Below, piece by piece: positions 1-64,000 of a stretch of 64,000 nt of DNA (position 1 is the first letter of the stretch; each line of letters starts with the position of its first letter). The notes under the pieces are model-generated. The model searched no databases, had not been told where the DNA came from, and was given only the letters and a program-made list of their open reading frames with translations. The DNA is taken from the NCBI GenBank assembly GCA_034521595.1, contig JAXHMG010000003.1:768001-832000 (forward strand), read 5' to 3'. The DNA comes from Gemmatimonadota bacterium (GTDB lineage Bacteria > Gemmatimonadota > Gemmatimonadetes > Longimicrobiales > Gaopeijiaceae). Made by a program: the position numbers and the translations under genes.

Positions 1-1809
1 TCCCGCACCTCCGCGGCGGCGAACACCGAGGGCCAGGGAAAGGCGCTGCGGATCGCGTTCTTCGGGGGTGCGGTCATGGGCCTCGCCGTCGCGGCCCTCG
101 GGCTCCTGGGGCTGGGTGTGCTCTACGTCCTCTACGCATCCAACGCGACCGTCGGCGCGGACTTCGAGAACTTCGCCGAGATCGTCTCCGGCTTCGCGAT
201 GGGGGCGAGCACGATCGCGCTGTTCGCCCGTGTCGGCGGCGGGATCTACACCAAGGCGGCGGATGTCGGGGCGGACCTCGTCGGGAAGGTCGAAGCCGGC
301 ATTCCGGAGGACGATCCCCGCAACCCCGCGACCATCGCCGACAACGTCGGAGACAACGTGGGCGACGTGGCCGGCATGGGCGCCGACATCTTCGAGTCCT
401 ACGTGGGGTCCATCGTGGCGACGATCGCGATCGCGGCCACCGCGCCGGTTCTCGTGTCGCACCGCGCGGAGGCCGTCGCGCTTCCGATCCTCACGGTCTT
501 GTTCGGCCTCCTGGCTTCGCTCCTGGCCATCGGGATGATGAAGCTCTTCGAGCGAAGCAACCCGGCGGCAGCGCTCCGCAACGTGACCTTCATCGCAGCG
601 GGCCTGTTTCTCGCCGTCATGTTCCTCGTCGTGCAGTCGCTCGGCATCACGTTCACCGACACGGAGACCGGCCGTAGTTACGCGACGATCGGTCCATGGA
701 TCGCCATCCTCGCCGGCACGTTGGTGGGCATCATGATCGGGTTGGCCACCGAGTACTACACCGCGTTCGGCCCGATCAAGAAGATCGCGGATTCGAGTGA
801 GACGGGCGCGGCGACCAACATCATCACCGGGCTCGCCGTCGGGATGGAATCCACCGTCATTCCCGTCATCCTCATCTGTGTCGCCATCGGCGTATCGTTC
901 TTCTTCGCCGGGTTGTACGGGATCGGTATCGCCGCCGTGGGAATGCTGGCCACGGTGGGTGTGACGATGTCGGTGGACGCGTACGGCCCGATCGCCGACA
1001 ACGCGGGCGGTATCAGCGAGATGGCCGGCCTCGGGCCGGAGACCCGCGAGATCACGGACTCCCTCGACGCCATCGGGAACACCACCGCGGCCATCGGAAA
1101 GGGCTTCGCGATCGGCTCGGCCGCGCTGACGGCGCTCGCCCTCTTCTCGGCCTACTCGTCGAAGGTGGGCTTGCAGGCGGCCGGGATCGATATCGTCGAT
1201 CCGGTCGTGGTGGTCGGGCTGTTCCTCGGAGGCGCGTTGCCGTTCTTCGTGGCCGCGCTCACGATGACGGCGGTCGGTCGGGCCGCGGCGGGCATGGTGG
1301 ACGAGGTCCGTCGGCAGTTCCGGGAGGTCCCGGGCATCATGGACGGCTCGGTCAAGCCGGATTCGGCCCGGTGCGTGGATATCTCGACTCGGGCGGCGCT
1401 GCGCGAGATGATCCTTCCGGGGGTCACGGCGGTGTTCGCCCCCGTGGTCGTCGGCTACGTGCTGGGTGTGGAGGCGCTGGGCGGCCTGCTGGCCGGCGCC
1501 ACGGTGACGGGCGTGCTCATGGCGCTCTTCATGGCGAACTCCGGGGGGGCGTGGGACAACGCCAAGAAGTACATCGAGGGAGGTGCGCACGGCGGTAAGG
1601 GCTCCGAGGCCCACAAGGCCGCCGTGGTCGGGGATACCGTCGGAGACCCGTTCAAGGACACGTCGGGGCCGTCCCTGAATATCCTGATCAAGCTCATGAG
1701 CGTGGTGTCGCTCGTGCTGGCGCCGTGGTTCGCACGGGTTCACGGTATCGAAGTGGACCCGGACGCCACGTCCTGGCTGACTCACCTCGTCGACACCCTC
1801 TTCGGCTAA
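1..1809 (+). CDS. hppA: Membrane-bound K+-dependent pyrophosphatase, probably Na+-translocating (5' truncated by window)
   Basis: Frame open from base 1. Motifs [72 protein letters not shown]. Confidence 0.96.
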
Positions 1810-1849
1810 GAGGGGTGCTCACGGCCGGCACGGTACGGATGGACGTCGC

Positions 1850-3055
1850 ATGACACGGAAAGAGCCGTCCTTCGAGAACGCCCTGACGTTCGCCGCGGAC
1901 CTCATCCGAACCCCGGGCCTGTCCGGGGACGAAGGACGCGTCGCCGAGCGCGTGGAGAATGAGATGCGGGCGCTCGGCCTCGAGCGGGTGCGGATCGACG
2001 ATGTCGGAAACGTCATCGGCGTCGTGCCGGGCTCGGGGGCGGGACCTCCCATTCTCCTGGCGAGCCATCTCGACGTGGTCGCCGAAGGGGACCATGCCGA
2101 GTGGGAGGTCCCGCCGTTCTCGGGGACCGTGGAAGGCGGGTACCTGCACGGCCGAGGCGCGATGGACATCAAGGGGCCTCTCGCGGTTCAGACCTATGCT
2201 GCCGCATCCATGATCGGACGGGCGGCGGGGGACGTTGTGGTGGCCCATACCGTGCTCGAAGAGCAGGGTGGCCTGGGGATGAAAGCGTTGCTGGAGTCGG
2301 AAACCGTCGATCCCGCGTGGGTGGTGATCGGCGAAGCGACGCATGGCGACATCTGCATCGGACACCGGGGCCGGGCGGAGGTCGAAGTCCACATCCGTGG
2401 GAAGGCAGGGCACGCGAGCGAGCCGTCGCGCGCGCGAAACGCCCTGGACCTCCTCGGGGATGTCTTGGCGGCGATCCGGGCTCTGGACGAAGATCAGCCG
2501 GCGGATCCGGTGTTGGGCTCGTCCACGGCCGTCGCCACGACCGTCGATGTCGCGCCGGAGACGCGCAACGTGATCCCGGACCGTGTGCTCGTCGCAGTGG
2601 ACTGGCGGATCTTGCCCGGCGATTCCTCGGAGAGCCTGATCGAGCGTCTCGGGGCCGCGATCCGACGCCGCATGCCCGAGGTGCCGGACGGGTGGTCGGT
2701 CGACGTGAGGATCGCGTCCGTGCATCAGCGCACGTATACGGGTTTCGAGCGCGCCCGGGAGATGTACAGCCCGGGCTTCCTGATGGACCCCGAAGATCCG
2801 GCCGTGCAGGCAGCTGCTGCCGCGGTCGGTCGGCGTGACGGGTCCGATGTCCCCGCACGGGTCCGCCCATGGCGCTTCGCCACGGACGGGGGTTGGACGC
2901 GTGGCGTCCACGGAATCCCCACCATCGGCTTCGCACCCGGCGAAGAACACTTCGCCCATACCAACCGGGAACGTATCTCGGTGGACGAGTTCCGGTGGGC
3001 CCTCGAGCGCTATCCACGTCTCGTGGAGGCACTCCAGGGAGCGGGGTCGCCCTGA
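1850..3055 (+). CDS. M20/ArgE-DapE family metallo-hydrolase
   Basis: SHLDVV, GRGAMDIKG, EEQGG, GEAT and C-terminal AHTNRE metal-binding motifs. Confidence 0.88.
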   Translation: MTRKEPSFENALTFAADLIRTPGLSGDEGRVAERVENEMRALGLERVRIDDVGNVIGVVPGSGAGPPILLASHLDVVAEGDHAEWEVPPFSGTVEGGYLHGRGAMDIKGPLAVQTYAAASMIGRAAGDVVVAHTVLEEQGGLGMKALLESETVDPAWVVIGEATHGDICIGHRGRAEVEVHIRGKAGHASEPSRARNALDLLGDVLAAIRALDEDQPADPVLGSSTAVATTVDVAPETRNVIPDRVLVAVDWRILPGDSSESLIERLGAAIRRRMPEVPDGWSVDVRIASVHQRTYTGFERAREMYSPGFLMDPEDPAVQAAAAAVGRRDGSDVPARVRPWRFATDGGWTRGVHGIPTIGFAPGEEHFAHTNRERISVDEFRWALERYPRLVEALQGAGSP

Positions 3056-3138
3056 CCGGAGGACCGTGGCGCCTACCGAACCGGACGTCGTTCCGCTAGC
3101 TTGGCATGCACGCGCATTCGCGTGAAATCATTGTCCCG

Positions 3139-3217
3139 CCCCGTCCGGTCGCCTCCGCCGCAGGAGGAACCTGTGATGACGGGGCCCGTCACTCAATCAC
3201 GGACCGAGGGAACGAAG
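3139..3217 (+). promoter_or_regulatory. Structured rpsF 5' leader, candidate S6:S18 autoregulatory element
   Basis: Hairpins CCTCC/GGAGG (3152-3167, loop GCCGCA) and GTGA-TGACGG/CCGTCA-TCAC (3173-3200). CGGTC (3146-3150) can pair with GACCG (3202-3206) next to the GAGGG Shine-Dalgarno. Confidence 0.45.
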
Positions 3218-3838
3218 ATGCGGCTCTACGAGGTTGTGTACATCCTCGACCCGGCGCTCGACGAGAGCGCCGTAACCGCTAAGCTCGACAAGTTTCACGA
3301 GCTCGCGACGGCCCGCGGCGGAGAGTTGGAATCCGTCGATCACTGGGGTGTTCGCCAGTTGGCGTATCCGGTGAGCAACCTGAACCAGGGTTACTACGTC
3401 GTTGCGCAGTTCAAGGCGGAGCCGGAGGCCCTTCCCGAGTTCGAGCGGATCGTCAAGCTCGACGGGGAAGTGCTCCGTTACCTGTTGGTCCTCAACGAAG
3501 GGGAGCCGACGAACGGTCAGTCGATCATGGCGGAAGTGCATCACGCCGCTGGCGAAGAGGACGAGGACGAGGAGGAGGGCGAGGAGGAAGACGACGACGG
3601 TACGGCACCGCCCGAGTTCCAGGGTGGCGGTGGCCGCCGCCGCATGGAGGGACCGCCGGTTCTGCTCCTGAACTACAAGGACGTCGGGACGCTGTCTCGC
3701 TTTCTCACGGAACAAGGCAAGATCCTGCCCAAGCGGACCACCAAGGTGACGGCGCAGTTCCAGCGGCAGCTCGGACGCGCGGTCAAGCGCGCCCGGTATC
3801 TGGCCCTGATTCCTTACACACGGCGACAAGAGGGCTGA
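3218..3838 (+). CDS. rpsF-rpsR: Fused ribosomal proteins bS6-bS18 (single ORF; alternative in-frame start at 3176)
   Basis: aa 1-93 are S6 ([12 protein letters not shown]...[11 protein letters not shown]...GYY...VLRYL). Then an acidic linker and S18 ([25 protein letters not shown]...[19 protein letters not shown]). No stop codon between them. Confidence 0.88.
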
Positions 3839-3842
3839 CTTC

Positions 3843-4787
3843 GTGGACCGGCCGCTTCCGACGGAGTCGGATGAGCGCACGGGTCGGGGGTGGCCACGTG
3901 TGGCCGGGCTTTTCGGTGTCACGATGGCGGCGTCGGTCGTGCAGCCGAGCGTGCTCATCGCCGTGCCGTTTCTCCTCCTCGCCGCGGTACGCGGCTTGAA
4001 GGGAGCCGGACTCTTCGTCGGGGCCGTGGTTGCGATGATTCTCGCGATCTCGGGCCCCCAGGACGGCTTCTGGTTCTTGGAGCGTGCGTGGGCCGTGCTC
4101 CTGGGTGGTTGGTTCGTGGCCGTCAGCATGGCGATGCCCCGGTGGCCGCTGTCGACCAAGCTGTTGACTTCGGTCGCGGGCGCGTTCGTGGTGACCGCCG
4201 CGATGCTGGCGGCCCGCAGCGGGGCATGGGAGACGGTCGATTGGGCCATCACCAACGCGGTGGAGGGCGGTATCGCGACCACGCTCCAGGCGTTGGAGTT
4301 GCTCCGGGGCGGAGACGCGATCTCTCCGGCGTTGGCCACGGCGATTCACCAGACGGCCCGTGCCCAGACCAGCGTGTTCCCCGCGTTGATGGGGATCGCG
4401 TCGATGGCTGGCCTCGCCGTGGCATGGTGGGTTTACACCAGGCTACGGGGTGAGGGGGACCAGGCCATCGGGCCGGTCCGGAATTTTCGGTTCAACGACC
4501 ACTTGGTGTGGCTCATGATCGTGGGCCTACTCCTGGTGGTCACACGTTGGGGTGACGCGCTGGCGCGCGTCGGTTCGAACGCCGTCGTGTTCATGGGGGC
4601 GTTGTACGCGCTCCGGGGCTCAGCGGTGTTCATGTTCATTAGTGGAGGCCTGTCATTGTTCGGTTACGTGCTCCTCGCTTTGGCCCTCGTCCTTGCGGCT
4701 CCCGTCGTCGTGGGTGTTGCCATGGTCGTGGGAATAGGGGATACGTGGCTGGACGTGCGCGCACGTCTGCGCGAAACGGCCGCTTGA
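3843..4787 (+). CDS. DUF2232/YybS-like integral membrane protein
   Basis: Multi-TM hydrophobic protein ending GIGDTWLDVRAR, in the typical position between rpsR and rplI. Confidence 0.78.
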   Translation: MDRPLPTESDERTGRGWPRVAGLFGVTMAASVVQPSVLIAVPFLLLAAVRGLKGAGLFVGAVVAMILAISGPQDGFWFLERAWAVLLGGWFVAVSMAMPRWPLSTKLLTSVAGAFVVTAAMLAARSGAWETVDWAITNAVEGGIATTLQALELLRGGDAISPALATAIHQTARAQTSVFPALMGIASMAGLAVAWWVYTRLRGEGDQAIGPVRNFRFNDHLVWLMIVGLLLVVTRWGDALARVGSNAVVFMGALYALRGSAVFMFISGGLSLFGYVLLALALVLAAPVVVGVAMVVGIGDTWLDVRARLRETAA

Positions 4788-4809
4788 CGGATCCATGGTC
4801 GGAGGAACG

Positions 4810-5265
4810 ATGAAGCTCATTCTGAAGGAAGACGTCCCGAACCTGGGCGAAACCGGTGAAGTAGTGGAGGTCAAGCCGGGCTACGGACGCAACTATCTGA
4901 TTCCGCAGGACCTGGCCTACGTGGCCAGCGAGGTCAACATGAAGCGGCTCGAGGAGGAACGAGCACGCGCCGAGGAACGGGCGCGTCGCGATTTCCTCGA
5001 AGCCCGCCGCCGCGCTTCGCAGATCGAGGGAATGTCCCTGACGTTCGGAGAACGGGCGAGCGAAGACGGGAAGCTGTTCGGCTCGGTCTCCGTTGCCGAC
5101 GTCGTGGAGCGCGCGAACGTGAGCGGACTCGACTTCGAGCTGGAGAAGCGCAATATCCTTCTCGACGAGCCGCTCAAGTCCGTGGGGGTGTTTCCCGTCG
5201 GCGTGCGCCTTCACCCCGAAGTCGAGGTGGAGCTCGAGGTCCGCGTGGAGCGGGAGAACGACTGA
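4810..5265 (+). CDS. rplI: 50S ribosomal protein bL9
   Basis: MKLILKEDVPNLGETGEVVEVKPGYGRNYLIP and GKLFGSV; GGAGG Shine-Dalgarno upstream. Confidence 0.97.
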   Translation: MKLILKEDVPNLGETGEVVEVKPGYGRNYLIPQDLAYVASEVNMKRLEEERARAEERARRDFLEARRRASQIEGMSLTFGERASEDGKLFGSVSVADVVERANVSGLDFELEKRNILLDEPLKSVGVFPVGVRLHPEVEVELEVRVEREND

Positions 5266-5291
5266 TCGGTAACAAGGACGCCGCGGGGGCG

Positions 5292-5645
5292 ATGCCGTCC
5301 GACTTTCCCCGCGAGGTCGGTCGGTCGGTCGCACTGGCCCTCGAACGGAGAGCGCAGGACGTCACGGTCTTGGACCTCCAGGGCATCTCGTCCGCTACGG
5401 ACTATTTCGTCATCGCCAGCGGCACCTCCGACGTTCAGGTCAAGGCGATCGCGGAGCACGTGGTCGAAGAGCTCAAAAAGGACGGTGTACGCGTGGAGCA
5501 TGCCGAAGGCATGAACGGCGGACGCTGGGTGCTACTCGACTACATCGACTTCGTGGTGCACGTTTTCCATCCACAGGCGCGTGCCTTCTACCAGTTGGAA
5601 AATCTCTGGGGCGACGCGCCCCGCTGGGACGCACCGGCCGCCTGA
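5292..5645 (+). CDS. rsfS: Ribosome silencing factor RsfS (Iojap)
   Basis: DYFVIASG, WVLLDYIDFVVHVF, RAFYQLENLWGDA. Confidence 0.95.
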   Translation: MPSDFPREVGRSVALALERRAQDVTVLDLQGISSATDYFVIASGTSDVQVKAIAEHVVEELKKDGVRVEHAEGMNGGRWVLLDYIDFVVHVFHPQARAFYQLENLWGDAPRWDAPAA

Positions 5646-5727
5646 GCGCGACTTCGGCGGTGGGTCGTTTGCCCGACCCGACTCACCGGCCTAATGTTAG
5701 CCCGTTTCCTCCAGCCATCGTCGAGCT

Positions 5728-6747
5728 TTGATCGTCGAACTTCCTGAATGGCAAGCGTTCGCGCACGGAGCGGACTTCTGGCACCCGGACGCGTCCGAGG
5801 CGGGCCGAGTCGTCACCGTCGTGGCTCCATCCGTGACGGATCGTGACCGGTGGTCCGCGGAGCTTCTCCTGGACCTTCTCGACGAATGGAGCGAGGGGGG
5901 ACACAAGGTGATGCTGGTCGACGGCGTCTTCGAGCATCCCGCCTTGCATCGCGCGGTAGCCCTGACCAACGAGGAAGGGGCTTCGGACGCGGTCCTTTTC
6001 GGCGCGTCCGTCTCTCGAGTCGCGCGGGCCGTCCCGGACAGATCGTTCTATTTCATGGGTACCGGATCCCCGACCGGCGACCCCGGAGCGATCGCGGCGA
6101 GCCCGCGGTGGAGTCGATTGCAGCAGGGTTTCCGCGACGCCGGGGTGACCTTCGTGGTCTTCATGCGGGAGGGGTGTGCCGGTGAGGCGGAGTTCATCCG
6201 TGAGGCGGACGACATCGTGGTGTTGGCCGAGAGCCGTGACGCAGTGCCGGCGAGCGTGTCGGCGGTCGCGACGAAGGTGCGTTCGCTGGTCGGGCCGGCG
6301 TCGGACGGGACGACCTCGGACGGGCACGAAAGTGAGGTGCTGACCGAGCCGGGTGAGGCGACGTACGAGGAATTGCTCGACCCCCTCGACGACTTGTCTG
6401 GACGCGAGGGTGACGGGGTGGGGAGTTATGGACGCCACGAAGGGGCTCTCGAGGAGGCTCATGCCGTCCAGGAGCAGCCCGTGATGGACTTGAGTGGTGA
6501 GATGCCCGCCGGCACGCAAGCTGCGGCGCCCGAGGCGGCCGAGATGGAGGGCGGTGCAGGAGAAAGCGAGAATGAGCACGGCGGGAGGGCCCACCAAAGC
6601 GAGCGCGAGCCCCGCGCGGTAGGCGCCGGGCGCGCCGTGCAGGGCGCGGGGGCGGACCCCAACGCCCGCAAGAAGCTGCTTTGGGTGGCGCTCGGCGTGG
6701 TCGTGCTGGTGCTCATCGTGGTGTTGGGGGCGCTGCGGCCGGAATGA
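5728..6747 (+). CDS. Hypothetical tail-anchored protein: degenerate MinD/CpsD-like domain, acidic linker, C-terminal TM helix
   Basis: KVMLVDG...PALH...GASD...ADDIVVL resembles MinD/CpsD-type folds without a Walker A motif. Ends KKLLWVALGVVVLVLIVVLG. Its stop overlaps the smc start (ATGA). Start uncertain. Confidence 0.6.
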   Translation: MIVELPEWQAFAHGADFWHPDASEAGRVVTVVAPSVTDRDRWSAELLLDLLDEWSEGGHKVMLVDGVFEHPALHRAVALTNEEGASDAVLFGASVSRVARAVPDRSFYFMGTGSPTGDPGAIAASPRWSRLQQGFRDAGVTFVVFMREGCAGEAEFIREADDIVVLAESRDAVPASVSAVATKVRSLVGPASDGTTSDGHESEVLTEPGEATYEELLDPLDDLSGREGDGVGSYGRHEGALEEAHAVQEQPVMDLSGEMPAGTQAAAPEAAEMEGGAGESENEHGGRAHQSEREPRAVGAGRAVQGAGADPNARKKLLWVALGVVVLVLIVVLGALRPE

Positions 6748-9700
6748 AGCTCCGTGCCCTGAAGGTACACGGATTCAAGTCCTTCGCCGACAGCACCACC
6801 GTGGAGTTCCACGACGGGATCACGGCTGTCGTGGGACCGAACGGCTGTGGCAAGTCCAACATCGGAGATGCCATTCGGTGGGTGCTCGGTGAGCAGCGGG
6901 CGTCCGCCATCCGCGGCACCCGCATGGAAGAGGCCATCTTCCAAGGGACGGTCGGACGCCGTCCCGTCAACCGCGGCTCGGTGTCGCTCATCGTGAGTAA
7001 CGACGACGGATCCCTTCCGGTTCCCTTCGAGGAAGTGGAGGTGGGTCGACAGGTGTTCCGGGACGGCGGCTCCGAATACTCCATCAATCGCTCGGCGTGC
7101 CGCCTCAAGGATGTCGTGGAGCTCTGTCGCGACACCGGTCTGGGCGCGAACGCCTACTCCGTCATCGAGAACAAGATGATCGACGCGATTCTTTCGGACC
7201 GTGCCGAGGAGCGTCGGGGACTGTTCGAGGAAGCGTCCGGAATCGGGAAGTACAAGGACCGGCGTAAGGCGGCGAATAGACGGCTCGAGCGGGCGGAGAT
7301 GGACCTCCAGCGGCTGGAGGACGTAATCTCCGAGGTCGAGACCAAGGTGCGTTCTCTGGCTCGTCAGAAAGGGAAGGCACAACGGTACATGGAGCTGCGT
7401 CAACGCCGGCTCGACGTGGAAGCGACCGTGGTCCGACGCGAGATGTCGTCCCTCACGGACCGGCTGAGCCAGGTGGACCAAGAGCTCCAGGGCGATAGCT
7501 GGACGGCCGAAGGCATGCGCGCCGAGCTCCGAAAGGCGGAGGCCGAGGTCGAGTCTCTCCGGCTCAAGGAGGTGGAAGCTCAGAAGGCGCGGACCGAAGC
7601 GGCGGACGTGTTGGAGCGGACCCGCGAGAAGCTGGTCGAATGGGAGCGGGATTTAGCCGTCGCAAATGAGCGCGAGGCATATGCGGAGCGCAGGCTGGCC
7701 CGGATCGACGAGGAGCGTCGAGAGGCCCTCGAGCGGGCGGAAGCGATGGAGCGGGAGGCGGAGGAGCTCGAAGAGGAGCGGGCGAAGTGTGAAACGGAGC
7801 TTCAGGAAGCTCGCCGGAGCGCGGACGCGAAGGCGGGCGAAGCCGAGGGGGTGCGGAACGAGCTAGCCGAGGCTCGCTCGCGGGTCGAGACGGCGCAGGA
7901 ACGCACCAGGGAGATCGCACGGCGCACCGCCCAGCTACAGGGAGACGCGGAGGCGGCGGACGCGCAGGCCGAAGAGTTGGAGCGGAGGCTGGAGAAAACC
8001 CGCGAAGAGCTCGAGACCGCGACCGAGCAGCTTTCCGATCTGGCCTCCCAGGGGGACCTCTTCTCCGGCCGCCTCGATGAGCTGGCCCGGGACGTGGAAG
8101 AGGCCCACCGGGAATTCGAACGGCAGCGGTCCGAGGTCGACGAGGCCAGGGAGGCGCTCGAGAAGGCGCGGGAGGGGGAGCGCGAAGCGGTGGACCGTGC
8201 GGCGGAAATCGGTGCCCGCGTGGAGGCGCTCGAACGGTTGGAGCGGGACCAGGAAGGGGTCGAGCCCGTCGTTCGGGCCGCCTTGGATCTCGGAGACGAC
8301 GGGGTTTGGGGAACCCTCGCGGACTTCATCGCCGGTCCACCCGAGACGGTGGCGGCGGCCGAGGCCTATCTCGGCTCGGTGGCGCGTGCGCTCGTCGTCG
8401 AGGACGATGCGACGGTTCACAGGCTCGTGGACTGGTTCGCTGCGTCGTGGACGGAGGGGGGCGGCTTGACCTTGCTTCCCCTCGATCGTGTGCCGGTCGA
8501 GGAACCGGGTGGTGGCGTGCTGTTGGATGGATTGACCGTGGAGGAGCCGGCCGCGGCGTGGGTGAGGGCGCTTCTCACGGGTGTCGAGCTCGAGGGCTCG
8601 ACGGCTGGAGGTGTACCGGTCACGAGCTACCGCGGTGTCGTGCGGATGGGTAATCCAACGGGCGCATCCGGGATTCTGGAACGGAAGGAACGGTTGCGTC
8701 TGTTGCGAGCCGAGCACAACGAGGCGCTGGATGTGGCGTCCGGAGCTAGCGCGACACGGATGAGCTCCCAGGAAACCCTTTCGAAGGCCGAGGAGGAGCT
8801 CGAGAGGCTCCGGACGGCCTGGCGGAAGGCCGAAGATGGTCACCGTAAGGCCGAGGCGGAGCTCGAGGCGCAATCCGATCAGCATGGGCGTATGGATCGC
8901 CGGCGCGACGACCTGTCTCGGCAGCTCGAGGGGACGCGAGCAACGCGCGAGCGGGCCATCGAGCGTGCCCGGGAGGCCCGAGCGGAGCGGGAGACGCTCA
9001 TCGAGCAGGAATCGGGCGTCGAGGAGGAACGGGAAGCCGCGGGGAAGGCTCTCGAGGCCGTGCAGGAGCGTTGGGAAGCCGTCCGCGCCGAGGAAGCCCG
9101 CCTGGCGGTGGATGTCGCCCGCCTGGAAGGGGATTTGCGGCGACTGACCGAGAAGCTCCAGAGCTCCACCCGGGTTCGGGAGGAGGCCGGTGAACGAGCC
9201 GGCTCCCTCGACGAGGAGGAAGGGGCCTTGCGCCGCGAGCGCGAGGATCTGCGCACCCGTAGGGCGGAAGGGGAAGCCGCGATCGAACGTTTGTTCGAGG
9301 AGCGGACGGCTGCCGAGGAAGCGTTGCGAAAGCGGGAAGAAGCGTTACAGGGCGTCAGCGATGCACTCGCTGCCGCGGAACGACACGCGCGGGAAGCGCG
9401 CACCGCCGAGCGAGAGTCTTCCGATCGGCGGCACGAGCTGGAGCTCGAGCGCCAGGAGTTGACCGGGCGCGTCGAGCGGATCCGTGAGCGTCTAGAAGGG
9501 GAATGGGGTCGAGCCCTGGAATCCCTGATGGAGGAGGCGAACGAGGTCGCGGGTGACACTGAGGCGCTCCAAGAGGAGCTGACCGAGATCGTCGAGGCGC
9601 TGGAGCGCATCGGGCCGGTGAACATGCTCGCGGTCGAAGAGCACGCGGAAGAAACCGAGCGGCTCGACTTCCTCCAGGGGCAGCGGGATGACCTGATCGA

Positions 9701-10229
9701 AGCTCGCAACGACCTGCGGTCGGCCATCCGGGAGATCAATCGGACGGCGACGGACCTCTTCACGGGGACCTTCGAGGAGATTCGGCAGCACTTCCGCGAC
9801 ACGTTCGTGCGTCTCTTCGAAGGGGGCGATGCCGACATCAAGCTCGAGGATCCGGACGATCCGCTCGAGAGCCCCGTGGAGATCCATGCATCGCCGCGTG
9901 GCAAGAGGACGCAGCGCATCGACCTGCTCTCCGGCGGTGAGCGTGCGCTCACCGCTCTTTCTCTTCTGTTCGGCATCTATCTGGTGAAGCCGAGTCCCTT
10001 CTGTGTGCTCGACGAGGTCGACGCGCCTCTCGACGAGAACAACATCGGGCGGTTCATCCGACTCCTTCAGGACTTCAAGGAGCAGACGCAGTTCGTCGTC
10101 ATCACGCACAATCCGCGCACGATCGAGGCCGCGGATTGGATCTATGGGGTGACGATGGAGGAGCCTGGCGTCAGCACGATCGTGGGCGTGAAGCTCGAGG
10201 AAGCGCTCGAGGCCGCCGGCATCGCCTGA
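6744..10229 (+). CDS. smc: Chromosome segregation protein SMC
   Basis: GFKSFAD, Walker A GPNGCGKSN, long coiled coils with central hinge, LSGGE signature, LDEVDAPLD. Confidence 0.96.
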   Translation: MKLRALKVHGFKSFADSTTVEFHDGITAVVGPNGCGKSNIGDAIRWVLGEQRASAIRGTRMEEAIFQGTVGRRPVNRGSVSLIVSNDDGSLPVPFEEVEVGRQVFRDGGSEYSINRSACRLKDVVELCRDTGLGANAYSVIENKMIDAILSDRAEERRGLFEEASGIGKYKDRRKAANRRLERAEMDLQRLEDVISEVETKVRSLARQKGKAQRYMELRQRRLDVEATVVRREMSSLTDRLSQVDQELQGDSWTAEGMRAELRKAEAEVESLRLKEVEAQKARTEAADVLERTREKLVEWERDLAVANEREAYAERRLARIDEERREALERAEAMEREAEELEEERAKCETELQEARRSADAKAGEAEGVRNELAEARSRVETAQERTREIARRTAQLQGDAEAADAQAEELERRLEKTREELETATEQLSDLASQGDLFSGRLDELARDVEEAHREFERQRSEVDEAREALEKAREGEREAVDRAAEIGARVEALERLERDQEGVEPVVRAALDLGDDGVWGTLADFIAGPPETVAAAEAYLGSVARALVVEDDATVHRLVDWFAASWTEGGGLTLLPLDRVPVEEPGGGVLLDGLTVEEPAAAWVRALLTGVELEGSTAGGVPVTSYRGVVRMGNPTGASGILERKERLRLLRAEHNEALDVASGASATRMSSQETLSKAEEELERLRTAWRKAEDGHRKAEAELEAQSDQHGRMDRRRDDLSRQLEGTRATRERAIERAREARAERETLIEQESGVEEEREAAGKALEAVQERWEAVRAEEARLAVDVARLEGDLRRLTEKLQSSTRVREEAGERAGSLDEEEGALRREREDLRTRRAEGEAAIERLFEERTAAEEALRKREEALQGVSDALAAAERHAREARTAERESSDRRHELELERQELTGRVERIRERLEGEWGRALESLMEEANEVAGDTEALQEELTEIVEALERIGPVNMLAVEEHAEETERLDFLQGQRDDLIEARNDLRSAIREINRTATDLFTGTFEEIRQHFRDTFVRLFEGGDADIKLEDPDDPLESPVEIHASPRGKRTQRIDLLSGGERALTALSLLFGIYLVKPSPFCVLDEVDAPLDENNIGRFIRLLQDFKEQTQFVVITHNPRTIEAADWIYGVTMEEPGVSTIVGVKLEEALEAAGIA

Positions 10230-10249
10230 CGGGCCGCGGCCGCACGACG

Positions 10250-11053
10250 ATGCAGATCACCGTCCTCGGATCCGGAACGCTCCTGCCGAGCGCGACCCGA
10301 AGCTCTTCAGCGTACCACGTCGACGTGGCCGGCGCCTCGGTGCTGTTGGACTGTGGTGCCGGAACCCTCCACGGGATGGCGCGACACGATGTGGCGTGGT
10401 CCGCGATCACCCATCTGGCGGTGACGCACTTTCACCCCGACCACGTGGGCGACCTCACGGCCTTCCTTTTCGCGGTTCGAAACGGTATGGAACGGACGCG
10501 AACCGATCCGCTCACCCTGCTCGGGCCCCCCGGTTTCGAAACCTTTCTCGAACGGCTCGCCGCTGCCATGGGCGCGTGGGTCCTGGATCCGGGATATCCG
10601 CTCCACGTGAGGGAGATCTCCCAAGCCACCCCGTTCGAGGATCGTCGCTTCGGTCTCCGCATCGAAGCGTGTTCCACTCCGCACACCCAGGAGTCGGTGG
10701 CGTACCGGCTGACCGAAGGGACGGAGAGTCTGGGCTATACGGGCGATACGGGGCCGTCGAAGCGGGTGGCGTCCTTTCTGGAAGGCTGCGGGCTTCTGCT
10801 GAGCGAGTGCGCTTGGCCGGACGAGAGCCCCGGAGATGGGCACCTCACTCCGAGAAGCGTTTCGAAGCTGGCCCGCCGCGTCCGTCCGAGCCTTCTCGTG
10901 CTGACGCACGTGTACCCGCCGATGACACCGTCCGAGGCGGAGCGCCGGGTCCGTGAGATGTACGAGGGCCGCACCCGAGCGGCCGAGGACGGCATGCGGA
11001 TCATGTCCGGAGCCGCCGGGTGGGTCGTGGACCCTTCCGAGAGCGCGGTGTAG
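10250..11053 (+). CDS. Metallo-beta-lactamase-fold hydrolase, RNase Z-like
   Basis: VLGSG, LLDCG, THFHPDH, YTGDT, GHLT, LVLTHVYP. Confidence 0.8.
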   Translation: MQITVLGSGTLLPSATRSSSAYHVDVAGASVLLDCGAGTLHGMARHDVAWSAITHLAVTHFHPDHVGDLTAFLFAVRNGMERTRTDPLTLLGPPGFETFLERLAAAMGAWVLDPGYPLHVREISQATPFEDRRFGLRIEACSTPHTQESVAYRLTEGTESLGYTGDTGPSKRVASFLEGCGLLLSECAWPDESPGDGHLTPRSVSKLARRVRPSLLVLTHVYPPMTPSEAERRVREMYEGRTRAAEDGMRIMSGAAGWVVDPSESAV

Positions 11054-11104
11054 ACTTCAGGACGGCCCATCCGGCCATTCATTCCCACTGCCAGTGACGG
11101 TGCC

Positions 11105-12157
11105 ATGCTCGTCGTGATGAAGCACAATGCGACCTCGACCCAGATCGATACGGTGGTCGACGCCATCAAGGAAATGGGGTACGATGCCCGCCCGATTCCC
11201 GGGGAGCAGCGTACCGCCGTGGGCCTCATCGGGAACGACGGTCGGGTCGACTCCGCACGTCTCGAGGGGCTCGAGGGCGTGCTCGAGGTCATCCCGGTGA
11301 CCCAGCCGTATAAGCAAGTTTCCCGCGAGTGGCGGGAAGACGACACCCTCATCACCCTACCGAACGGGACCGTCATCGGCGGCACGGACATCGCCGTCAT
11401 GGCCGGGCCTTGCGCCGTCGAGAGCGAGCACCAGATCCTGGGTGTCGCCCGCCAGCTCCGGGAGATGGGGGCGACCGTCTTGAGGGGAGGGGCGTTCAAG
11501 CCTCGCACGTCTCCCTATGCATTCCAGGGGCTGGGAGAGGAGGGATTGAGGCTCCTGGCAAGGGCTCGAGCGGAGACCGGCATGGCCGTGGTCACCGAGG
11601 CTCTGGACGTGGCCGGCGTCGATCTCGTCGCGGAGTACGCCGATGTCATCCAGATCGGGGCCCGTAACATGCAGAACTACCCACTGCTCCGACGAGCGGG
11701 CGAGGTTGGCAAGCCCGTTTTGCTGAAGCGGGGAATGTCGGCGACCATCGACGAGTTGCTCCTTGCCGCCGAGTATATTCTGGCGGAAGGGAACGACGAC
11801 GTGATGTTGTGTGAGCGAGGGGTGCGCAGCTTCGACAGTCATACGCGCAACCTCATGGATCTCGCCGCAATCCCTGTGGTGAAGGGGCTATCGCACTTGC
11901 CCGTCGTGGCGGACCCGAGTCACGGGACTGGCGTGCGCTCGAAGGTGATCCCGATGGCCCGCGCGGCCGTGGCCGCCGGGGCGGACGCACTCATGATCGA
12001 GGTCCATCCGGATCCACCGCACGCCATGTCGGACGGAGCGCAATCCCTCTATCCCGAGGAGTTCGCGGAGCTGATGGAGCAAATCCGGGTGATCGCTCGG
12101 TCCATCGGGCGTGACCTCACCCCGGCTCTGGCTGCTGCCACCGCGCCGAGCACCTAG
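11105..12157 (+). CDS. aroF: DAHP synthase class I-beta with N-terminal regulatory domain
   Basis: [51 protein letters not shown]. Confidence 0.94.
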
Positions 12158-12211
12158 CAGCCAGTCCCGTCCGGACATGTCTTCGCCCCGGGGCCGTACT
12201 CAGGTTGGAGT

Positions 12212-12601
12212 ATGGCACCGGAATCCACGTACCCGCCCCATCGCTTGGGACGCAGAGGCGAAGCGCTCGCGGCCCACCTCTTCGCGGCCCGAGGCTGGCG
12301 GGTCTTGGCGCGCAATTATCGGGCCGGCCGGCGGGAAGTCGACATCGTCGTCCGCCAGGGAAGACTGCTGGTCTTCGTCGAGGTCAAGACGCGCACGGGA
12401 CGCGGCTTCGGAGGGCCCCAAGCGGCGGTCACGCGTCTGAAGCGCCGCGAGATCGAGGCGGTCGCTCTGGATTACTTGACCCGACACGTGCGGTGGGACG
12501 CAGAGGTCCGCTTCGATGTCGTCGCCATCCGTTTCGATGCGTCCGGGCGGGTCGGTCGGGTCGAGCACATCGAGGACGCTTGGCGCCCCGGCTGGACCTG
12601 A
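12212..12601 (+). CDS. yraN: YraN family PD-(D/E)xK nuclease
   Basis: LGRRGE, RNYR...EVDIV, LVFVEVKTR, RFDVVAI. Confidence 0.92.
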   Translation: MAPESTYPPHRLGRRGEALAAHLFAARGWRVLARNYRAGRREVDIVVRQGRLLVFVEVKTRTGRGFGGPQAAVTRLKRREIEAVALDYLTRHVRWDAEVRFDVVAIRFDASGRVGRVEHIEDAWRPGWT

Positions 12602-12631
12602 CGGAGGTGCTCGAGCCGGAGTGGGCACGCG

Positions 12632-12660
12632 TTGACCCGATCCGGGCGGGCGGGTACCTT
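12632..12660 (+). promoter_or_regulatory. Sigma-70 type promoter for ffs-dnaX
   Basis: TTGACC (12632-37), 17-nt spacer, TACCTT (12655-60), ending 5 nt before the SRP RNA stem. Confidence 0.65.
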
Positions 12661-12665
12661 GAAGC

Positions 12666-12765
12666 GTGCCCCAGGTCCGCAGGGCGAGAGCCCGCGAATC
12701 CCGTCAGGACCCCGCAGGTAGCAGCGGTAAGTGCGGTGATCGTCGCTGCGGGTAGCCTGGGGCAT
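12666..12765 (+). ncRNA. ffs: Small bacterial SRP RNA (4.5S)
   Basis: Terminal stem GTGCCCCAGG/CCTGGGGCAT; domain IV core GTCAGG-ACC-[CCGCA]-GGT-AGCAGC; typical position upstream of dnaX; T-rich tract follows. Confidence 0.88.
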
Positions 12766-12802
12766 CTTCTTTTCCCGGTGATGAGCTCAAGGCCGCAACC
12801 AC

Positions 12803-14494
12803 TTGACGCACACAGCGTTAGCTCGGAGATACAGGCCGAGGTCGTTCGCCGACGTGGCGACGCAGGAGCACGTTTCCGAGACCCTCCGGAAGGCGGTCGC
12901 CGGAAACCGGGTCAGTCACGCCTACCTGTTTTGCGGTCCCCGGGGCGTGGGAAAGACGACGCTCGCCCGCGTGCTCGCGATGGCCTTGAACTGTCCCAAC
13001 CGGGACGAGACAGGGGAACCTTGCGGCGCGTGTGATAGCTGCGACCGCATCTGGGGCGGGCAGACGGCCCTTGATGTCGTCGAGATCGACGCAGCCTCGA
13101 ACCGTGGGGTGGAGGACGCCCGGGAGCTGCGCGAGCGGGCCATGTACGCGCCTTCGGAGGACGGGCGCTACAAGGTGTACATCGTCGACGAAGCCCACAT
13201 GCTCACCCGCGAGGCATGGAACGCGCTCCTGAAGATCCTCGAGGAGCCCCCCTCGAGGGTCATCTTCGTCTTCGCGACGACCGAGCCACAGAAGATCCAA
13301 CAGGCAGCTGCGCCCATCCTGTCGCGTTGCCAGCGCTTCGATTTCCGCCGCTTCGGGGTGTCCGACATCGTGAGGCGCCTCGGCGGCGTGCTCGAAGGGG
13401 AGGACACCGAGGCGTCGGAAGAAGCGCTGCGAATCCTGGCGCGGAAGGCCGACGGGGGCATGCGGGACGCCCTGTCTCTGTTGGATCAGGTCCTCGCACT
13501 CACGGGGGGATCGGTCGATCCGGCCTCGGTTCGCCGTGTGCTGGGGCTCGTGGAGGAAGAGCGGTATCTGGAGCTGCTCCAGATCATCGCCGAGCGTCGC
13601 CATGCGGACGTGTTCACGTTCGTCGGCGAGCTCGTGGACGAAGGGTACGACCTCGTGGAGTTCTACCACGGCCTGCTCGACACGTTGCGGATGCTCCTGC
13701 GTCTCCGTCTCGATCCGGATACGGAGCTCGATCTTCCGGAGGGCTCGAAGCGGGACCTCGCACAACACGCCGAGGTCTTCGAGCCCGGTGATCTGGTGCG
13801 GATGCTGGCATCGGCGGCCGAGCTGGAGGGGCAGGGGAGCCTCCGGCGCAGCGTCAACCCGAGGATTCTCATCGAGATGCTGCTTCTCCGTATGAGCTAC
13901 ATGGATCGTACGGTACAGTTGGAGGAGCTGCTCGGCGCGCTGGGTGGAGCGCCGCCTGCCGGTGGAGTGGCCGGGGGGACGGACGAAGGCTCGAAGCCGA
14001 CTACCGACCGGTCCGAGTCGGTCGCGACGGGAACGGACGCCGCCCCTCCCACCAGGGCCGTGTCCGTGGCTTCGGATGAAGCCGGTCCCGGGCCCCTTCG
14101 GCCGGAACGGGCGTCCGCACCGGCGAGGTCGGGGGCCGAAGCGTGGAAGCGTTGGCTTGACGACGGAACGGGCGTGCCCGTGGGTTTCGCGGCGTTTCTC
14201 CGATCTTCCACCGTCGAGGACCGCGGTGACGGCGGCATCTCGATCTCACCGCTGCCGGGCCCCGGAGCGGAGCGGTTGCGCGACCCGGACGTTCAGGAGG
14301 CGATTCGCCAAGGATTGGCGGAGCACCTGGGACGAACGCCGGACCTGCACATCGGAGCGGCTTCAGAGGCCCCTCCGGGGACATCGCGGGTGACGGAATC
14401 CGAGGTCCGAGAAGATACGCTCCGCGCGCTCTTCCGGGAGGAACCCCGCTTGCGGCGGGCGGTAGAAGAACTCGATCTCGAGCTCATGGACTGA
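12803..14494 (+). CDS. dnaX: DNA polymerase III subunit gamma/tau
   Basis: ALARRYRP, GPRGVGKTT, Zn-binding Cys cluster, EIDAASN, DEAHML, SRCQ; TTG start. Confidence 0.95.
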   Translation: MTHTALARRYRPRSFADVATQEHVSETLRKAVAGNRVSHAYLFCGPRGVGKTTLARVLAMALNCPNRDETGEPCGACDSCDRIWGGQTALDVVEIDAASNRGVEDARELRERAMYAPSEDGRYKVYIVDEAHMLTREAWNALLKILEEPPSRVIFVFATTEPQKIQQAAAPILSRCQRFDFRRFGVSDIVRRLGGVLEGEDTEASEEALRILARKADGGMRDALSLLDQVLALTGGSVDPASVRRVLGLVEEERYLELLQIIAERRHADVFTFVGELVDEGYDLVEFYHGLLDTLRMLLRLRLDPDTELDLPEGSKRDLAQHAEVFEPGDLVRMLASAAELEGQGSLRRSVNPRILIEMLLLRMSYMDRTVQLEELLGALGGAPPAGGVAGGTDEGSKPTTDRSESVATGTDAAPPTRAVSVASDEAGPGPLRPERASAPARSGAEAWKRWLDDGTGVPVGFAAFLRSSTVEDRGDGGISISPLPGPGAERLRDPDVQEAIRQGLAEHLGRTPDLHIGAASEAPPGTSRVTESEVREDTLRALFREEPRLRRAVEELDLELMD

Positions 14495-14501
14495 TTCCAT
14501 A

Positions 14502-14831
14502 ATGAACAACAACCTGCAACAGCTCATGCAGCTCGGCCAGGAGCTGCAATCCAAGATGACGAAGCTCCAGGAGTCGCTGGAGGAGAAGGAGGTTTCGGCG
14601 ACTTCCGGAGGTGGGATGGTCACGGCGACCGTCGATGGAAAGGGTAAGATCAAGCAGGTCCAGATCGATCCCACGTGCGTTGACCCACGAGACGTCGAGA
14701 TGCTCGAGGACTTGGTGTTGGCCGCCGTTTCCGAGGCTCAGACGAAGGCACTCGGCGAGTACGAAGAGGAGATGCGGAAGGCGACGGGGGGATTGCCGGG
14801 CAACCTTCCGGGGCTTCAGGGGCTGCTCTGA
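14502..14831 (+). CDS. ybaB: YbaB/EbfC nucleoid-associated protein
   Basis: SGGGMVTATVDG and DVEMLEDLVLAAV; lies between dnaX and recR. Confidence 0.93.
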   Translation: MNNNLQQLMQLGQELQSKMTKLQESLEEKEVSATSGGGMVTATVDGKGKIKQVQIDPTCVDPRDVEMLEDLVLAAVSEAQTKALGEYEEEMRKATGGLPGNLPGLQGLL

Positions 14832-14856
14832 GCGTTCCCACTTGGAGGGCGCATCC

Positions 14857-15450
14857 ATGTCGGTGATCGATCGCCTCACCGACGACTTCGCGCGCCTCCC
14901 CGGGATTGGACGCAAGACGGCGCTGCGTCTCGTCCATCACCTCATGAAGGCACCCAAGGAGCAGCCGCGGCGGCTCGCCGGTTCCCTGGTGGAGCTCGCC
15001 GAGCGCATTCGACGGTGTGAGGAATGCGGCAACTTCAGCGAGCACGAGCTCTGTGAGATTTGCTCGAACCCGCGACGAGATCCCACGCTGCTCTGCATCG
15101 TGGAAGAAGCGTATCAGGTCAGCGCGATCGAACGGACGGGACAGTTCCGTGGGCTTTTCCACGTGCTGGGGGGACACTTGTCGCCGCTCGACGGCATCGG
15201 ACCGGAGGAGCTGAAGATCTCCGACCTGTTGGGACGAATCGAGCGCCGCGGCACCATCGAAGAGGTGATCATCGCCACGAACGCGAGTGTCGAAGGAGAG
15301 GCGACCGCGGTCTACATCGAGGAAGAGATCCGGCCCTTGGGTCCTCGGGTCACGCGGCTGGCGAGGGGCATTCCGGTGGGCAGTGATCTCGAATACGTAG
15401 ACGGTACAACGATCGCCCAGGCACTGGCCGGGCGCCGGGAAATGACATGA
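14857..15450 (+). CDS. recR: Recombination mediator RecR
   Basis: LPGIGRKTA HhH motif, C4 zinc finger, Toprim EVIIATNASVEGEATA. Confidence 0.96.
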   Translation: MSVIDRLTDDFARLPGIGRKTALRLVHHLMKAPKEQPRRLAGSLVELAERIRRCEECGNFSEHELCEICSNPRRDPTLLCIVEEAYQVSAIERTGQFRGLFHVLGGHLSPLDGIGPEELKISDLLGRIERRGTIEEVIIATNASVEGEATAVYIEEEIRPLGPRVTRLARGIPVGSDLEYVDGTTIAQALAGRREMT

Positions 15451-15761
15451 GTCAAAGGCTGAGAACGGCAGGCATCACCATCCTCGCCGCGGCGGCTGCC
15501 GGGGCGGTCGCGGCCCTCGTCGTCCGTGATCAGATCACACGACACCAACGGAACCTGTTCAGCCCACGCGCCTTCAAGAGGCTGGCCGCGCTGGGTCACA
15601 TGGGACGGGAGCCGGCTTCCGTCGCACACATCCACCTGTTGCGGGACTTCCTCTCCTGGGAGCCGCGCAAGCTCCTCCGCGACCGCGCCCGGAGCATCGT
15701 GGAGCGGATGGAGCGGGAAGTCGGGCACACGGACTTCGGGGACGAGGACATTCCGGGTTGA
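15447..15761 (+). CDS. Hypothetical small protein with N-terminal TM/signal helix
   Basis: ATGA overlap with recR; hydrophobic N-terminus followed by an amphipathic helical domain. Confidence 0.65.
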   Translation: MSQRLRTAGITILAAAAAGAVAALVVRDQITRHQRNLFSPRAFKRLAALGHMGREPASVAHIHLLRDFLSWEPRKLLRDRARSIVERMEREVGHTDFGDEDIPG

Positions 15762-15945
15762 CGGAGGCAGGGATGCATCCCCGATCCCTTGCCCCTGGCG
15801 GGCCCGCCACCGAGTTTAGGAGCCGCTCGCCGTACGCACCCCGTCCCAATACCCTGTTCGGCTCGGGCGTCCCACCCCACCTGCCCGGCCTGCGAGGAGT
15901 TCCGGTGATCTTCAACTCGAACGCCCCGGGAGGTCACGTCGATTC

Positions 15946-16524
15946 ATGTCGATGATCAACTACGCCTCCCGTGAGATCAACTGCAAGATCGTCTATTACG
16001 GGACTGGGCTCGGGGGAAAGACCACGAACCTGGAGTACATCTACTCCAAGGTGAATCCGGAAACCAAGGGGAAGATGATCTCCTTGGCGACGGAGACGGA
16101 GCGAACCCTCTTCTTCGACTTCCTTCCGATCGACCTCGGTGAGGTTCGGGGGTTCAAGACCCGGTTCCACCTGTATACGGTTCCGGGACAGGTGTATTAC
16201 AACGCGAGCCGGCGCCTCATCTTGAAAGGTGTGGATGGTATCGTGTTCGTGGCCGACTCGCAGGCGAGCCGGGCCGAAGCGAACATCGAGTCGATGCACA
16301 ACCTCTACGAAAACCTCGAGACGTACGGGTACGACCTCCAGACGATCCCGTTCGCCATGCAGTACAACAAGCGGGATCTGCCGGATATCCTTCCGGTCGA
16401 AGAACTGCGGGCACAGATCAACCCGATGGAGGTGCCCGACTTCGAAGCGACGGCGATCGAAGGCAAGGGAGTGTTCGAAACCCTTTCCTGCGTGAGCAAG
16501 CTCGTCGTCAAGACACTTTCCTGA
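15946..16524 (+). CDS. mglA: MglA-type small Ras-like GTPase
   Basis: [51 protein letters not shown]. Confidence 0.93.
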
Positions 16525-16532
16525 GGTGCTCC

Positions 16533-17177
16533 GTGCCGGGGAGCCCGCTTACCCTTCCGAACGTAATCACCCTGGCTCGGATCGCGGCCTGTCCGGTGAT
16601 CTTCTTTCTGGCGCTCTCGCCCGACACCGGTCTGCGGAGCTGGGCCTTCGTGCTTTTCGTCGTCGCGGCCGTATCGGACATCTGGGACGGATATCTCGCT
16701 CGCCGGTACGGGCTCGTCACGAACATGGGGAAGCTGCTCGACCCGTTCGCCGACAAGTTGCTTCTCGTGGCGAGCTACGTGCCCATCTACATGGTGTCGC
16801 AGCGGGGGGGGACGCTCGACTCCCTTCCCTGGTGGGGGGCGATGCCTCTGTGGGTGATGGTCGTGATCTTCGGGCGGGAGGTCTTCATTACCCTCTTCCG
16901 GAGCTTCGCGGCGCGGCGGGGAGTCGTGATCGCGGCCGGCGCCGCTGGTAAGCGTAAGGCCCTCTTCCAGGCGATCTTCGCCGGTGCCGCTTTGCTCTGG
17001 TACCCGTTGCGGGCGTTCGGGGCCGAGCGCGGCTTCGACAGCGCGATCTGGGACGCCTGGTTCGCCTTTCACGGCGCCGTTGTCGCCATCTCGCTGGGGA
17101 TCGCCGTCGTGCTGACGGTCTATTCCCTCATCGATTATCTCTGGTCGTACCGCACGCTCGTGGGAATCCGGGACTGA
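16533..17177 (+). CDS. pgsA: CDP-alcohol phosphatidyltransferase (PgsA-like)
   Basis: TLPNVIT and D..DGYLARR..LVT..GKLLDP.ADK signature. Confidence 0.85.
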   Translation: MPGSPLTLPNVITLARIAACPVIFFLALSPDTGLRSWAFVLFVVAAVSDIWDGYLARRYGLVTNMGKLLDPFADKLLLVASYVPIYMVSQRGGTLDSLPWWGAMPLWVMVVIFGREVFITLFRSFAARRGVVIAAGAAGKRKALFQAIFAGAALLWYPLRAFGAERGFDSAIWDAWFAFHGAVVAISLGIAVVLTVYSLIDYLWSYRTLVGIRD

Positions 17178-17188
17178 CGCGCCTGGCC

Positions 17189-18481
17189 ATGACGGATCAT
17201 ACCTCGACCGACCCCGGCCAACCGTCCGCCGCGATCGTCACGGTCGGCGACGAGCTCTTGTACGGAGAAACGGTCGATACGAATGGCGCATGGCTGGGGC
17301 GGGAGTTGACGAGCCTCGGCTTCGCGGTGATCAAGCGGTATGCCGTGAGCGATGACGATGCGGCGATTCGAACCACCGTCGGGTCGGCGATGGGTGAGGC
17401 GGAAATCGTGTTGGTCACTGGTGGCCTGGGTCCGACGAGGGACGACATCACACGTGATGCGGTCGCCGGCCTGCTGGCTCTCGATGTGCACGAAGATCCG
17501 GAGCTGCGGACGGCGTTGGAGCAGTGGTTCCGCGCGTACGGATACGACCGTTTGCCCGAACCCAATCGGAGCCAGGCCCGAGTTCCCGACGGGGCACGGA
17601 TCCTGCCGAACCGTCATGGAACCGCTCCCGGACTGGCCCTCGAGCGGGACGGAGGGCTGGTCGTGCTCCTCCCCGGCGTGCCACGGGAGATGAAAGGGAT
17701 CTTCGAGGAGGTGATCCGGCCGCTCGTGCGTTCACGTTTCGGGAATCGCCTCGTGCCATACCACCACCGGGTCCTGCATACCTCGGGGGTCCCGGAGTCG
17801 CGCCTCGCCGAGCTGGTGGACGAGGCCCTCCCGAGCGACCTCGAGGGGGTACGCGTCGCGTTTCTGCCGGATCCGCTCGGAGTCGATCTGCGCTTGACCT
17901 CCCAAGGGAGTCCGGAGGACGCCGAGCGTCGGCTCGACGCCGTGGAGGCGATCCTCGCCCCCGTCATCGAGCCGTGGCATTTCGAGGGAGCGCTCGGAGA
18001 TCTGGCCGAGGCCGTCGTGGGAAGCCTGCGAGCGGGCTCGGCCACGCTCGCCGTGGCGGAGAGCTGTACCGGAGGGCTCATGGCGCACAGGATCACGAGC
18101 TTCGCCGGTGTGTCGGACGTATTCCTCGGGGGCGTCGTCACCTACGCGAATCGGGCGAAGGTGTCGCTGTGTGGCGTGTCCCCGGAAGACCTCGAAAGAC
18201 ACGGGGCCGTCTCGGAGGCGGTCGCGCGCGGGATGGCGCTGGGAGTTGCTCGTGCCCTGGGCGCGGACTACGGCGTCGGGATCACCGGCGTGGCCGGACC
18301 GACCGGGGGCACCGAGGAGAAGCCCGTTGGCACGGTGTGGACGGCGATCGCGAGCCGCGGCGACGTCGTGGCCCGGCGCCGACGTTTTCCGGGAGATCGG
18401 CACGACGTCCAGGCCCGCGCTGTGCAGGATGCGTTCCGGCTCCTACGGGACCGAATTCGTGGGCTCGGGAACGGGAACTGA
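17189..18481 (+). CDS. cinA: Competence/damage-inducible protein CinA (MoCF-like + PncC domains)
   Basis: VGDELLYG..VDTN, GGLGPTRDD, LPGVPREM, AESCTGG, GITGVAGP. Confidence 0.93.
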   Translation: MTDHTSTDPGQPSAAIVTVGDELLYGETVDTNGAWLGRELTSLGFAVIKRYAVSDDDAAIRTTVGSAMGEAEIVLVTGGLGPTRDDITRDAVAGLLALDVHEDPELRTALEQWFRAYGYDRLPEPNRSQARVPDGARILPNRHGTAPGLALERDGGLVVLLPGVPREMKGIFEEVIRPLVRSRFGNRLVPYHHRVLHTSGVPESRLAELVDEALPSDLEGVRVAFLPDPLGVDLRLTSQGSPEDAERRLDAVEAILAPVIEPWHFEGALGDLAEAVVGSLRAGSATLAVAESCTGGLMAHRITSFAGVSDVFLGGVVTYANRAKVSLCGVSPEDLERHGAVSEAVARGMALGVARALGADYGVGITGVAGPTGGTEEKPVGTVWTAIASRGDVVARRRRFPGDRHDVQARAVQDAFRLLRDRIRGLGNGN

Positions 18482-18563
18482 ACCCGAATCGGGCTCGGTG
18501 GTATCTTTCACGACCGGGGCAGGGTTGTGCCTCCCCTCGTTGCGAACAACAAAGGCTTGAGGA

Positions 18564-19172
18564 ATGAAGGAACGTTCAAGGAAGCACGACCGACCCGAGG
18601 ACGCCGTGGAGGCGAGCGCGAGCGACGAGCTGCCGGAGGGCGAGGTTCGGAGCGAGCGGGAAGAAGGCGCCAGGGTCGAAACGGAGACGGAAGGGGCCGA
18701 AGAAGAAGGCGATGAAGACGAGCTGACCACGCTTCGGGCCGAGTTCGACGAGCTGAACGATCGCCACCTGAGACTCGCGGCCGAGTTCAACAACTTCCGC
18801 CGCAGAAGCGAGCAGGAGCGGCAGGAATCCTGGTCCCGAGCCCAAGCAGACCTCCTCGCGCAACTTCTCGACGTGCTCGATGACCTACAACGAGTGGCCG
18901 GGCTCGATGCTTCGAGCACGACCGTCGAATCGGTCGTCGAGGGTGTGGACTTGGTCGAGCGCAAGTTCGGCCGCGTGCTGGAGGACGCCGGCGTGGAGAT
19001 CATCGATCCGCAGGAGGAGTTGTTCGATCCGGAGCGCATGGAGGCGATCATGCGGGTTCCAGCCGAGTCCGACGAGATGGACGACCACGTCGCGGAAGTC
19101 TTTCAGAAGGGTTATGCGCTGAAGGGAGTGCTCGTGCGCCCCGCTCGGGTCAGCGTATACAAACACGGTTGA
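18564..19172 (+). CDS. grpE: Nucleotide exchange factor GrpE
   Basis: [25 protein letters not shown]...VRPARVSV. Confidence 0.94.
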
Positions 19173-19179
19173 GGCGAGT

Positions 19180-20310
19180 ATGGCCGGGCAGAGCAAAGAC
19201 TTCTACAAGATTCTCGGGGTCGACGAGAAGGCATCCCAGGACGAGATCAAGAAGGCTTACCGGAAGCTGGCGAAGAGCCATCACCCGGATGCGAATCCTG
19301 GTGATGCTCAGGCGGCCGAGCGGTTCAAGGAGATCGGTGAGGCCTACGCCGTTCTGCGGGACCCGGAGAAGCGCAAGCAGTACGACGAGATGCGCAGGCT
19401 CGGGGCTTTCAGCGGTGGAGCCCGTGGGGCGCCCGGCGGAGCGTCACAGCCGAGGGCTGGGGCGGATGAAAGCTTCTCTTTCGAAGACCTCGGGGGTGGT
19501 TTCGGCAATATCTCCGACCTCTTCAGCTCGCTCTTCGATATGGGGGAACGCCGGGGTGGTGCTCGGGGCCCGCGAACGGCCGGCCGGGAACGAGGTCAGG
19601 ATGTCGAGTACGTGGTCGAGATCCCGTTTCTCACCGCGGTGCGTGGTGGAAAGGTTTCGGTCGATGTCGGCATCACCGAGGAGTGCGCGACCTGTGGGGG
19701 CGACGGAGCCCAACCAGGGACCGGCCGACGTCGGTGTGGAGAGTGTGGGGGTAGCGGAACCGTTTCGTTCGGTCAGGGGGGCTTCGCGGTAAATCGTCCT
19801 TGCCCCGCATGCTTCGGAAGAGGCCAGATTCCGGAGTCACCTTGCCCGTCGTGCAAGGGGCGGGGAAGTGTCCGTCAGCGTCGCACGATCCAGATCACCG
19901 TGCCGGAGGGCGTCGATACGGGATCCAAGGTCCGGCTCTCGGGACAGGGAGAGCGTGGCCGTGACGGCGGCCCACCCGGAGACCTGATCGTCTCGTTCAA
20001 GGTTCAGCCGCACCGGTTCTTTCGGCGCGAGGGCCTGGACATCCACGTGACCGTTCCCATCAACGTCGTGCAGGCGACGCTAGGGTCGAAGCTCCGAGTC
20101 CGAACCGTCAGCGGGAAGAAGGTCGTGCTCCGGATTCCTCCGGGCACACAACCGGGTACGAAGTTCCGCATTCCGGGTCAGGGCGTGCGTAAGGGCGACC
20201 GCGTGGGCGACCAATTGGTCGAAGTGACGGTGTCCGTGCCCGACGAGCTGTCCGAAGAGGAGCAAGAGGCGATGGAGAACTTTGCGGAAACCACCGGGCT
20301 CAAGCACTGA
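19180..20310 (+). CDS. dnaJ: Chaperone DnaJ
   Basis: J-domain with HPD, G/F-rich region, four CxxCxGxG repeats, C-terminal domain. Confidence 0.95.
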
Positions 20311-21409
20311 GGTGCCCGGGAGTCAGCGCCGCACCGACCTCCGCTTTCACGATCCGGCCTCCTCCCAAGACCCGATCTCCGTCGAACACGACGGCGGACT
20401 GTCCCGGAGTGATCGCCCGGTAGGGCTCGTCGAGGGCGAGCACGAGTCGGTCCTCGCATGTGACGACCGTGGCTGAAACCGCGGGGGCGCGGTAACGCAT
20501 TTGCACCGCCACGCGGTCGCCGGGCGTCGGTGCGTTCGTGAGCCAGTTCAACTCACCGACGTGCACATGATCCCTGTGCAGCTCGTCTCGCGTTCCGACC
20601 ACCACCTCTCTGGATTCGGGGCGAACCTCGAGCACGAACAGAGGCTCGTCAAAGCCACCTCCGAGGCCGCGTCGTTGCCCGACCGTGAATCCGGCGTACC
20701 CGTCGTGCTCGCCCACCACCGTGCCGTCCACCCGCACGATGGGGCCACGCTGCAGCGCCGGGTGGAGGTCGGGGAGCTTTTTCGACAGGAGATCCCGGTA
20801 GTTCCCGGTCGGCACGAAGCAGATCTCCTGGGATTCCGGCTTCTCCGCGGTTGCGAGCTCGAGCTGGCGGGCGCGATCACGGACCTCGTCCTTCGTCAGC
20901 TCCCCCAAGGGAAAGAGAAGACGCGGAAGCATGTCCCGCGGGAGCCCCCAGAGGAAGTACGATTGATCCTTATCGGTGTCTCGTCCGCGGAGGAGCGACG
21001 ATTCCCGCTGGCCGTGATCGATCCGGACGTAATGCCCGGAAGCGATCTGGTCGCATCCCAGTGCCTCACCCCGCTCGAGCAGGTCTCGAAACTTGGTGTT
21101 GCTGTTGCAGCGAACGCAGGGATTCGGCGTCCGCCCGTGAGCGTATTCATCGACGAAGTCGTCGATCACGTCCCGGGTGAAGTCCTCCTCGACGTCGAAG
21201 ACGTAGTGCGGAGTTCCCAACGCGGTCGCGACCCTGCGTGCATCGACGATCCCGTCCAGGCCACAGCAGGTCTTTCCGGAGTCGGGCGTCTCCGAATAGC
21301 AGAACGTCTTCATGGTGACCCCGACCACCTCGTGTCCGGCTTCCACGAGGAGCGCTGCGGCGACCGACGAGTCGACGCCGCCGGACATCGCGACGAGTAC
21401 CCGGCTCAT
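20300..21409 (-). CDS. mnmA: tRNA 2-thiouridine(34) synthase MnmA
   Basis: [45 protein letters not shown]. Confidence 0.96.
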
Positions 21410-22560
21410 GCGGTATCCCTGAGCCGCCGAACCACATCCACGGTGGTGTCGACGGCCTGCCGTATCCCGTCGTCGTCACTCAACCGTCCGAGCGAATAGC
21501 GCACATGCGCTCGCGTCGATCCGGGTCCGTAGAGCGCTTCGATGACGTGACTCCCTCGGCTACTTCCGCTCTGACACGCGGATGCGCCCGAGACGGCGAT
21601 TCCTTCGAGGTCCAGATTGATCAATAGCATGCTGGTATCGACCCCTTCGAAGCCGATGTTCGCGACGTGAGGTGCGCGGACGGCCTCGTCGCCAGCCACG
21701 ACGACGCCGTCCAACTCGGAGGTGAGTCGACGCTCCAGGAGGGTACGCAGCTCCGACAGCCGCTCGGCCTCCCGGGTTCGCTCTTCCACCGCCAAACGTA
21801 GCGCGGTGGCGAGCCCGACCGCGCCGCCCACGTCTTCCGTCCCGGGCCGGAGCCTGCGTTCTTGCCCTCCTCCGTACAGGAGGGGCGTCAGCGCAGTGCC
21901 TCCTCGGACGAATAACAGCCCCGTGCCCTTGGGGCCATAGATCTTGTGTCCGGAGACGGTCAGCAGGTCGATGCCGTCGAGTCGCGAGAGATCGACGTCC
22001 AGCTTTCCGACGGCCTGCACCGCATCGGTGTGGAAGATCACGTCGGTGTCCCGCGTAAGCTCCGAAAGCGCTTCGACGGGAAGCACGATGCCGGTTTCGT
22101 TGTTGACCCACATACACGAGAGGACCGCCGGATCGGGTCCCAGGGCGCTGCCGAGCGCGTCCAGATCGACCGAGCCGTCCGGACGCACGGGAAAGACGTT
22201 CAGCCGGGCGCTGCCGGTGTCCGCCAGGTGCTCCGCCAGATGCAGGACCGCGTGGTGCTCGATAGCGCTCACCCACAAGGACGCGGGACCGGCGGTTTCC
22301 CGGGTGGCGTGACATGCGCCGCCCAGAGCGAGATTGTCTCCTTCGGTTCCGCCCCGCACGAAACAGATTTCACCGTTACGGACTCCGAGCGCCGCCGCCG
22401 CTTCGGCCCGTGCGTCTTCGAGGGCGGCCGAGGCTTCGCGGCCCCACCGATGTTGGCTGGACGGATTCCCGAAGTTCTCTTCGGCGAACGGGATCATCGC
22501 CTCCTGTACTTCGGGGCGCACCGGCGTGGTTGCGGCGTGGTCGAGATACACGGGGTTCAT
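21406..22560 (-). CDS. iscS: Cysteine desulfurase (IscS/NifS type)
   Basis: YLDHAATTP, GNPSS, NNETG, HTDAVQ, SGHKIYGPKG, SGASAC; start of mnmA overlaps its stop. Confidence 0.9.
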   Translation of the reverse strand: MNPVYLDHAATTPVRPEVQEAMIPFAEENFGNPSSQHRWGREASAALEDARAEAAAALGVRNGEICFVRGGTEGDNLALGGACHATRETAGPASLWVSAIEHHAVLHLAEHLADTGSARLNVFPVRPDGSVDLDALGSALGPDPAVLSCMWVNNETGIVLPVEALSELTRDTDVIFHTDAVQAVGKLDVDLSRLDGIDLLTVSGHKIYGPKGTGLLFVRGGTALTPLLYGGGQERRLRPGTEDVGGAVGLATALRLAVEERTREAERLSELRTLLERRLTSELDGVVVAGDEAVRAPHVANIGFEGVDTSMLLINLDLEGIAVSGASACQSGSSRGSHVIEALYGPGSTRAHVRYSLGRLSDDDGIRQAVDTTVDVVRRLRDTA

Positions 22561-22618
22561 GAATCGGGCTCTGGTGCGTTGGCTCGGGGTTCGACGGAAA
22601 GTAACTTAACGGCGACGG

Positions 22619-23017
22619 GTGGGCCTGCCGTGCCCCCGCTCCGACCGCTCCGTTCAGCGAGGCAGCTTCATCGAGTCGCAAGCGAGTCATCCGTCGTTCC
22701 CGGAAGGACGGCCCCGGTGTTTCCGGGCTACGGTTCACGGTACGGTTTTCGGCGATCGGGAGCGGCACTTCCATACCCTGAAGGCGGGCGACTCGGTCCG
22801 GCTGGTGCCCGATCCTCCGGTGCAGGATCACCCCGAGGTATGGGTGCACCTGCCCTCCGGTGAGCCGGTGGGACATCTTCCCCCCGATATCGCCGACTGG
22901 CTCTGGCCGTGGATGGCGTATGGAGGGGCGGCCGAAGCGCGCGCGGTTCGCGTCGAAGGTCCCGACGCTCCGTCGTGGCGCCGGCTCTTGGTGGAAGTGT
23001 CCTGTCGGGACTCGTAG
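22619..23017 (+). CDS. Stand-alone HIRAN-like domain protein (start uncertain)
   Basis: VHGT.F...LKAGDSVRLVPDP...EVWVH...VGHLP.DIA pattern resembles HIRAN. Confidence 0.55.
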   Translation: MGLPCPRSDRSVQRGSFIESQASHPSFPEGRPRCFRATVHGTVFGDRERHFHTLKAGDSVRLVPDPPVQDHPEVWVHLPSGEPVGHLPPDIADWLWPWMAYGGAAEARAVRVEGPDAPSWRRLLVEVSCRDS

Positions 23018-23081
23018 TCGCCCGTCCATCCGCGGTGCTGCCCGACGAAGGCTACCGGAGTGCCGCCCCGGTGCTGCTCGA

Positions 23082-23807
23082 TCAGAACGTGGCGACCGCG
23101 AGGTCGGACAGATCGTCGACCCGGAGCGCCTCGTCCGTCGTGAACGGCTCACCGAAAGGCACCCGGATCAACGACCCGTAGTGCGCGAGGTGCGCGCGGA
23201 TCTGTTCGAAGAGCGGGCGGTCTCCGCCCGGATAGACTTCACCGATGCCGCTCACCCCCTCGAACTGGGAGCGATACGCGGAGAGTGCTTCGAATTTCCG
23301 GTCCACGTGCTCGGTGATATCCACGACGAAGTCCGGTGGAGGCGCGTCTTCGCGGTAGGCCGTGGCGTACACGAGCTTGTGGGGTCGGAAGGGGGCTCCC
23401 TCGACGTCCAGCTTCCGCAGGCCGCTCAGGAAGCTGGCGTCCCTGACCAACTCCGCGGCGATCCTGTGGTCACGATGCCGTCCGGCCTTCCAGTGGGTCA
23501 CGACGATGGACGGGCGGAGTGCTCTCAAGTGCTGGGCTACGACGTGGCGCGATTCGCTGTCGTTTTCGAGTCCCGAGTCGGGGAGCATCGCACAGTGGCG
23601 CTCGACCACACCCAGGATCCGGGCCGCTTCCGCCGCCTCTGCGGCTCTCTCCTCCGGGGTGCCCGAGCTCCCCATCTCGCCGGCCGTGAGGTCGAGAATT
23701 CCGACCCGGCGTCCGAGCGCCGCACACTTGCTCAGGGTGCCGCCGCAGAGAAGCTCCGCGTCGTCGGGATGGGCCATGATGGCCAGGATGTCCAGCGGGT
23801 TCGTCAT
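23082..23807 (-). CDS. bshB1: Bacillithiol biosynthesis deacetylase BshB1 (PIG-L family)
   Basis: AHPDDAELLCGGT, LDLTAGEMGSSG, HRDH, DFVVDIT, YRSQF, GEPF. Confidence 0.85.
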   Translation of the reverse strand: MTNPLDILAIMAHPDDAELLCGGTLSKCAALGRRVGILDLTAGEMGSSGTPEERAAEAAEAARILGVVERHCAMLPDSGLENDSESRHVVAQHLRALRPSIVVTHWKAGRHRDHRIAAELVRDASFLSGLRKLDVEGAPFRPHKLVYATAYREDAPPPDFVVDITEHVDRKFEALSAYRSQFEGVSGIGEVYPGGDRPLFEQIRAHLAHYGSLIRVPFGEPFTTDEALRVDDLSDLAVATF

Positions 23808-23811
23808 GGGG

Positions 23812-25107
23812 TCACTCGAATCTGAGGGCGTCGACCGGGTTCAATCGACTGGCGCGATAGGCCGGAAGGAGCCCGAAGAGCATACCGGTCACCACGGCCA
23901 TGGCCAAGGACGCGGCCACTGCCCAGATGGGTACCGCTGCCGGTATAGGGGTCCACGTCGCGACCGTCGCGGCCAGGGCCCATCCGCCGACCATACCCAC
24001 GGACGCCCCGGCGAGCGTCAGTAATGAGGCCTCGGCCAAGAACTGCCACAGGATGGCGCCTCGCGTGGCCCCCACCGCCTTCCGGATTCCGATCTCCCGT
24101 GTTCGTTCCGTGACGGAGATCAACATGATGCCGATCACCCCGATCCCTCCCACCAGGAGCCCGGCGGAAGCGAGCAGAAGAATCACGAGGAAGAACACTC
24201 CGGTCAAACGGTTGAACAGATCCAGGACCTGAGCCGATGCGAGCAGGGCGAAGTCGTTCTCTTCCCGTGGCCCGAGGCCCCTCATGCTCCGGAGTGAGGT
24301 GATCACTTCGTCCTGGGCCGGGCTCATTCCGACCGAGTCGTTCGGCACGACCAGCACCTGCGCTTGCCACCGTGATTGCCGGAGCCTGCGGTTCGCGGCC
24401 GTCCAAGGAAAGACCGCCCAGTACGGCGTCGCCGCCGTGAAGATGTTCTCTGCGGCCTCGAAGACGCCCAGGACCGCGAACGACTCCTGGTGTTGCCCGG
24501 AACCCGCCGACACCCTCACGAAGCGACCGATGGGGTTGCGTTGCCCGAAAAGCTCTCGGGCCAGATCCACCGACAGGACCACGACAGGGCGGTTCTGGTT
24601 GACCTCCGTCGGCGTGAAGTCCCGCCCGGCGACGAAATCGCCGGGCTGGTAGCGCGGCCAGCCGGACGAGTACGCCTGGGACGGAACCCCCTCGACCCGG
24701 TGTCCCTCGAAGGAGACGCTCGCGTTGAATGAGAAGTTGTAGAGCGCTTCATCGATGCTCGGGAGCGTCCCCAGCGTCCGGGCTTCCTCGGGCTCGATTT
24801 CCGGCGTGTTCCACCACGGTGGACGCCCGCTCCCGTCACTGGTCAGCCGGACTGCGGTGAAGTCGAAGCGGGTGACCATGAAATTGTTCGGGCCGGCCGA
24901 CTCGAAGGCTTCCATGACACTCGATCGGACTCCGGTGATGAGCGCGGCGATCGCCATGACGACCGCCACCCCGACCGCGACGCCGAGGACCGTGAGCGCG
25001 GAGCGGGTCCGATTGCTCACGATCGCGTCCCAAGCGATGCCGATACCGTCGGTCAGCCTGCTCGCGAAAGCAGACCGTCCGGAACGGGGGGAGCGCGCCT
25101 CATTCAT
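23812..25107 (-). CDS. MacB/FtsX-type ABC transporter permease
   Basis: RSALTVLGVAVG, GGIGVIGIMLISVTERTREIGIRKAVGA, PAYRASRLNPVDALRFE. Start placed at the ATG overlapping the upstream permease. Confidence 0.9.
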   Translation of the reverse strand: MNEARSPRSGRSAFASRLTDGIGIAWDAIVSNRTRSALTVLGVAVGVAVVMAIAALITGVRSSVMEAFESAGPNNFMVTRFDFTAVRLTSDGSGRPPWWNTPEIEPEEARTLGTLPSIDEALYNFSFNASVSFEGHRVEGVPSQAYSSGWPRYQPGDFVAGRDFTPTEVNQNRPVVVLSVDLARELFGQRNPIGRFVRVSAGSGQHQESFAVLGVFEAAENIFTAATPYWAVFPWTAANRRLRQSRWQAQVLVVPNDSVGMSPAQDEVITSLRSMRGLGPREENDFALLASAQVLDLFNRLTGVFFLVILLLASAGLLVGGIGVIGIMLISVTERTREIGIRKAVGATRGAILWQFLAEASLLTLAGASVGMVGGWALAATVATWTPIPAAVPIWAVAASLAMAVVTGMLFGLLPAYRASRLNPVDALRFE

Positions 25108-26341
25108 GCCGGAGCGCGTCCACCGGATCGAGGCGCGCGGCGCGCGAGGCCGGGTAGACTCCGGCGGCGATTCCGACCGAGACGCCCAGACCGATGCCGA
25201 GGGCGATCCAATGGGGGGCCACGGCGGCGGGAAGCGGAGATGCGCTCGCCACGAGGGCGGCGATCCCCAATCCGGCCCCGACCCCGAGCACCGCACCGAA
25301 CGCCGAGAGCGTCGTCGATTCGATGAGCACCTGGACCAGGATGTCTCTCCGGCGGGCGCCGAGCGCTTTGCGCAAGCCGATCTCCCTCGTCCGCTCCATC
25401 ACGGACACGAGCATGATGTTCATGATCACGATGCCCCCGACCACGAGCGAGATCGAGACGAGCATCGGGAGCGCGAGGAAGAGGATCCGGGAAATGTCGT
25501 CCCAGAAGCTGATCGCTTCATCGGCGGTTTCGAGGGCGAAGTCGGCTTCTTCGGTCGGGCGCAGGCCACGCCTGACGCGCATGATGCCCTCGACCTCGAG
25601 TTGGGCTTCCCGAAGCCGTGAAGGGTCGATGGTCTGGACGATGATCTCGTCGACGGCGCCTCTCGGATTCGTGATCGCCTGAATGGCTGAGCGCGCCGGA
25701 GCAATCGCGAGGTTGTCGAGCGACTGTCCAAACAGTGAGCCCCGCTCATCGAGCACTCCCACCACACGGTAGGGGAAGCCCCTGATGCGCACGCTGCGGT
25801 CAATGGGGTCGAGATCCTCGAAGATGACGTCGGCCGTCTCCCACCCGAGGACGATGACCGGTGTCCCGGCCTGTGCTTCCTGGGGGGTGAAAGCGCGCCC
25901 CCGTGCGAGCTCGAGGTTCCGGATCGCGAAGATCTCGGGTGAAGCCCCCGTAATGCGGACACCGGTGGCGGCGCGGCCGTTCTCTCCGACGGCATCCGCG
26001 CTCGTGCTGCTTTCGACGGCGACCCGGGACGGGACTGCGAGAGTCCGCCGGATGGCGTCGGCGTCCTCGTATCGGAGGCGGGGACGCCGGCGGCGTGCGC
26101 GCCATTCTTCGGCACTGGTATTGATGTTGACGCTCTCCCACCTACGGAGCGTCACCGTGTTGATTCCGAAGACCTGTGACGTGAAGTCTTCGCGCACGTA
26201 ACGATCGAGGCCCTCGACGACCGTGACGACCAGAATCAAGAACGTCACACCGAGGATGACGCCGAGGACGCTGAAAAAGCTCTTCAGCTTCTCGGTTCGA
26301 ATCTGGAGAAACGCCAGCGCTACGCCTTCCCGGAAGACCAT
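25100..26341 (-). CDS. MacB/FtsX-type ABC transporter permease
   Basis: GGIVIMNIMLVSVMERTREIGLRKALGA, PASRAARLDPVDALRHE. Confidence 0.92.
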   Translation of the reverse strand: MVFREGVALAFLQIRTEKLKSFFSVLGVILGVTFLILVVTVVEGLDRYVREDFTSQVFGINTVTLRRWESVNINTSAEEWRARRRRPRLRYEDADAIRRTLAVPSRVAVESSTSADAVGENGRAATGVRITGASPEIFAIRNLELARGRAFTPQEAQAGTPVIVLGWETADVIFEDLDPIDRSVRIRGFPYRVVGVLDERGSLFGQSLDNLAIAPARSAIQAITNPRGAVDEIIVQTIDPSRLREAQLEVEGIMRVRRGLRPTEEADFALETADEAISFWDDISRILFLALPMLVSISLVVGGIVIMNIMLVSVMERTREIGLRKALGARRRDILVQVLIESTTLSAFGAVLGVGAGLGIAALVASASPLPAAVAPHWIALGIGLGVSVGIAAGVYPASRAARLDPVDALRHE

Positions 26342-26347
26342 CTCGAT

Positions 26348-27607
26348 CTATTCGTCGTCCGGAGGAAAGCCTTGCCCGTTCGTCCGCCGGATGGGGTCGT
26401 CGTGCTCGAGCGCGCGGATCGCCTGATACGGTCCGGCCACCACCGTGTCCCCCACCTCCACGCCGCTCGAGACCTCGAAGTGCTCCCGTCCTGCGATTCC
26501 GACTTCGACCGGGGTGAAGCGCGCCCTCGCGTCGGAGACCAGAAACACGCCCTCCACGTCTTCGCCGGGCGTGCTTTCGCCTTCACCTCCGCCTTCCGCG
26601 GTCCCGGCCGTCCCAGCCGGACGGACCGTCAGGGCGATGATCGGTATGGACACCGCGTCGCGACGCGTCGCGACGACGATGTCGGCCGTGGCCGACAGGT
26701 CGGGTCGGAGCGCGACCTCGGTTTCGTCCAGCGTCAGGACGACCTCGAAGTCGATCGCGGCTTCCTGGCCTCCGGTCTGTTGATCCGGTGGAGTGATCGC
26801 GGAGTTGCCGATCTCCGTAACGCTCCCGGTAAAGGTCCGATTCGGAAAAGCGTCGATGCGGATCGACGCGGTGTCACCGAGTGAGATTCGCGGCACGTCG
26901 GTTTCGTCCACGCGGATCACGGCCTCCATGACGGACAGGTCCGAAATGGTCAGAACGAGGCTGCCCGGGTTGTTCATCGTACCGATCATGACGGTCTCGC
27001 CTTCCTCCACGTTGAGTCGCGTGACGCGCCCGGTCATCGGTGCGGTGAATACCGTCTTGGAAAGGCGGTCCGCGGCTTCCTCGACGGCCGCTTCGGCCTG
27101 GGCGACCCCGTGTTGCGCCGACTCGAAGGTTGCCTGTGCCACCTCGACATTGGTGCGCGCGTCGTCGAGCTGTTGCGGGCTCACGAGCAGGGAGTCGCGC
27201 TGACGCATCCGCTCCAGCCGGTCCATGTCCCGTTCGGCCCGGATCAGGTTCGCGCGCTGTTGTGCCTCTTGCGAGCGTGCTTGAGCGAGTTGGGCCTCGG
27301 CGCTCGACAAAGCCGCACGATATTGATCCGGCTCGAGCCGGAGGAGGGTCTGCCCGGCGACGACGTCTTCACCCTCGCGGACCAGGAGCTCGGCCACCTT
27401 GGCTGAAACGTCCGAGCTCATGTCGACCGTGCGCCGGGCGCGGACATTGCCCGACGCCGTGACCAGCTCTACGAGGTCACGACGCTCCACGACCTCCGTG
27501 CGTACTTGGGCTCCCTGGTCACGGCTGCGCGCGACCGCTGTCGCGGCGATGGCGCCGCCCACCAGCATGACCACGCCCACGCCTACGACCTTAGAACGAC
27601 GCTGCAT
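26348..27607 (-). CDS. Periplasmic adaptor (MacA/HlyD membrane fusion protein)
   Basis: N-terminal TM, lipoyl halves (VREGEDV..GQ.L; APMTG.VT.LNVEEGE), helical hairpin, VDETDV. Confidence 0.92.
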   Translation of the reverse strand: MQRRSKVVGVGVVMLVGGAIAATAVARSRDQGAQVRTEVVERRDLVELVTASGNVRARRTVDMSSDVSAKVAELLVREGEDVVAGQTLLRLEPDQYRAALSSAEAQLAQARSQEAQQRANLIRAERDMDRLERMRQRDSLLVSPQQLDDARTNVEVAQATFESAQHGVAQAEAAVEEAADRLSKTVFTAPMTGRVTRLNVEEGETVMIGTMNNPGSLVLTISDLSVMEAVIRVDETDVPRISLGDTASIRIDAFPNRTFTGSVTEIGNSAITPPDQQTGGQEAAIDFEVVLTLDETEVALRPDLSATADIVVATRRDAVSIPIIALTVRPAGTAGTAEGGGEGESTPGEDVEGVFLVSDARARFTPVEVGIAGREHFEVSSGVEVGDTVVAGPYQAIRALEHDDPIRRTNGQGFPPDDE

Positions 27608-27619
27608 GTCGAGCTCCCG

Positions 27620-29119
27620 TCAGTCTCTGAGTGAAGCGCCGACCAGCGCCTCGAGTGCGGTCACGGCGTCGTGGTATGCGAACGCTGCCACGATGCTGTC
27701 GCTTTCAGCCCCTGAGAGGACCGTCTGTGCGTCCATCAGCTCCACGAAAGTGATGGCGCCCACCTGGTATCGCTCCCGGGCGAGTGTGAGTTGGCGTTCG
27801 GCTAGCTCACGGTTTCGCTCCTCCAGGAGCGCGCTCTCGTAGGCCGTACGTACCTCCGCGAGGGCGATGCGGAGATCCGCTTCCAACGCCAGCTCGAGCT
27901 CTCTGGCTTCGTGCACCAGATCGTCTCGTTGGACTCGAGCGGCCTCGAGGTTCCGCTGCCGGCTGAGACCCTGGAAGATCGGGATGCTGATGCCGAGGGA
28001 GATGCTGGGCGAGGACCGCTGAAAGCCGAAGGGGAATTGGTCGTTGGACTCGATGATCGCGCGGCGCTGGTCGTCGGTGAAGGCGAGCTGTGAGCAATCC
28101 GTCGTTGGCAAGGGGTCCGCCAGGCGGCTGTAGATTTCGTTCGTTCGCACGCAGCTCGCGATGTTCGAAGCCACTCTCGTCCGGGCTTGGGAGACGAGGA
28201 AATCCGGATCGCTGGCTTCCCGGGCGAAGCCTCCCCAGCCGGTCGAGATGGACAGGGTCGGTAGGTATGGAGAACGCGCGGCGCTCACTCCGAGGTCCGC
28301 TGCTTCGCGCGCGGCACGGGTGGCCCGCAAGTCCGGGTTTCGTTCCACGGCCAGCGAGCGGAGCGAGTCGAGGCTCCAGCGCGGCTCGTACAGCGTGAAG
28401 CGCGTCACCGGCTCCACGGGTTGATGGACGCGCACACCCATGCGCTGGAGGAGGCGCATGCGCGCGGTTTCCACCGCGTTCGCCGCTTGTAGAACCTGGA
28501 CCTCACTGCGTCCCACCTGGATCTCCGCCTGACCGACGTCGATCGGCGTGACCGTGCCGACCTCCAGCTGTCCCTCGGCGAGCCGAAGGTTGATGCGTGA
28601 GTTCTCGAGCTGCTGCTCGGCCGTGCGGTGCAGCTCTACCTGCCGGAGCATGTCTACATAGGCCGAAGTGACCGCGGCGGTGAGGTCGGTGGCCGCGACG
28701 TCGATCCGGGCCCGGGTCGTCTTCCGGTCCGCCCTCGCGCGCTCCGGCTCCCGGATCGTGGCCCAGTCGAGGGAGTAGTTGACGCCCAGGTTATAGCTCG
28801 AGAAGTAGTATGACGGCTGGTTCGTGAACCCGAGATCACCGGTGGTGAGGTTCCCGAGTTGCTGTTCTCCGGGGCCCTGCCAACTCACCTGACCGCCCAC
28901 GCTCGCCGAAGGTAGGAGCCCGCCGTACGCCTGCCGCACATTCCAGTCGGCGAGGCTCTCGTCATTACGAGCCCGCTGGTACGCGGGGCTGTTCCGCCGA
29001 GCGATCTCGAGGGCCTCATCCAGCGAGAGGCGTTCGGGGATCGGTTCCTGGGCGAGGGCGTCGGTGGTCAGGAGCGTGCACGCCAACCCGAGACCGAGCC
29101 CCCATCGCGAGATCCTCAT
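27620..29119 (-). CDS. TolC family outer-membrane efflux protein
   Basis: Signal peptide MRISRWGLGLG...ALAQ, LSLDEALEIA, two OEP repeats, ARERYQVG. Confidence 0.88.
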   Translation of the reverse strand: MRISRWGLGLGLACTLLTTDALAQEPIPERLSLDEALEIARRNSPAYQRARNDESLADWNVRQAYGGLLPSASVGGQVSWQGPGEQQLGNLTTGDLGFTNQPSYYFSSYNLGVNYSLDWATIREPERARADRKTTRARIDVAATDLTAAVTSAYVDMLRQVELHRTAEQQLENSRINLRLAEGQLEVGTVTPIDVGQAEIQVGRSEVQVLQAANAVETARMRLLQRMGVRVHQPVEPVTRFTLYEPRWSLDSLRSLAVERNPDLRATRAAREAADLGVSAARSPYLPTLSISTGWGGFAREASDPDFLVSQARTRVASNIASCVRTNEIYSRLADPLPTTDCSQLAFTDDQRRAIIESNDQFPFGFQRSSPSISLGISIPIFQGLSRQRNLEAARVQRDDLVHEARELELALEADLRIALAEVRTAYESALLEERNRELAERQLTLARERYQVGAITFVELMDAQTVLSGAESDSIVAAFAYHDAVTALEALVGASLRD

Positions 29120-29169
29120 GCGCTTGGTGCTTTCCCCTTTCCGCACGTGGAACCAATCGAGCGCGCCGA

Positions 29170-29247
29170 GAGTCCGTACGGACTCCACTCGCCTTCGGTT
29201 TCGCGCAACTCGCGCGGGAGTTGCGCGAAAGGCGCTCTCCGGAGTCC
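29170..29247. repeat. Nested inverted repeats upstream of tolC
   Basis: Perfect 16-bp palindrome GAGTCCGTACGGACTC (29170-29185); 13-bp IR TTTCGCGCAACTC/GAGTTGCGCGAAA (29199-29230); GGACTCC/GGAGTCC (29180-86/29241-47). Confidence 0.8.
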
Positions 29248-29270
29248 ATGTGGCCCGCCGGAAAGCGGGC

Positions 29271-29966
29271 TCATCCGACGAGGTCCAGCCTCTCGGCGGT
29301 GTAGCCGAGCGCGGGAATCTCGACCCGGAGGACGCGTCCGAGGCGATCGTACCATACGATTCTCGTCTCCTCCGGGGCGTGGAGCTCGATGCGGCGAGCG
29401 GGGGTCGTGCGTCCGGCGAGTTGGATCTCGTCCTCGGTTCGGCGCTCAACGGAGAATGTTATCTGGGACCGCGTCCGGGGCTCGATCACGTGGACCTTCT
29501 CGCCCTCGCGCACATCCCGCAGGAAGTAGTAGTGGTGGGCCACGTCCCGGTCGAGGACGCGAGTTCCCTCGTGGGCCGCGAACTCCCGCTCCTCGTCGCC
29601 CCGAGGCGAACGCGCTACCGCCACGTAGCGCCGCCCGACCAGGGTCATCTGGAAGTCGAGGGAGTCCCGCCCGGTCACCTTCACCTGATAGCTGGCGGCC
29701 ACGCCCTCGGGCGGGGAAGCTCGGAGCAGGGGCCTGATCTCCTGACGGTCGACCGAGCTGCCTCTAGTGATGACTCCGGTGGCGAAGAACGCGTCTTCCC
29801 GACCGATCCCGGCCCGCCGGATGGAGAACTCCTCGGAGCCGACCTCTCGCCCGGCCACGCTCACCTGGAAGCGCCCCTCGTCGACTACGATGCCTTGCGC
29901 TCGGGTGTGGGTCGCCAAAACGAGCGTGGCGACGAGCAAGCAGAGACTACCGCATAGGGTGCGCAT
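29271..29966 (-). CDS. Hypothetical exported beta-rich protein
   Basis: Signal peptide ending TRA-Q; alternating beta-strand pattern; co-oriented with the efflux cluster. Confidence 0.65.
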   Translation of the reverse strand: MRTLCGSLCLLVATLVLATHTRAQGIVVDEGRFQVSVAGREVGSEEFSIRRAGIGREDAFFATGVITRGSSVDRQEIRPLLRASPPEGVAASYQVKVTGRDSLDFQMTLVGRRYVAVARSPRGDEEREFAAHEGTRVLDRDVAHHYYFLRDVREGEKVHVIEPRTRSQITFSVERRTEDEIQLAGRTTPARRIELHAPEETRIVWYDRLGRVLRVEIPALGYTAERLDLVG

Positions 29967-30050
29967 GACCCGCCGTTACCCCGTATCCGTGTCCATGGGT
30001 CCGGTCCGTCGGCATGGTGCCTCGAGCCGTCGCTCGAAGGCCACACCCGA

Positions 30051-30776
30051 TCAATCCGGAGAGGTCGGCGGGCGCTCCATGGCCGCGCTCAGCGCTGAGA
30101 CATATCGTTGGAAGATGGCCGCACCCTTGTTGGCTTCGCCCCTGCTCGGAGCACCCAGTGTGCCACCCGACTCGAGCGGGGGTGTCGGTGCCCGCCGGCG
30201 CGTGTATCTTCGGAGCGCTTGGTCGGTGGGGCGGAAGTCCGCGATCCGGTCGGTGTGGACGAGGTGGGGAGCGAGATGCAGCATGAGCGAGGTTTCGAGC
30301 TCACCCGCGTGCTCTACCCCGGGATCGCCGTCGAGGAGGTCCGACACGTCGACGCGATACAGGTCGTACACGGCGCTCACCGCAGTGCTCGTCAGCGCCA
30401 TGAGCAGTGCCTCGAGGTGAGGCTCGTACCGGTGGGCCGAGATGATGAGAAACTCGGCGATGCCGTGGTCCTCCCACAGGCCGAGAAGCTCGTTGATGGC
30501 ACGGTGAAGCGTCTTCCGCCGGAGGCCGACCGCTCCGGCGTACGGACCTCGGTCACCGATCGCTCCGTAGGAGAAGCACGGCGCACGCAGAATGCCGACT
30601 CGTTCGGAGAGGGCGCGGGCGACGTGTACCGCGATGTGACTGTTCGTCCCCAGTGGGAGGTGAGGCCCGTGTTGCTCCAAAGCGCCCACGGGGAGAATGA
30701 GTCGAGGGTCCCGGTCGATCGCATCTCGAATGTCGGGCCACGTGAGCTCGTCGAGCGCCCATGATGTTGCCGTCAC
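30051..30776 (-). CDS. Creatininase/MftE-family amidohydrolase with divergent active site
   Basis: LTWPD, LPVGALEQHGPHLPLGT, HAGELETS; GAGGGGAG Shine-Dalgarno before GTG. Confidence 0.82.
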   Translation of the reverse strand: MTATSWALDELTWPDIRDAIDRDPRLILPVGALEQHGPHLPLGTNSHIAVHVARALSERVGILRAPCFSYGAIGDRGPYAGAVGLRRKTLHRAINELLGLWEDHGIAEFLIISAHRYEPHLEALLMALTSTAVSAVYDLYRVDVSDLLDGDPGVEHAGELETSLMLHLAPHLVHTDRIADFRPTDQALRRYTRRRAPTPPLESGGTLGAPSRGEANKGAAIFQRYVSALSAAMERPPTSPD

Positions 30777-33700
30777 CGTCGCAGCTCCCCTCTCGTTGGG
30801 TATCGGTCGCTTCGTGGCTCGGTCCTTGGCTCGCCACGGGTCTGCTTTCCATCTGGATTTCTTCTCCCACCCCGTGGCTTCTCGTGTCGGCCGCCCTCGC
30901 GATCGGCCCCGCCCTCTTCCGAGTCCGACGGACTGCGAAATACGGGCGGTCCGCGGCGCTCACGATTCTGGTGCTCACCGTCGTGACCGGATTCGTGGCG
31001 CACCACCGGGTCGACGGTCTGCTGAGCGGTTGGGACGCGTACTGGACGGAGCGTGAAGCACGGGTGGGTGAGGTTCTCGTGGAGCGGCTCGAGCAGCGCC
31101 AGACGCAAGCCGAGACGGCAGCCGACGCCCTCGCGGACAAGGCGATCGATCCGACCGACCAAGTCGACATCGAATTCGTGCGCAGGCTCCGAGCGCGGCA
31201 TCAGATCTCGGCCCTCGCCCTCTACGACGCCGAAGGTGGGCTCATACTCTGGGATGGCACCCACTGGGGCAAGGTCCCCGAGAGCGTTCAAGGTGGCTTC
31301 CTTCGGCATACGTACTACGACCGGCCCCTTTTCGGTTATCTGTACGTCACGGCCCTCACGGAGGATGGCAGGGTGGCCATGGCGGCCGATCTCCTCCGTG
31401 CCGATCTCCCCGAAGTGCTCGAGGCCGGGGTCGAAGACTTCGCCAGCCGCTTCCACTCCGAGCTCGGGGAGGAAGTCCGGGTCACGCAATACGATCCGGG
31501 TGCCAGGGAAGGCGTGTGGGACCTGGCGCTTCCGGACCGTAGGCTCATGAGCGTGGTGGTGGACCGTCCGGAACCCGAGCTGCGGGCCGCGGAGGTCATG
31601 GACCGATGGCGGAGCCGTATGGCCGCTTTGGTCCTGGTCTCTTGGGGTCTCCTCGCGATGGCGGCTCCTCCGCGCCGCCTCGTGGCGGGCGTTGGCGCTG
31701 TCGTTCTCCTCGCGATGGCCGCCGTGCTTCCCGTGGATGCCTTACCGGAAATGGAGCGTCTGTTCCGGGTCACGCTCTTCACGATGCCGGGCGGTCTCTC
31801 GCTGTCGCTGGGGCGGTGGGTGCTCGTGGCTCTCGCTTCGTGCACCGTGATGGCGGTCGTGCGGTTGCCCCGACGCAAACCGACGGCGTGGCTTTCCGGA
31901 CTCGTGGGTGGATTGGTCTACGCTGGCTTGCTCGCTTGGACGCGGACGGGAGGTGCTCCGTCATTCTTGGCGGAGGGGCGGCTCGAGTGGATCACGTACG
32001 AAGTCGGGTTGGCAACCACGCTCGCGATCGTCACGGGAGCGTTGTTGACGACGAGTAGGGCGCGTGCGCCCGCCCGGTGGCATGCTCCGGCGGCGGGCGT
32101 GGTCGCGGCCGGCTTGGGGGTGGGGGCCGCGGTGTGGGTCTGGCTGGCGGTGGAACCACCGCTCTGGTGGTGGCTCCTTTGGGGGCTGCCGTTCGGGCTG
32201 GCGGCCACGGGAGTGCAAGCGTACGATGGCTGGCGCCGAACCGGCGCGATCGGCGTCCTCGCGGCCGTAATGGCCGGCTCGGCGTCCATCCCGGCGACGT
32301 GGGGCGCGGAAGTACGGGGAGAGATGGACGCGGCGATCGATCGGCTGGAGGGGCTGACCTCTCGTGACGATCCGGTCCTCGCCGGAGGGTTGCTCCGGTT
32401 GGCGGCCGCGGCCGATTCCCTGGATCGGGCCGGTCGGGAGGGCGTCGACGTTCTCTACCATGCCTGGAGGGCCAGTGGGCTGGCGGGAGAGGGCCGGCCG
32501 GTGCGGTTGACACGATGGCACCCCGACGGCTTCCGGGGGGTGGAGCTGAGGGTGGGGGCGGAGCGGGTCCTCCCCGGGGTCTTGCCGACCCTGTTGGCGG
32601 AGCAGCGTGAGAGTACCGACCCGAGATTGCTCCGCCTCAACCGGGACGACGCACGATACGTCTTGACCGTGCCGCTTTCGGACGGAGGCGTGCTCTCGGT
32701 GGTCGCGCCTCCGTTTTCGGAGCGCACACGGCCCTCTCCGCTCGACCCCTTCGTACGCAGGTCGGATCGAAGTCCGAGCGACGCGATGACCTTAATCCCG
32801 CTGCTTCCGGGTGATGCGCGCGACGATGACGAGCTTCGGTGGGCGCGCGAAGGAACCGAGTGGCGGGCCGAGGTCAGCGTGCGCTTCGCCAACGACCGTG
32901 CGTACCACGCCCATCACGCGGTGGTTCTCCCCGGTCCTTTGCAGGCCCTCGCCAGGGGGACGCTCCTGCTCGCGCTCAACGTCGTGCTCGCGGGCGGGTT
33001 CTGGCTTCTGGGACGAAGCTTGCTCTCGGGTGATCCGCTCGGCGTGGTTCATCTGCGTGGCCTCACGATCTCTTTTCGGGCGCGGGTGACCTGGGCACTC
33101 TTCGGTTTCTTCGCGCTGGCCAATGCCCTCTTCGGGACGGTGGCGTACCGGACCCTGTCTCAGGCGTCGTACCGGTCCGCCGAGGTGATCGCTGAACGGG
33201 TCGTGGACGACGCCGCCGTTTGGTATCGTGCGCTGTCGGGTGGGGTGGACCGTCTGGCCCGCCAGGTCGGGGCCGATTTGGTCGTGTACCGTGAGGGCGA
33301 GCTGGACGAAGGGTCCGTGGACGAGCTGATCGAATTGGGCCTCTACGACGGTTGGACTCCGTTCGGTGTGCACCAGACGATCGATGGCATGGAAGGCGTG
33401 AAGCGCTTCACGCAGACGCAGCTGGGACGCTGGGAGTACGTGACCGCGTTTCGGCGGCTCCCCGACGGAGACATCCTCGCCGCCCAGGTCCCCCTGCAGG
33501 CGGGGACGGCCGCGATCCAAGCGAGCGAACTCGTCGAGCTTCTCGCCTTTTTCGTGCTCCTCGGCGCTGCCCTTTCGCTCGGACTCGCGATGCTCGCGGG
33601 CCGCGCGCTCACGAGGCCGATCCGGGCCCTCCAGGTCGCGTCGGAACGGGTGGGGTCCGGGAACCTCGACCTCAGGCTCCCGGAGGAACGGACCGACGAG

Positions 33701-34828
33701 TTCGGGGCGGTCTTTCGAGCGTTCAACCGGATGGTGGGCCGGGTTCGCCGGGCGCGCCGGCAGCTGCTCCGGACGTCACGACGCACCCAACTCATCATGG
33801 ACGAAGCCGCGGTCGGTATGCTCGCGGTCGATCCCGGAGGACGGATCACGCTCGTGAATCCGCGGGCGCGTGAGCTGCTCGGCGAAGCCGTGGTCGTGGG
33901 GGAGGTTCTGCGAAGTGAGGGAACGTTCGCCAAGGAGCTCGGAGAATGGTTGGATGGTTATCTCGAGCACGATGCCGAGAGGGCGGACCACGAGCTTCAG
34001 TCGGGAGCGCGTCGCATCCGCGTCCGCGCCCGGCGCTTGGGGCCGCCCGGGTCACGTCGGGGTGCGGTAGTCGCCATGGACGACGTGACAGACGAGCTCA
34101 GGGCGGAACGCGTCCTCGCATGGGGGGAGATGGCGCGGCAGGTGGCGCATGAGGTCAAGAACCCGCTCACCCCCATCAAGCTGAGTGTGCAGCACATCCG
34201 CCGGGCGTGGGAAGACGGACGCTCGGACTTCGAGACGATCCTACTACGAAACGCCACGGCCATGCTCGCCGAGATCGACCGGCTTGCCGAGATCGCTCAG
34301 AGCTTCTCGCGCTTCGGAGCCCCTGCAGAGGCGGGAGTTCCGCTCGGACCCGTGTCGGTTGCCGACTCGGTGAGGGACGTCCTCGCGCTTTACGGGAGCT
34401 CGGTCGCCTCGGTTCGTTTCACTCGTTCGGTCCCGTCCGACCTTCCGCCGGTCGTCGCCCGAACGGCCGAGCTGAAGGAGGTGCTCGTGAACCTGCTCGA
34501 GAACGCACGTCTTGCGAGTGGGGAAGGGGACGAGGTGCAGGTCCGTGCGTATCGGGACGAGCAAGGGGACGGAGCCGTGGTGCTCGAGATCGTGGACGAG
34601 GGAGCCGGCATCGGCGAGGAGGTCTTGCCGCGCATCTTCGAGCCACAGTTCAGCACACGCTCGACGGGTGCGGGGCTCGGTCTCGCCATCGTGCAGCGTC
34701 TGGTGCGGAGTTGGGGGGCGGAGATCTCCGTCGAAAGCCGAGAAGGCGCCGGAACGGCGGTTCGGGTCCGGCTCAGGCCGTGGGAAGGCGATGCCCCGGG
34801 GGGCTCCGGGCCGTACAGCCCGTGGTAG
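30761..34828 (+). CDS. Very large multi-TM sensor histidine kinase (HAMP-PAS-HisKA-HATPase, NtrY-like); start uncertain
   Basis: HAMP (LTRPIRAL...DEFG...FNRM), H-box AWGEMARQVAHEVKNPLTP, NLLENA, DEGAGI, FEPQFST, GAGLGL. Confidence 0.9.
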   Translation: MMLPSPSQLPSRWVSVASWLGPWLATGLLSIWISSPTPWLLVSAALAIGPALFRVRRTAKYGRSAALTILVLTVVTGFVAHHRVDGLLSGWDAYWTEREARVGEVLVERLEQRQTQAETAADALADKAIDPTDQVDIEFVRRLRARHQISALALYDAEGGLILWDGTHWGKVPESVQGGFLRHTYYDRPLFGYLYVTALTEDGRVAMAADLLRADLPEVLEAGVEDFASRFHSELGEEVRVTQYDPGAREGVWDLALPDRRLMSVVVDRPEPELRAAEVMDRWRSRMAALVLVSWGLLAMAAPPRRLVAGVGAVVLLAMAAVLPVDALPEMERLFRVTLFTMPGGLSLSLGRWVLVALASCTVMAVVRLPRRKPTAWLSGLVGGLVYAGLLAWTRTGGAPSFLAEGRLEWITYEVGLATTLAIVTGALLTTSRARAPARWHAPAAGVVAAGLGVGAAVWVWLAVEPPLWWWLLWGLPFGLAATGVQAYDGWRRTGAIGVLAAVMAGSASIPATWGAEVRGEMDAAIDRLEGLTSRDDPVLAGGLLRLAAAADSLDRAGREGVDVLYHAWRASGLAGEGRPVRLTRWHPDGFRGVELRVGAERVLPGVLPTLLAEQRESTDPRLLRLNRDDARYVLTVPLSDGGVLSVVAPPFSERTRPSPLDPFVRRSDRSPSDAMTLIPLLPGDARDDDELRWAREGTEWRAEVSVRFANDRAYHAHHAVVLPGPLQALARGTLLLALNVVLAGGFWLLGRSLLSGDPLGVVHLRGLTISFRARVTWALFGFFALANALFGTVAYRTLSQASYRSAEVIAERVVDDAAVWYRALSGGVDRLARQVGADLVVYREGELDEGSVDELIELGLYDGWTPFGVHQTIDGMEGVKRFTQTQLGRWEYVTAFRRLPDGDILAAQVPLQAGTAAIQASELVELLAFFVLLGAALSLGLAMLAGRALTRPIRALQVASERVGSGNLDLRLPEERTDEFGAVFRAFNRMVGRVRRARRQLLRTSRRTQLIMDEAAVGMLAVDPGGRITLVNPRARELLGEAVVVGEVLRSEGTFAKELGEWLDGYLEHDAERADHELQSGARRIRVRARRLGPPGSRRGAVVAMDDVTDELRAERVLAWGEMARQVAHEVKNPLTPIKLSVQHIRRAWEDGRSDFETILLRNATAMLAEIDRLAEIAQSFSRFGAPAEAGVPLGPVSVADSVRDVLALYGSSVASVRFTRSVPSDLPPVVARTAELKEVLVNLLENARLASGEGDEVQVRAYRDEQGDGAVVLEIVDEGAGIGEEVLPRIFEPQFSTRSTGAGLGLAIVQRLVRSWGAEISVESREGAGTAVRVRLRPWEGDAPGGSGPYSPW

Positions 34829-35214
34829 AAGTCTGGTGGGCCGCGCACGAGGGTCTTGCGGATATCGTACAAGGAAGAGCGACGAATGCGATGCCAAGCA
34901 TCGGGAGGAGCTATGACGCCGTACGCGCACCCTCGTGCCCTCGGTCGGCGGCACGGCCATCTCCGTGGCCACTCCTCGACGTAGCTCAGGGCTATGCCTT
35001 CGTCGTGTCGCCTAGGGTCTGGGGCCGTGGCGCTCCCAATGCGGCCCACGACTTCACCACGGGCTGGTAACGTCGGTAGAGGGATCGGGGATTCTCGGCA
35101 CGGGCGGCGGCCGTGTCCTCGTCGCCCCCTCCGGCGGCTTCCCTGGTCCCGCGAAGCGAACACGGTCATCTTATACACCATTCAGGCAGCGCGAGGGTCA
35201 CCTAAATTCAGCAG

Positions 35215-35865
35215 ATGCCCTATTCGACGTCGACGAACGACTCGGTGAGTGACGCTGCGCGAGGCACCCGCCAGGTGCCTGCGAGCGCTGAGGAACGTCT
35301 CGCCCCGGAAGATCTGGCGGCGTGGTTGGACGAGCGGGCCGAGTCACTGGCGGAACGGTGGACCGACGCGATCCGGGACCAGAGATCGGGTCCGCGCGGC
35401 CCGATGGACCGAGTGATCGGAGATTTCACGCTGCGACTCGTTCGCTTCCTTCCGTGGATGCTGGGTCCGTACCGAGAGATGACCGAGCCCCTGTGGATCC
35501 GCGCTTCCGAGCTCTTCGGATCCGTCGCGGCGCGCCGCGGGTTGGCGGCTGGCGAGGTCATCGAGGAGTTTCAGATCCTACGCGAGCTCGTGATTCGGGA
35601 CCTGTACCGAGACCCGCCCTTGGATGGGACGTTGCCCCTCGCGCTCCGCGAGATCCTCCGCTTGAACCGCGGGATCGACCGTGGGATCACCCACGCGAGC
35701 GTGGGCCACACGGACGCGATGTTTTTCGAGTTCTTCGAGACGGATCGGGAGGTCGACCGAAATCCTGACGCGTTGGCGCGAGAGGTCCTCGACCAGCTCG
35801 GGATGATCTCGGACGAAGCGGAGCAGATCCTCGAGCACGCTCGAGCTATGGAGTCCGCCAACTGA
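35215..35865 (+). CDS. Hypothetical all-alpha protein, RsbRD_N-like (start uncertain)
   Basis: LAERW, FGSVAARRGLAAGEVIEEFQILRE pattern reminiscent of RsbRD N-terminal domains; 2 nt upstream of the decarboxylase. Confidence 0.55.
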   Translation: MPYSTSTNDSVSDAARGTRQVPASAEERLAPEDLAAWLDERAESLAERWTDAIRDQRSGPRGPMDRVIGDFTLRLVRFLPWMLGPYREMTEPLWIRASELFGSVAARRGLAAGEVIEEFQILRELVIRDLYRDPPLDGTLPLALREILRLNRGIDRGITHASVGHTDAMFFEFFETDREVDRNPDALAREVLDQLGMISDEAEQILEHARAMESAN

Positions 35866-35867
35866 GC

Positions 35868-37316
35868 GTGCACGCCGACGGTCGGGACGAGCACGGGGAC
35901 CTGCCGGTCGCCGAATTGCGTCGGTTCGCCCACGAAGTGGCGGACTGGATCGCGGACTACCTCGATACGGTCGAAGGCCTACCCGTCCTTTCCGCCGTCG
36001 AGCCCGGGGAGATCCGGGCTCGCTTGCCGGATTCGCCCCCGGAAGTCGGCGAGTCGATGGAGGACGCGCTTCGGGACTTCCGGGAGATCGTGTTGCCCGG
36101 GATCACCCATTGGAATCATCCGGGGTTCTTCGGCTACTTCGCGATCACGGGCTCCGGACCGGGGATCCTCGGTGAGATGCTCACGGCCGCGCTCAATGTG
36201 AACGCCATGGTGTGGCGCAGCTCGCCCGCCGCGACCGAGCTCGAAGAAGTCGTGGCCGACTGGCTGCGTCAGTGGTTGGGATTGCCCGCTGTCTTCGACG
36301 GCGTGATCAACGACACCGCGTCTTCGTCCACCCTTCACGCTCTGGCCGCCGCAAGGGAGGTGGCATATCCGGAAGTGCGGGAGCACGGCTTGTTCGGCCT
36401 TCCGAGAGGGCGGATCTACGCATCTGACCAAGCACATTCGTCGGTGGAGAAGGCGGTGCTCACGCTCGGCTTCGGCCGCGAGGGTTTCGCGGCCGTTCCC
36501 GCCGATTCGGAATTCCGCATGGACGCCGAGGCGCTTCGAGAGCGGGTCCTGCGAGACGTGGACGAAGGGGTGCGTCCGGTGGCGATCGTGGCGACCCTCG
36601 GCACTACCTCGACGTCGTCGATCGATCCCATCCGTCCCATCGCCGAGATCGCTGAGGAGCACGGGATCTGGCTCCACGTCGATGCCGCGTACGGTGGCCC
36701 CGCCGCGATCGTGCCCGAGCTCCGACCCATGTTCGACGGCTGGGAACGGGCGGACTCGATCGTCGTGAACCCGCACAAATGGCTTTTCACTCCCGTCGAC
36801 TGTTCGCTCCTGTATTGCAGGCGTTCCGCCGATCTGGTGCGCGCGTTCTCGATCGTTCCCGAGTACCTGCGTTCCGATACCGTCGACGAAGTGCGGAATC
36901 TCATGGACTACGGGGTCGCGCTCGGCCGGCGCTTTCGTGCTCTCAAGCTCTGGTTCGTGCTCCGCCATTTCGGATGGAACGGAGTCGTGGCGCGCCTACG
37001 CGAGCACGTCGCGCTCGCACGGGACTTCGCTGCCTGGGTGGACGAAGCTCCCGGGTGGGAACGGATGGCTCCGGTCCCGCTTTCCACGGTGACGTTTCGA
37101 CGCGTGGAAGCCGGGTTGGACGGGCCACGACTGGACGCCCTCAATCACCGGATACTGGACCACGTGAACGCGTCGGGGCGTGCCTTCCTGACGCACACGG
37201 CGCTCGACGGCAGGGTCGCGCTTCGCCTCTCCATCGGTAATCTGCGCACGCACGCCGAGCACGTCGAACGGGTGCAGTGGCTTCTGCACGAGGCAGCGGC
37301 CGCGCAGACGGCGTGA
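35868..37316 (+). CDS. PLP-dependent group II decarboxylase, aromatic-L-amino-acid decarboxylase-like
   Basis: PGITHWNHPGFFGYF, SPAATELE, QAHSSVEKA, HVDAAY, NPHKW (PLP lysine), LGRRFRALKLWF. Confidence 0.9.
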   Translation: MHADGRDEHGDLPVAELRRFAHEVADWIADYLDTVEGLPVLSAVEPGEIRARLPDSPPEVGESMEDALRDFREIVLPGITHWNHPGFFGYFAITGSGPGILGEMLTAALNVNAMVWRSSPAATELEEVVADWLRQWLGLPAVFDGVINDTASSSTLHALAAAREVAYPEVREHGLFGLPRGRIYASDQAHSSVEKAVLTLGFGREGFAAVPADSEFRMDAEALRERVLRDVDEGVRPVAIVATLGTTSTSSIDPIRPIAEIAEEHGIWLHVDAAYGGPAAIVPELRPMFDGWERADSIVVNPHKWLFTPVDCSLLYCRRSADLVRAFSIVPEYLRSDTVDEVRNLMDYGVALGRRFRALKLWFVLRHFGWNGVVARLREHVALARDFAAWVDEAPGWERMAPVPLSTVTFRRVEAGLDGPRLDALNHRILDHVNASGRAFLTHTALDGRVALRLSIGNLRTHAEHVERVQWLLHEAAAAQTA

Positions 37317-37328
37317 GGTGTCCGCGCT

Positions 37329-38711
37329 TCACCCGAGCTCCCGAATCTCCCGCACCAAATCACCCATCGACGCCTTCGCGTCGCCGAAGAACATGAGGGT
37401 GTTCTCCATATAAAAGAGGTCGTTGTCGATGCCGGCGAATCCGGGTGACAAGCTTCGCTTCATGACGATCACCCGACGAGCTTCGTCCACGTTCAAGATG
37501 GGCATGCCCGCGATGATGGAGCCGGGGTCTCGCGCGGCCGGATTCACGACGTCGTTGGCGCCCACGACCAGGACTGCGTCCGTCGTGGCGAAGTCGGAGT
37601 TGATCTCGTCGAGGTCGAATAGCCGGTCGTAGCTGACGTCGGCTTCCGCGAGCAGCACGTTCATGTGCCCCGGCATTCGGCCGGCGACGGGATGGATCGC
37701 GTACTTCACGTCCACGCCCCGTTCTCCGAGCAGATCTCCGACCTTGCGGAGCTCGTGTTGGGCTTGGGCGACCGCCAGGCCGTAACCCGGGACGATGACG
37801 ACCGAGTGCACGTACCCGAGCTCCGCGGCCACCATCTCGGCGTCGGCGCTGCTGACCGGCCGCTCCCCGGCCTGAACGGCGGTCCCGGTGGCTCCCCCGC
37901 CGAACGCTCCGAAGGCCACATTGGCGAGGGACCGGTTCATGCCCTTGCACATCAACTGCGTGAGGATCAGCCCGGCGGCACCCACCAGGGCGCCGGAGAT
38001 GATCAGCACCATGTTGCCGATCACGAATCCGGCCGCGCTCGCCGCCAGCCCCGAATAGGAGTTCAGCAGCGAGATCACCACCGGCATGTCCGCGCCCCCG
38101 ATCGGGATCACGAGGAGTATCCCGAGCAACGCGGCGAGGCCACAGAAGATGTAGAACGAGGTAACGGGATCTCCGGCACCCGCGAGGGTCATCCACGCGA
38201 GGACGATCAACGCCAGGAACAGGAGCAAGTTGAGGATGTTCAGACCGGGGAAGGAGATCGGATTCCCGGTCACCAGCCCCTGGAGCTTCCCGAAGGCGAC
38301 GAGGGAGCCCGTCAGGGTCACGCCACCGATCAGGGTCCCCAGCAGGATCGTGACTCCCGTCGTCCCAGGGCCGATGGCGGGGTTGGACAGGAACTCCGCC
38401 ACGGCCACGACGGCGGAGGCGCCACCCCCGGATCCGTTGAAGAGCCCGACCAGCTGAGGCATCGAGGTCATCTCCACGGTGCGTGCGGCGATGCCTCCGA
38501 CCACACCCCCGATGGCGAGGCCGATCAGGATGCCCGACCACGAGAGGATCTCGGCGTCGACTACGGTGGCCAGGATCGCCAGCAGCATCGCGAGCGCGGC
38601 GAGCCCGTTCCCGACCCGGGCGGTCGCGGGCGACTGGAGCCGCTTGAGCCCGAGGACGAAGAGGATCGCCGACAGGAGGTACGTCAGCTCGACGAGAATC
38701 TCGGCGTTCAT
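37329..38711 (-). CDS. pntB: NAD(P) transhydrogenase beta subunit
   Basis: GGADMPVVISLLNSYSG, PGYGLAVAQAQ, HPVAGRMPGHMNVLLAEA, GANDVVNP. Confidence 0.96.
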   Translation of the reverse strand: MNAEILVELTYLLSAILFVLGLKRLQSPATARVGNGLAALAMLLAILATVVDAEILSWSGILIGLAIGGVVGGIAARTVEMTSMPQLVGLFNGSGGGASAVVAVAEFLSNPAIGPGTTGVTILLGTLIGGVTLTGSLVAFGKLQGLVTGNPISFPGLNILNLLLFLALIVLAWMTLAGAGDPVTSFYIFCGLAALLGILLVIPIGGADMPVVISLLNSYSGLAASAAGFVIGNMVLIISGALVGAAGLILTQLMCKGMNRSLANVAFGAFGGGATGTAVQAGERPVSSADAEMVAAELGYVHSVVIVPGYGLAVAQAQHELRKVGDLLGERGVDVKYAIHPVAGRMPGHMNVLLAEADVSYDRLFDLDEINSDFATTDAVLVVGANDVVNPAARDPGSIIAGMPILNVDEARRVIVMKRSLSPGFAGIDNDLFYMENTLMFFGDAKASMGDLVREIRELG

Positions 38712-38715
38712 GGGC

Positions 38716-38994
38716 TCACCTCTTCCGGAACATGCCGAGCATGCGGTCGGTCACCAAGAAGCCGCCGACCACGTTGATCGTGGCCATGGCGATGGCGAGG
38801 ACGCCCAAGACCGTGCGGGTCGTGCCTTCCGCGGAGCCCGCGACGACGATCGCGCCCACGATGGCGATGCCCGAGATCGCGTTCGCACCGGACATCAGCG
38901 GAGTGTGGAGCGTGGGGGGAACCTTGGTGATGACTTCCCGGCCGGCGAGGGTCGCCAACACGAACACGTAGAGACCGATCATCAACTCGCCCAT
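38716..38994 (-). CDS. pntAB: NAD(P) transhydrogenase alpha subunit part 2 (membrane)
   Basis: VPPTLHTPLMSGANAISG, NVVGGFLVTDRMLGMF. Confidence 0.94.
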   Translation of the reverse strand: MGELMIGLYVFVLATLAGREVITKVPPTLHTPLMSGANAISGIAIVGAIVVAGSAEGTTRTVLGVLAIAMATINVVGGFLVTDRMLGMFRKR

Positions 38995-39072
38995 CGATGC
39001 TCCTTACCTGTGAGTCGTCCGCATACCGTCCCGCCCTTGTTCGGGTGGCGGGGCCCTTCGCTCGTTTATCCG

Positions 39073-40221
39073 TCAGGCCGAGGCTTTCTCGAGGGTCGAC
39101 TTGACTCGCTCGTTCCGGACTTCCCCGGCGTGGGTCACCGTCGCCGGTCCGATCACGTCGTTGTCGAAATCCAGCGCGACCGCCCCGTCTTCGCCCAGGA
39201 GCTCCTGGGCGAGCGTGACGATGTTTTTCGAGTACATCTGGCTCGCATGCACCGGGATCTCGGCCGGCAGGTTGTCCGGACCGATGATGACTACGCCTTG
39301 GTGCGTGACGCTTTCGCCCGTTCGCGTCAACACACAGTTGCCTCCCGACGGCGCGGCGAGGTCGACGATCACCGATCCGGGCCGCATCGAGGTCACCATC
39401 TCTTCCGTGACGAGCGTCGGGGCCTCGCGTCCGGGGATCTGCGCCGTGGAGACGACGATGTCCGCTTCGGTGATCGCTCCGGAGATCAAAGCGAGCTCTT
39501 TCTCGTGTTGCTCCTCCGAGAGCTCCTTCGCGTACCCTCCCTCGCCTTCGGCCGCCATGTCTTCGTCCGCTTCCAGGAAACGGGCGCCGAGGCTCTCGAC
39601 CTGTTCCTTGACGGCGGGTCGGACGTCGAAAGCGTCGACTACGGCTCCGAGTCTGCGAGCCGTGGCGATCGCCTGCAGACCGGCGACCCCGGCGCCCAGG
39701 ATCAACACTTTCCCGGGCCGGATCGTGCCGGCCGCGGTCGTGAACATCGGAAGGAGCTTCGGCAACCGGTCCGCGGCCATCAGGACCGCTTTGTAGCCTG
39801 CGACGGTCGCCTGCGAGGACAGCGCGTCCATCGACTGCGCTCTCGTTATGCGCGGCACCATCTCCATGGCGATCGCGGTCGTGCCACCGTCCGCGAGGCG
39901 GCGCACGAGGTCGGGGCGGGTGAGCGGGTTGAGGAACGAGATGAGGATCACGCCCTCCGGCAGGGCGGCGAGCTCGTCCGGGTCCGATGTGCTGGGAGGG
40001 TTGATCCTCAGCACGAGCTCCGCCCCTTCGAGGGTCTCCGCCGCGGAGCCGACGGTCGCGCCCGCGTCTCCGTATTCTCGGTCGGTGATCCCGGCTCCCT
40101 CTCCCGCCCCGGCCTCGATCCTGACCTCCCCTCCGGCTCGGATGAGCTCCTCCACACCCTTGGGCACGAGCGCTACTCTCCGCTCGCCCGGACGCGTCTC
40201 CTTCAGAACGGCGACCTTCAT
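39073..40221 (-). CDS. pntAA: NAD(P) transhydrogenase alpha subunit part 1 (dI)
   Basis: ERRVALVP, RITRAQSMDALSSQ, GAGVAGLQA, GGYAKE, DLAAPSGGNC. Confidence 0.95.
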   Translation of the reverse strand: MKVAVLKETRPGERRVALVPKGVEELIRAGGEVRIEAGAGEGAGITDREYGDAGATVGSAAETLEGAELVLRINPPSTSDPDELAALPEGVILISFLNPLTRPDLVRRLADGGTTAIAMEMVPRITRAQSMDALSSQATVAGYKAVLMAADRLPKLLPMFTTAAGTIRPGKVLILGAGVAGLQAIATARRLGAVVDAFDVRPAVKEQVESLGARFLEADEDMAAEGEGGYAKELSEEQHEKELALISGAITEADIVVSTAQIPGREAPTLVTEEMVTSMRPGSVIVDLAAPSGGNCVLTRTGESVTHQGVVIIGPDNLPAEIPVHASQMYSKNIVTLAQELLGEDGAVALDFDNDVIGPATVTHAGEVRNERVKSTLEKASA

Positions 40222-40409
40222 CCGCGGACTCCGTGTTGCTGGGGAGCTTTCGCCGGCGGGACCGGATGGATGTGACGACGAAGCCGCGATCCGTCCCGCC
40301 GGGCGGGGACCATCCTACGGGGCGGCGCTCCGAGGCACAAGTCGTGTTTCCGAGGAATAGTGCTCATTCCCGTATTCCTCCGCCCCGACCACGATCCGAT
40401 CCTCGGGGC

Positions 40410-41945
40410 ATGCTTGCACACGTCAACACGGGAACGGTGCACGGTGTGGAGCCGGTGGCGGTGCGCGTCGAGGTCAACCTCGCGTCCGGTCTGCCCTCCT
40501 TCACCGTGGTCGGGCTCCCGTATGGGGCTGTCCGGGAAAGCCGGGAGCGGGTGGCGACGGCCCTCCGCAATACGGGCTTCGAGCTCCCCAACCGGCGAAT
40601 CACGGTCAACCTGGCCCCCGGCAACGTCCGCAAGGAAGGAACGGGCTTCGACCTTCCCATCGCGTTGGGGCTCCTGGCGGCTAGCGGGACGGTGACGGCG
40701 AAGGCCGTGGAGGGCGTGTCCTGCCTCGGGGAGCTGGGCCTCGACGGCTCTTTGCGTCCGGTGCCGGGCGTGCTCCCCATCGCCGCAGACCTTCGTGCGA
40801 GGGGGCAGACCGAGCTTCTCCTGGTGCCCGAGGCCAACGCTGCGGAGGCCGGGCTCGTCGACGGGATCGAGGTCTTGGGGGCGCCAACGCTCGCGGCCGC
40901 CGTGAAGCACCTGCGTGGGACGAGCCCAATCCCACCCACCAAGGTCGATCCTGCGTCGCTGATCGGGGCAACGGAGGGGGACGGGCCGGACCTTGCCGAC
41001 GTCCGCGGCCAGGATGCGGCAAAACGTGCTCTGGAAATCGCGGCCGCCGGTTCGCATAACATCCTCTTCGTCGGACCGCCCGGCTCCGGTAAAACGATGC
41101 TGGCCGTGCGTCTAGCGGGGATCTTGCCTCCACTTTCGCTCGAGGAAGCGATGGAGTGCACGCGCATCCATTCAGTTGTCGGACTGGTGGCGCCCGAACG
41201 TCCGCTCGTGACCGAGGCCCCGTTTCGCGCGCCCCATCATTCGGTCAGTGAAGCGGGACTGGCCGGGGGAGGTCGGCCGATCCGTCCCGGTGAGATCTCG
41301 CTCGCGCATCACGGCGTGTTGTTCCTGGACGAGCTCCCGGAGTTCCGGCGGAGCGCCCTCGAGATCCTCCGACAGCCGTTGGAGGACGGACGCGTCAGGC
41401 TGTCGCGCGCGCACGGAGCGTTGAGCTTTCCGGCGAGATTCATCCTCGCGGCCGCGATGAATCCGTGTCCGTGCGGGTACCGGGGCGACGGCTCGGACCG
41501 ATGCCTCTGCGATGCCAGTACCGTGTCCCGGTACCAGACGCGGGTCAGCGGCCCGTTGATGGACCGGATCGACCTACATGTGCAGGTGCCGGCCGTCGCG
41601 GCACATGAGCTCGAGGGCCGGCCGGGTCGGGAGGCGAGCGCCGACGTTCGGCGTCGAGTCACGGCCGCCCGCGCTCTCCAGCGTCGCCGTTTCGTGGACG
41701 TGGACGGTGTGCACGCAAATGGGCAGATGGGGCCGGGCGAGCTGCGTCGGTGGTGCCCGATTGATCCGGATGTGGGACGCCTCATGTCCCGGGCGGTGGA
41801 ACGCATGGGATTGTCGGCTCGTGGATACCACCGGATCTTGCGCGTAGCCCGGACCATCGCGGATCTCTCCGGTGCGGAGCGCGTGGAGCCCTCCCACGCG
41901 GCCGAGGCCCTCCAGTATCGGAGTCTGGAGCGGCAGGCGTATTGA
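40410..41945 (+). CDS. comM: YifB/ComM Mg-chelatase-like AAA+ ATPase
   Basis: VGLP..AVRESRERV, NLAP..RKEG..FDLPIA, GPPGSGKT, PFRAPHH, LFLDELPEF, AMNPCPCG. Confidence 0.93.
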   Translation: MLAHVNTGTVHGVEPVAVRVEVNLASGLPSFTVVGLPYGAVRESRERVATALRNTGFELPNRRITVNLAPGNVRKEGTGFDLPIALGLLAASGTVTAKAVEGVSCLGELGLDGSLRPVPGVLPIAADLRARGQTELLLVPEANAAEAGLVDGIEVLGAPTLAAAVKHLRGTSPIPPTKVDPASLIGATEGDGPDLADVRGQDAAKRALEIAAAGSHNILFVGPPGSGKTMLAVRLAGILPPLSLEEAMECTRIHSVVGLVAPERPLVTEAPFRAPHHSVSEAGLAGGGRPIRPGEISLAHHGVLFLDELPEFRRSALEILRQPLEDGRVRLSRAHGALSFPARFILAAAMNPCPCGYRGDGSDRCLCDASTVSRYQTRVSGPLMDRIDLHVQVPAVAAHELEGRPGREASADVRRRVTAARALQRRRFVDVDGVHANGQMGPGELRRWCPIDPDVGRLMSRAVERMGLSARGYHRILRVARTIADLSGAERVEPSHAAEALQYRSLERQAY

Positions 41946-42037
41946 GGCGACGGAGGGGCTGTTAGCATGCGGAAGAGAACTTCCGGGCGCCCTGTCGGTA
42001 TCACGGGCGCAGTTGACGTGCCTCCATTCGAGAGATT

Positions 42038-42598
42038 ATGCGGCTGTTCATCGCGCTCAACCTGCCCAAGAAGGAGCGACTCCGGATCCATCGTGCCGCG
42101 AAGGTCCTTCGTGACACGGAGATGCCGGTTCGGTGGGTCGCTCCCGAGCACTACCACATCACGCTGAAATTCCTGGGCCAGGTCAGGAATGAGGATGTGT
42201 CCGGCGTCGAGGCGGCCATGGCCAAGGCCGCGGAGTCGAACCGGCCGTTCACGACGAAGCTCGGAGGCTTCGGGGCCTTTCCGACGATCCGCCGTCCCCG
42301 GGTGCTTTGGCTCGGTGTGGGGGCGAACCCCGAGCTCCGTTGCCTGAAGCAGGACCTCGAATGGGCGCTCGGGGACGTGGGATTCGAGCCGGAGACACGC
42401 TCGTTCCATCCGCACGTGACGCTCGGCCGAGCGGACGACCGTGGTGGGGCGGGTGCGTTCAGGGGCTTGGACGACCTCGCTGCGGAGATCACCTTCTCGA
42501 GCGAGATCAAAGTGCACACTCTCGACCTCATGAGCAGCCGTGCCATCCGGGGGAGTGTGCAGTACGAGGTCGTTTCCAGCGCCAAGTTGACCGGGTGA
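42038..42598 (+). CDS. thpR: RNA 2',3'-cyclic phosphodiesterase (2H family)
   Basis: MRLFIAL and two HxT motifs (HITLKF, HPHVTLGR). Confidence 0.92.
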   Translation: MRLFIALNLPKKERLRIHRAAKVLRDTEMPVRWVAPEHYHITLKFLGQVRNEDVSGVEAAMAKAAESNRPFTTKLGGFGAFPTIRRPRVLWLGVGANPELRCLKQDLEWALGDVGFEPETRSFHPHVTLGRADDRGGAGAFRGLDDLAAEITFSSEIKVHTLDLMSSRAIRGSVQYEVVSSAKLTG

Positions 42599-42654
42599 GG
42601 AGGGAAGCCCCGTTATCCGACACCCCCCGCAGCGGGCGAGCGACGAGGAAGAGC

Positions 42655-44016
42655 ATGGCGAGATTGTTGGTCGTGGACGACGAGAAGGGGGTGCGTGAGG
42701 CCCTCGGACAGGTGTTCGAGTACGAGGGGCACGAGGTCCGGTTGGCCACGGACGCGGCGGAAGCGATTGAAGGGGTCACTGCCTTTCGACCGGACGTCAC
42801 CTTCCTGGACGTGAAGATGCCGGGCATGGATGGGCTCGAGGCGCTCGCCCGGATTCGGGAGGAGCATCCGCGCGCCATCGTCGTGATGATCTCGGGCCAC
42901 GGCACGATCGATACGGCTGTCGAGGCGACGCGTAGAGGTGCCTACGACTTCTTGGAGAAGCCGCTCGACACCGACCGCCTGCTGGTGACGCTCCGGCGCG
43001 CTTTGGAGCTCAAGGGCCTCGCGGAGAGCGTTGCCGATCTGAGAGACCAGGTCGAGAGTCGATATCGGATCGTTGGGAGCTCGAAGGCGATCGAAGAGGT
43101 TCTCGAGCGCGTCGAGCGCGTGGCTCCGACCGACGCACGCGTCCTTATCACCGGGAAGAACGGCACGGGAAAGGAGCTGGTGGCCCGGGCCGTCCATCGG
43201 CTCTCGAGTCGGGTCCATCGACCGTTCGTGGAAGTGAATTGCGCCGCGATCCCCTCGGAGCTCATCGAATCGGCGTTGTTCGGGCACGTGAAAGGCTCGT
43301 TCACGGGGGCGGTGGCCGACCAGGCCGGCAAGTTCGAGCAGGCGCACGGAGGAACTCTCTTTCTCGACGAAGTGGGCGACATGTCGCTCGCTGCGCAGGC
43401 CAAAGTGTTGCGGGCCCTCGAAGAGGGCGTGGTGACCAGGGTCGGGGGGTCCAAGCCGATCGAAGTCGACGTGCGGGTGATCGCCGCGACCAACAAGGAC
43501 CTCGCGACGGAGATCGAAGAGGGAGGGTTTCGCGAGGACCTGTTCTATCGGCTGAACGTGGTCCCGATCCACGTTCCGCCGCTCCGTGAGCGTCGGGAGG
43601 ACATTCCCATGCTCGTGCAACATTTCACGGAACTCATGGCGAGCCGGGACGGGATGACGCCCCGCGCCTTCACGAGCGATGCGGTCGAGCGTCTCCAGGA
43701 CCTCGATTGGCCCGGAAACGTGCGCGAGCTCCGCAACGCGGTCGAGCGGTTGCTGATCCTGGCACCCGGGGAGGTCGTGGAGGTCCACGACGTCGACCTG
43801 CTGGCTTCGGGCGGTGACCGGCCCGAAGCGTGGGGCGCCGGCCTGCTCGGCGTGGAAACCTTCCAGGATTTCAAGGATCTGGCTGAGCGCGCGTTCATCC
43901 TGCAGAAGCTGCGGGAGCATGATTGGAACGTGGCCGAGACGGCCCGGCGCATCGACATGCCTCGCTCGAACCTCTACAAGAAGATCGAGAAATTCGACCT
44001 GGTTCGCGAGGACTAG
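42655..44016 (+). CDS. NtrC/NtrX-family response regulator (REC-AAA+-HTH)
   Basis: LVVDDE, LDVKMP, GKNGTGKE, FGHVKGSFTGA, FLDEVG, FREDLFYRLNV, WPGNVRELRN, Fis-type HTH. Confidence 0.93.
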   Translation: MARLLVVDDEKGVREALGQVFEYEGHEVRLATDAAEAIEGVTAFRPDVTFLDVKMPGMDGLEALARIREEHPRAIVVMISGHGTIDTAVEATRRGAYDFLEKPLDTDRLLVTLRRALELKGLAESVADLRDQVESRYRIVGSSKAIEEVLERVERVAPTDARVLITGKNGTGKELVARAVHRLSSRVHRPFVEVNCAAIPSELIESALFGHVKGSFTGAVADQAGKFEQAHGGTLFLDEVGDMSLAAQAKVLRALEEGVVTRVGGSKPIEVDVRVIAATNKDLATEIEEGGFREDLFYRLNVVPIHVPPLRERREDIPMLVQHFTELMASRDGMTPRAFTSDAVERLQDLDWPGNVRELRNAVERLLILAPGEVVEVHDVDLLASGGDRPEAWGAGLLGVETFQDFKDLAERAFILQKLREHDWNVAETARRIDMPRSNLYKKIEKFDLVRED

Positions 44017-44071
44017 CGACCGGGCGCCCCCGGTGGGCATGCCGGGAAGCGGCTCGGATGGGAGAGGCCAC

Positions 44072-44782
44072 TCAGGGCGCCAACCGGCTTCCGTCCGGTA
44101 GCTGATAGAGCGCTTCCATGGAGCGATAGTCCCGGGCGGTCAGAGAGGAAGCGGTGTTCCTCGGGTACATGACGTCCCGCTCCGAGTCGCTGTGCGGGAG
44201 GCCCAGGGCGTGACCCATCTCGTGGGCCGCCGTGAGCCTCACGCGTGAAGGATCAATGGGTTCTCCGGGGCTGTGAGGGTTCCGGGTAGCGAGATCGATC
44301 GAGCGCACCGAGAGGCCCTCCCTCTCCGACCAGCGGGTCCGCGCCACGCCGACGGCCGTCCCGTCTAGAACTCGCACCCAGGTTACCTTGAAATGCGCCG
44401 GCTCGTGGGCGCGACGTTCGACGCGCACCGGAAAGGGGTGGCCGTTCCAGGCCCGGATGCCGGCGGCCGCGGCCGCTTGAAGACGAGTCGCGATCCCGGC
44501 GTCTTCGAAGCCTGGCCTGGGCACGTGGACGATCAACGTGCCCACGTCGCGGATCCAGCGGCGGACCATGAAGGCCCGCTCGTCGCCGGGGGCGGGGCAC
44601 AAGTATGCTCCGGAAGGACAGGGGAGGTGAGGAGGCGCGACGTCCGACGTGTCGGTGGGCGCTGGCACGGGAGGGTGCGCTTCGGTTGGCGCGCTTTCCC
44701 GGCGCTCTCGAGCCGACATGGAAACCGCGAGCGCTCCGCCGAGGAGCAGGATGCCGAGCAATGTCTGGGTAGACCGGTTCAT
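44072..44782 (-). CDS. Matrixin (M10-like) metalloprotease, exported or membrane-anchored
   Basis: HEMGHALGLPHS zinc motif, Met-turn DVMYP, N-terminal hydrophobic segment. Confidence 0.82.
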   Translation of the reverse strand: MNRSTQTLLGILLLGGALAVSMSARERRESAPTEAHPPVPAPTDTSDVAPPHLPCPSGAYLCPAPGDERAFMVRRWIRDVGTLIVHVPRPGFEDAGIATRLQAAAAAGIRAWNGHPFPVRVERRAHEPAHFKVTWVRVLDGTAVGVARTRWSEREGLSVRSIDLATRNPHSPGEPIDPSRVRLTAAHEMGHALGLPHSDSERDVMYPRNTASSLTARDYRSMEALYQLPDGSRLAP

Positions 44783-44983
44783 GCGGCGGAACGGAGGTAG
44801 TGGCTGGCATCACCGAAACGCGTCCACGTTATATTGGGTTGCGGCGAGGCGACAGCGGACCGCCGAGGTGCCGGAACGCCCGCTTCGAGTCGTGGGTATG
44901 CATGCCGTCGACCGTGGGGTAACCCGAGGGCGCGAAAGCCGGACGGTCCAGAGGGCGAGAACATCGGTCCAGCGTGAGGGGCG

Positions 44984-45739
44984 ATGCCGGATTCCGACAG
45001 AGGGACTAGAGGGGCTGAGGCGACCGGAAGCGCGCGTGTGAGCGGCGGACGCCTCGCAGCGGTCCGTCGCGGCATCGGCGATTGGCTCCGCTCCGTGTTC
45101 ATCGCCTTGCTCCTCTTCCTCGTGGTGCGGGCCTGGGGCGTCGAGGCATTCAAGATCCCCACGGCGTCCATGGAAGAAACCCTTCTGGTCGGTGATTTCC
45201 TTCTCGTCAACAAAGCCGTCTACGGCACTACCTTGCCGGGGCTCGATCTGCGCATCCCGGGCTTCGCCGAGCCGGACCGGGGAGACGTGGTGGTTTTTCA
45301 CCCCCCGCACGAGCCCGACAAGAATTACGTGAAGCGTATCGTGGGAGTCCCGGGAGATACGCTGCGGATGGTGGACAAACGCCTTTTCCGTAATGGTCGT
45401 CGGGTCGACGAGCCGCACGCGCGGTACGTGGATGGTCGGGGAGACGCGACCCATCCGGACATGCGGTGGCAATCGCACCACCTCATCGCCAGCACCCGTC
45501 GGCGCTACGAGCCCACCCGCGACAACTGGGGCCCGATCGTGGTCCCGCCGGAGCGATACTTCGTCCTCGGAGACAACCGGGACAACAGTGAAGACTCTCG
45601 CTATTGGGGCTTCGTAGCCCGGGATCGCATTCGAGGCAAGCCCTGGCGCGTTTATTATTCTTTCGAGGCCACCTCCGAATCCGGACTCTCCTGGCTCCAG
45701 AGTGTTCGTTGGGACCGGTTGGGAGCCGCGATCCACTGA
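44984..45739 (+). CDS. lepB: Signal peptidase I (alternative start GTG 45038)
   Basis: IPTASMEETL (Ser), RGDVVVF, YVKRIVG (Lys), GDNRDNSEDSRYWG. Confidence 0.94.
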   Translation: MPDSDRGTRGAEATGSARVSGGRLAAVRRGIGDWLRSVFIALLLFLVVRAWGVEAFKIPTASMEETLLVGDFLLVNKAVYGTTLPGLDLRIPGFAEPDRGDVVVFHPPHEPDKNYVKRIVGVPGDTLRMVDKRLFRNGRRVDEPHARYVDGRGDATHPDMRWQSHHLIASTRRRYEPTRDNWGPIVVPPERYFVLGDNRDNSEDSRYWGFVARDRIRGKPWRVYYSFEATSESGLSWLQSVRWDRLGAAIH

Positions 45740-45892
45740 GGACCTTCGCCCGTGCATCTTCGAGCTTTCCGCAGGGAGGTCGATCGTGAGCCGCGAGGGA
45801 CCACAGTGCCTTTGTCTCCACTCTCCCGGCCCCAGGGTGTGTGCGGTCGCCTTCCGCGCGGGCCCCTTTCGGCTCGACGGGACGGATAGCCG

Positions 45893-46744
45893 ATGACGTT
45901 CGCCCCCCGCAAGGGAACGACGAGCGACGGGGTGCTGGATCAGTACCTCAAGGAGATCAGCCAGTACCCTCTGATCGACCGTGCCGAGGAAGCGCGCCTG
46001 GCCAAGCTCATCCGTGCGGGCGATGCGGAAGCTCTGGACAAGCTCGTGCGCTCCAACCTCCGGTTCGTGGTGTCGGTCGCCAAGAAGTATCAGAACCAGG
46101 GCGTGCCACTCGCCGACCTCATCAACGAGGGTAATACGGGGCTCATCCGGGCGGCGCACAAGTTCGACGAGACCAAGGGCATCAAGTTCATCAGCTACGC
46201 CGTATGGTGGATTCGTCAGGCCATCCTCCAGGCGCTCGCGGAGCAGAGCCGCATCGTTCGTGTTCCCCTCAACCGGGCCGGCGCCCTTCACCGCATCGGC
46301 CGGCAGTCGTCGTCGCTGCTCCAGGAGTTGGGGCGGGAGCCGACGCCCCAGGAGATCGCCGAAGGACTCGACATCTCCAAGGAGGAGGTGGAACGGACCC
46401 TGGCCATCTCGAACGCGCACCTCTCGCTCGACGCACCGCTCGCGCCCGGGGAGGATAGCCGCCTCCTCGACTACCTACCCGACCAATACGGTCCCGCGCC
46501 GGAGGACGAGGTTTTCGAGCACGCGCTCAAGCGGACCGTGGACGAGGCACTCCACTCCCTCAAGGAACGGGAGTCGAAGATCATCCGACTTTACTTCGGC
46601 CTCGACGATCAGGACCCGATGACATTGGAGGAGATCGGGGATCTGATGGGCATCACGCGCGAGCGGGTGCGGCAGATCAAGGAGAAGGCTTTGACACGTC
46701 TCAGGCACAAGTCGAGAGCCCGGTTCCTGGAGACATTTCGCTGA
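45893..46744 (+). CDS. RpoD/RpoS-like sigma-70 factor lacking region 1.1
   Basis: YLKEI, NLRFVVSVAKKY, DLINEGN, KFISYAVWWIRQ, TLEEIG..MGITRERVRQI; 283 aa. Confidence 0.92.
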   Translation: MTFAPRKGTTSDGVLDQYLKEISQYPLIDRAEEARLAKLIRAGDAEALDKLVRSNLRFVVSVAKKYQNQGVPLADLINEGNTGLIRAAHKFDETKGIKFISYAVWWIRQAILQALAEQSRIVRVPLNRAGALHRIGRQSSSLLQELGREPTPQEIAEGLDISKEEVERTLAISNAHLSLDAPLAPGEDSRLLDYLPDQYGPAPEDEVFEHALKRTVDEALHSLKERESKIIRLYFGLDDQDPMTLEEIGDLMGITRERVRQIKEKALTRLRHKSRARFLETFR

Positions 46745-46792
46745 ACTCGAGAACGGTCCGAGAACGCGGGTGCGAAGAGGGGCCGTGTTCGG

Positions 46793-46821
46793 TTGACACC
46801 CCTATGGGTCAGGACTATCCT
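46793..46821 (+). promoter_or_regulatory. Sigma-70 promoter of the rplM-rpsI-rpsB operon
   Basis: TTGACA (46793-98), 17-nt spacer, TATCCT (46816-21). Confidence 0.72.
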
Positions 46822-46866
46822 TGATTGCTCCATTTTGGAACCGCCAATCTCTGCGAAATCGCGGGC

Positions 46867-47295
46867 ATGAGAACCTATACACCGAAAGCCGACGATATCG
46901 AGCGCCACTGGTGGCTCGTGGACGCGGCAGACAAGCCCCTGGGGCGCCTCGCGACCGAGATCGCTCGCGTGCTTCGCGGCAAACACAAGCCGATGTACAC
47001 GCCTCACCTCGACACGGGGGACCACGTGGTGGTCGTCAATGCCGAGCGGGTGCACCTAACCGGAAGCAAGGCCGACCAGAAGGCGTACTTTCGTCACTCC
47101 GGCTATATGGGTGGTGAGAAGCTCATCCCGTTCAGGCGGATGATCGCTACGCACCCCGAGCGCGTCATCGAGCTCGCGGTCAAGGGCATGCTCCCCAAGA
47201 ACGCGTTGGGGCGGGACATGCGGCGGAAGCTCAAAGTATACGCGGGTGCGGATCATCCGCATCAGGGCCAGCAGCCCGAGCCCCTGGACCTCTGA
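46867..47295 (+). CDS. rplM: 50S ribosomal protein uL13
   Basis: [38 protein letters not shown]. Confidence 0.97.
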
Positions 47296-47312
47296 AGACG
47301 GAACGAACGTAG

Positions 47313-47714
47313 ATGCCGACACAGCAGGAAGAGCTGATTCAAGCGGTCGGGCGCCGGAAAAACTCGATCGCGCGCGTGGTGCTTCGTCCGGGCAGCGGCG
47401 AGTGGATTGTCAACGGCCGCCCGCTCGCCGACTACTTCCCCCGTCCCACGCATCAGATCCGTATCCAGGAGCCGCTGAAGATCGCCGAGTTGGAGGGGCG
47501 GTTCGACATCCTCGTCCGGGTGCGTGGAGGAGGTCTGAGCGGGCAGTGCGATGCGGCGCGCATGGGCCTGTCGCGGGCGATTCTCACGCACGACGAGGAA
47601 ACCCGTCCGGCACTACGGGACAAGGGACTGCTCACGCGTGATCCCAGAGAGGTCGAGCGGAAGAAGCCCGGCCGCCCGAAGGCCCGTAAGCGGTTCCAGT
47701 TCTCCAAGCGTTGA
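47313..47714 (+). CDS. rpsI: 30S ribosomal protein uS9
   Basis: [37 protein letters not shown]. Confidence 0.97.
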
Positions 47715-47787
47715 TTCCAACGGCGCGGTTCGCCGCGTCGAAATCCTGACCGGGGCGTACATCGGCCCCAAGAAAAGAGCGAGCCAC

Positions 47788-48948
47788 ATGTCGGAAGTAG
47801 GCGAAGTAGGCGAAGTAGGCGAAGTAGGCGAAGTAGGCCTAGACCAGCTTCTGGAAGCCGGGGTTCATTTCGGCCACCAGACCCGGCGTTGGAACCCGAA
47901 GATGAAGCCGTACATCTTCGCCCAGCGTAACGGCATACACATCATCGACCTTCGTAAGACGCTCGACCGCCTCCAGGTGGCCCAACAAGCGGTTCGGGAG
48001 GTCGCCCTCAAGGGTGAGCGCGTCCTGTTCGTGTGCACGAAGAAGCAACTGCGTGGCGTGGTGGAGCAGGAGGCGCAGCGTAGTGGGTCGTTCTACGTCA
48101 CCGAGCGGTGGCTCGGCGGGATGCTCACGAACTTCGAGACCATCCGAAAGCAGATCCGCCGGTTGAAGGAGTTGGAGCGAGGTCAGGAAGAAGGCGCATT
48201 CGAGTTCTATACGAAGAAGGAGCGCCTGCTGCTCGACCGTGAGCGGTCGAAGCTCGACAAGTACCTGGCGGGCGTCAAAGACATGGGGCGGCTTCCGAGC
48301 GCGGTCTTCATCGTCGACGCGCGCCGGGAGGCGATCGCGGTGAAGGAAGCGTCTCGGCTCGGCATTCCGATCATCGCCATCACCGACACCAACGCCGATC
48401 CGGACCTCATCGACTACCCGATTCCGGGCAACGATGACGCCATCCGCTCCGTGAGCCTCATCGCGAAGGCGGTCGCGGATGCCGTGCAGGAGGCCCGCCA
48501 GGAGGTCCCCGACGACGATCGCCGCCGCACGGATGACCTCGAAGCGACCACCTACTCCACGGAGACGGGGGAGACCACCGAGCAGGAGCGGCCTCAGCGT
48601 CGCCGGCCGAAGCGGAAGCGGCGGCCGAAGCCCGAGGTGATCGCGCAGAAGCTGAAGGACGAAGACGGAAACGAGATCGCGGTGGAAGGGGGCGACGAGG
48701 ACTCGGTCGAGGAGACGGAAGGCGCGGCCGAGGCCGGAGACGAGTCCGGTACGGCTGCAGAGGCCGCGACAGCCACGGAATCCACCCCCGGAGAATCCGA
48801 CGCACCTCGGGCGGAAGAAGCGTCGTCCACCGACACAGCGGGTGGTTCGGGCTCCGCCGCCTCGGACGAAGAGGCCGCGAAGAAGGCCCGCCCGGCTTCC
48901 GATGGGGAAGCGGAGAACGAAGACGAAGCAGGAGCCTCGAAGGGGTGA
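47788..48948 (+). CDS. rpsB: 30S ribosomal protein uS2 with N-terminal EVG repeat and long acidic C-terminal tail
   Basis: [44 protein letters not shown]. Confidence 0.96.
47794..47838 (+). repeat. Perfect tandem repeat (GAAGTAGGC)x5 encoding EVG x5
   Basis: Five exact 9-nt copies immediately after ATG TCG of rpsB. Confidence 0.95.
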
Positions 48949-49011
48949 GGCCGATGCCCGGATGCCGAGGGCTTCCGGGTGCCGTATGCAGTCCCACGAC
49001 GCGGGACGCTG

Positions 49012-49058
49012 AGAGGCGGCAGAGACCCCGGATCTTCCGGTCTCCGCCGCCTCTTTTT
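49012..49058 (+). terminator. Intrinsic terminator/attenuator between rpsB and tsf
   Basis: AGAGGCGGC-AGAGACC...GGTCTC-CGCCGCCTCT stem followed by TTTT. Confidence 0.7.
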
Positions 49059-49118
49059 ACGATCTCCGGCCAGAGGCCGGCTGGATCCACTCACGAGTGA
49101 AGCACGCGAGCGAGCGAG

Positions 49119-49715
49119 ATGATCAACGCAAAAGACGTGAAACAGCTCCGCGATATGACCGGCGCGGGGATGATGGATTGCAAGAAGGCGCTGGAGGAGA
49201 CCGAAGGAGATGTCGACAAGGCGGTCGATCTCCTGCGGGCGAAGGGAGCTTCGAAGGCGGCAAAGCGCGCGGACAAGGCGGCCAACGAAGGGACCATCGG
49301 AAGTTACGTGCACTTCGATGACAAGACGGCCGTGATCGTCGAGTTGAACTGCGAGACCGACTTCGTGGCGAACACGGACGACTTCAAGGGGCTCGCACGG
49401 GATCTCGCGCTGCACATCGCTTCGATGGCCCCGCTCGCGATCTCCAAGGACGACATCCCGGACGATGTCGTCGACCGTGAGAAAAGGGTCTTCCTCGAAC
49501 AGGTGAAAGAGGAAGGGAAGCCGGACAACATTGCGGAGAAGATCGTCGCGGGTAAGCTCGAGAAGTTCTTCAAGGAAAACACGCTGCTCGCGCAACCGTT
49601 CGTGAAGGATCAGGACAAGACGATCGAGGAGCTCATCACGGAGGTCGCGGCCCTCACCGGAGAGAAGATCGAGGTGGCGCGTTTCGCACGCTTCAGGGTG
49701 GGCGAAAGCGATTGA
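49119..49715 (+). CDS. tsf: Elongation factor Ts, short form
   Basis: VKQLRDMTGAGMMDCKKAL, ELNCETDFVA, LLAQPFVKD; 198 aa. Confidence 0.96.
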   Translation: MINAKDVKQLRDMTGAGMMDCKKALEETEGDVDKAVDLLRAKGASKAAKRADKAANEGTIGSYVHFDDKTAVIVELNCETDFVANTDDFKGLARDLALHIASMAPLAISKDDIPDDVVDREKRVFLEQVKEEGKPDNIAEKIVAGKLEKFFKENTLLAQPFVKDQDKTIEELITEVAALTGEKIEVARFARFRVGESD

Positions 49716-49758
49716 CCCCGTTCCGGTCGCGAGACCCAACCAACCTGGAGGAGACGGC

Positions 49759-50484
49759 ATGAGCGCAGACGGTGAAGACCTGCGATACCGCCGGGTGCTC
49801 TTGAAGCTCTCCGGCGAAGCGCTGGCCGGAAACCGGGGCTTCGGGATCGAGCCTTCCGTCGTGGGCCAGTTGACCGACGAGATCCGTTCCCTCGTCGAGA
49901 TGGGGGTCTCGCTCGGCGTGGTCATCGGCGGTGGGAATATCGTGCGGGGCGCCATCGCTTCGCGCGAGGGAATGGACCGGGTGCAGGCCGACTACATGGG
50001 GATGCTGTCCACGGTCATCAATGCGTTGGCCGTCCAGGACCTGCTCGAGCACAAGAATGTCGAAGTCAGGGTGATGACCGCGATCCGCATGGACGAGGTC
50101 GCCGAGCCGTATATTCGGCGTCGGGCGATGCGCCATATGGAGTTGGGCCGTGTGGTCCTGTTCGCCGGTGGGACAGGCAACCCCTACTTCTCGACGGATA
50201 CCGCGGCGGTTCTCCGAGCGATCGAGATGGAGTCCGACGTGGTGATCAAGGCGACGAAGGTTCAAGGGGTTTTCACGGCGGATCCGGCCAAAGACCCCGA
50301 TGCCGAGTTCATCCCGCACATTACCTTTCAGGAGGTGATGTCGCGAGAGCTCGCGGTGATGGACCAGGCCGCGGTCTCCCTGTGCAAAGAGAACGGGCTT
50401 CCGATCATCGTCCTCAACCTCGAGCACCGGGGTGCGGTGGCGAGCGCGATCCGTGGTGAGCATATCGGAACCCTTGTAACGTAG
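49759..50484 (+). CDS. pyrH: UMP kinase
   Basis: RVLLKLSGEAL, GGGNIVRG, DYMGML.TV.N, GNPYFSTDTAA. Confidence 0.97.
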   Translation: MSADGEDLRYRRVLLKLSGEALAGNRGFGIEPSVVGQLTDEIRSLVEMGVSLGVVIGGGNIVRGAIASREGMDRVQADYMGMLSTVINALAVQDLLEHKNVEVRVMTAIRMDEVAEPYIRRRAMRHMELGRVVLFAGGTGNPYFSTDTAAVLRAIEMESDVVIKATKVQGVFTADPAKDPDAEFIPHITFQEVMSRELAVMDQAAVSLCKENGLPIIVLNLEHRGAVASAIRGEHIGTLVT

Positions 50485-50576
50485 TCGACCGGACAGCATA
50501 CCCGTCCCTTCTCCCCGCTCGGGGGAGGCCCTTGCGTCGCGAGAGGGGGCTGACCGTCAGGAATCGGAGGGATTGG

Positions 50577-51128
50577 ATGCCGAACGTTGAGGATGCGAAA
50601 AAGCGGATGGAGGATGCGCTCGATGCGGTCCGCCGGGAGTTCGCGACGGTGCGAACCGGCAAGGCTTCGCCTGCGCTCCTCGACACCGTTCGGGTCGACG
50701 CCTACGGATCGAAGATCCCGTTGAACCAGGTCGCCACGGTGAACACGCCGGAGCCCACGCTGTTGGTCGTCCAGCCGTTCGACAAATCATTGATGGGAGA
50801 GATCGAGCGGGGCATTCAGGCCGCCGATCTCGGCCTGAATCCCGCGAACGACGGGAACGTGATCCGGGTACCCGTACCTTCCCTCAACGAGGAGCGGCGC
50901 AAGGAGTACGTGAAGTTGCTGCACAAGATGGCCGAAGACGGGCGGATATCGATTCGCCACGCTCGGCGTAACATTCGCGAGGACGTGCAGAAGCTCGTCA
51001 AGGAGCACGAGATCGGTGAGGACGAGGGACGTCGACGCGAGGAAGCGCTCGAGAAGCTCACTCAGGAGTACACCGAGAAGATCGAAGAGCTGCTCGAGAA
51101 GAAGGAAGAGGAGATCATGGCGATCTGA
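50577..51128 (+). CDS. frr: Ribosome recycling factor
   Basis: RTGKASPALLD, LGLNPANDG, P.LNEERRKE; GGAGG Shine-Dalgarno upstream. Confidence 0.96.
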   Translation: MPNVEDAKKRMEDALDAVRREFATVRTGKASPALLDTVRVDAYGSKIPLNQVATVNTPEPTLLVVQPFDKSLMGEIERGIQAADLGLNPANDGNVIRVPVPSLNEERRKEYVKLLHKMAEDGRISIRHARRNIREDVQKLVKEHEIGEDEGRRREEALEKLTQEYTEKIEELLEKKEEEIMAI

Positions 51129-51217
51129 CGGTCGCCATCGTGAACCTTGCGCCACGCACCCTTGGGGTCCGCCGCGCGCCGGTCGACTCGAGGCTGCCGC
51201 ACGAGTGAGGGGGGCTG

Positions 51218-52102
51218 ATGGCTCGCGGTGAGCTCGCCCGGCGCTGGGCGGTGGCCCTCGTCGGTGTGCCGGTCGTCGTGGCCGTCCTTTACGTCGGCTC
51301 GTGGGCGCTGGCTTTGGTCCTCGGTCTCGCGGCCGGAATCGGTGCGGACGAGTGCTACCGCCTCGCGCGGCAGAAGGGGGTCCGTGCGGTTCGCCGGATC
51401 GGAATTCTCGCGACGGCCGCGGTGCCGGTGCTCGCATCCGTGACGCCGTCGGTCGAGGCCTTCGCGACGGCCGCCGTGGCGCTCCTCACCGTTGGCGTGC
51501 TCGTGACCCTGATGAGCGTCACCTTCGAGAACCGGGAGGGTGAAGGGCCGCTCATCACCGTGGCCGCCACGTTGTTGGCGCCTCTGTATATCGGATTGCC
51601 GCTGGCCATGATCCCGCTCCTGCTCATCCTTCCCGATTCGGCCCGTTGGGTCGGCGCGGCGGCTTCGCCGTGGGCCGGAGTCGCCATGGTGGCGCTGCCT
51701 CTCACTGCCACCTGGGTCGGCGACGCTACGGCGTTTTTCGCGGGTTCTGCCTGGGGACGACGCCGGTTGGCTCCACGCATCAGCCCGAACAAGAGCTGGG
51801 AGGGAGCTTTCGCCGGCGTGGGGGGGGCTGCGGTAGGGAGTATCGCGTGGTTGTGGGTGGTGTCGGCGGTGCTGCCCGCGATTCCGCTTTCCATGTTCGG
51901 TGTCGCGCTAGTGGGGGGCTTGTTGGGTGTGGCTGCCATCGTGGGCGACCTCGTGGAGTCCGTGCTGAAGCGGGACGCCGGTGTGAAGGACTCGGGCTCC
52001 CTGCTTCCGGGTCACGGGGGCGTGCTGGATCGCATCGACGCCCTCCTGTTCACGTTGCCCGTATCGTACGGGTTGCTGCGTGTGATGGAGTCGTTCGGAT
52101 GA
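51218..52102 (+). CDS. cdsA: Phosphatidate cytidylyltransferase
   Basis: ISPNKSWEG, GDLVESVLKRDAGVKDSG.LLPGHGGVLDRID. Confidence 0.93.
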   Translation: MARGELARRWAVALVGVPVVVAVLYVGSWALALVLGLAAGIGADECYRLARQKGVRAVRRIGILATAAVPVLASVTPSVEAFATAAVALLTVGVLVTLMSVTFENREGEGPLITVAATLLAPLYIGLPLAMIPLLLILPDSARWVGAAASPWAGVAMVALPLTATWVGDATAFFAGSAWGRRRLAPRISPNKSWEGAFAGVGGAAVGSIAWLWVVSAVLPAIPLSMFGVALVGGLLGVAAIVGDLVESVLKRDAGVKDSGSLLPGHGGVLDRIDALLFTLPVSYGLLRVMESFG

Positions 52103-53271
52103 TCCGCGTGGCGATTCTCGGGTCCACCGGGTCCATCGGTCGTAGCGCGCTGGAGATGATCTCCCGCAACCGGGAGTCCTTCGACGTGGTGGCCCTGACG
52201 GCGCACCGGAATGCGGATCTGTTGGAGGAGCAGGTGCGTCACTTCGCGCCACGCGTGGCCGTGCTGGCGGACGACAGGGAGCGTCTTCCGCCGCAATCCG
52301 GAAGGACGCGGTGGCACGGTGGCCGCGAGGCGCTCGTGGAGGTCGCGGGCCGCGAGGACGTGGATGTCGTCGTGAACGCGCTGGTCGGCGCGACCGGTCT
52401 CGAGCCGTCTCTCGCCGCCCTCGACGCGGGCCACCGACTCGCTTTGGCGAACAAGGAGTCCCTGGTCGCCGGTGGAGAGATCGTGCTGAAGGCCTGTCGT
52501 CGAGGGGGCGGGGAGATCGTGCCGATCGATTCGGAGCACAGCGCGATTCTGCAATGTCTGGATGGTCGGTCGCCCGAAAGCGTGCAACGGGTCGTGCTCA
52601 CCGCGTCGGGAGGACCGTTCAGAGGGTGGGGCGCGGACGTGCTCGGCGCGGTGCGCCCCGGGGACGCTCTGAACCATCCCACCTGGGACATGGGCGCGAA
52701 GATCTCGATCGACTCTGCTACGCTGGCGAACAAGGCGCTGGAGGTCATCGAGGCGCACTATCTGTACGGGCTCCCCTATGACCGGATCGACGCGGTCGTC
52801 CATCCCCAGTCCATCGTGCACTCCTTCGTGGAGTTCGTGGATGGATCCGTGCTCGCCCAGATGGGGTTTCCGACCATGGAGTTGCCCATCATGTACGCGT
52901 TGAGCTACCCGGCCCGAGTGAACGATCCCGAGCTTCGGACGTATGATCCCGTGGGCGCATCTCCGCTCACGTTCGAAGAGATCGACCACGGCGCGTTTCC
53001 GTTGTTTTCGTTGGGGTGCGAGGCCGGACGCAAGGGGCGGGCTGCTCCTGCGGCCTATAACGCCGCGAACGAGGTGGCGGTTCGGGCATTCCTGGATGAA
53101 CGAGTTAGGTTTACTGACATGGTGGATATCGTGAGGGAAGCCGTCGAGCGCGTTGGAACCGCGGAGGTTCGCGACGTCGAGGACGTGCTCGAGGTCGACG
53201 CGCAGGCGCGCTCCGCGGCGATTGCGGCGGAGGGACGGATCCTCGCGGCCAGGACGGGAATGCCTTCATGA
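52099..53271 (+). CDS. dxr: 1-deoxy-D-xylulose-5-phosphate reductoisomerase
   Basis: ILGSTGSIG, LANKESLV, PIDSEHSA, LTASGGPF, HPTWDMG.KISIDSAT, NAANE. Confidence 0.96.
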   Translation: MIRVAILGSTGSIGRSALEMISRNRESFDVVALTAHRNADLLEEQVRHFAPRVAVLADDRERLPPQSGRTRWHGGREALVEVAGREDVDVVVNALVGATGLEPSLAALDAGHRLALANKESLVAGGEIVLKACRRGGGEIVPIDSEHSAILQCLDGRSPESVQRVVLTASGGPFRGWGADVLGAVRPGDALNHPTWDMGAKISIDSATLANKALEVIEAHYLYGLPYDRIDAVVHPQSIVHSFVEFVDGSVLAQMGFPTMELPIMYALSYPARVNDPELRTYDPVGASPLTFEEIDHGAFPLFSLGCEAGRKGRAAPAAYNAANEVAVRAFLDERVRFTDMVDIVREAVERVGTAEVRDVEDVLEVDAQARSAAIAAEGRILAARTGMPS

Positions 53272-54626
53272 CGATTCTCGCGACCATCATCGTGCTCGGA
53301 GTGCTCATCTTCGTGCACGAGCTGGGACATTTCGCGGCTGCCAAAGCCGTGGGCGTGGAAGTTCAACGGTTTTCGATCGGGCTCGGGCCGAAGGTGCTGG
53401 GATTCCAGCGTGGCGAGACCGAATACGTGCTGAGCGCGATTCCGTTGGGCGGATATGTGAAGATGGGCGGTATGGATGACGAGGTGATGGAGCGCCTCGA
53501 AGGTGGTGCGACCGATGCGCCTCGCATACCGAACGAGCGTGATTTCGACGCGAAGCCGATCTGGGCGCGCGCGTTCGTGATCTCGGCCGGGGTGATCATG
53601 AACATGCTGTTCGCCTTTGGAACCTACGGCTTTCTCGCCGTCAACTACGGCGTACCCGAGTACGATTCCACTCGCGTCGGGGCGGTGGTCGAGGAGTCCC
53701 TCCCCGCCGGTACGGAAGCGCTCGCGAGCCTCGATGCGGGGAGTCGCGTGCTCCGGGTGGGCGATGCGGAGACCGAGCACTGGGGCGATGTGCAGCGCCT
53801 GATTTTGAACGCCGAGGCCGGTCCGCTCACGATCGCGTTCGCCGAGCCCTCGCGAGAGGTCGAGATTCGCGTGCCCGAAGGACCCGAGGAGCGTCGTGAC
53901 CTCGTGGGCGCCATCTCGGCGTGGATCGAGGCTGGGGTCGGAGCGGTGAACCCGGGCTCGCCGGCGGACGAAGCCGGGCTCGAAGCAGGCGACCGCATCG
54001 TGGCCGTGGCGGGGGAGTCGGTCGAGAATTGGTGGGAGTTCGTGGAGGAGGTCGAAGCACGACCGGGCGAGCGCGTGGAGCTCACGATCGTGCGGGAGGG
54101 GCGGGAGCTCATACGCGCCGTCACGTTGGATTCCGCCACCGAGACCCGTCCCGACGGGACGACGGTTGAGGTGGGGCGAGCTGGCGTGTACCCGCCGCAG
54201 CTCGCCACGACCTACCGTGACGTTCCGGTCCGTGAAGCCGTGGCGTACGGGTATCGGGAGACGGTGGGGGTGACCGGAATGATCGTCGGCTTCCTCGGGG
54301 ATCTCGTCACCGGCAATATCTCGCCGCGCTCCATGGGGAGCATCGTCACGATCGGTGAGGCGTCGGGACAGGCTGCCGCGGCCGGCTTCGATCAGTTTCT
54401 GCGGTTCATGGCCCTGTTCAGTGTGAACCTCGCCGTGCTGAACCTGCTGCCGATTCCGGTGCTCGACGGTGGGCACTTGGTGTTCCTCGGCATCGAAGCG
54501 GTGCGCGGTGGCCGTGGTCTCACGGTGGAGCAGCGCCTGAAGTGGAGCAACGTCGGGTTCCTCATCGTCGTGGGCATCATGGTCTGGGCGCTGTCGAACG
54601 ACTTCCTGAGGCTTTTGGGGATGTAA
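53268..54626 (+). CDS. rseP: RIP metalloprotease RseP
   Basis: HELGH, PLGGYVKM, two PDZ domains, NLLPIPVLDGG. Confidence 0.95.
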   Translation: MTILATIIVLGVLIFVHELGHFAAAKAVGVEVQRFSIGLGPKVLGFQRGETEYVLSAIPLGGYVKMGGMDDEVMERLEGGATDAPRIPNERDFDAKPIWARAFVISAGVIMNMLFAFGTYGFLAVNYGVPEYDSTRVGAVVEESLPAGTEALASLDAGSRVLRVGDAETEHWGDVQRLILNAEAGPLTIAFAEPSREVEIRVPEGPEERRDLVGAISAWIEAGVGAVNPGSPADEAGLEAGDRIVAVAGESVENWWEFVEEVEARPGERVELTIVREGRELIRAVTLDSATETRPDGTTVEVGRAGVYPPQLATTYRDVPVREAVAYGYRETVGVTGMIVGFLGDLVTGNISPRSMGSIVTIGEASGQAAAAGFDQFLRFMALFSVNLAVLNLLPIPVLDGGHLVFLGIEAVRGGRGLTVEQRLKWSNVGFLIVVGIMVWALSNDFLRLLGM

Positions 54627-54662
54627 CGGGTGAGGTAGTGCGCCTGCTCCGGGCCGCCGCCT

Positions 54663-55484
54663 TCAGAGTAGGGTGAGTTGGGACGGGCCGGTGCGGTGGC
54701 GAAGCGCGGCCACGTCGAAGAGCGGAGTCGGCGCGTCCTGGGTCGCGACTTCTAGGTGGCCTTGCCATCCTGCTCGGGAGAGGGCCTTGCCGACCACTGC
54801 CCGGGCGATATCGGGGCGATTGGCCTGCCGGGACAGGTGAGCGAGAACCACGCACATGAGGCGGGGATGGAGTAGCTCACACGCGAGCTGCGCCGCGGCT
54901 TGGTTGGACAGGTGGCCGTGGCTCGACGTGATGCGGCGCTTCACGGAGGCCGGATAGGAGCACTCGTGCAGGAGCACTTCGTCGTGGTTGGCCTCCAGCA
55001 CGAGAATGTCGCAGCCGGCCAGGGCGTGCCGGCTCTGAGCGTTCGGGCGCCCCAAGTCGGTCGCCACGCCCAAGCGCGTGCCGGTTCTCGGATCCGACAC
55101 GGTGACCCCGACCGGGTCCGCCGCGTCGTGCACCGTGATGTACGGCTCGATGCGGAGCGAGCCGACGTGGAATGCCCGGTTCGCACGGTATTCGACGATG
55201 CGCTCCGTGCCCGTGAGGAGTCGGTCGCATGCCTGCCGGGTAGTTTCGGTCATGTACAGGGGGGTGCCGTGCCGACGGGCGAAGACGCCCATGCCTCGGG
55301 TGTGATCCCCGTGGTCGTGCGTGACGACGATCCCGTGGACCTGTTCGGGCGAGAACTCCAACGCCTCGAGCCTCTGGGCGATGCGCCGTGCGCTGAACCC
55401 GGCGTCCACCAGGACGTTGGTATCTTCGGCCGAGGCCAGCACGGAGTTTCCTTCGCTGCCGCTTCCCAGGACGGCGACCCTCAT
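54663..55484 (-). CDS. MBL-fold hydrolase, YycJ/WalJ-like
   Basis: LGSGSEGN, THDHGDH, HDAADP, TDLG, LEANHD, GHLSN, LAHLS. Confidence 0.85.
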   Translation of the reverse strand: MRVAVLGSGSEGNSVLASAEDTNVLVDAGFSARRIAQRLEALEFSPEQVHGIVVTHDHGDHTRGMGVFARRHGTPLYMTETTRQACDRLLTGTERIVEYRANRAFHVGSLRIEPYITVHDAADPVGVTVSDPRTGTRLGVATDLGRPNAQSRHALAGCDILVLEANHDEVLLHECSYPASVKRRITSSHGHLSNQAAAQLACELLHPRLMCVVLAHLSRQANRPDIARAVVGKALSRAGWQGHLEVATQDAPTPLFDVAALRHRTGPSQLTLL

Positions 55485-55491
55485 GGCGTCG

Positions 55492-56733
55492 TCATGCCCC
55501 GCTCGGCTGGTGGGTGCGGCGGATCTCGACCGTGTCGTACCAAGCTTGCTCGAGCAGGGCGCGGGCGTCCGGAGTGAGCACGACGTCCCTCCTGCCCATC
55601 GCGCGCTCGGCGCTCTCCAGGAATTTGTCCAAGCGGTAGTCGGTGAGATCCGAGCCGGAACCCCAACTGAACGGGGGCACCATGACCGGCGGCATCGCTC
55701 CTCCGAACAGGTTGCTGCCGGCTCCCACCACGGTTCCGGTGTTCAGCACCGTACCGATCCCCGTCTTCACGTGGTCGCCCAGGAAGCAGCCGACCTTCAT
55801 GAGCCCCGTGTCGGTGGGGCCGGCGGGTGTCCAGACCGCCACCGAGCCGTAGTTGTTCTTGAGGTCCGAGTTGGTCGTCAGCGCTCCGAGGTTGACCCAG
55901 CGGCCGAGGAGGGCGTGTCCCATGTAACCGTCGTGGGCTTTGTTCACGTAACCGAGCAGGACCGAGTCGGCGACCTCGCCCCGCACCTTGCAGATCGGAC
56001 CGATGGAGGAGCGTTCCACGTGTCCCCCGAGCACGGTGCTGCCCGAGCCGATGTGGAGGGGGCCCACGAGCCGGGCGGGTGCCTCGACGCGCGCCCCGGC
56101 CTCCAGCCGCACGGGGCCGCCCCGGAGGTCCACGACGACGCCGGGCTCCATCTCCGCGCCGGACGCGATCGAGAGCCTTCCCTCGCCCACCCGGTGCACA
56201 CCCGGGAGGGAGGCAGTGTCCGACCACAGCGCTTCGGCGTCGCGCCTTATCCGGTCCGGGTTCCGACGCACCAGATCCCACGGCGCTTCGAGAATCTCAC
56301 CGGAGAGCTCGACCTCTTCCGGGTGCTCTCCGGGCTCCGCGGTCGTGTCGAGGAGGGAGGCGTCGGATGGAAACGCACTGCCGTCCGGGATGATCCACCC
56401 GACCGTCTCTCCAGCCACCACGAGTCGAGCCGGACCTTCGGGCAGGGGCGCGTCGCGGAGGTCGAGTGCGCAGCGGCTCGTGAGGAGTACGCTCCCTCCT
56501 TCGAGTCCACGCGCTACCTCGGGCGGGATCGTTCCGGGGGCTTCGACTTCGTCATAGCGAGCGAGGCCGTCTCGCGTGAGATGGCCCTCGCACCGGAGAC
56601 CCAAGGCGCGCTCGGCGCGGGCTCTCAGGGTCATGGAGCCGAAGAGGATCTCACCCGCCGGTCGGGTGGTGGTGAACGGCTCCCATGACCGTGCACGCGC
56701 ATCGTCGAACAGGAGAAGTCTGCGGTGGCTCAA
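55492..56733 (-). CDS. GlmU-like sugar nucleotidyltransferase/acetyltransferase (alternative bacterial GlmU type)
   Basis: PFTTTRP N-terminus; hexapeptide beta-helix with NKAHDGYMGH, NLGA.TTNSDLKN, GDHVKTGIG. Confidence 0.8.
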   Translation of the reverse strand: MSHRRLLLFDDARARSWEPFTTTRPAGEILFGSMTLRARAERALGLRCEGHLTRDGLARYDEVEAPGTIPPEVARGLEGGSVLLTSRCALDLRDAPLPEGPARLVVAGETVGWIIPDGSAFPSDASLLDTTAEPGEHPEEVELSGEILEAPWDLVRRNPDRIRRDAEALWSDTASLPGVHRVGEGRLSIASGAEMEPGVVVDLRGGPVRLEAGARVEAPARLVGPLHIGSGSTVLGGHVERSSIGPICKVRGEVADSVLLGYVNKAHDGYMGHALLGRWVNLGALTTNSDLKNNYGSVAVWTPAGPTDTGLMKVGCFLGDHVKTGIGTVLNTGTVVGAGSNLFGGAMPPVMVPPFSWGSGSDLTDYRLDKFLESAERAMGRRDVVLTPDARALLEQAWYDTVEIRRTHQPSGA

Positions 56734-56784
56734 ATCGACGGACCCCTCGAACGGGGGGAGCCGCGAAAGAGGGACTGTCTGTCG

Positions 56785-57189
56785 TCAGGGTGCATCGAAA
56801 ATCTCGTGGATCCTGGCCAGGAGCTTCATCGGGCTGAAGGGCTTCGTCACGAAATCGACCGCGCCTCCGGCCAGCGCCAGATCGCGGTCGGTGTCCTGCC
56901 CCTTGGCCGTCAGGATGATGACGGGGATTCCCGTGCCGTCCGGGTCCGAGCGGATCTGGGCAAGCACCTCGAGCCCGTTGGCTCCAGGCATCATCAAGTC
57001 CAAGAGAACCAGGTCGGGCGCGTTCTCCGTGATGGACGACAATCCTTCGGCGCCGTCACACGCTTCCGTTACCCGAAACCCTTCGGCTTCCAACCGCGCG
57101 GAGAGGAGGCGGCGGATGTGCGGCTCGTCGTCGACGATGAGGATCCGCTTGGGAGACACCGCGCGGCGTTCGTCCGACACCGTTCGCAC
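56785..57189 (-). CDS. Single-domain response regulator
   Basis: ILIVDDE, DLVLLDLMMP, ILTAKG, KPFSP; no output domain. Confidence 0.9.
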   Translation of the reverse strand: MRTVSDERRAVSPKRILIVDDEPHIRRLLSARLEAEGFRVTEACDGAEGLSSITENAPDLVLLDLMMPGANGLEVLAQIRSDPDGTGIPVIILTAKGQDTDRDLALAGGAVDFVTKPFSPMKLLARIHEIFDAP

Positions 57190-57371
57190 CTCGCTCGGGA
57201 AAGAGAACGCGTTCCCGTCGCACGCATTCGAGCATGCCCGTCGGGATGCGGCGGGAACCTACCCGGCGGCCGGGGTAAAGTCAAGCAATCCAAGGGCTTT
57301 TCGGGGTTGACCGACGTTCGGGCTCCCGACAAGTTCTCGGGCCTGTGAAGCCCCCGTGCCGGTACCCGAAT

Positions 57372-57956
57372 GTGACTAACGAACTGCGTTCCGGGCGTCC
57401 CCATGCGCCCAAGCTCGCCGCTCTCGCTGCGGTCTTTACCCTTGGACTCGCCGCCTGTGGAGGCGATCCCTTCTCGTTCAATTGGAGTGACGAGCCGGAC
57501 ACGGTCGTGTTGCACTCCCTGGCACGACCCGAGATGAATCTCCTTTCCGGGTATAACTTCTTCGAAGGCTCGCGTGTGCCGATCGAGTCGCCCAACGCCA
57601 CGGGAGCGTGGGACGTGGCGCTTGATACGCGCGGGGACGAAATGGTCTTTCTGCCACCGGGTGCATTGGGCGTGAGCTCGCGGGCGAGAATCGCGGTGCT
57701 GGAAGGACTCGGGCTGGATGACGTCGTGGAAGCTCCGAACGATAGCACGGAATTCGTGTCGGACGTGCCCGTTACGATCCGTCTGGGAACGACCTATGTG
57801 GTGAAAACCGGTCAGCGACGGGGCTCGTTCGGACGAAACTGCGTCTATTATGCGAAGCTCGAGCCGATTGCCCTCGACGTGGCGGATGGCCGGCTCACTT
57901 TCCATGAAGTGACCAACCCGGTCTGTAACAACCGTAGCCTCATACCGCCCGACTGA
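57372..57956 (+). CDS. Hypothetical lipoprotein (start uncertain, 57345 or 57372)
   Basis: Lipobox LAAC-G after a hydrophobic stretch; stop overlaps serS start (TGATG). Confidence 0.7.
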   Translation: MTNELRSGRPHAPKLAALAAVFTLGLAACGGDPFSFNWSDEPDTVVLHSLARPEMNLLSGYNFFEGSRVPIESPNATGAWDVALDTRGDEMVFLPPGALGVSSRARIAVLEGLGLDDVVEAPNDSTEFVSDVPVTIRLGTTYVVKTGQRRGSFGRNCVYYAKLEPIALDVADGRLTFHEVTNPVCNNRSLIPPD

Positions 57957-59236
57957 TGCTGGACCTGCGGTGGATTCGCCAGGACCCCGACGGAGTGCGG
58001 GAGGCGCTGGCCAAGCGTGATCCGGGCCTGTCGGACGCCATCGACCGTGTGCTGGCTCTCGACCAAGAGCGCCGGGACGCCCTGGGCACGGTGAACGAGC
58101 TCAAGGCTGAGAGGAACCGGTCTTCCAAGGCCATCGGGGAGCTCAAGCGCAAGGGGGAAGACGCGAGCGGACTGGTGGCCGAGATGCGTCGGGTCGGGGA
58201 GCGGATCGACGCCCTCGACGAGCAGGTGGGCCAATCCGAGGAACGCATCCGCGCGTTGCTCTTGGAGCTGCCGAACGCGCCGCTTCCCGAGGTTCCCGAA
58301 GGGACCGAGGACGACAACGTGGTGGCCGCGGTCGAGGGTGAGCCGAGCTCGTTCGACTTCGAGCCGAAGCCGCACTGGGAGATCGGCGAAGCCCTGGGAA
58401 TTCTGGATCTCCAGAGGGGATCGGTCGTCAGCGGGTCCGGTTTCACGGTGTTGCGCGGCGACGGCGCCCGTCTGCAGCGCGGACTCATCAATTTCTTTCT
58501 GGACGTGCACGTTCAGGAGCACGGATACGAAGAAGTTCGGGTTCCGTATCTCGTGAACCGAGAGTCCATGGTCGGCACCGGCCAACTCCCGAAGTTCGCT
58601 GAGGAGTCGTATCTGGCGGAGCGCGACGATCTGTGGCTCATCCCGACCGCCGAGGTGCCGGTCACCAACCTCTACCGGGACGAGCTCCTGGGCTTCGACG
58701 AACTTCCACTGAAGTTCACGGCCTACTCACCCTGCTTCCGGCGTGAGGCCGGTGCGGCGGGGAAGGACACGCGGGGTCTCTTGCGTGTGCATCAGTTCGA
58801 CAAGGTCGAGCTGGTGCGATACGAAGCACCGGAGCGGAGCGACGAGGCGCTCGGGGAGCTCCTTTCCGAGGCCGAGGTCCTGCTCCGGCGGCTCGGCCTA
58901 CATTACCGTCGGGTGTTGCTGGCGTCGGCGGATCTGGGGCAGAGCGGAGCCATGACGTACGACCTGGAGGTGTGGGCGCCCGGTGTCGGGCGGTGGCTCG
59001 AGGTGTCGAGCTGTACGACCTTCACGGATTACCAGGCTCGGCGCGCGAACATCCGCTTCCGGCGAACGCAATCCGAAAAACCGGAGTTCGTGCACACCTT
59101 GAACGGCTCCGCGCTCGCGCTCCCCCGCGTGGTTGCAGCGTTGCTGGAAACGTACCAGTGTGCGGACGGAAGCGTCGAGTTACCGGAGGTCCTGAACCGC
59201 TACACGGGACTCGAGCGGCTGTCCTCGTCCGGGTGA
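57956..59236 (+). CDS. serS: Serine--tRNA ligase
   Basis: MLDLRWIR, LIPTAEVP, CFRREAG, RVHQFDKVE, EVSSC, HTLNGSALA. Confidence 0.97.
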   Translation: MLDLRWIRQDPDGVREALAKRDPGLSDAIDRVLALDQERRDALGTVNELKAERNRSSKAIGELKRKGEDASGLVAEMRRVGERIDALDEQVGQSEERIRALLLELPNAPLPEVPEGTEDDNVVAAVEGEPSSFDFEPKPHWEIGEALGILDLQRGSVVSGSGFTVLRGDGARLQRGLINFFLDVHVQEHGYEEVRVPYLVNRESMVGTGQLPKFAEESYLAERDDLWLIPTAEVPVTNLYRDELLGFDELPLKFTAYSPCFRREAGAAGKDTRGLLRVHQFDKVELVRYEAPERSDEALGELLSEAEVLLRRLGLHYRRVLLASADLGQSGAMTYDLEVWAPGVGRWLEVSSCTTFTDYQARRANIRFRRTQSEKPEFVHTLNGSALALPRVVAALLETYQCADGSVELPEVLNRYTGLERLSSSG

Positions 59237-59261
59237 GGCGCGGGCTGCGTGCCGGGGCGCC

Positions 59262-60437
59262 ATGATCCGAATCAAGTGGCCGATCGCCCTCGCGACCCTC
59301 TTCGTCCTGCTGTTGGGGTGGTATCTCGTATACACGCAGCAGATCGTGGAGCAGGTGCGTGGCAACGCGGCCCACCTTTCTCGGATCTTCGCGGAGGTAC
59401 AGGAAGGTCTCGTCACGCAGGGGAACGAGACCCAGGTCCTATTCAACCTGCAGGGCATCGTGCGGGACGCCGGAGTCCCGCTCGTCGTGATGGGCCCGGG
59501 GGATACCGTGCTCGCTCACGAGAACCTTCCGTTTTCGGTGGACACGGACACGCCGGACGGGCAAGAGCGGGTTCGCACCTACGTCCGTCGGCTAGACGCG
59601 GAACACCCGCCGATCGGCGATCCCGAGCTCATGCACATCCACTTCGGAGATACCCCGGAGGTCCGACGGCTTCGCTGGATACCGTGGCTCCAGGCCAGTG
59701 GGCTCTTCCTCACCGTCCTCGTCGGGTTCGTCGTGGTGCGGTACCAGCGTCGGGCCGAGAGTGAGAAGGCGTGGACGGCCATGGCGCGAGAGCTCGCGCA
59801 CCAGCTCGGCACGCCCTTGTCCTCGCTGCAGGGATGGTTGGAAGTTTTGGGGCTGCCACCGCAGAAGCGTCCCGCAGGGTTGGACGACGTCAACGTGGCG
59901 GACGCGATTGCCGAGGACGTCGAACGGCTCGAGCGGATCAGCCACCGTTTCGAGCTGATCGGACGCGAACCCGAGCTGCAAAGCCTGTCGGTGCGCACCG
60001 TCGTCGACGACCTGGAGCAGTACCTCGCCCTCCGGATTCCGCGGCTCTCCCGAAAAGGGGTGGAGCTGCTCGTCGACGTGCCGCCCGAGCTTCCGCCGGT
60101 GATGGGGAATCAGGTGCTGTTGGTATGGGCGTTGGAGAATGTGGTGAAGAACGCGCTGGACGCCCTGGCGGGCCGAGGAGGGACGATCACGATCAATGCC
60201 AGAGAGGTCGGAGAAGAGTGGGTGAGCTTGAGAATCCGCGACACGGGGCCGGGGGTCGACCCGGCCGTGCGGGACAAGATCTTCGAGCCCGGTGTGAGCT
60301 CGAAACCGGGTGGATGGGGGGTGGGCCTGGCCCTGTCCCGACGGATCGTCGAGCGAGTTCACGACGGGCGTATCGAGCTGCTCGAAGGCACGGAAGGGAC
60401 CACGTTCCAGATTCGCCTTCCCGTCGCCGATGGCTGA
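59262..60437 (+). CDS. Two-TM sensor histidine kinase
   Basis: AMARELAHQLGTPLSSL, ENVVKNALDA, DTGPG, FEPG.SSK..GWGVGL. Confidence 0.92.
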   Translation: MIRIKWPIALATLFVLLLGWYLVYTQQIVEQVRGNAAHLSRIFAEVQEGLVTQGNETQVLFNLQGIVRDAGVPLVVMGPGDTVLAHENLPFSVDTDTPDGQERVRTYVRRLDAEHPPIGDPELMHIHFGDTPEVRRLRWIPWLQASGLFLTVLVGFVVVRYQRRAESEKAWTAMARELAHQLGTPLSSLQGWLEVLGLPPQKRPAGLDDVNVADAIAEDVERLERISHRFELIGREPELQSLSVRTVVDDLEQYLALRIPRLSRKGVELLVDVPPELPPVMGNQVLLVWALENVVKNALDALAGRGGTITINAREVGEEWVSLRIRDTGPGVDPAVRDKIFEPGVSSKPGGWGVGLALSRRIVERVHDGRIELLEGTEGTTFQIRLPVADG

Positions 60438-62700
60438 GGCGGCCGTGAGCGGACATCTCGAAGGCCTCAATCCGGAGCAGCTGCGGGCGACCGAGCACGT
60501 GGAGGGCCCCCTGCTGGTTCTGGCCGGAGCCGGGTCGGGCAAGACTCGTGTGCTCACCGCCCGGATCTGCCATCTCATCCACGAGCACGGTGTGCCCGCC
60601 GACCGCGTTCTCGCCGTGACTTTCACGAACAAGGCGGCCGCCGAGATGCGGGAGCGCATCGGTGGGTTGCTGGGCAGGGAGCCCTCGGGCATGTGGGTCG
60701 GAACGTTCCACGCCCTCGGCGCGCGGCTCCTCCGTCGTCACGGAGACCGTCTGGGATGGGACCGGACCTTCAGCATCTTCGATGCGGACCAGTCGCTCCG
60801 GCTCGTCAAGAGTGTCCAGGAGGCGGTCGGGCTCGATCCCAAGCGATGGAACCCGAAGGCCATTCGGTCGGAGATGAGCAACGCGAAGAACCAGCTCGTC
60901 GATGCGGCACGCTTCGCCATGGACAACGAGGAGTCTTTCGACCTCTTCGCGCGGACCGTCGCGAAGGTTTACCCGGAGTACCAGAAGACGCTGGAGCACC
61001 AGAACGCCTTCGACTTCGACGACCTGCTCATGAAGCCGGTGCAGCTCTTCGAGCAGGTGCCTGAGCTCCTCGAGCGATATCAAGAGCGCTTCCAGTTCAT
61101 TCTCGTCGACGAGTACCAGGACACCAACCGTGCCCAGTACCGGTTCGTGGAGCTGCTCGCGGCGCGCCACCGGAACGTGATGGTCGTGGGGGACGACGAT
61201 CAGTCGATCTACCGATGGCGGGGTGCCGACATTCGCAACATTCTCGACTTCGAGGAGGGCTTCCCGGGAGCTCAGGTGGTGCGCCTCGAGCGCAACTACC
61301 GTTCCACGCAGGCGATCCTCGACGCGGCGAACCAGGTGATCTCCGAGAATGTCGACCGCAAGGGCAAGACGCTCACCACGGAACGCGCCGGCGGTGAGCC
61401 GATCACCGTTTCCGAGACACTCGACGAGCGGGACGAAGCCCGGTGGATCGTCGGGGACCTGGAGCAACGCATCCGGGACAATTCCACGTGGACGTACCGG
61501 TCCTGCGCGATTCTCTACCGCACCAACGCTCAGGCGCGTGCGCTCGAGGACGCGTTCCGCCGCGCAGGGGTGACGTACCAGGTGGTCGGGAGCGTGCGCT
61601 TCTACGAGCGTCGGGAGATCCAGGACGTCCTGGGGTATCTGCGTCTCATCTCCAACCCCAGGGACGAGGTCGCATTCGACCGCGTGGTGAACTATCCCAG
61701 GCGTGGAATCGGCTTGACTTCGCTCGAGCACCTCAGACGCTGGGCCACGGCGAACGGAGCCACATTGCTCGAGGCGGCGGAACGGGCCGACGAGGTGCCC
61801 GAGATCCGTGCCGCGGCCACCGGCTCGCTCGTGCGCTTCGCGCAGCTCGTGCGTGAGTTCAGCGTCCGGGCCACTCAGGTGGGCGTCGGAGCGCTTCTCG
61901 AGGAGCTTGTCGAGCGCCTCGACCTGCTGCGTCATCTGCACGACGAAGGTCCGGAGGGTGAGGACCGAGCGCGCAACGTGGCGGAGTTGATCGCGGGCGC
62001 GGTGGATTTCGATGCGGGTGCGGAGACCGCGGTCGACCTCGACGACGCGGACCGCTTCACGGAGCTCGACCTCTACTTGCAGCAGGTCGCGCTCGTGGCC
62101 GACGTCGACCGTCTCGACCCGGATGCGGACACGGTGACTCTGATGACGCTCCACAACGCGAAGGGCCTGGAGTTTCCCCTCGTGTATATCGCGGGGATGG
62201 AGGAAGGCTTGTTCCCCTTGGGGCGGGCCTACGACGATCCCGCCGCGCTCGAAGAGGAACGGCGCTTGTTCTACGTCGGCATCACCCGCGCCGAGGATAA
62301 GCTGTCGCTCACCTGGGCTCGACAACGGCGTCGTGCCGGGGACTTCACTCACAACACACGGTCATCCTTCGTCGACGCGGTGCCCGAGCACCTCGTCGAG
62401 GAGCGTCGCAGCGACCGGCTCCGCACGCGCTCGCGAAGCGACGCCGGGAGCGGTCGCGCCACTCCGAGGCCGTCGGCCCGGAGCGAGGCGGCGTCCGAGT
62501 CGGACCCGGACCTCTCACTCAACCAGGACCTTCCGCGGTTCACGCAGGGCGAGCGGGTGGTCCACCCGACGTTCGGCTCGGGCGCGGTGGTCGAGGTTAC
62601 CGGATTCGGGCGGGACTTGAAGGTGACGGTCGATTTCGACGACGCGGGTCGCAAGAAGCTCTTGGCCCGCTACGCATCTCTGGAGAAGGACTGGATATGA
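60430..62700 (+). CDS. pcrA: UvrD/PcrA SF1 DNA helicase
   Basis: LAGAGSGKT, TFTNKAA, VDEYQDTN, GDDDQSIY, NYRST, TLHNAKGLEF, EERRLFYVGITRA, C-terminal Tudor-like domain. Confidence 0.94.
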   Translation: MAEAAVSGHLEGLNPEQLRATEHVEGPLLVLAGAGSGKTRVLTARICHLIHEHGVPADRVLAVTFTNKAAAEMRERIGGLLGREPSGMWVGTFHALGARLLRRHGDRLGWDRTFSIFDADQSLRLVKSVQEAVGLDPKRWNPKAIRSEMSNAKNQLVDAARFAMDNEESFDLFARTVAKVYPEYQKTLEHQNAFDFDDLLMKPVQLFEQVPELLERYQERFQFILVDEYQDTNRAQYRFVELLAARHRNVMVVGDDDQSIYRWRGADIRNILDFEEGFPGAQVVRLERNYRSTQAILDAANQVISENVDRKGKTLTTERAGGEPITVSETLDERDEARWIVGDLEQRIRDNSTWTYRSCAILYRTNAQARALEDAFRRAGVTYQVVGSVRFYERREIQDVLGYLRLISNPRDEVAFDRVVNYPRRGIGLTSLEHLRRWATANGATLLEAAERADEVPEIRAAATGSLVRFAQLVREFSVRATQVGVGALLEELVERLDLLRHLHDEGPEGEDRARNVAELIAGAVDFDAGAETAVDLDDADRFTELDLYLQQVALVADVDRLDPDADTVTLMTLHNAKGLEFPLVYIAGMEEGLFPLGRAYDDPAALEEERRLFYVGITRAEDKLSLTWARQRRRAGDFTHNTRSSFVDAVPEHLVEERRSDRLRTRSRSDAGSGRATPRPSARSEAASESDPDLSLNQDLPRFTQGERVVHPTFGSGAVVEVTGFGRDLKVTVDFDDAGRKKLLARYASLEKDWI

Positions 62701-63017
62701 GCGTGGCACGAGAAGAAGTGCTCCGGATCGCCGCGTTGGCTCGGTTACGCCTGGAAGACGATGCCCTCGAGCGCATGACGGTCGACTTGAACTCGATTCT
62801 GGAGCACGTGAGCGTGCTCGAAACGTTGGACGAGGCATCGGTCGCGACCGAAGGCGAGCCCGAGCCCGAGCCCGTTGCGTCGACCCGTGCCGGCGAGGGA
62901 ACGGACGAAGGTGAGCCGAAGCTGGACCCGGCGACGTTCGCACCCGCGTGGCAGGACGGCTTCTTCGTGGTACCGCCCCCTCCCGGCGTCGTGCGCGCGG
63001 AAGGAGACGGTTCATGA
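62697..63017 (+). CDS. gatC: Asp/Glu-tRNA amidotransferase subunit C
   Basis: [15 protein letters not shown]...GFFVVP; coupled to gatA by ATGA overlap. Confidence 0.9.
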
Positions 63018-64000
63018 CCGTTGCCACGGCGCTCGATCGGATCAGGGAAGCAGAGGACGGACCCGAGGGCCTGAACGCCTTCATCTCACTCGCGGAGCGC
63101 CCCGAGCCTTCCGGCGACGGGCGTACCGGACCGCTGGACGGTGTCCCCGTCGCGGTGAAGGACAACATCGCGACGCTCGGGCTGCCGACGACCTGTGGAT
63201 CACGGCTGCTCGAAGGGTATCGCTCCCCGTTCGAGGCTACCGCGGTGCGCAAGCTGCGGGACGCCGGCGCCCTGATCGTCGGCAAGACCAATCTCGACGA
63301 ATTCGCGATGGGATCGTCCACCGAGAACTCGGCCTACGGGCCGACGCTGAACCCCCACGACCGCACGCGGGTGACCGGGGGAAGCTCCGGGGGCTCGGCG
63401 GCCGCGGTAGCCGCCGGATACGTGCCGATGGCGCTCGGCTCGGAGACGGGCGGGTCGGTGAGGCAACCGGCTGCGTTCTGTGGCGTCGTGGGACTCAAGC
63501 CGACCTATGGGCGAGTGAGCCGGTACGGCTTGGTCGCATTCGCGTCTTCGATGGATCAGATCGGGGCGTTCGGGCACACCGTGGCCGACGCGGCGCGCCT
63601 CCTGGACGTCATCCAGGGACACGACCCGCTGGACGGCACTTCGGTCGACGCGGAGCCGGCGAGGCTGGCCGACGCGGTGGAGCGGGGCGTCGAAGGGTTG
63701 GTGATCGGGGTCCCGAGCGAATATCTGAGCGACGCCCTGGCTCCCGGTGTCCGTGGCCTCGTGGACGAGGCCCTCGACCGACTCGCAGGCAAGGGGGCGG
63801 AGCTTCGCGAGATCTCGCTTCCTCACACTCGCTTCGCGATCTCCACCTACTACGTCATCGCACCGGCGGAGGCTTCGAGCAACCTGTCGCGCTTCGACGG
63901 GGTGCGTTACGGGAGGCGCCACGAGGGAGTCGATATCGCGGCCATGTACGAAGAGACGCGCACCCGGGGCTTCGGCCGTGAGGTGCAGCGCCGCATCATG
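63014..64000 (+). CDS. gatA: Asp/Glu-tRNA amidotransferase subunit A (3' truncated by window; not in ORF track)
   Basis: Translated manually from ATG 63014: [67 protein letters not shown]. Confidence 0.93.

Follow-up and report, generated by a model that had tools for sequence, protein, structure and literature searches.

A Fused rpsF-rpsR Gene for Ribosomal Proteins bS6 and bS18 Is Fixed Throughout One Family of Longimicrobiales

Ribosomal proteins bS6 and bS18 are the products of two genes, rpsF and rpsR, in the canonical operons, which read rpsF-priB-rpsR-rplI in E. coli and rpsF-ssb-rpsR in B. subtilis. On the ribosomes of Bacteroidota, the groove between bS6 and bS18 holds the 3′ tail of the 16S rRNA together with the anti-Shine–Dalgarno sequence. 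PMC4647458, with reference to Held 1974 and to Recht and Williamson 2001, states that the S6:S18 heterodimer forms before S15–rRNA binding in both E. coli and Thermus, and the same article names this heterodimer as the effector of the rpsF leader. On the platform, the C-terminal extension of bS6 lies against bS18, as described in PMC7797042, which also reports that in the Flavobacterium johnsoniae ribosome U1544 of the 16S rRNA is stacked between Trp100 in the C-terminal extension of bS6 and Phe50 of bS18.

A literature search for a published description of an S6–S18 fusion found none, and the main text of Yutin et al. 2012 (PMC3353972) contains no occurrence of the words "fusion", "fused" or "S18". 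The Nitrospina genome paper was considered as a precedent and rejected, as it offers only a table of separate genes. Here we describe a locus of a Gemmatimonadota bacterium in which rpsF and rpsR are one gene, and compare it with its relatives within and beyond its family.

One Open Reading Frame for bS6 and bS18

The window (the whole stretch of DNA that was analyzed, 64,000 nucleotides) carries on its forward strand a fused rpsF-rpsR coding sequence at 3218–3838, which comprises 206 codons and a TGA and translates without an internal stop into a single protein, P0001. Its bS6 domain (3218–3508, + strand; aa 1–97) ends at a conserved NEGEP and is followed by a variable acidic linker (3509–3607, + strand; aa 98–130), a former C-terminal tail of S6, then by a conserved junction (3608–3658, + strand; aa 131–147) made up of a PPEF motif and the basic N-terminal arm of S18, and finally by the bS18 core (3659–3835, + strand; aa 148–206), which is of the cysteine-free type. 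Pfam assigns aa 4–91 to Ribosomal_S6 (PF01250; E 1.7e-27, profile positions 2–89 of 90) and aa 151–198 to Ribosomal_S18 (PF01084; E 7.5e-20, profile positions 5–52 of 52); with scores of 95.8 bits against a cut-off of 27 and 71.2 bits against a cut-off of 21, these are full-length matches to the bS6 and bS18 families, respectively. A sequence search of the PDB aligns the S6 half with solved bS6 chains (E down to 1e-18) and the S18 half with solved bS18 chains (E about 1e-16), and none of the 60 chains listed of the 131 matched spans both domains. The earlier note on this DNA had read it as one 206-codon frame holding S6 and S18 with no stop, which translation and Pfam bear out with all coordinates correct; the two profile matches on one protein that it proposed to look for are present, and likewise in relatives within the family.

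Translation starts at ATG 3218, where the N-terminus MRLYEVVYI is aligned in all relatives, and a Shine–Dalgarno-like GAGGGA is located upstream at 3206–3211. TTG 3101, the start of the longest possible ORF, was rejected because the DNA upstream of ATG 3218 is conserved as RNA structure and not as codons. The genome (three contigs, 93.25% complete) contains one match to PF01250 and one to PF01084, both within the fused ORF, which is the organism's only source of bS6 and bS18; the additional rpsF or rpsR copies for which the earlier note had advised a search are not found among the genome's matches.

The locus shares with the canonical bS6:bS18 system the two Pfam families, the gene order, a downstream rplI and an acidic C-terminal tail on S6. 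It differs in being one cistron that encodes one polypeptide; neither ssb nor priB lies between the two domains, as had been noticed at first reading, and the absence of ssb between rpsF and rpsR is common to the phylum's split relatives. The gene rplI (bL9; 4795–5265, + strand; Ribosomal_L9_N and Ribosomal_L9_C in Pfam), which usually follows rpsR, lies downstream of the fused gene as well, but the gene of a DUF2232 membrane protein (3843–4787, + strand; PF09991, E 1.9e-09) intervenes. Pfam also identifies an M20 peptidase gene upstream of the fused gene (1850–3055) and rsfS downstream of rplI (5292–5645).

Since the DNA of the linker is of low complexity, a run of GAG/GAC, and since the assemblies of some relatives break at the linker (G005 and G252), it was considered whether the fusion is an artefact or a dead gene, with a collapsed repeat that hides a stop, or a pseudogene with working copies elsewhere. 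Logan contigs from runs X1 (covering 3000–3852) and X2 (covering 3472–4010), which may be the source sample and are thus a check on the assembly rather than independent biology, match the window with 0 differences and 0 gaps. Both cross the linker identically, which indicates that the GAG/GAC-rich run is not collapsed; the collapse within the GAGGAG/GACGAG-rich run against which the earlier note had cautioned is thereby ruled out, as the X1 and X2 contigs show no hidden stop. A contig from a further run, X3, covers only 3257–3460, outside the linker. The exact agreement of the contigs of two runs is joined by the recurrence of the fusion in 114 of 114 family loci from many assemblies, single-contig genomes included, by the genome's single S6 match and single S18 match, and by purifying selection on every part of the gene (see below). 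The probability that the fused gene is an artefact or dead is therefore negligible.

Spread Within the Family and Origin From Split Genes

The fusion is genuine and is fixed throughout the taxonomic family of the window genome (here f1). All 114 f1 loci examined, which as kin document a clade-wide trait and do not count as independent trials, have S6 and S18 in one frame notwithstanding a linker that ranges from 32 to 124 aa, and separate rpsF and rpsR genes with their own stop and start were found neither in the window nor at any of these loci. In the first set of relatives (40 genomes and the window's own), 24 of 24 f1 loci are fused; these are from the window genome and 23 of 24 relatives, G005 being excluded because it is broken at contig ends within the gene. 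A scan with one genome per species gave 304 related stretches, the best 80 of which were kept, and all 80 are fused. Ten of ten further f1 members with two-piece matches, which reflect very long linkers, are fused as well, and this long-linker group includes L139, a fused ORF of 270 aa. The earlier note had held that split genes in all close relatives would speak against a fusion; the close relatives, those of f1, are fused and not split.

Broader samples gave the same picture. Among the f1 genomes sampled within the order, 105 of 106 matched, with no stops among the f1 matches listed; the exceptions in this sample are G209, for which there was no match, and G252, which breaks at contig ends. 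The match in G182 covers only aa 31–206 and lies in an open frame of 183 aa. A sample of the phylum comprised 301 genomes with a completeness of 85% or more; matches were obtained in the window genome and in 47 of 47 additional f1 genomes, again with no stops among the f1 matches listed, and the full-length single matches outside f1, among those listed, each contain one in-frame stop. The tallies include a few genomes flagged as unpublished (G025, G052, G103, G116, G166, G175, G321, G403 and G422), and no claim is based solely on these; L035, a split locus of the f2/f3 set introduced below, is from G025. In the protein database, the fusion accounts for more than 100 clusters at 90% identity, with 190–217 aa and both Pfam domains. 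The clusters are named "30S ribosomal protein S6", apart from two JGI cases named "ribosomal protein S6/ribosomal protein S18", and the f1 members are uncultured MAGs according to their record titles (Gemmatimonadota, Longimicrobiales or Gemmatimonadales).

Split genes are found in the sister families f2 and f3, which belong to the same order (Longimicrobiales), and in f4, f5 and f7, outgroup families of the same class. All 36 split loci (26 from f2/f3 and 10 from f4, f5 and f7) have an rpsF that ends in a D/E tail, a stop, and an rpsR start 0–6 nt later, with no ssb or priB. S18 is in a different frame in 16 of 16 f2/f3 loci of the first set. The two genes share a frame, with one stop between them, in 10 of 10 further f2/f3 loci and in 10 of 10 outgroup loci, but these 20 of the 36 loci were picked because each appeared as one match with one stop. 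Like the fusion, the split loci have adjacent genes and an S6 with a D/E tail; their S6 core is 47–57% identical to the fused S6, and their rpsF is preceded by a homologous leader hairpin. They differ from the fusion in the stop and rpsR start between the genes and in their shorter tails (S6 of 112–181 aa). The last GAGGAG codons of the split rpsF tail are located where the ribosome-binding site of rpsR would be expected.

Because the tail, the stop and an rpsR start 0–6 nt further on follow one another in the split relatives, often in frame, we conclude that the fusion arose by loss of the rpsF stop. Before the fusion, rpsF and rpsR were adjacent, with neither ssb nor priB between them, and ribosomes bound for rpsR at the GAGGAG codons of the tail. 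In the ancestor of one Longimicrobiales family the stop of rpsF was then lost, which joined the genes; as the same-frame loci suggest, a single substitution in this stop would have been enough for an in-frame fusion. The linker is accordingly the old S6 tail, given that S6 of the split relatives ends in a similar D/E tail that is followed by a stop. The suggestion in the earlier note that the acidic tail of S6 has become a covalent linker is supported by these D/E-tailed S6 proteins in the split sister and outgroup families. A connection of the acidic linker with halophily was likewise considered and rejected, because the tail occurs in all families of the class that were examined.

Fusions of S6 and S18 also occur sporadically in other lineages, so the principle is not unique to f1. 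Of the best 150 representatives at 50% identity, 37 contain both domains, always in the order S6 then S18, and the fusions from other lineages (for example P0146, P0170, P0206 and P0259) are likewise single chains with S6 followed by S18, of 155–266 aa. About 28 of the 37 are at most 50% identical to P0001, most of them 28–39%. Their linkers are basic or mixed and shorter (7–109 aa), in contrast to the polyacidic linker of f1, and their clusters at 90% identity have one to three members each, compared with the more than 100 clusters of the f1 fusion. The identities of 28–50%, the non-acidic linkers and the split intermediates that surround f1 within its phylum all argue for an independent origin, and the fusions in other lineages are probably separate events. 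Among the fusions surveyed, that of f1 forms the largest and best-documented clade, with the precursor state preserved in sister families. Both halves of the f1 protein are plain members of bS6 and bS18, from which it departs by its organization as one cistron and one chain, by the polyacidic tether and PPEF, and by an S18 that has lost its cysteines.

Linker, Junction and the Encoded Chain

The 114 fused loci encode 106 distinct proteins, 93 of which were parsed by a strict regular expression; the 13 excluded from the counts are visibly fused but deviate in a motif (for example PAEF or RRQRM). In the 93 parsed proteins, the linker measures 32–124 aa (median 40) and consists of 43% D+E and 5% K+R. 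In P0001 it begins with a variable part (aa 98–112), which contains M104 (ATG 3527), and continues with an acidic run, E113–D127 (nt 3554–3598), while M143 (ATG 3644) is within the junction. The positions given in the earlier note for the acidic run and for both internal ATGs are confirmed, but its assignment of GGGGRRR to the spacer is wrong, as this stretch belongs to the basic N-terminal arm of S18, in the most conserved segment of the protein. Residues P131, P132, R140–R142, G145 and P146 are invariant in 23 aligned sequences.

Selection differs between the parts of the gene. Pooled dN/dS values, from 887 pairs of 80–98% identity that are kin and not independent, are 0.14 for S6, 0.41 for the linker (whose alignments are the least reliable part of the comparison), 0.066 for the junction (aa 131–147) and 0.12 for the S18 core. 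The S6 and S18 parts are thus both under purifying selection, as expected of working sole copies, and the junction has the lowest value of the four regions. The PPEF at the border between linker and S18 is a new motif and the main puzzle of the locus. It is absent from S18 of the split relatives; in a gapless overlay counted back from NYKD, the former start methionine of S18 would fall at F134 of PPEF.

These data bear on how S18 is made. Internal initiation, with S18 produced mainly from a start at or close to ATG 3644 and the long ORF yielding only a long-tailed S6, could draw on the GAGGAG-rich linker DNA, which is Shine–Dalgarno-like, and it would be possible in some members, since 67 of 93 proteins have M or V (ATG or GTG) in the place of M143 (M 58, H 15, V 9, I 8, L 2, T 1). 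It would not be family-wide, however, as H, I or T occupies this position in 24 of 93, and in the window 46 nt separate the end of the acidic run from ATG 3644, which is too far for a ribosome-binding site. M104 was rejected as an internal start because it is not conserved, and 46 of 99 sequences have no methionine between residue 98 and PPEF. The basic arm and PPEF precede M143 and show the strongest purifying selection, which indicates that they are translated: the most constrained segment of the gene is upstream of the only candidate internal start, and the junction is thus read in the S6–S18 frame. An independent S18 start would moreover need no conservation of frame, yet the frame is kept at 114 of 114 loci despite the variable linker, as would be expected only if translation must cross the linker. 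We consider internal initiation very unlikely; the constraint on codons and frame is taken to show that S18 is made by translation from the S6 start through the linker.

Translation through the linker could still be followed by processing, with a protease cutting in or beside the linker, so that bS6 and bS18 would end up as the usual two proteins. In Firmicutes, bL27 is an example of a bacterial ribosomal protein that matures through dedicated proteolysis. The linker is predicted to be disordered and would be exposed, and the best argument for cleavage is that PPEF, at the linker/S18 border within the most constrained segment, could be a processing site. Conservation of PPEF and the basic arm would be equally expected if the arm binds rRNA, however, and no feature of the sequence demands cleavage. 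No protease gene is linked to the locus either: the neighbors encode an M20 peptidase, which stands on its own and whose family is of the exopeptidase or amidohydrolase type, the DUF2232 protein, rplI and rsfS. Cleavage thus appears unlikely, and we estimate the probability that the ribosome contains an intact single S6–S18 chain, as judged from comparison of the genes, at a little under 80%.

The product of the intact reading would be one chain of about 23 kDa, with S6, a disordered polyacidic tether, PPEF and the basic arm, and the S18 core in this order. Its halves would fold into the usual S6:S18 pair, which would bind the 16S central domain or platform already assembled and in a strict 1:1 ratio, while the acidic tether would loop out into solvent. 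The 1:1 stoichiometry may be the selected benefit of the fusion. An AF2 model based on a 23-sequence alignment has pLDDT values of 78–92 for S6 (aa 1–90), below 50 for aa 95–157 and 52–67 for the S18 helices, and its relative placement of the S6 and S18 domains is not confident (pTM 0.54). The values of about 31–33 in the linker are the basis for predicting disorder, and the model fits a disordered tether together with an S18 that would fold on its partners. From its length (no fewer than 32 disordered residues and an arm of 17 residues) and from the solved bS6–bS18 contact, we infer that the tether can bridge S6 and S18.

The fused S18 also departs from its relatives in its cysteines. Forms of bS18 are classed as C+ when they have a CxxC near the N-terminus and a third cysteine before the RHQR motif; the C+ and C− forms that Makarova and co-workers reportedly distinguished in 2001 are paralogues or lineage variants of the free protein. 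No cysteine is present in the S18 part of any of the 93 parsed fused proteins, which places them outside the zinc-binding C+ form, in agreement with the cysteine-free S18 seen by the earlier note. The split S18 N-terminus reads M-A/R-R-x-x-K-x-C-P-x-C-E, and 26 of 26 f2/f3 loci have C-P-x-C-E with a third cysteine before RHQR. The fused S18 is thus C− and the S18 of its sisters C+, so that the loss of cysteine is a derived state in f1. In the outgroup, 8 of 10 split S18 proteins contain cysteine and two (L148 and L151) do not, which indicates that the loss is not strictly tied to fusion. Unlike the known C− forms of the free protein, the fused S18 combines the C− state with a covalent link to S6, and this link may have made the zinc-binding cysteines dispensable.

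The Leader, the Platform and the Meaning of the Fusion

A conserved structured 5′ leader of the fused gene extends over 3135–3217 (+ strand) in a consensus fold of 23 fused loci. In this fold, CCC at 3135–3137 pairs with GGG at 3208–3210 of the Shine–Dalgarno-like GAGGGA, a variable hairpin is closed by GCCCCGTC (3138–3145) and GACGGGGC (3178–3185), and a small hairpin is formed by CCGT (3186–3189) and ACGG (3199–3202), all on the + strand. The 23 loci follow one pattern, with CCCGCTCCG, the variable hairpin, CGGGGCCCGT, a loop, ACGGACCGAGGGA and ATG in succession. In the alignment, 96.5% of cells are paired, compared with 29–50% when the partners are slid; in five pairs both partners have changed, and the score is reached by none of 500 shuffles. 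The single-sequence MFE structure has the same topology and an unexceptional energy (z = −0.37).

An Rfam scan of 2800–5400 found no family at E ≤ 1, so that the leader cannot be assigned to a known rpsF leader. A loose regular expression finds the hairpin motif upstream of the split rpsF in 14 of 16 sister loci, and the other two resemble compensated variants. The occurrence of the motif upstream of split rpsF implies that the leader is older than the fusion. It may represent a local version of the rpsF leader that responds to S6:S18 and, by hiding the Shine–Dalgarno site, probably keeps S6:S18 autoregulation in place.

The position of the fused pair on the ribosome invites a further and more speculative reading, in which the tether, anchored at both ends on the 30S platform close to the groove that in Bacteroidota accommodates the 16S 3′ tail, would electrostatically gate the access of mRNA or of the anti-Shine–Dalgarno. 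The C-terminus of the fused S6 is not free, which would preclude a RimK-type glutamylation extension; a loop of 32–124 acidic residues would, as part of the same proposal, be the hard-wired counterpart of S6 polyglutamylation by RimK, and PPEF with the basic arm would dock this loop and replace the lost zinc knuckle of S18. We regard this joint proposal as quite improbable. If it were true, f1 ribosomes would have a lineage-specific control of initiation, beyond a convenience of stoichiometry.

For annotation, the fusion means that hundreds of Gemmatimonadota MAGs seem, going by the names in their gene lists, to have no S18, because public records name the fused proteins only "30S ribosomal protein S6". 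For the ribosome, f1 offers a natural and family-wide single-chain version of a textbook heterodimer. It is a case in which to ask what such a chain does for assembly (whether it enforces a 1:1 ratio, supplies the dimer already formed or makes the loss of the S18 zinc site tolerable), what role a long polyacidic tether may have near the mRNA exit and the anti-Shine–Dalgarno, and how autoregulation works when the effector is a single chain.

Leader and gene neighbourhood

The fused rpsF-rpsR gene (window 3218-3838, + strand) is preceded by a conserved, structured leader (3135-3217), in which the GGG of the Shine-Dalgarno-like sequence GAGGGA is paired with the CCC at 3135-3137. The closing hairpin motif of this leader is likewise found 5' of split rpsF in the sister families, and no match to any Rfam family was obtained when window positions 2800-5400 were scanned at E ≤ 1. 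Possibly it represents a version of the S6:S18 autoregulatory leader that is particular to this lineage. Downstream, within 3843-5645, a gene for a DUF2232 membrane protein lies between the fused gene and rplI, which is followed directly by rsfS, encoding the ribosome silencing factor. Two further ORFs were assigned by reading the sequence alone: a long ORF truncated by the window start (1-1809, +) was judged to encode a membrane pyrophosphatase-like protein, and a 1182-aa ORF (6681-10229, +) looks like an SMC-type protein. Both seem ordinary.

The linker within the family

Ten loci from genera g32, g38, g40 and g56 of the family carrying the fusion (L133-L142) encode proteins of 227-295 aa with far longer linkers, of up to 124 aa, which show an abundance of G, A, S, E and D instead of a purely acidic composition. 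The residue equivalent to M143, the candidate internal start at ATG 3644 near the N-terminus of the S18 part, is His in nine of these ten proteins and Ile in L141. Two assemblies (G005 and G252) have the fused gene split over two contigs with the contig ends within the linker; the acidic-codon repeat of the linker seems to hamper short-read assembly.

Fusions in other lineages

S6-S18 fusions also occur in other lineages (P0146, P0170, P0173, P0184, P0190, P0195, P0206, P0210, P0211, P0240, P0259 and others), with 28-39% identity to the fused protein P0001 and linkers that are basic or mixed. Their clusters hold 1-3 members each, and several have proteobacterial-looking S6 N-termini. The very short fusions P0171, P0223 and P0142 may be gene-calling artefacts.

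Split genes in relatives

Zinc-type cysteines are also absent from the split S18 proteins of L148 and L151, which belong to two outgroup families (f4 and f5, respectively), so within this class S18 became cysteine-free on more than one occasion. Many genomes of the class (L123-L132, L143-L152) have rpsF and rpsR in the same frame, with nothing but a single stop codon and 0-6 nt between them, and the GAGGAG codons that encode part of the acidic tail of S6 serve at the same time as the predicted ribosome-binding site of rpsR. At such same-frame split loci, the fused protein would already arise by rare read-through of the stop codon.
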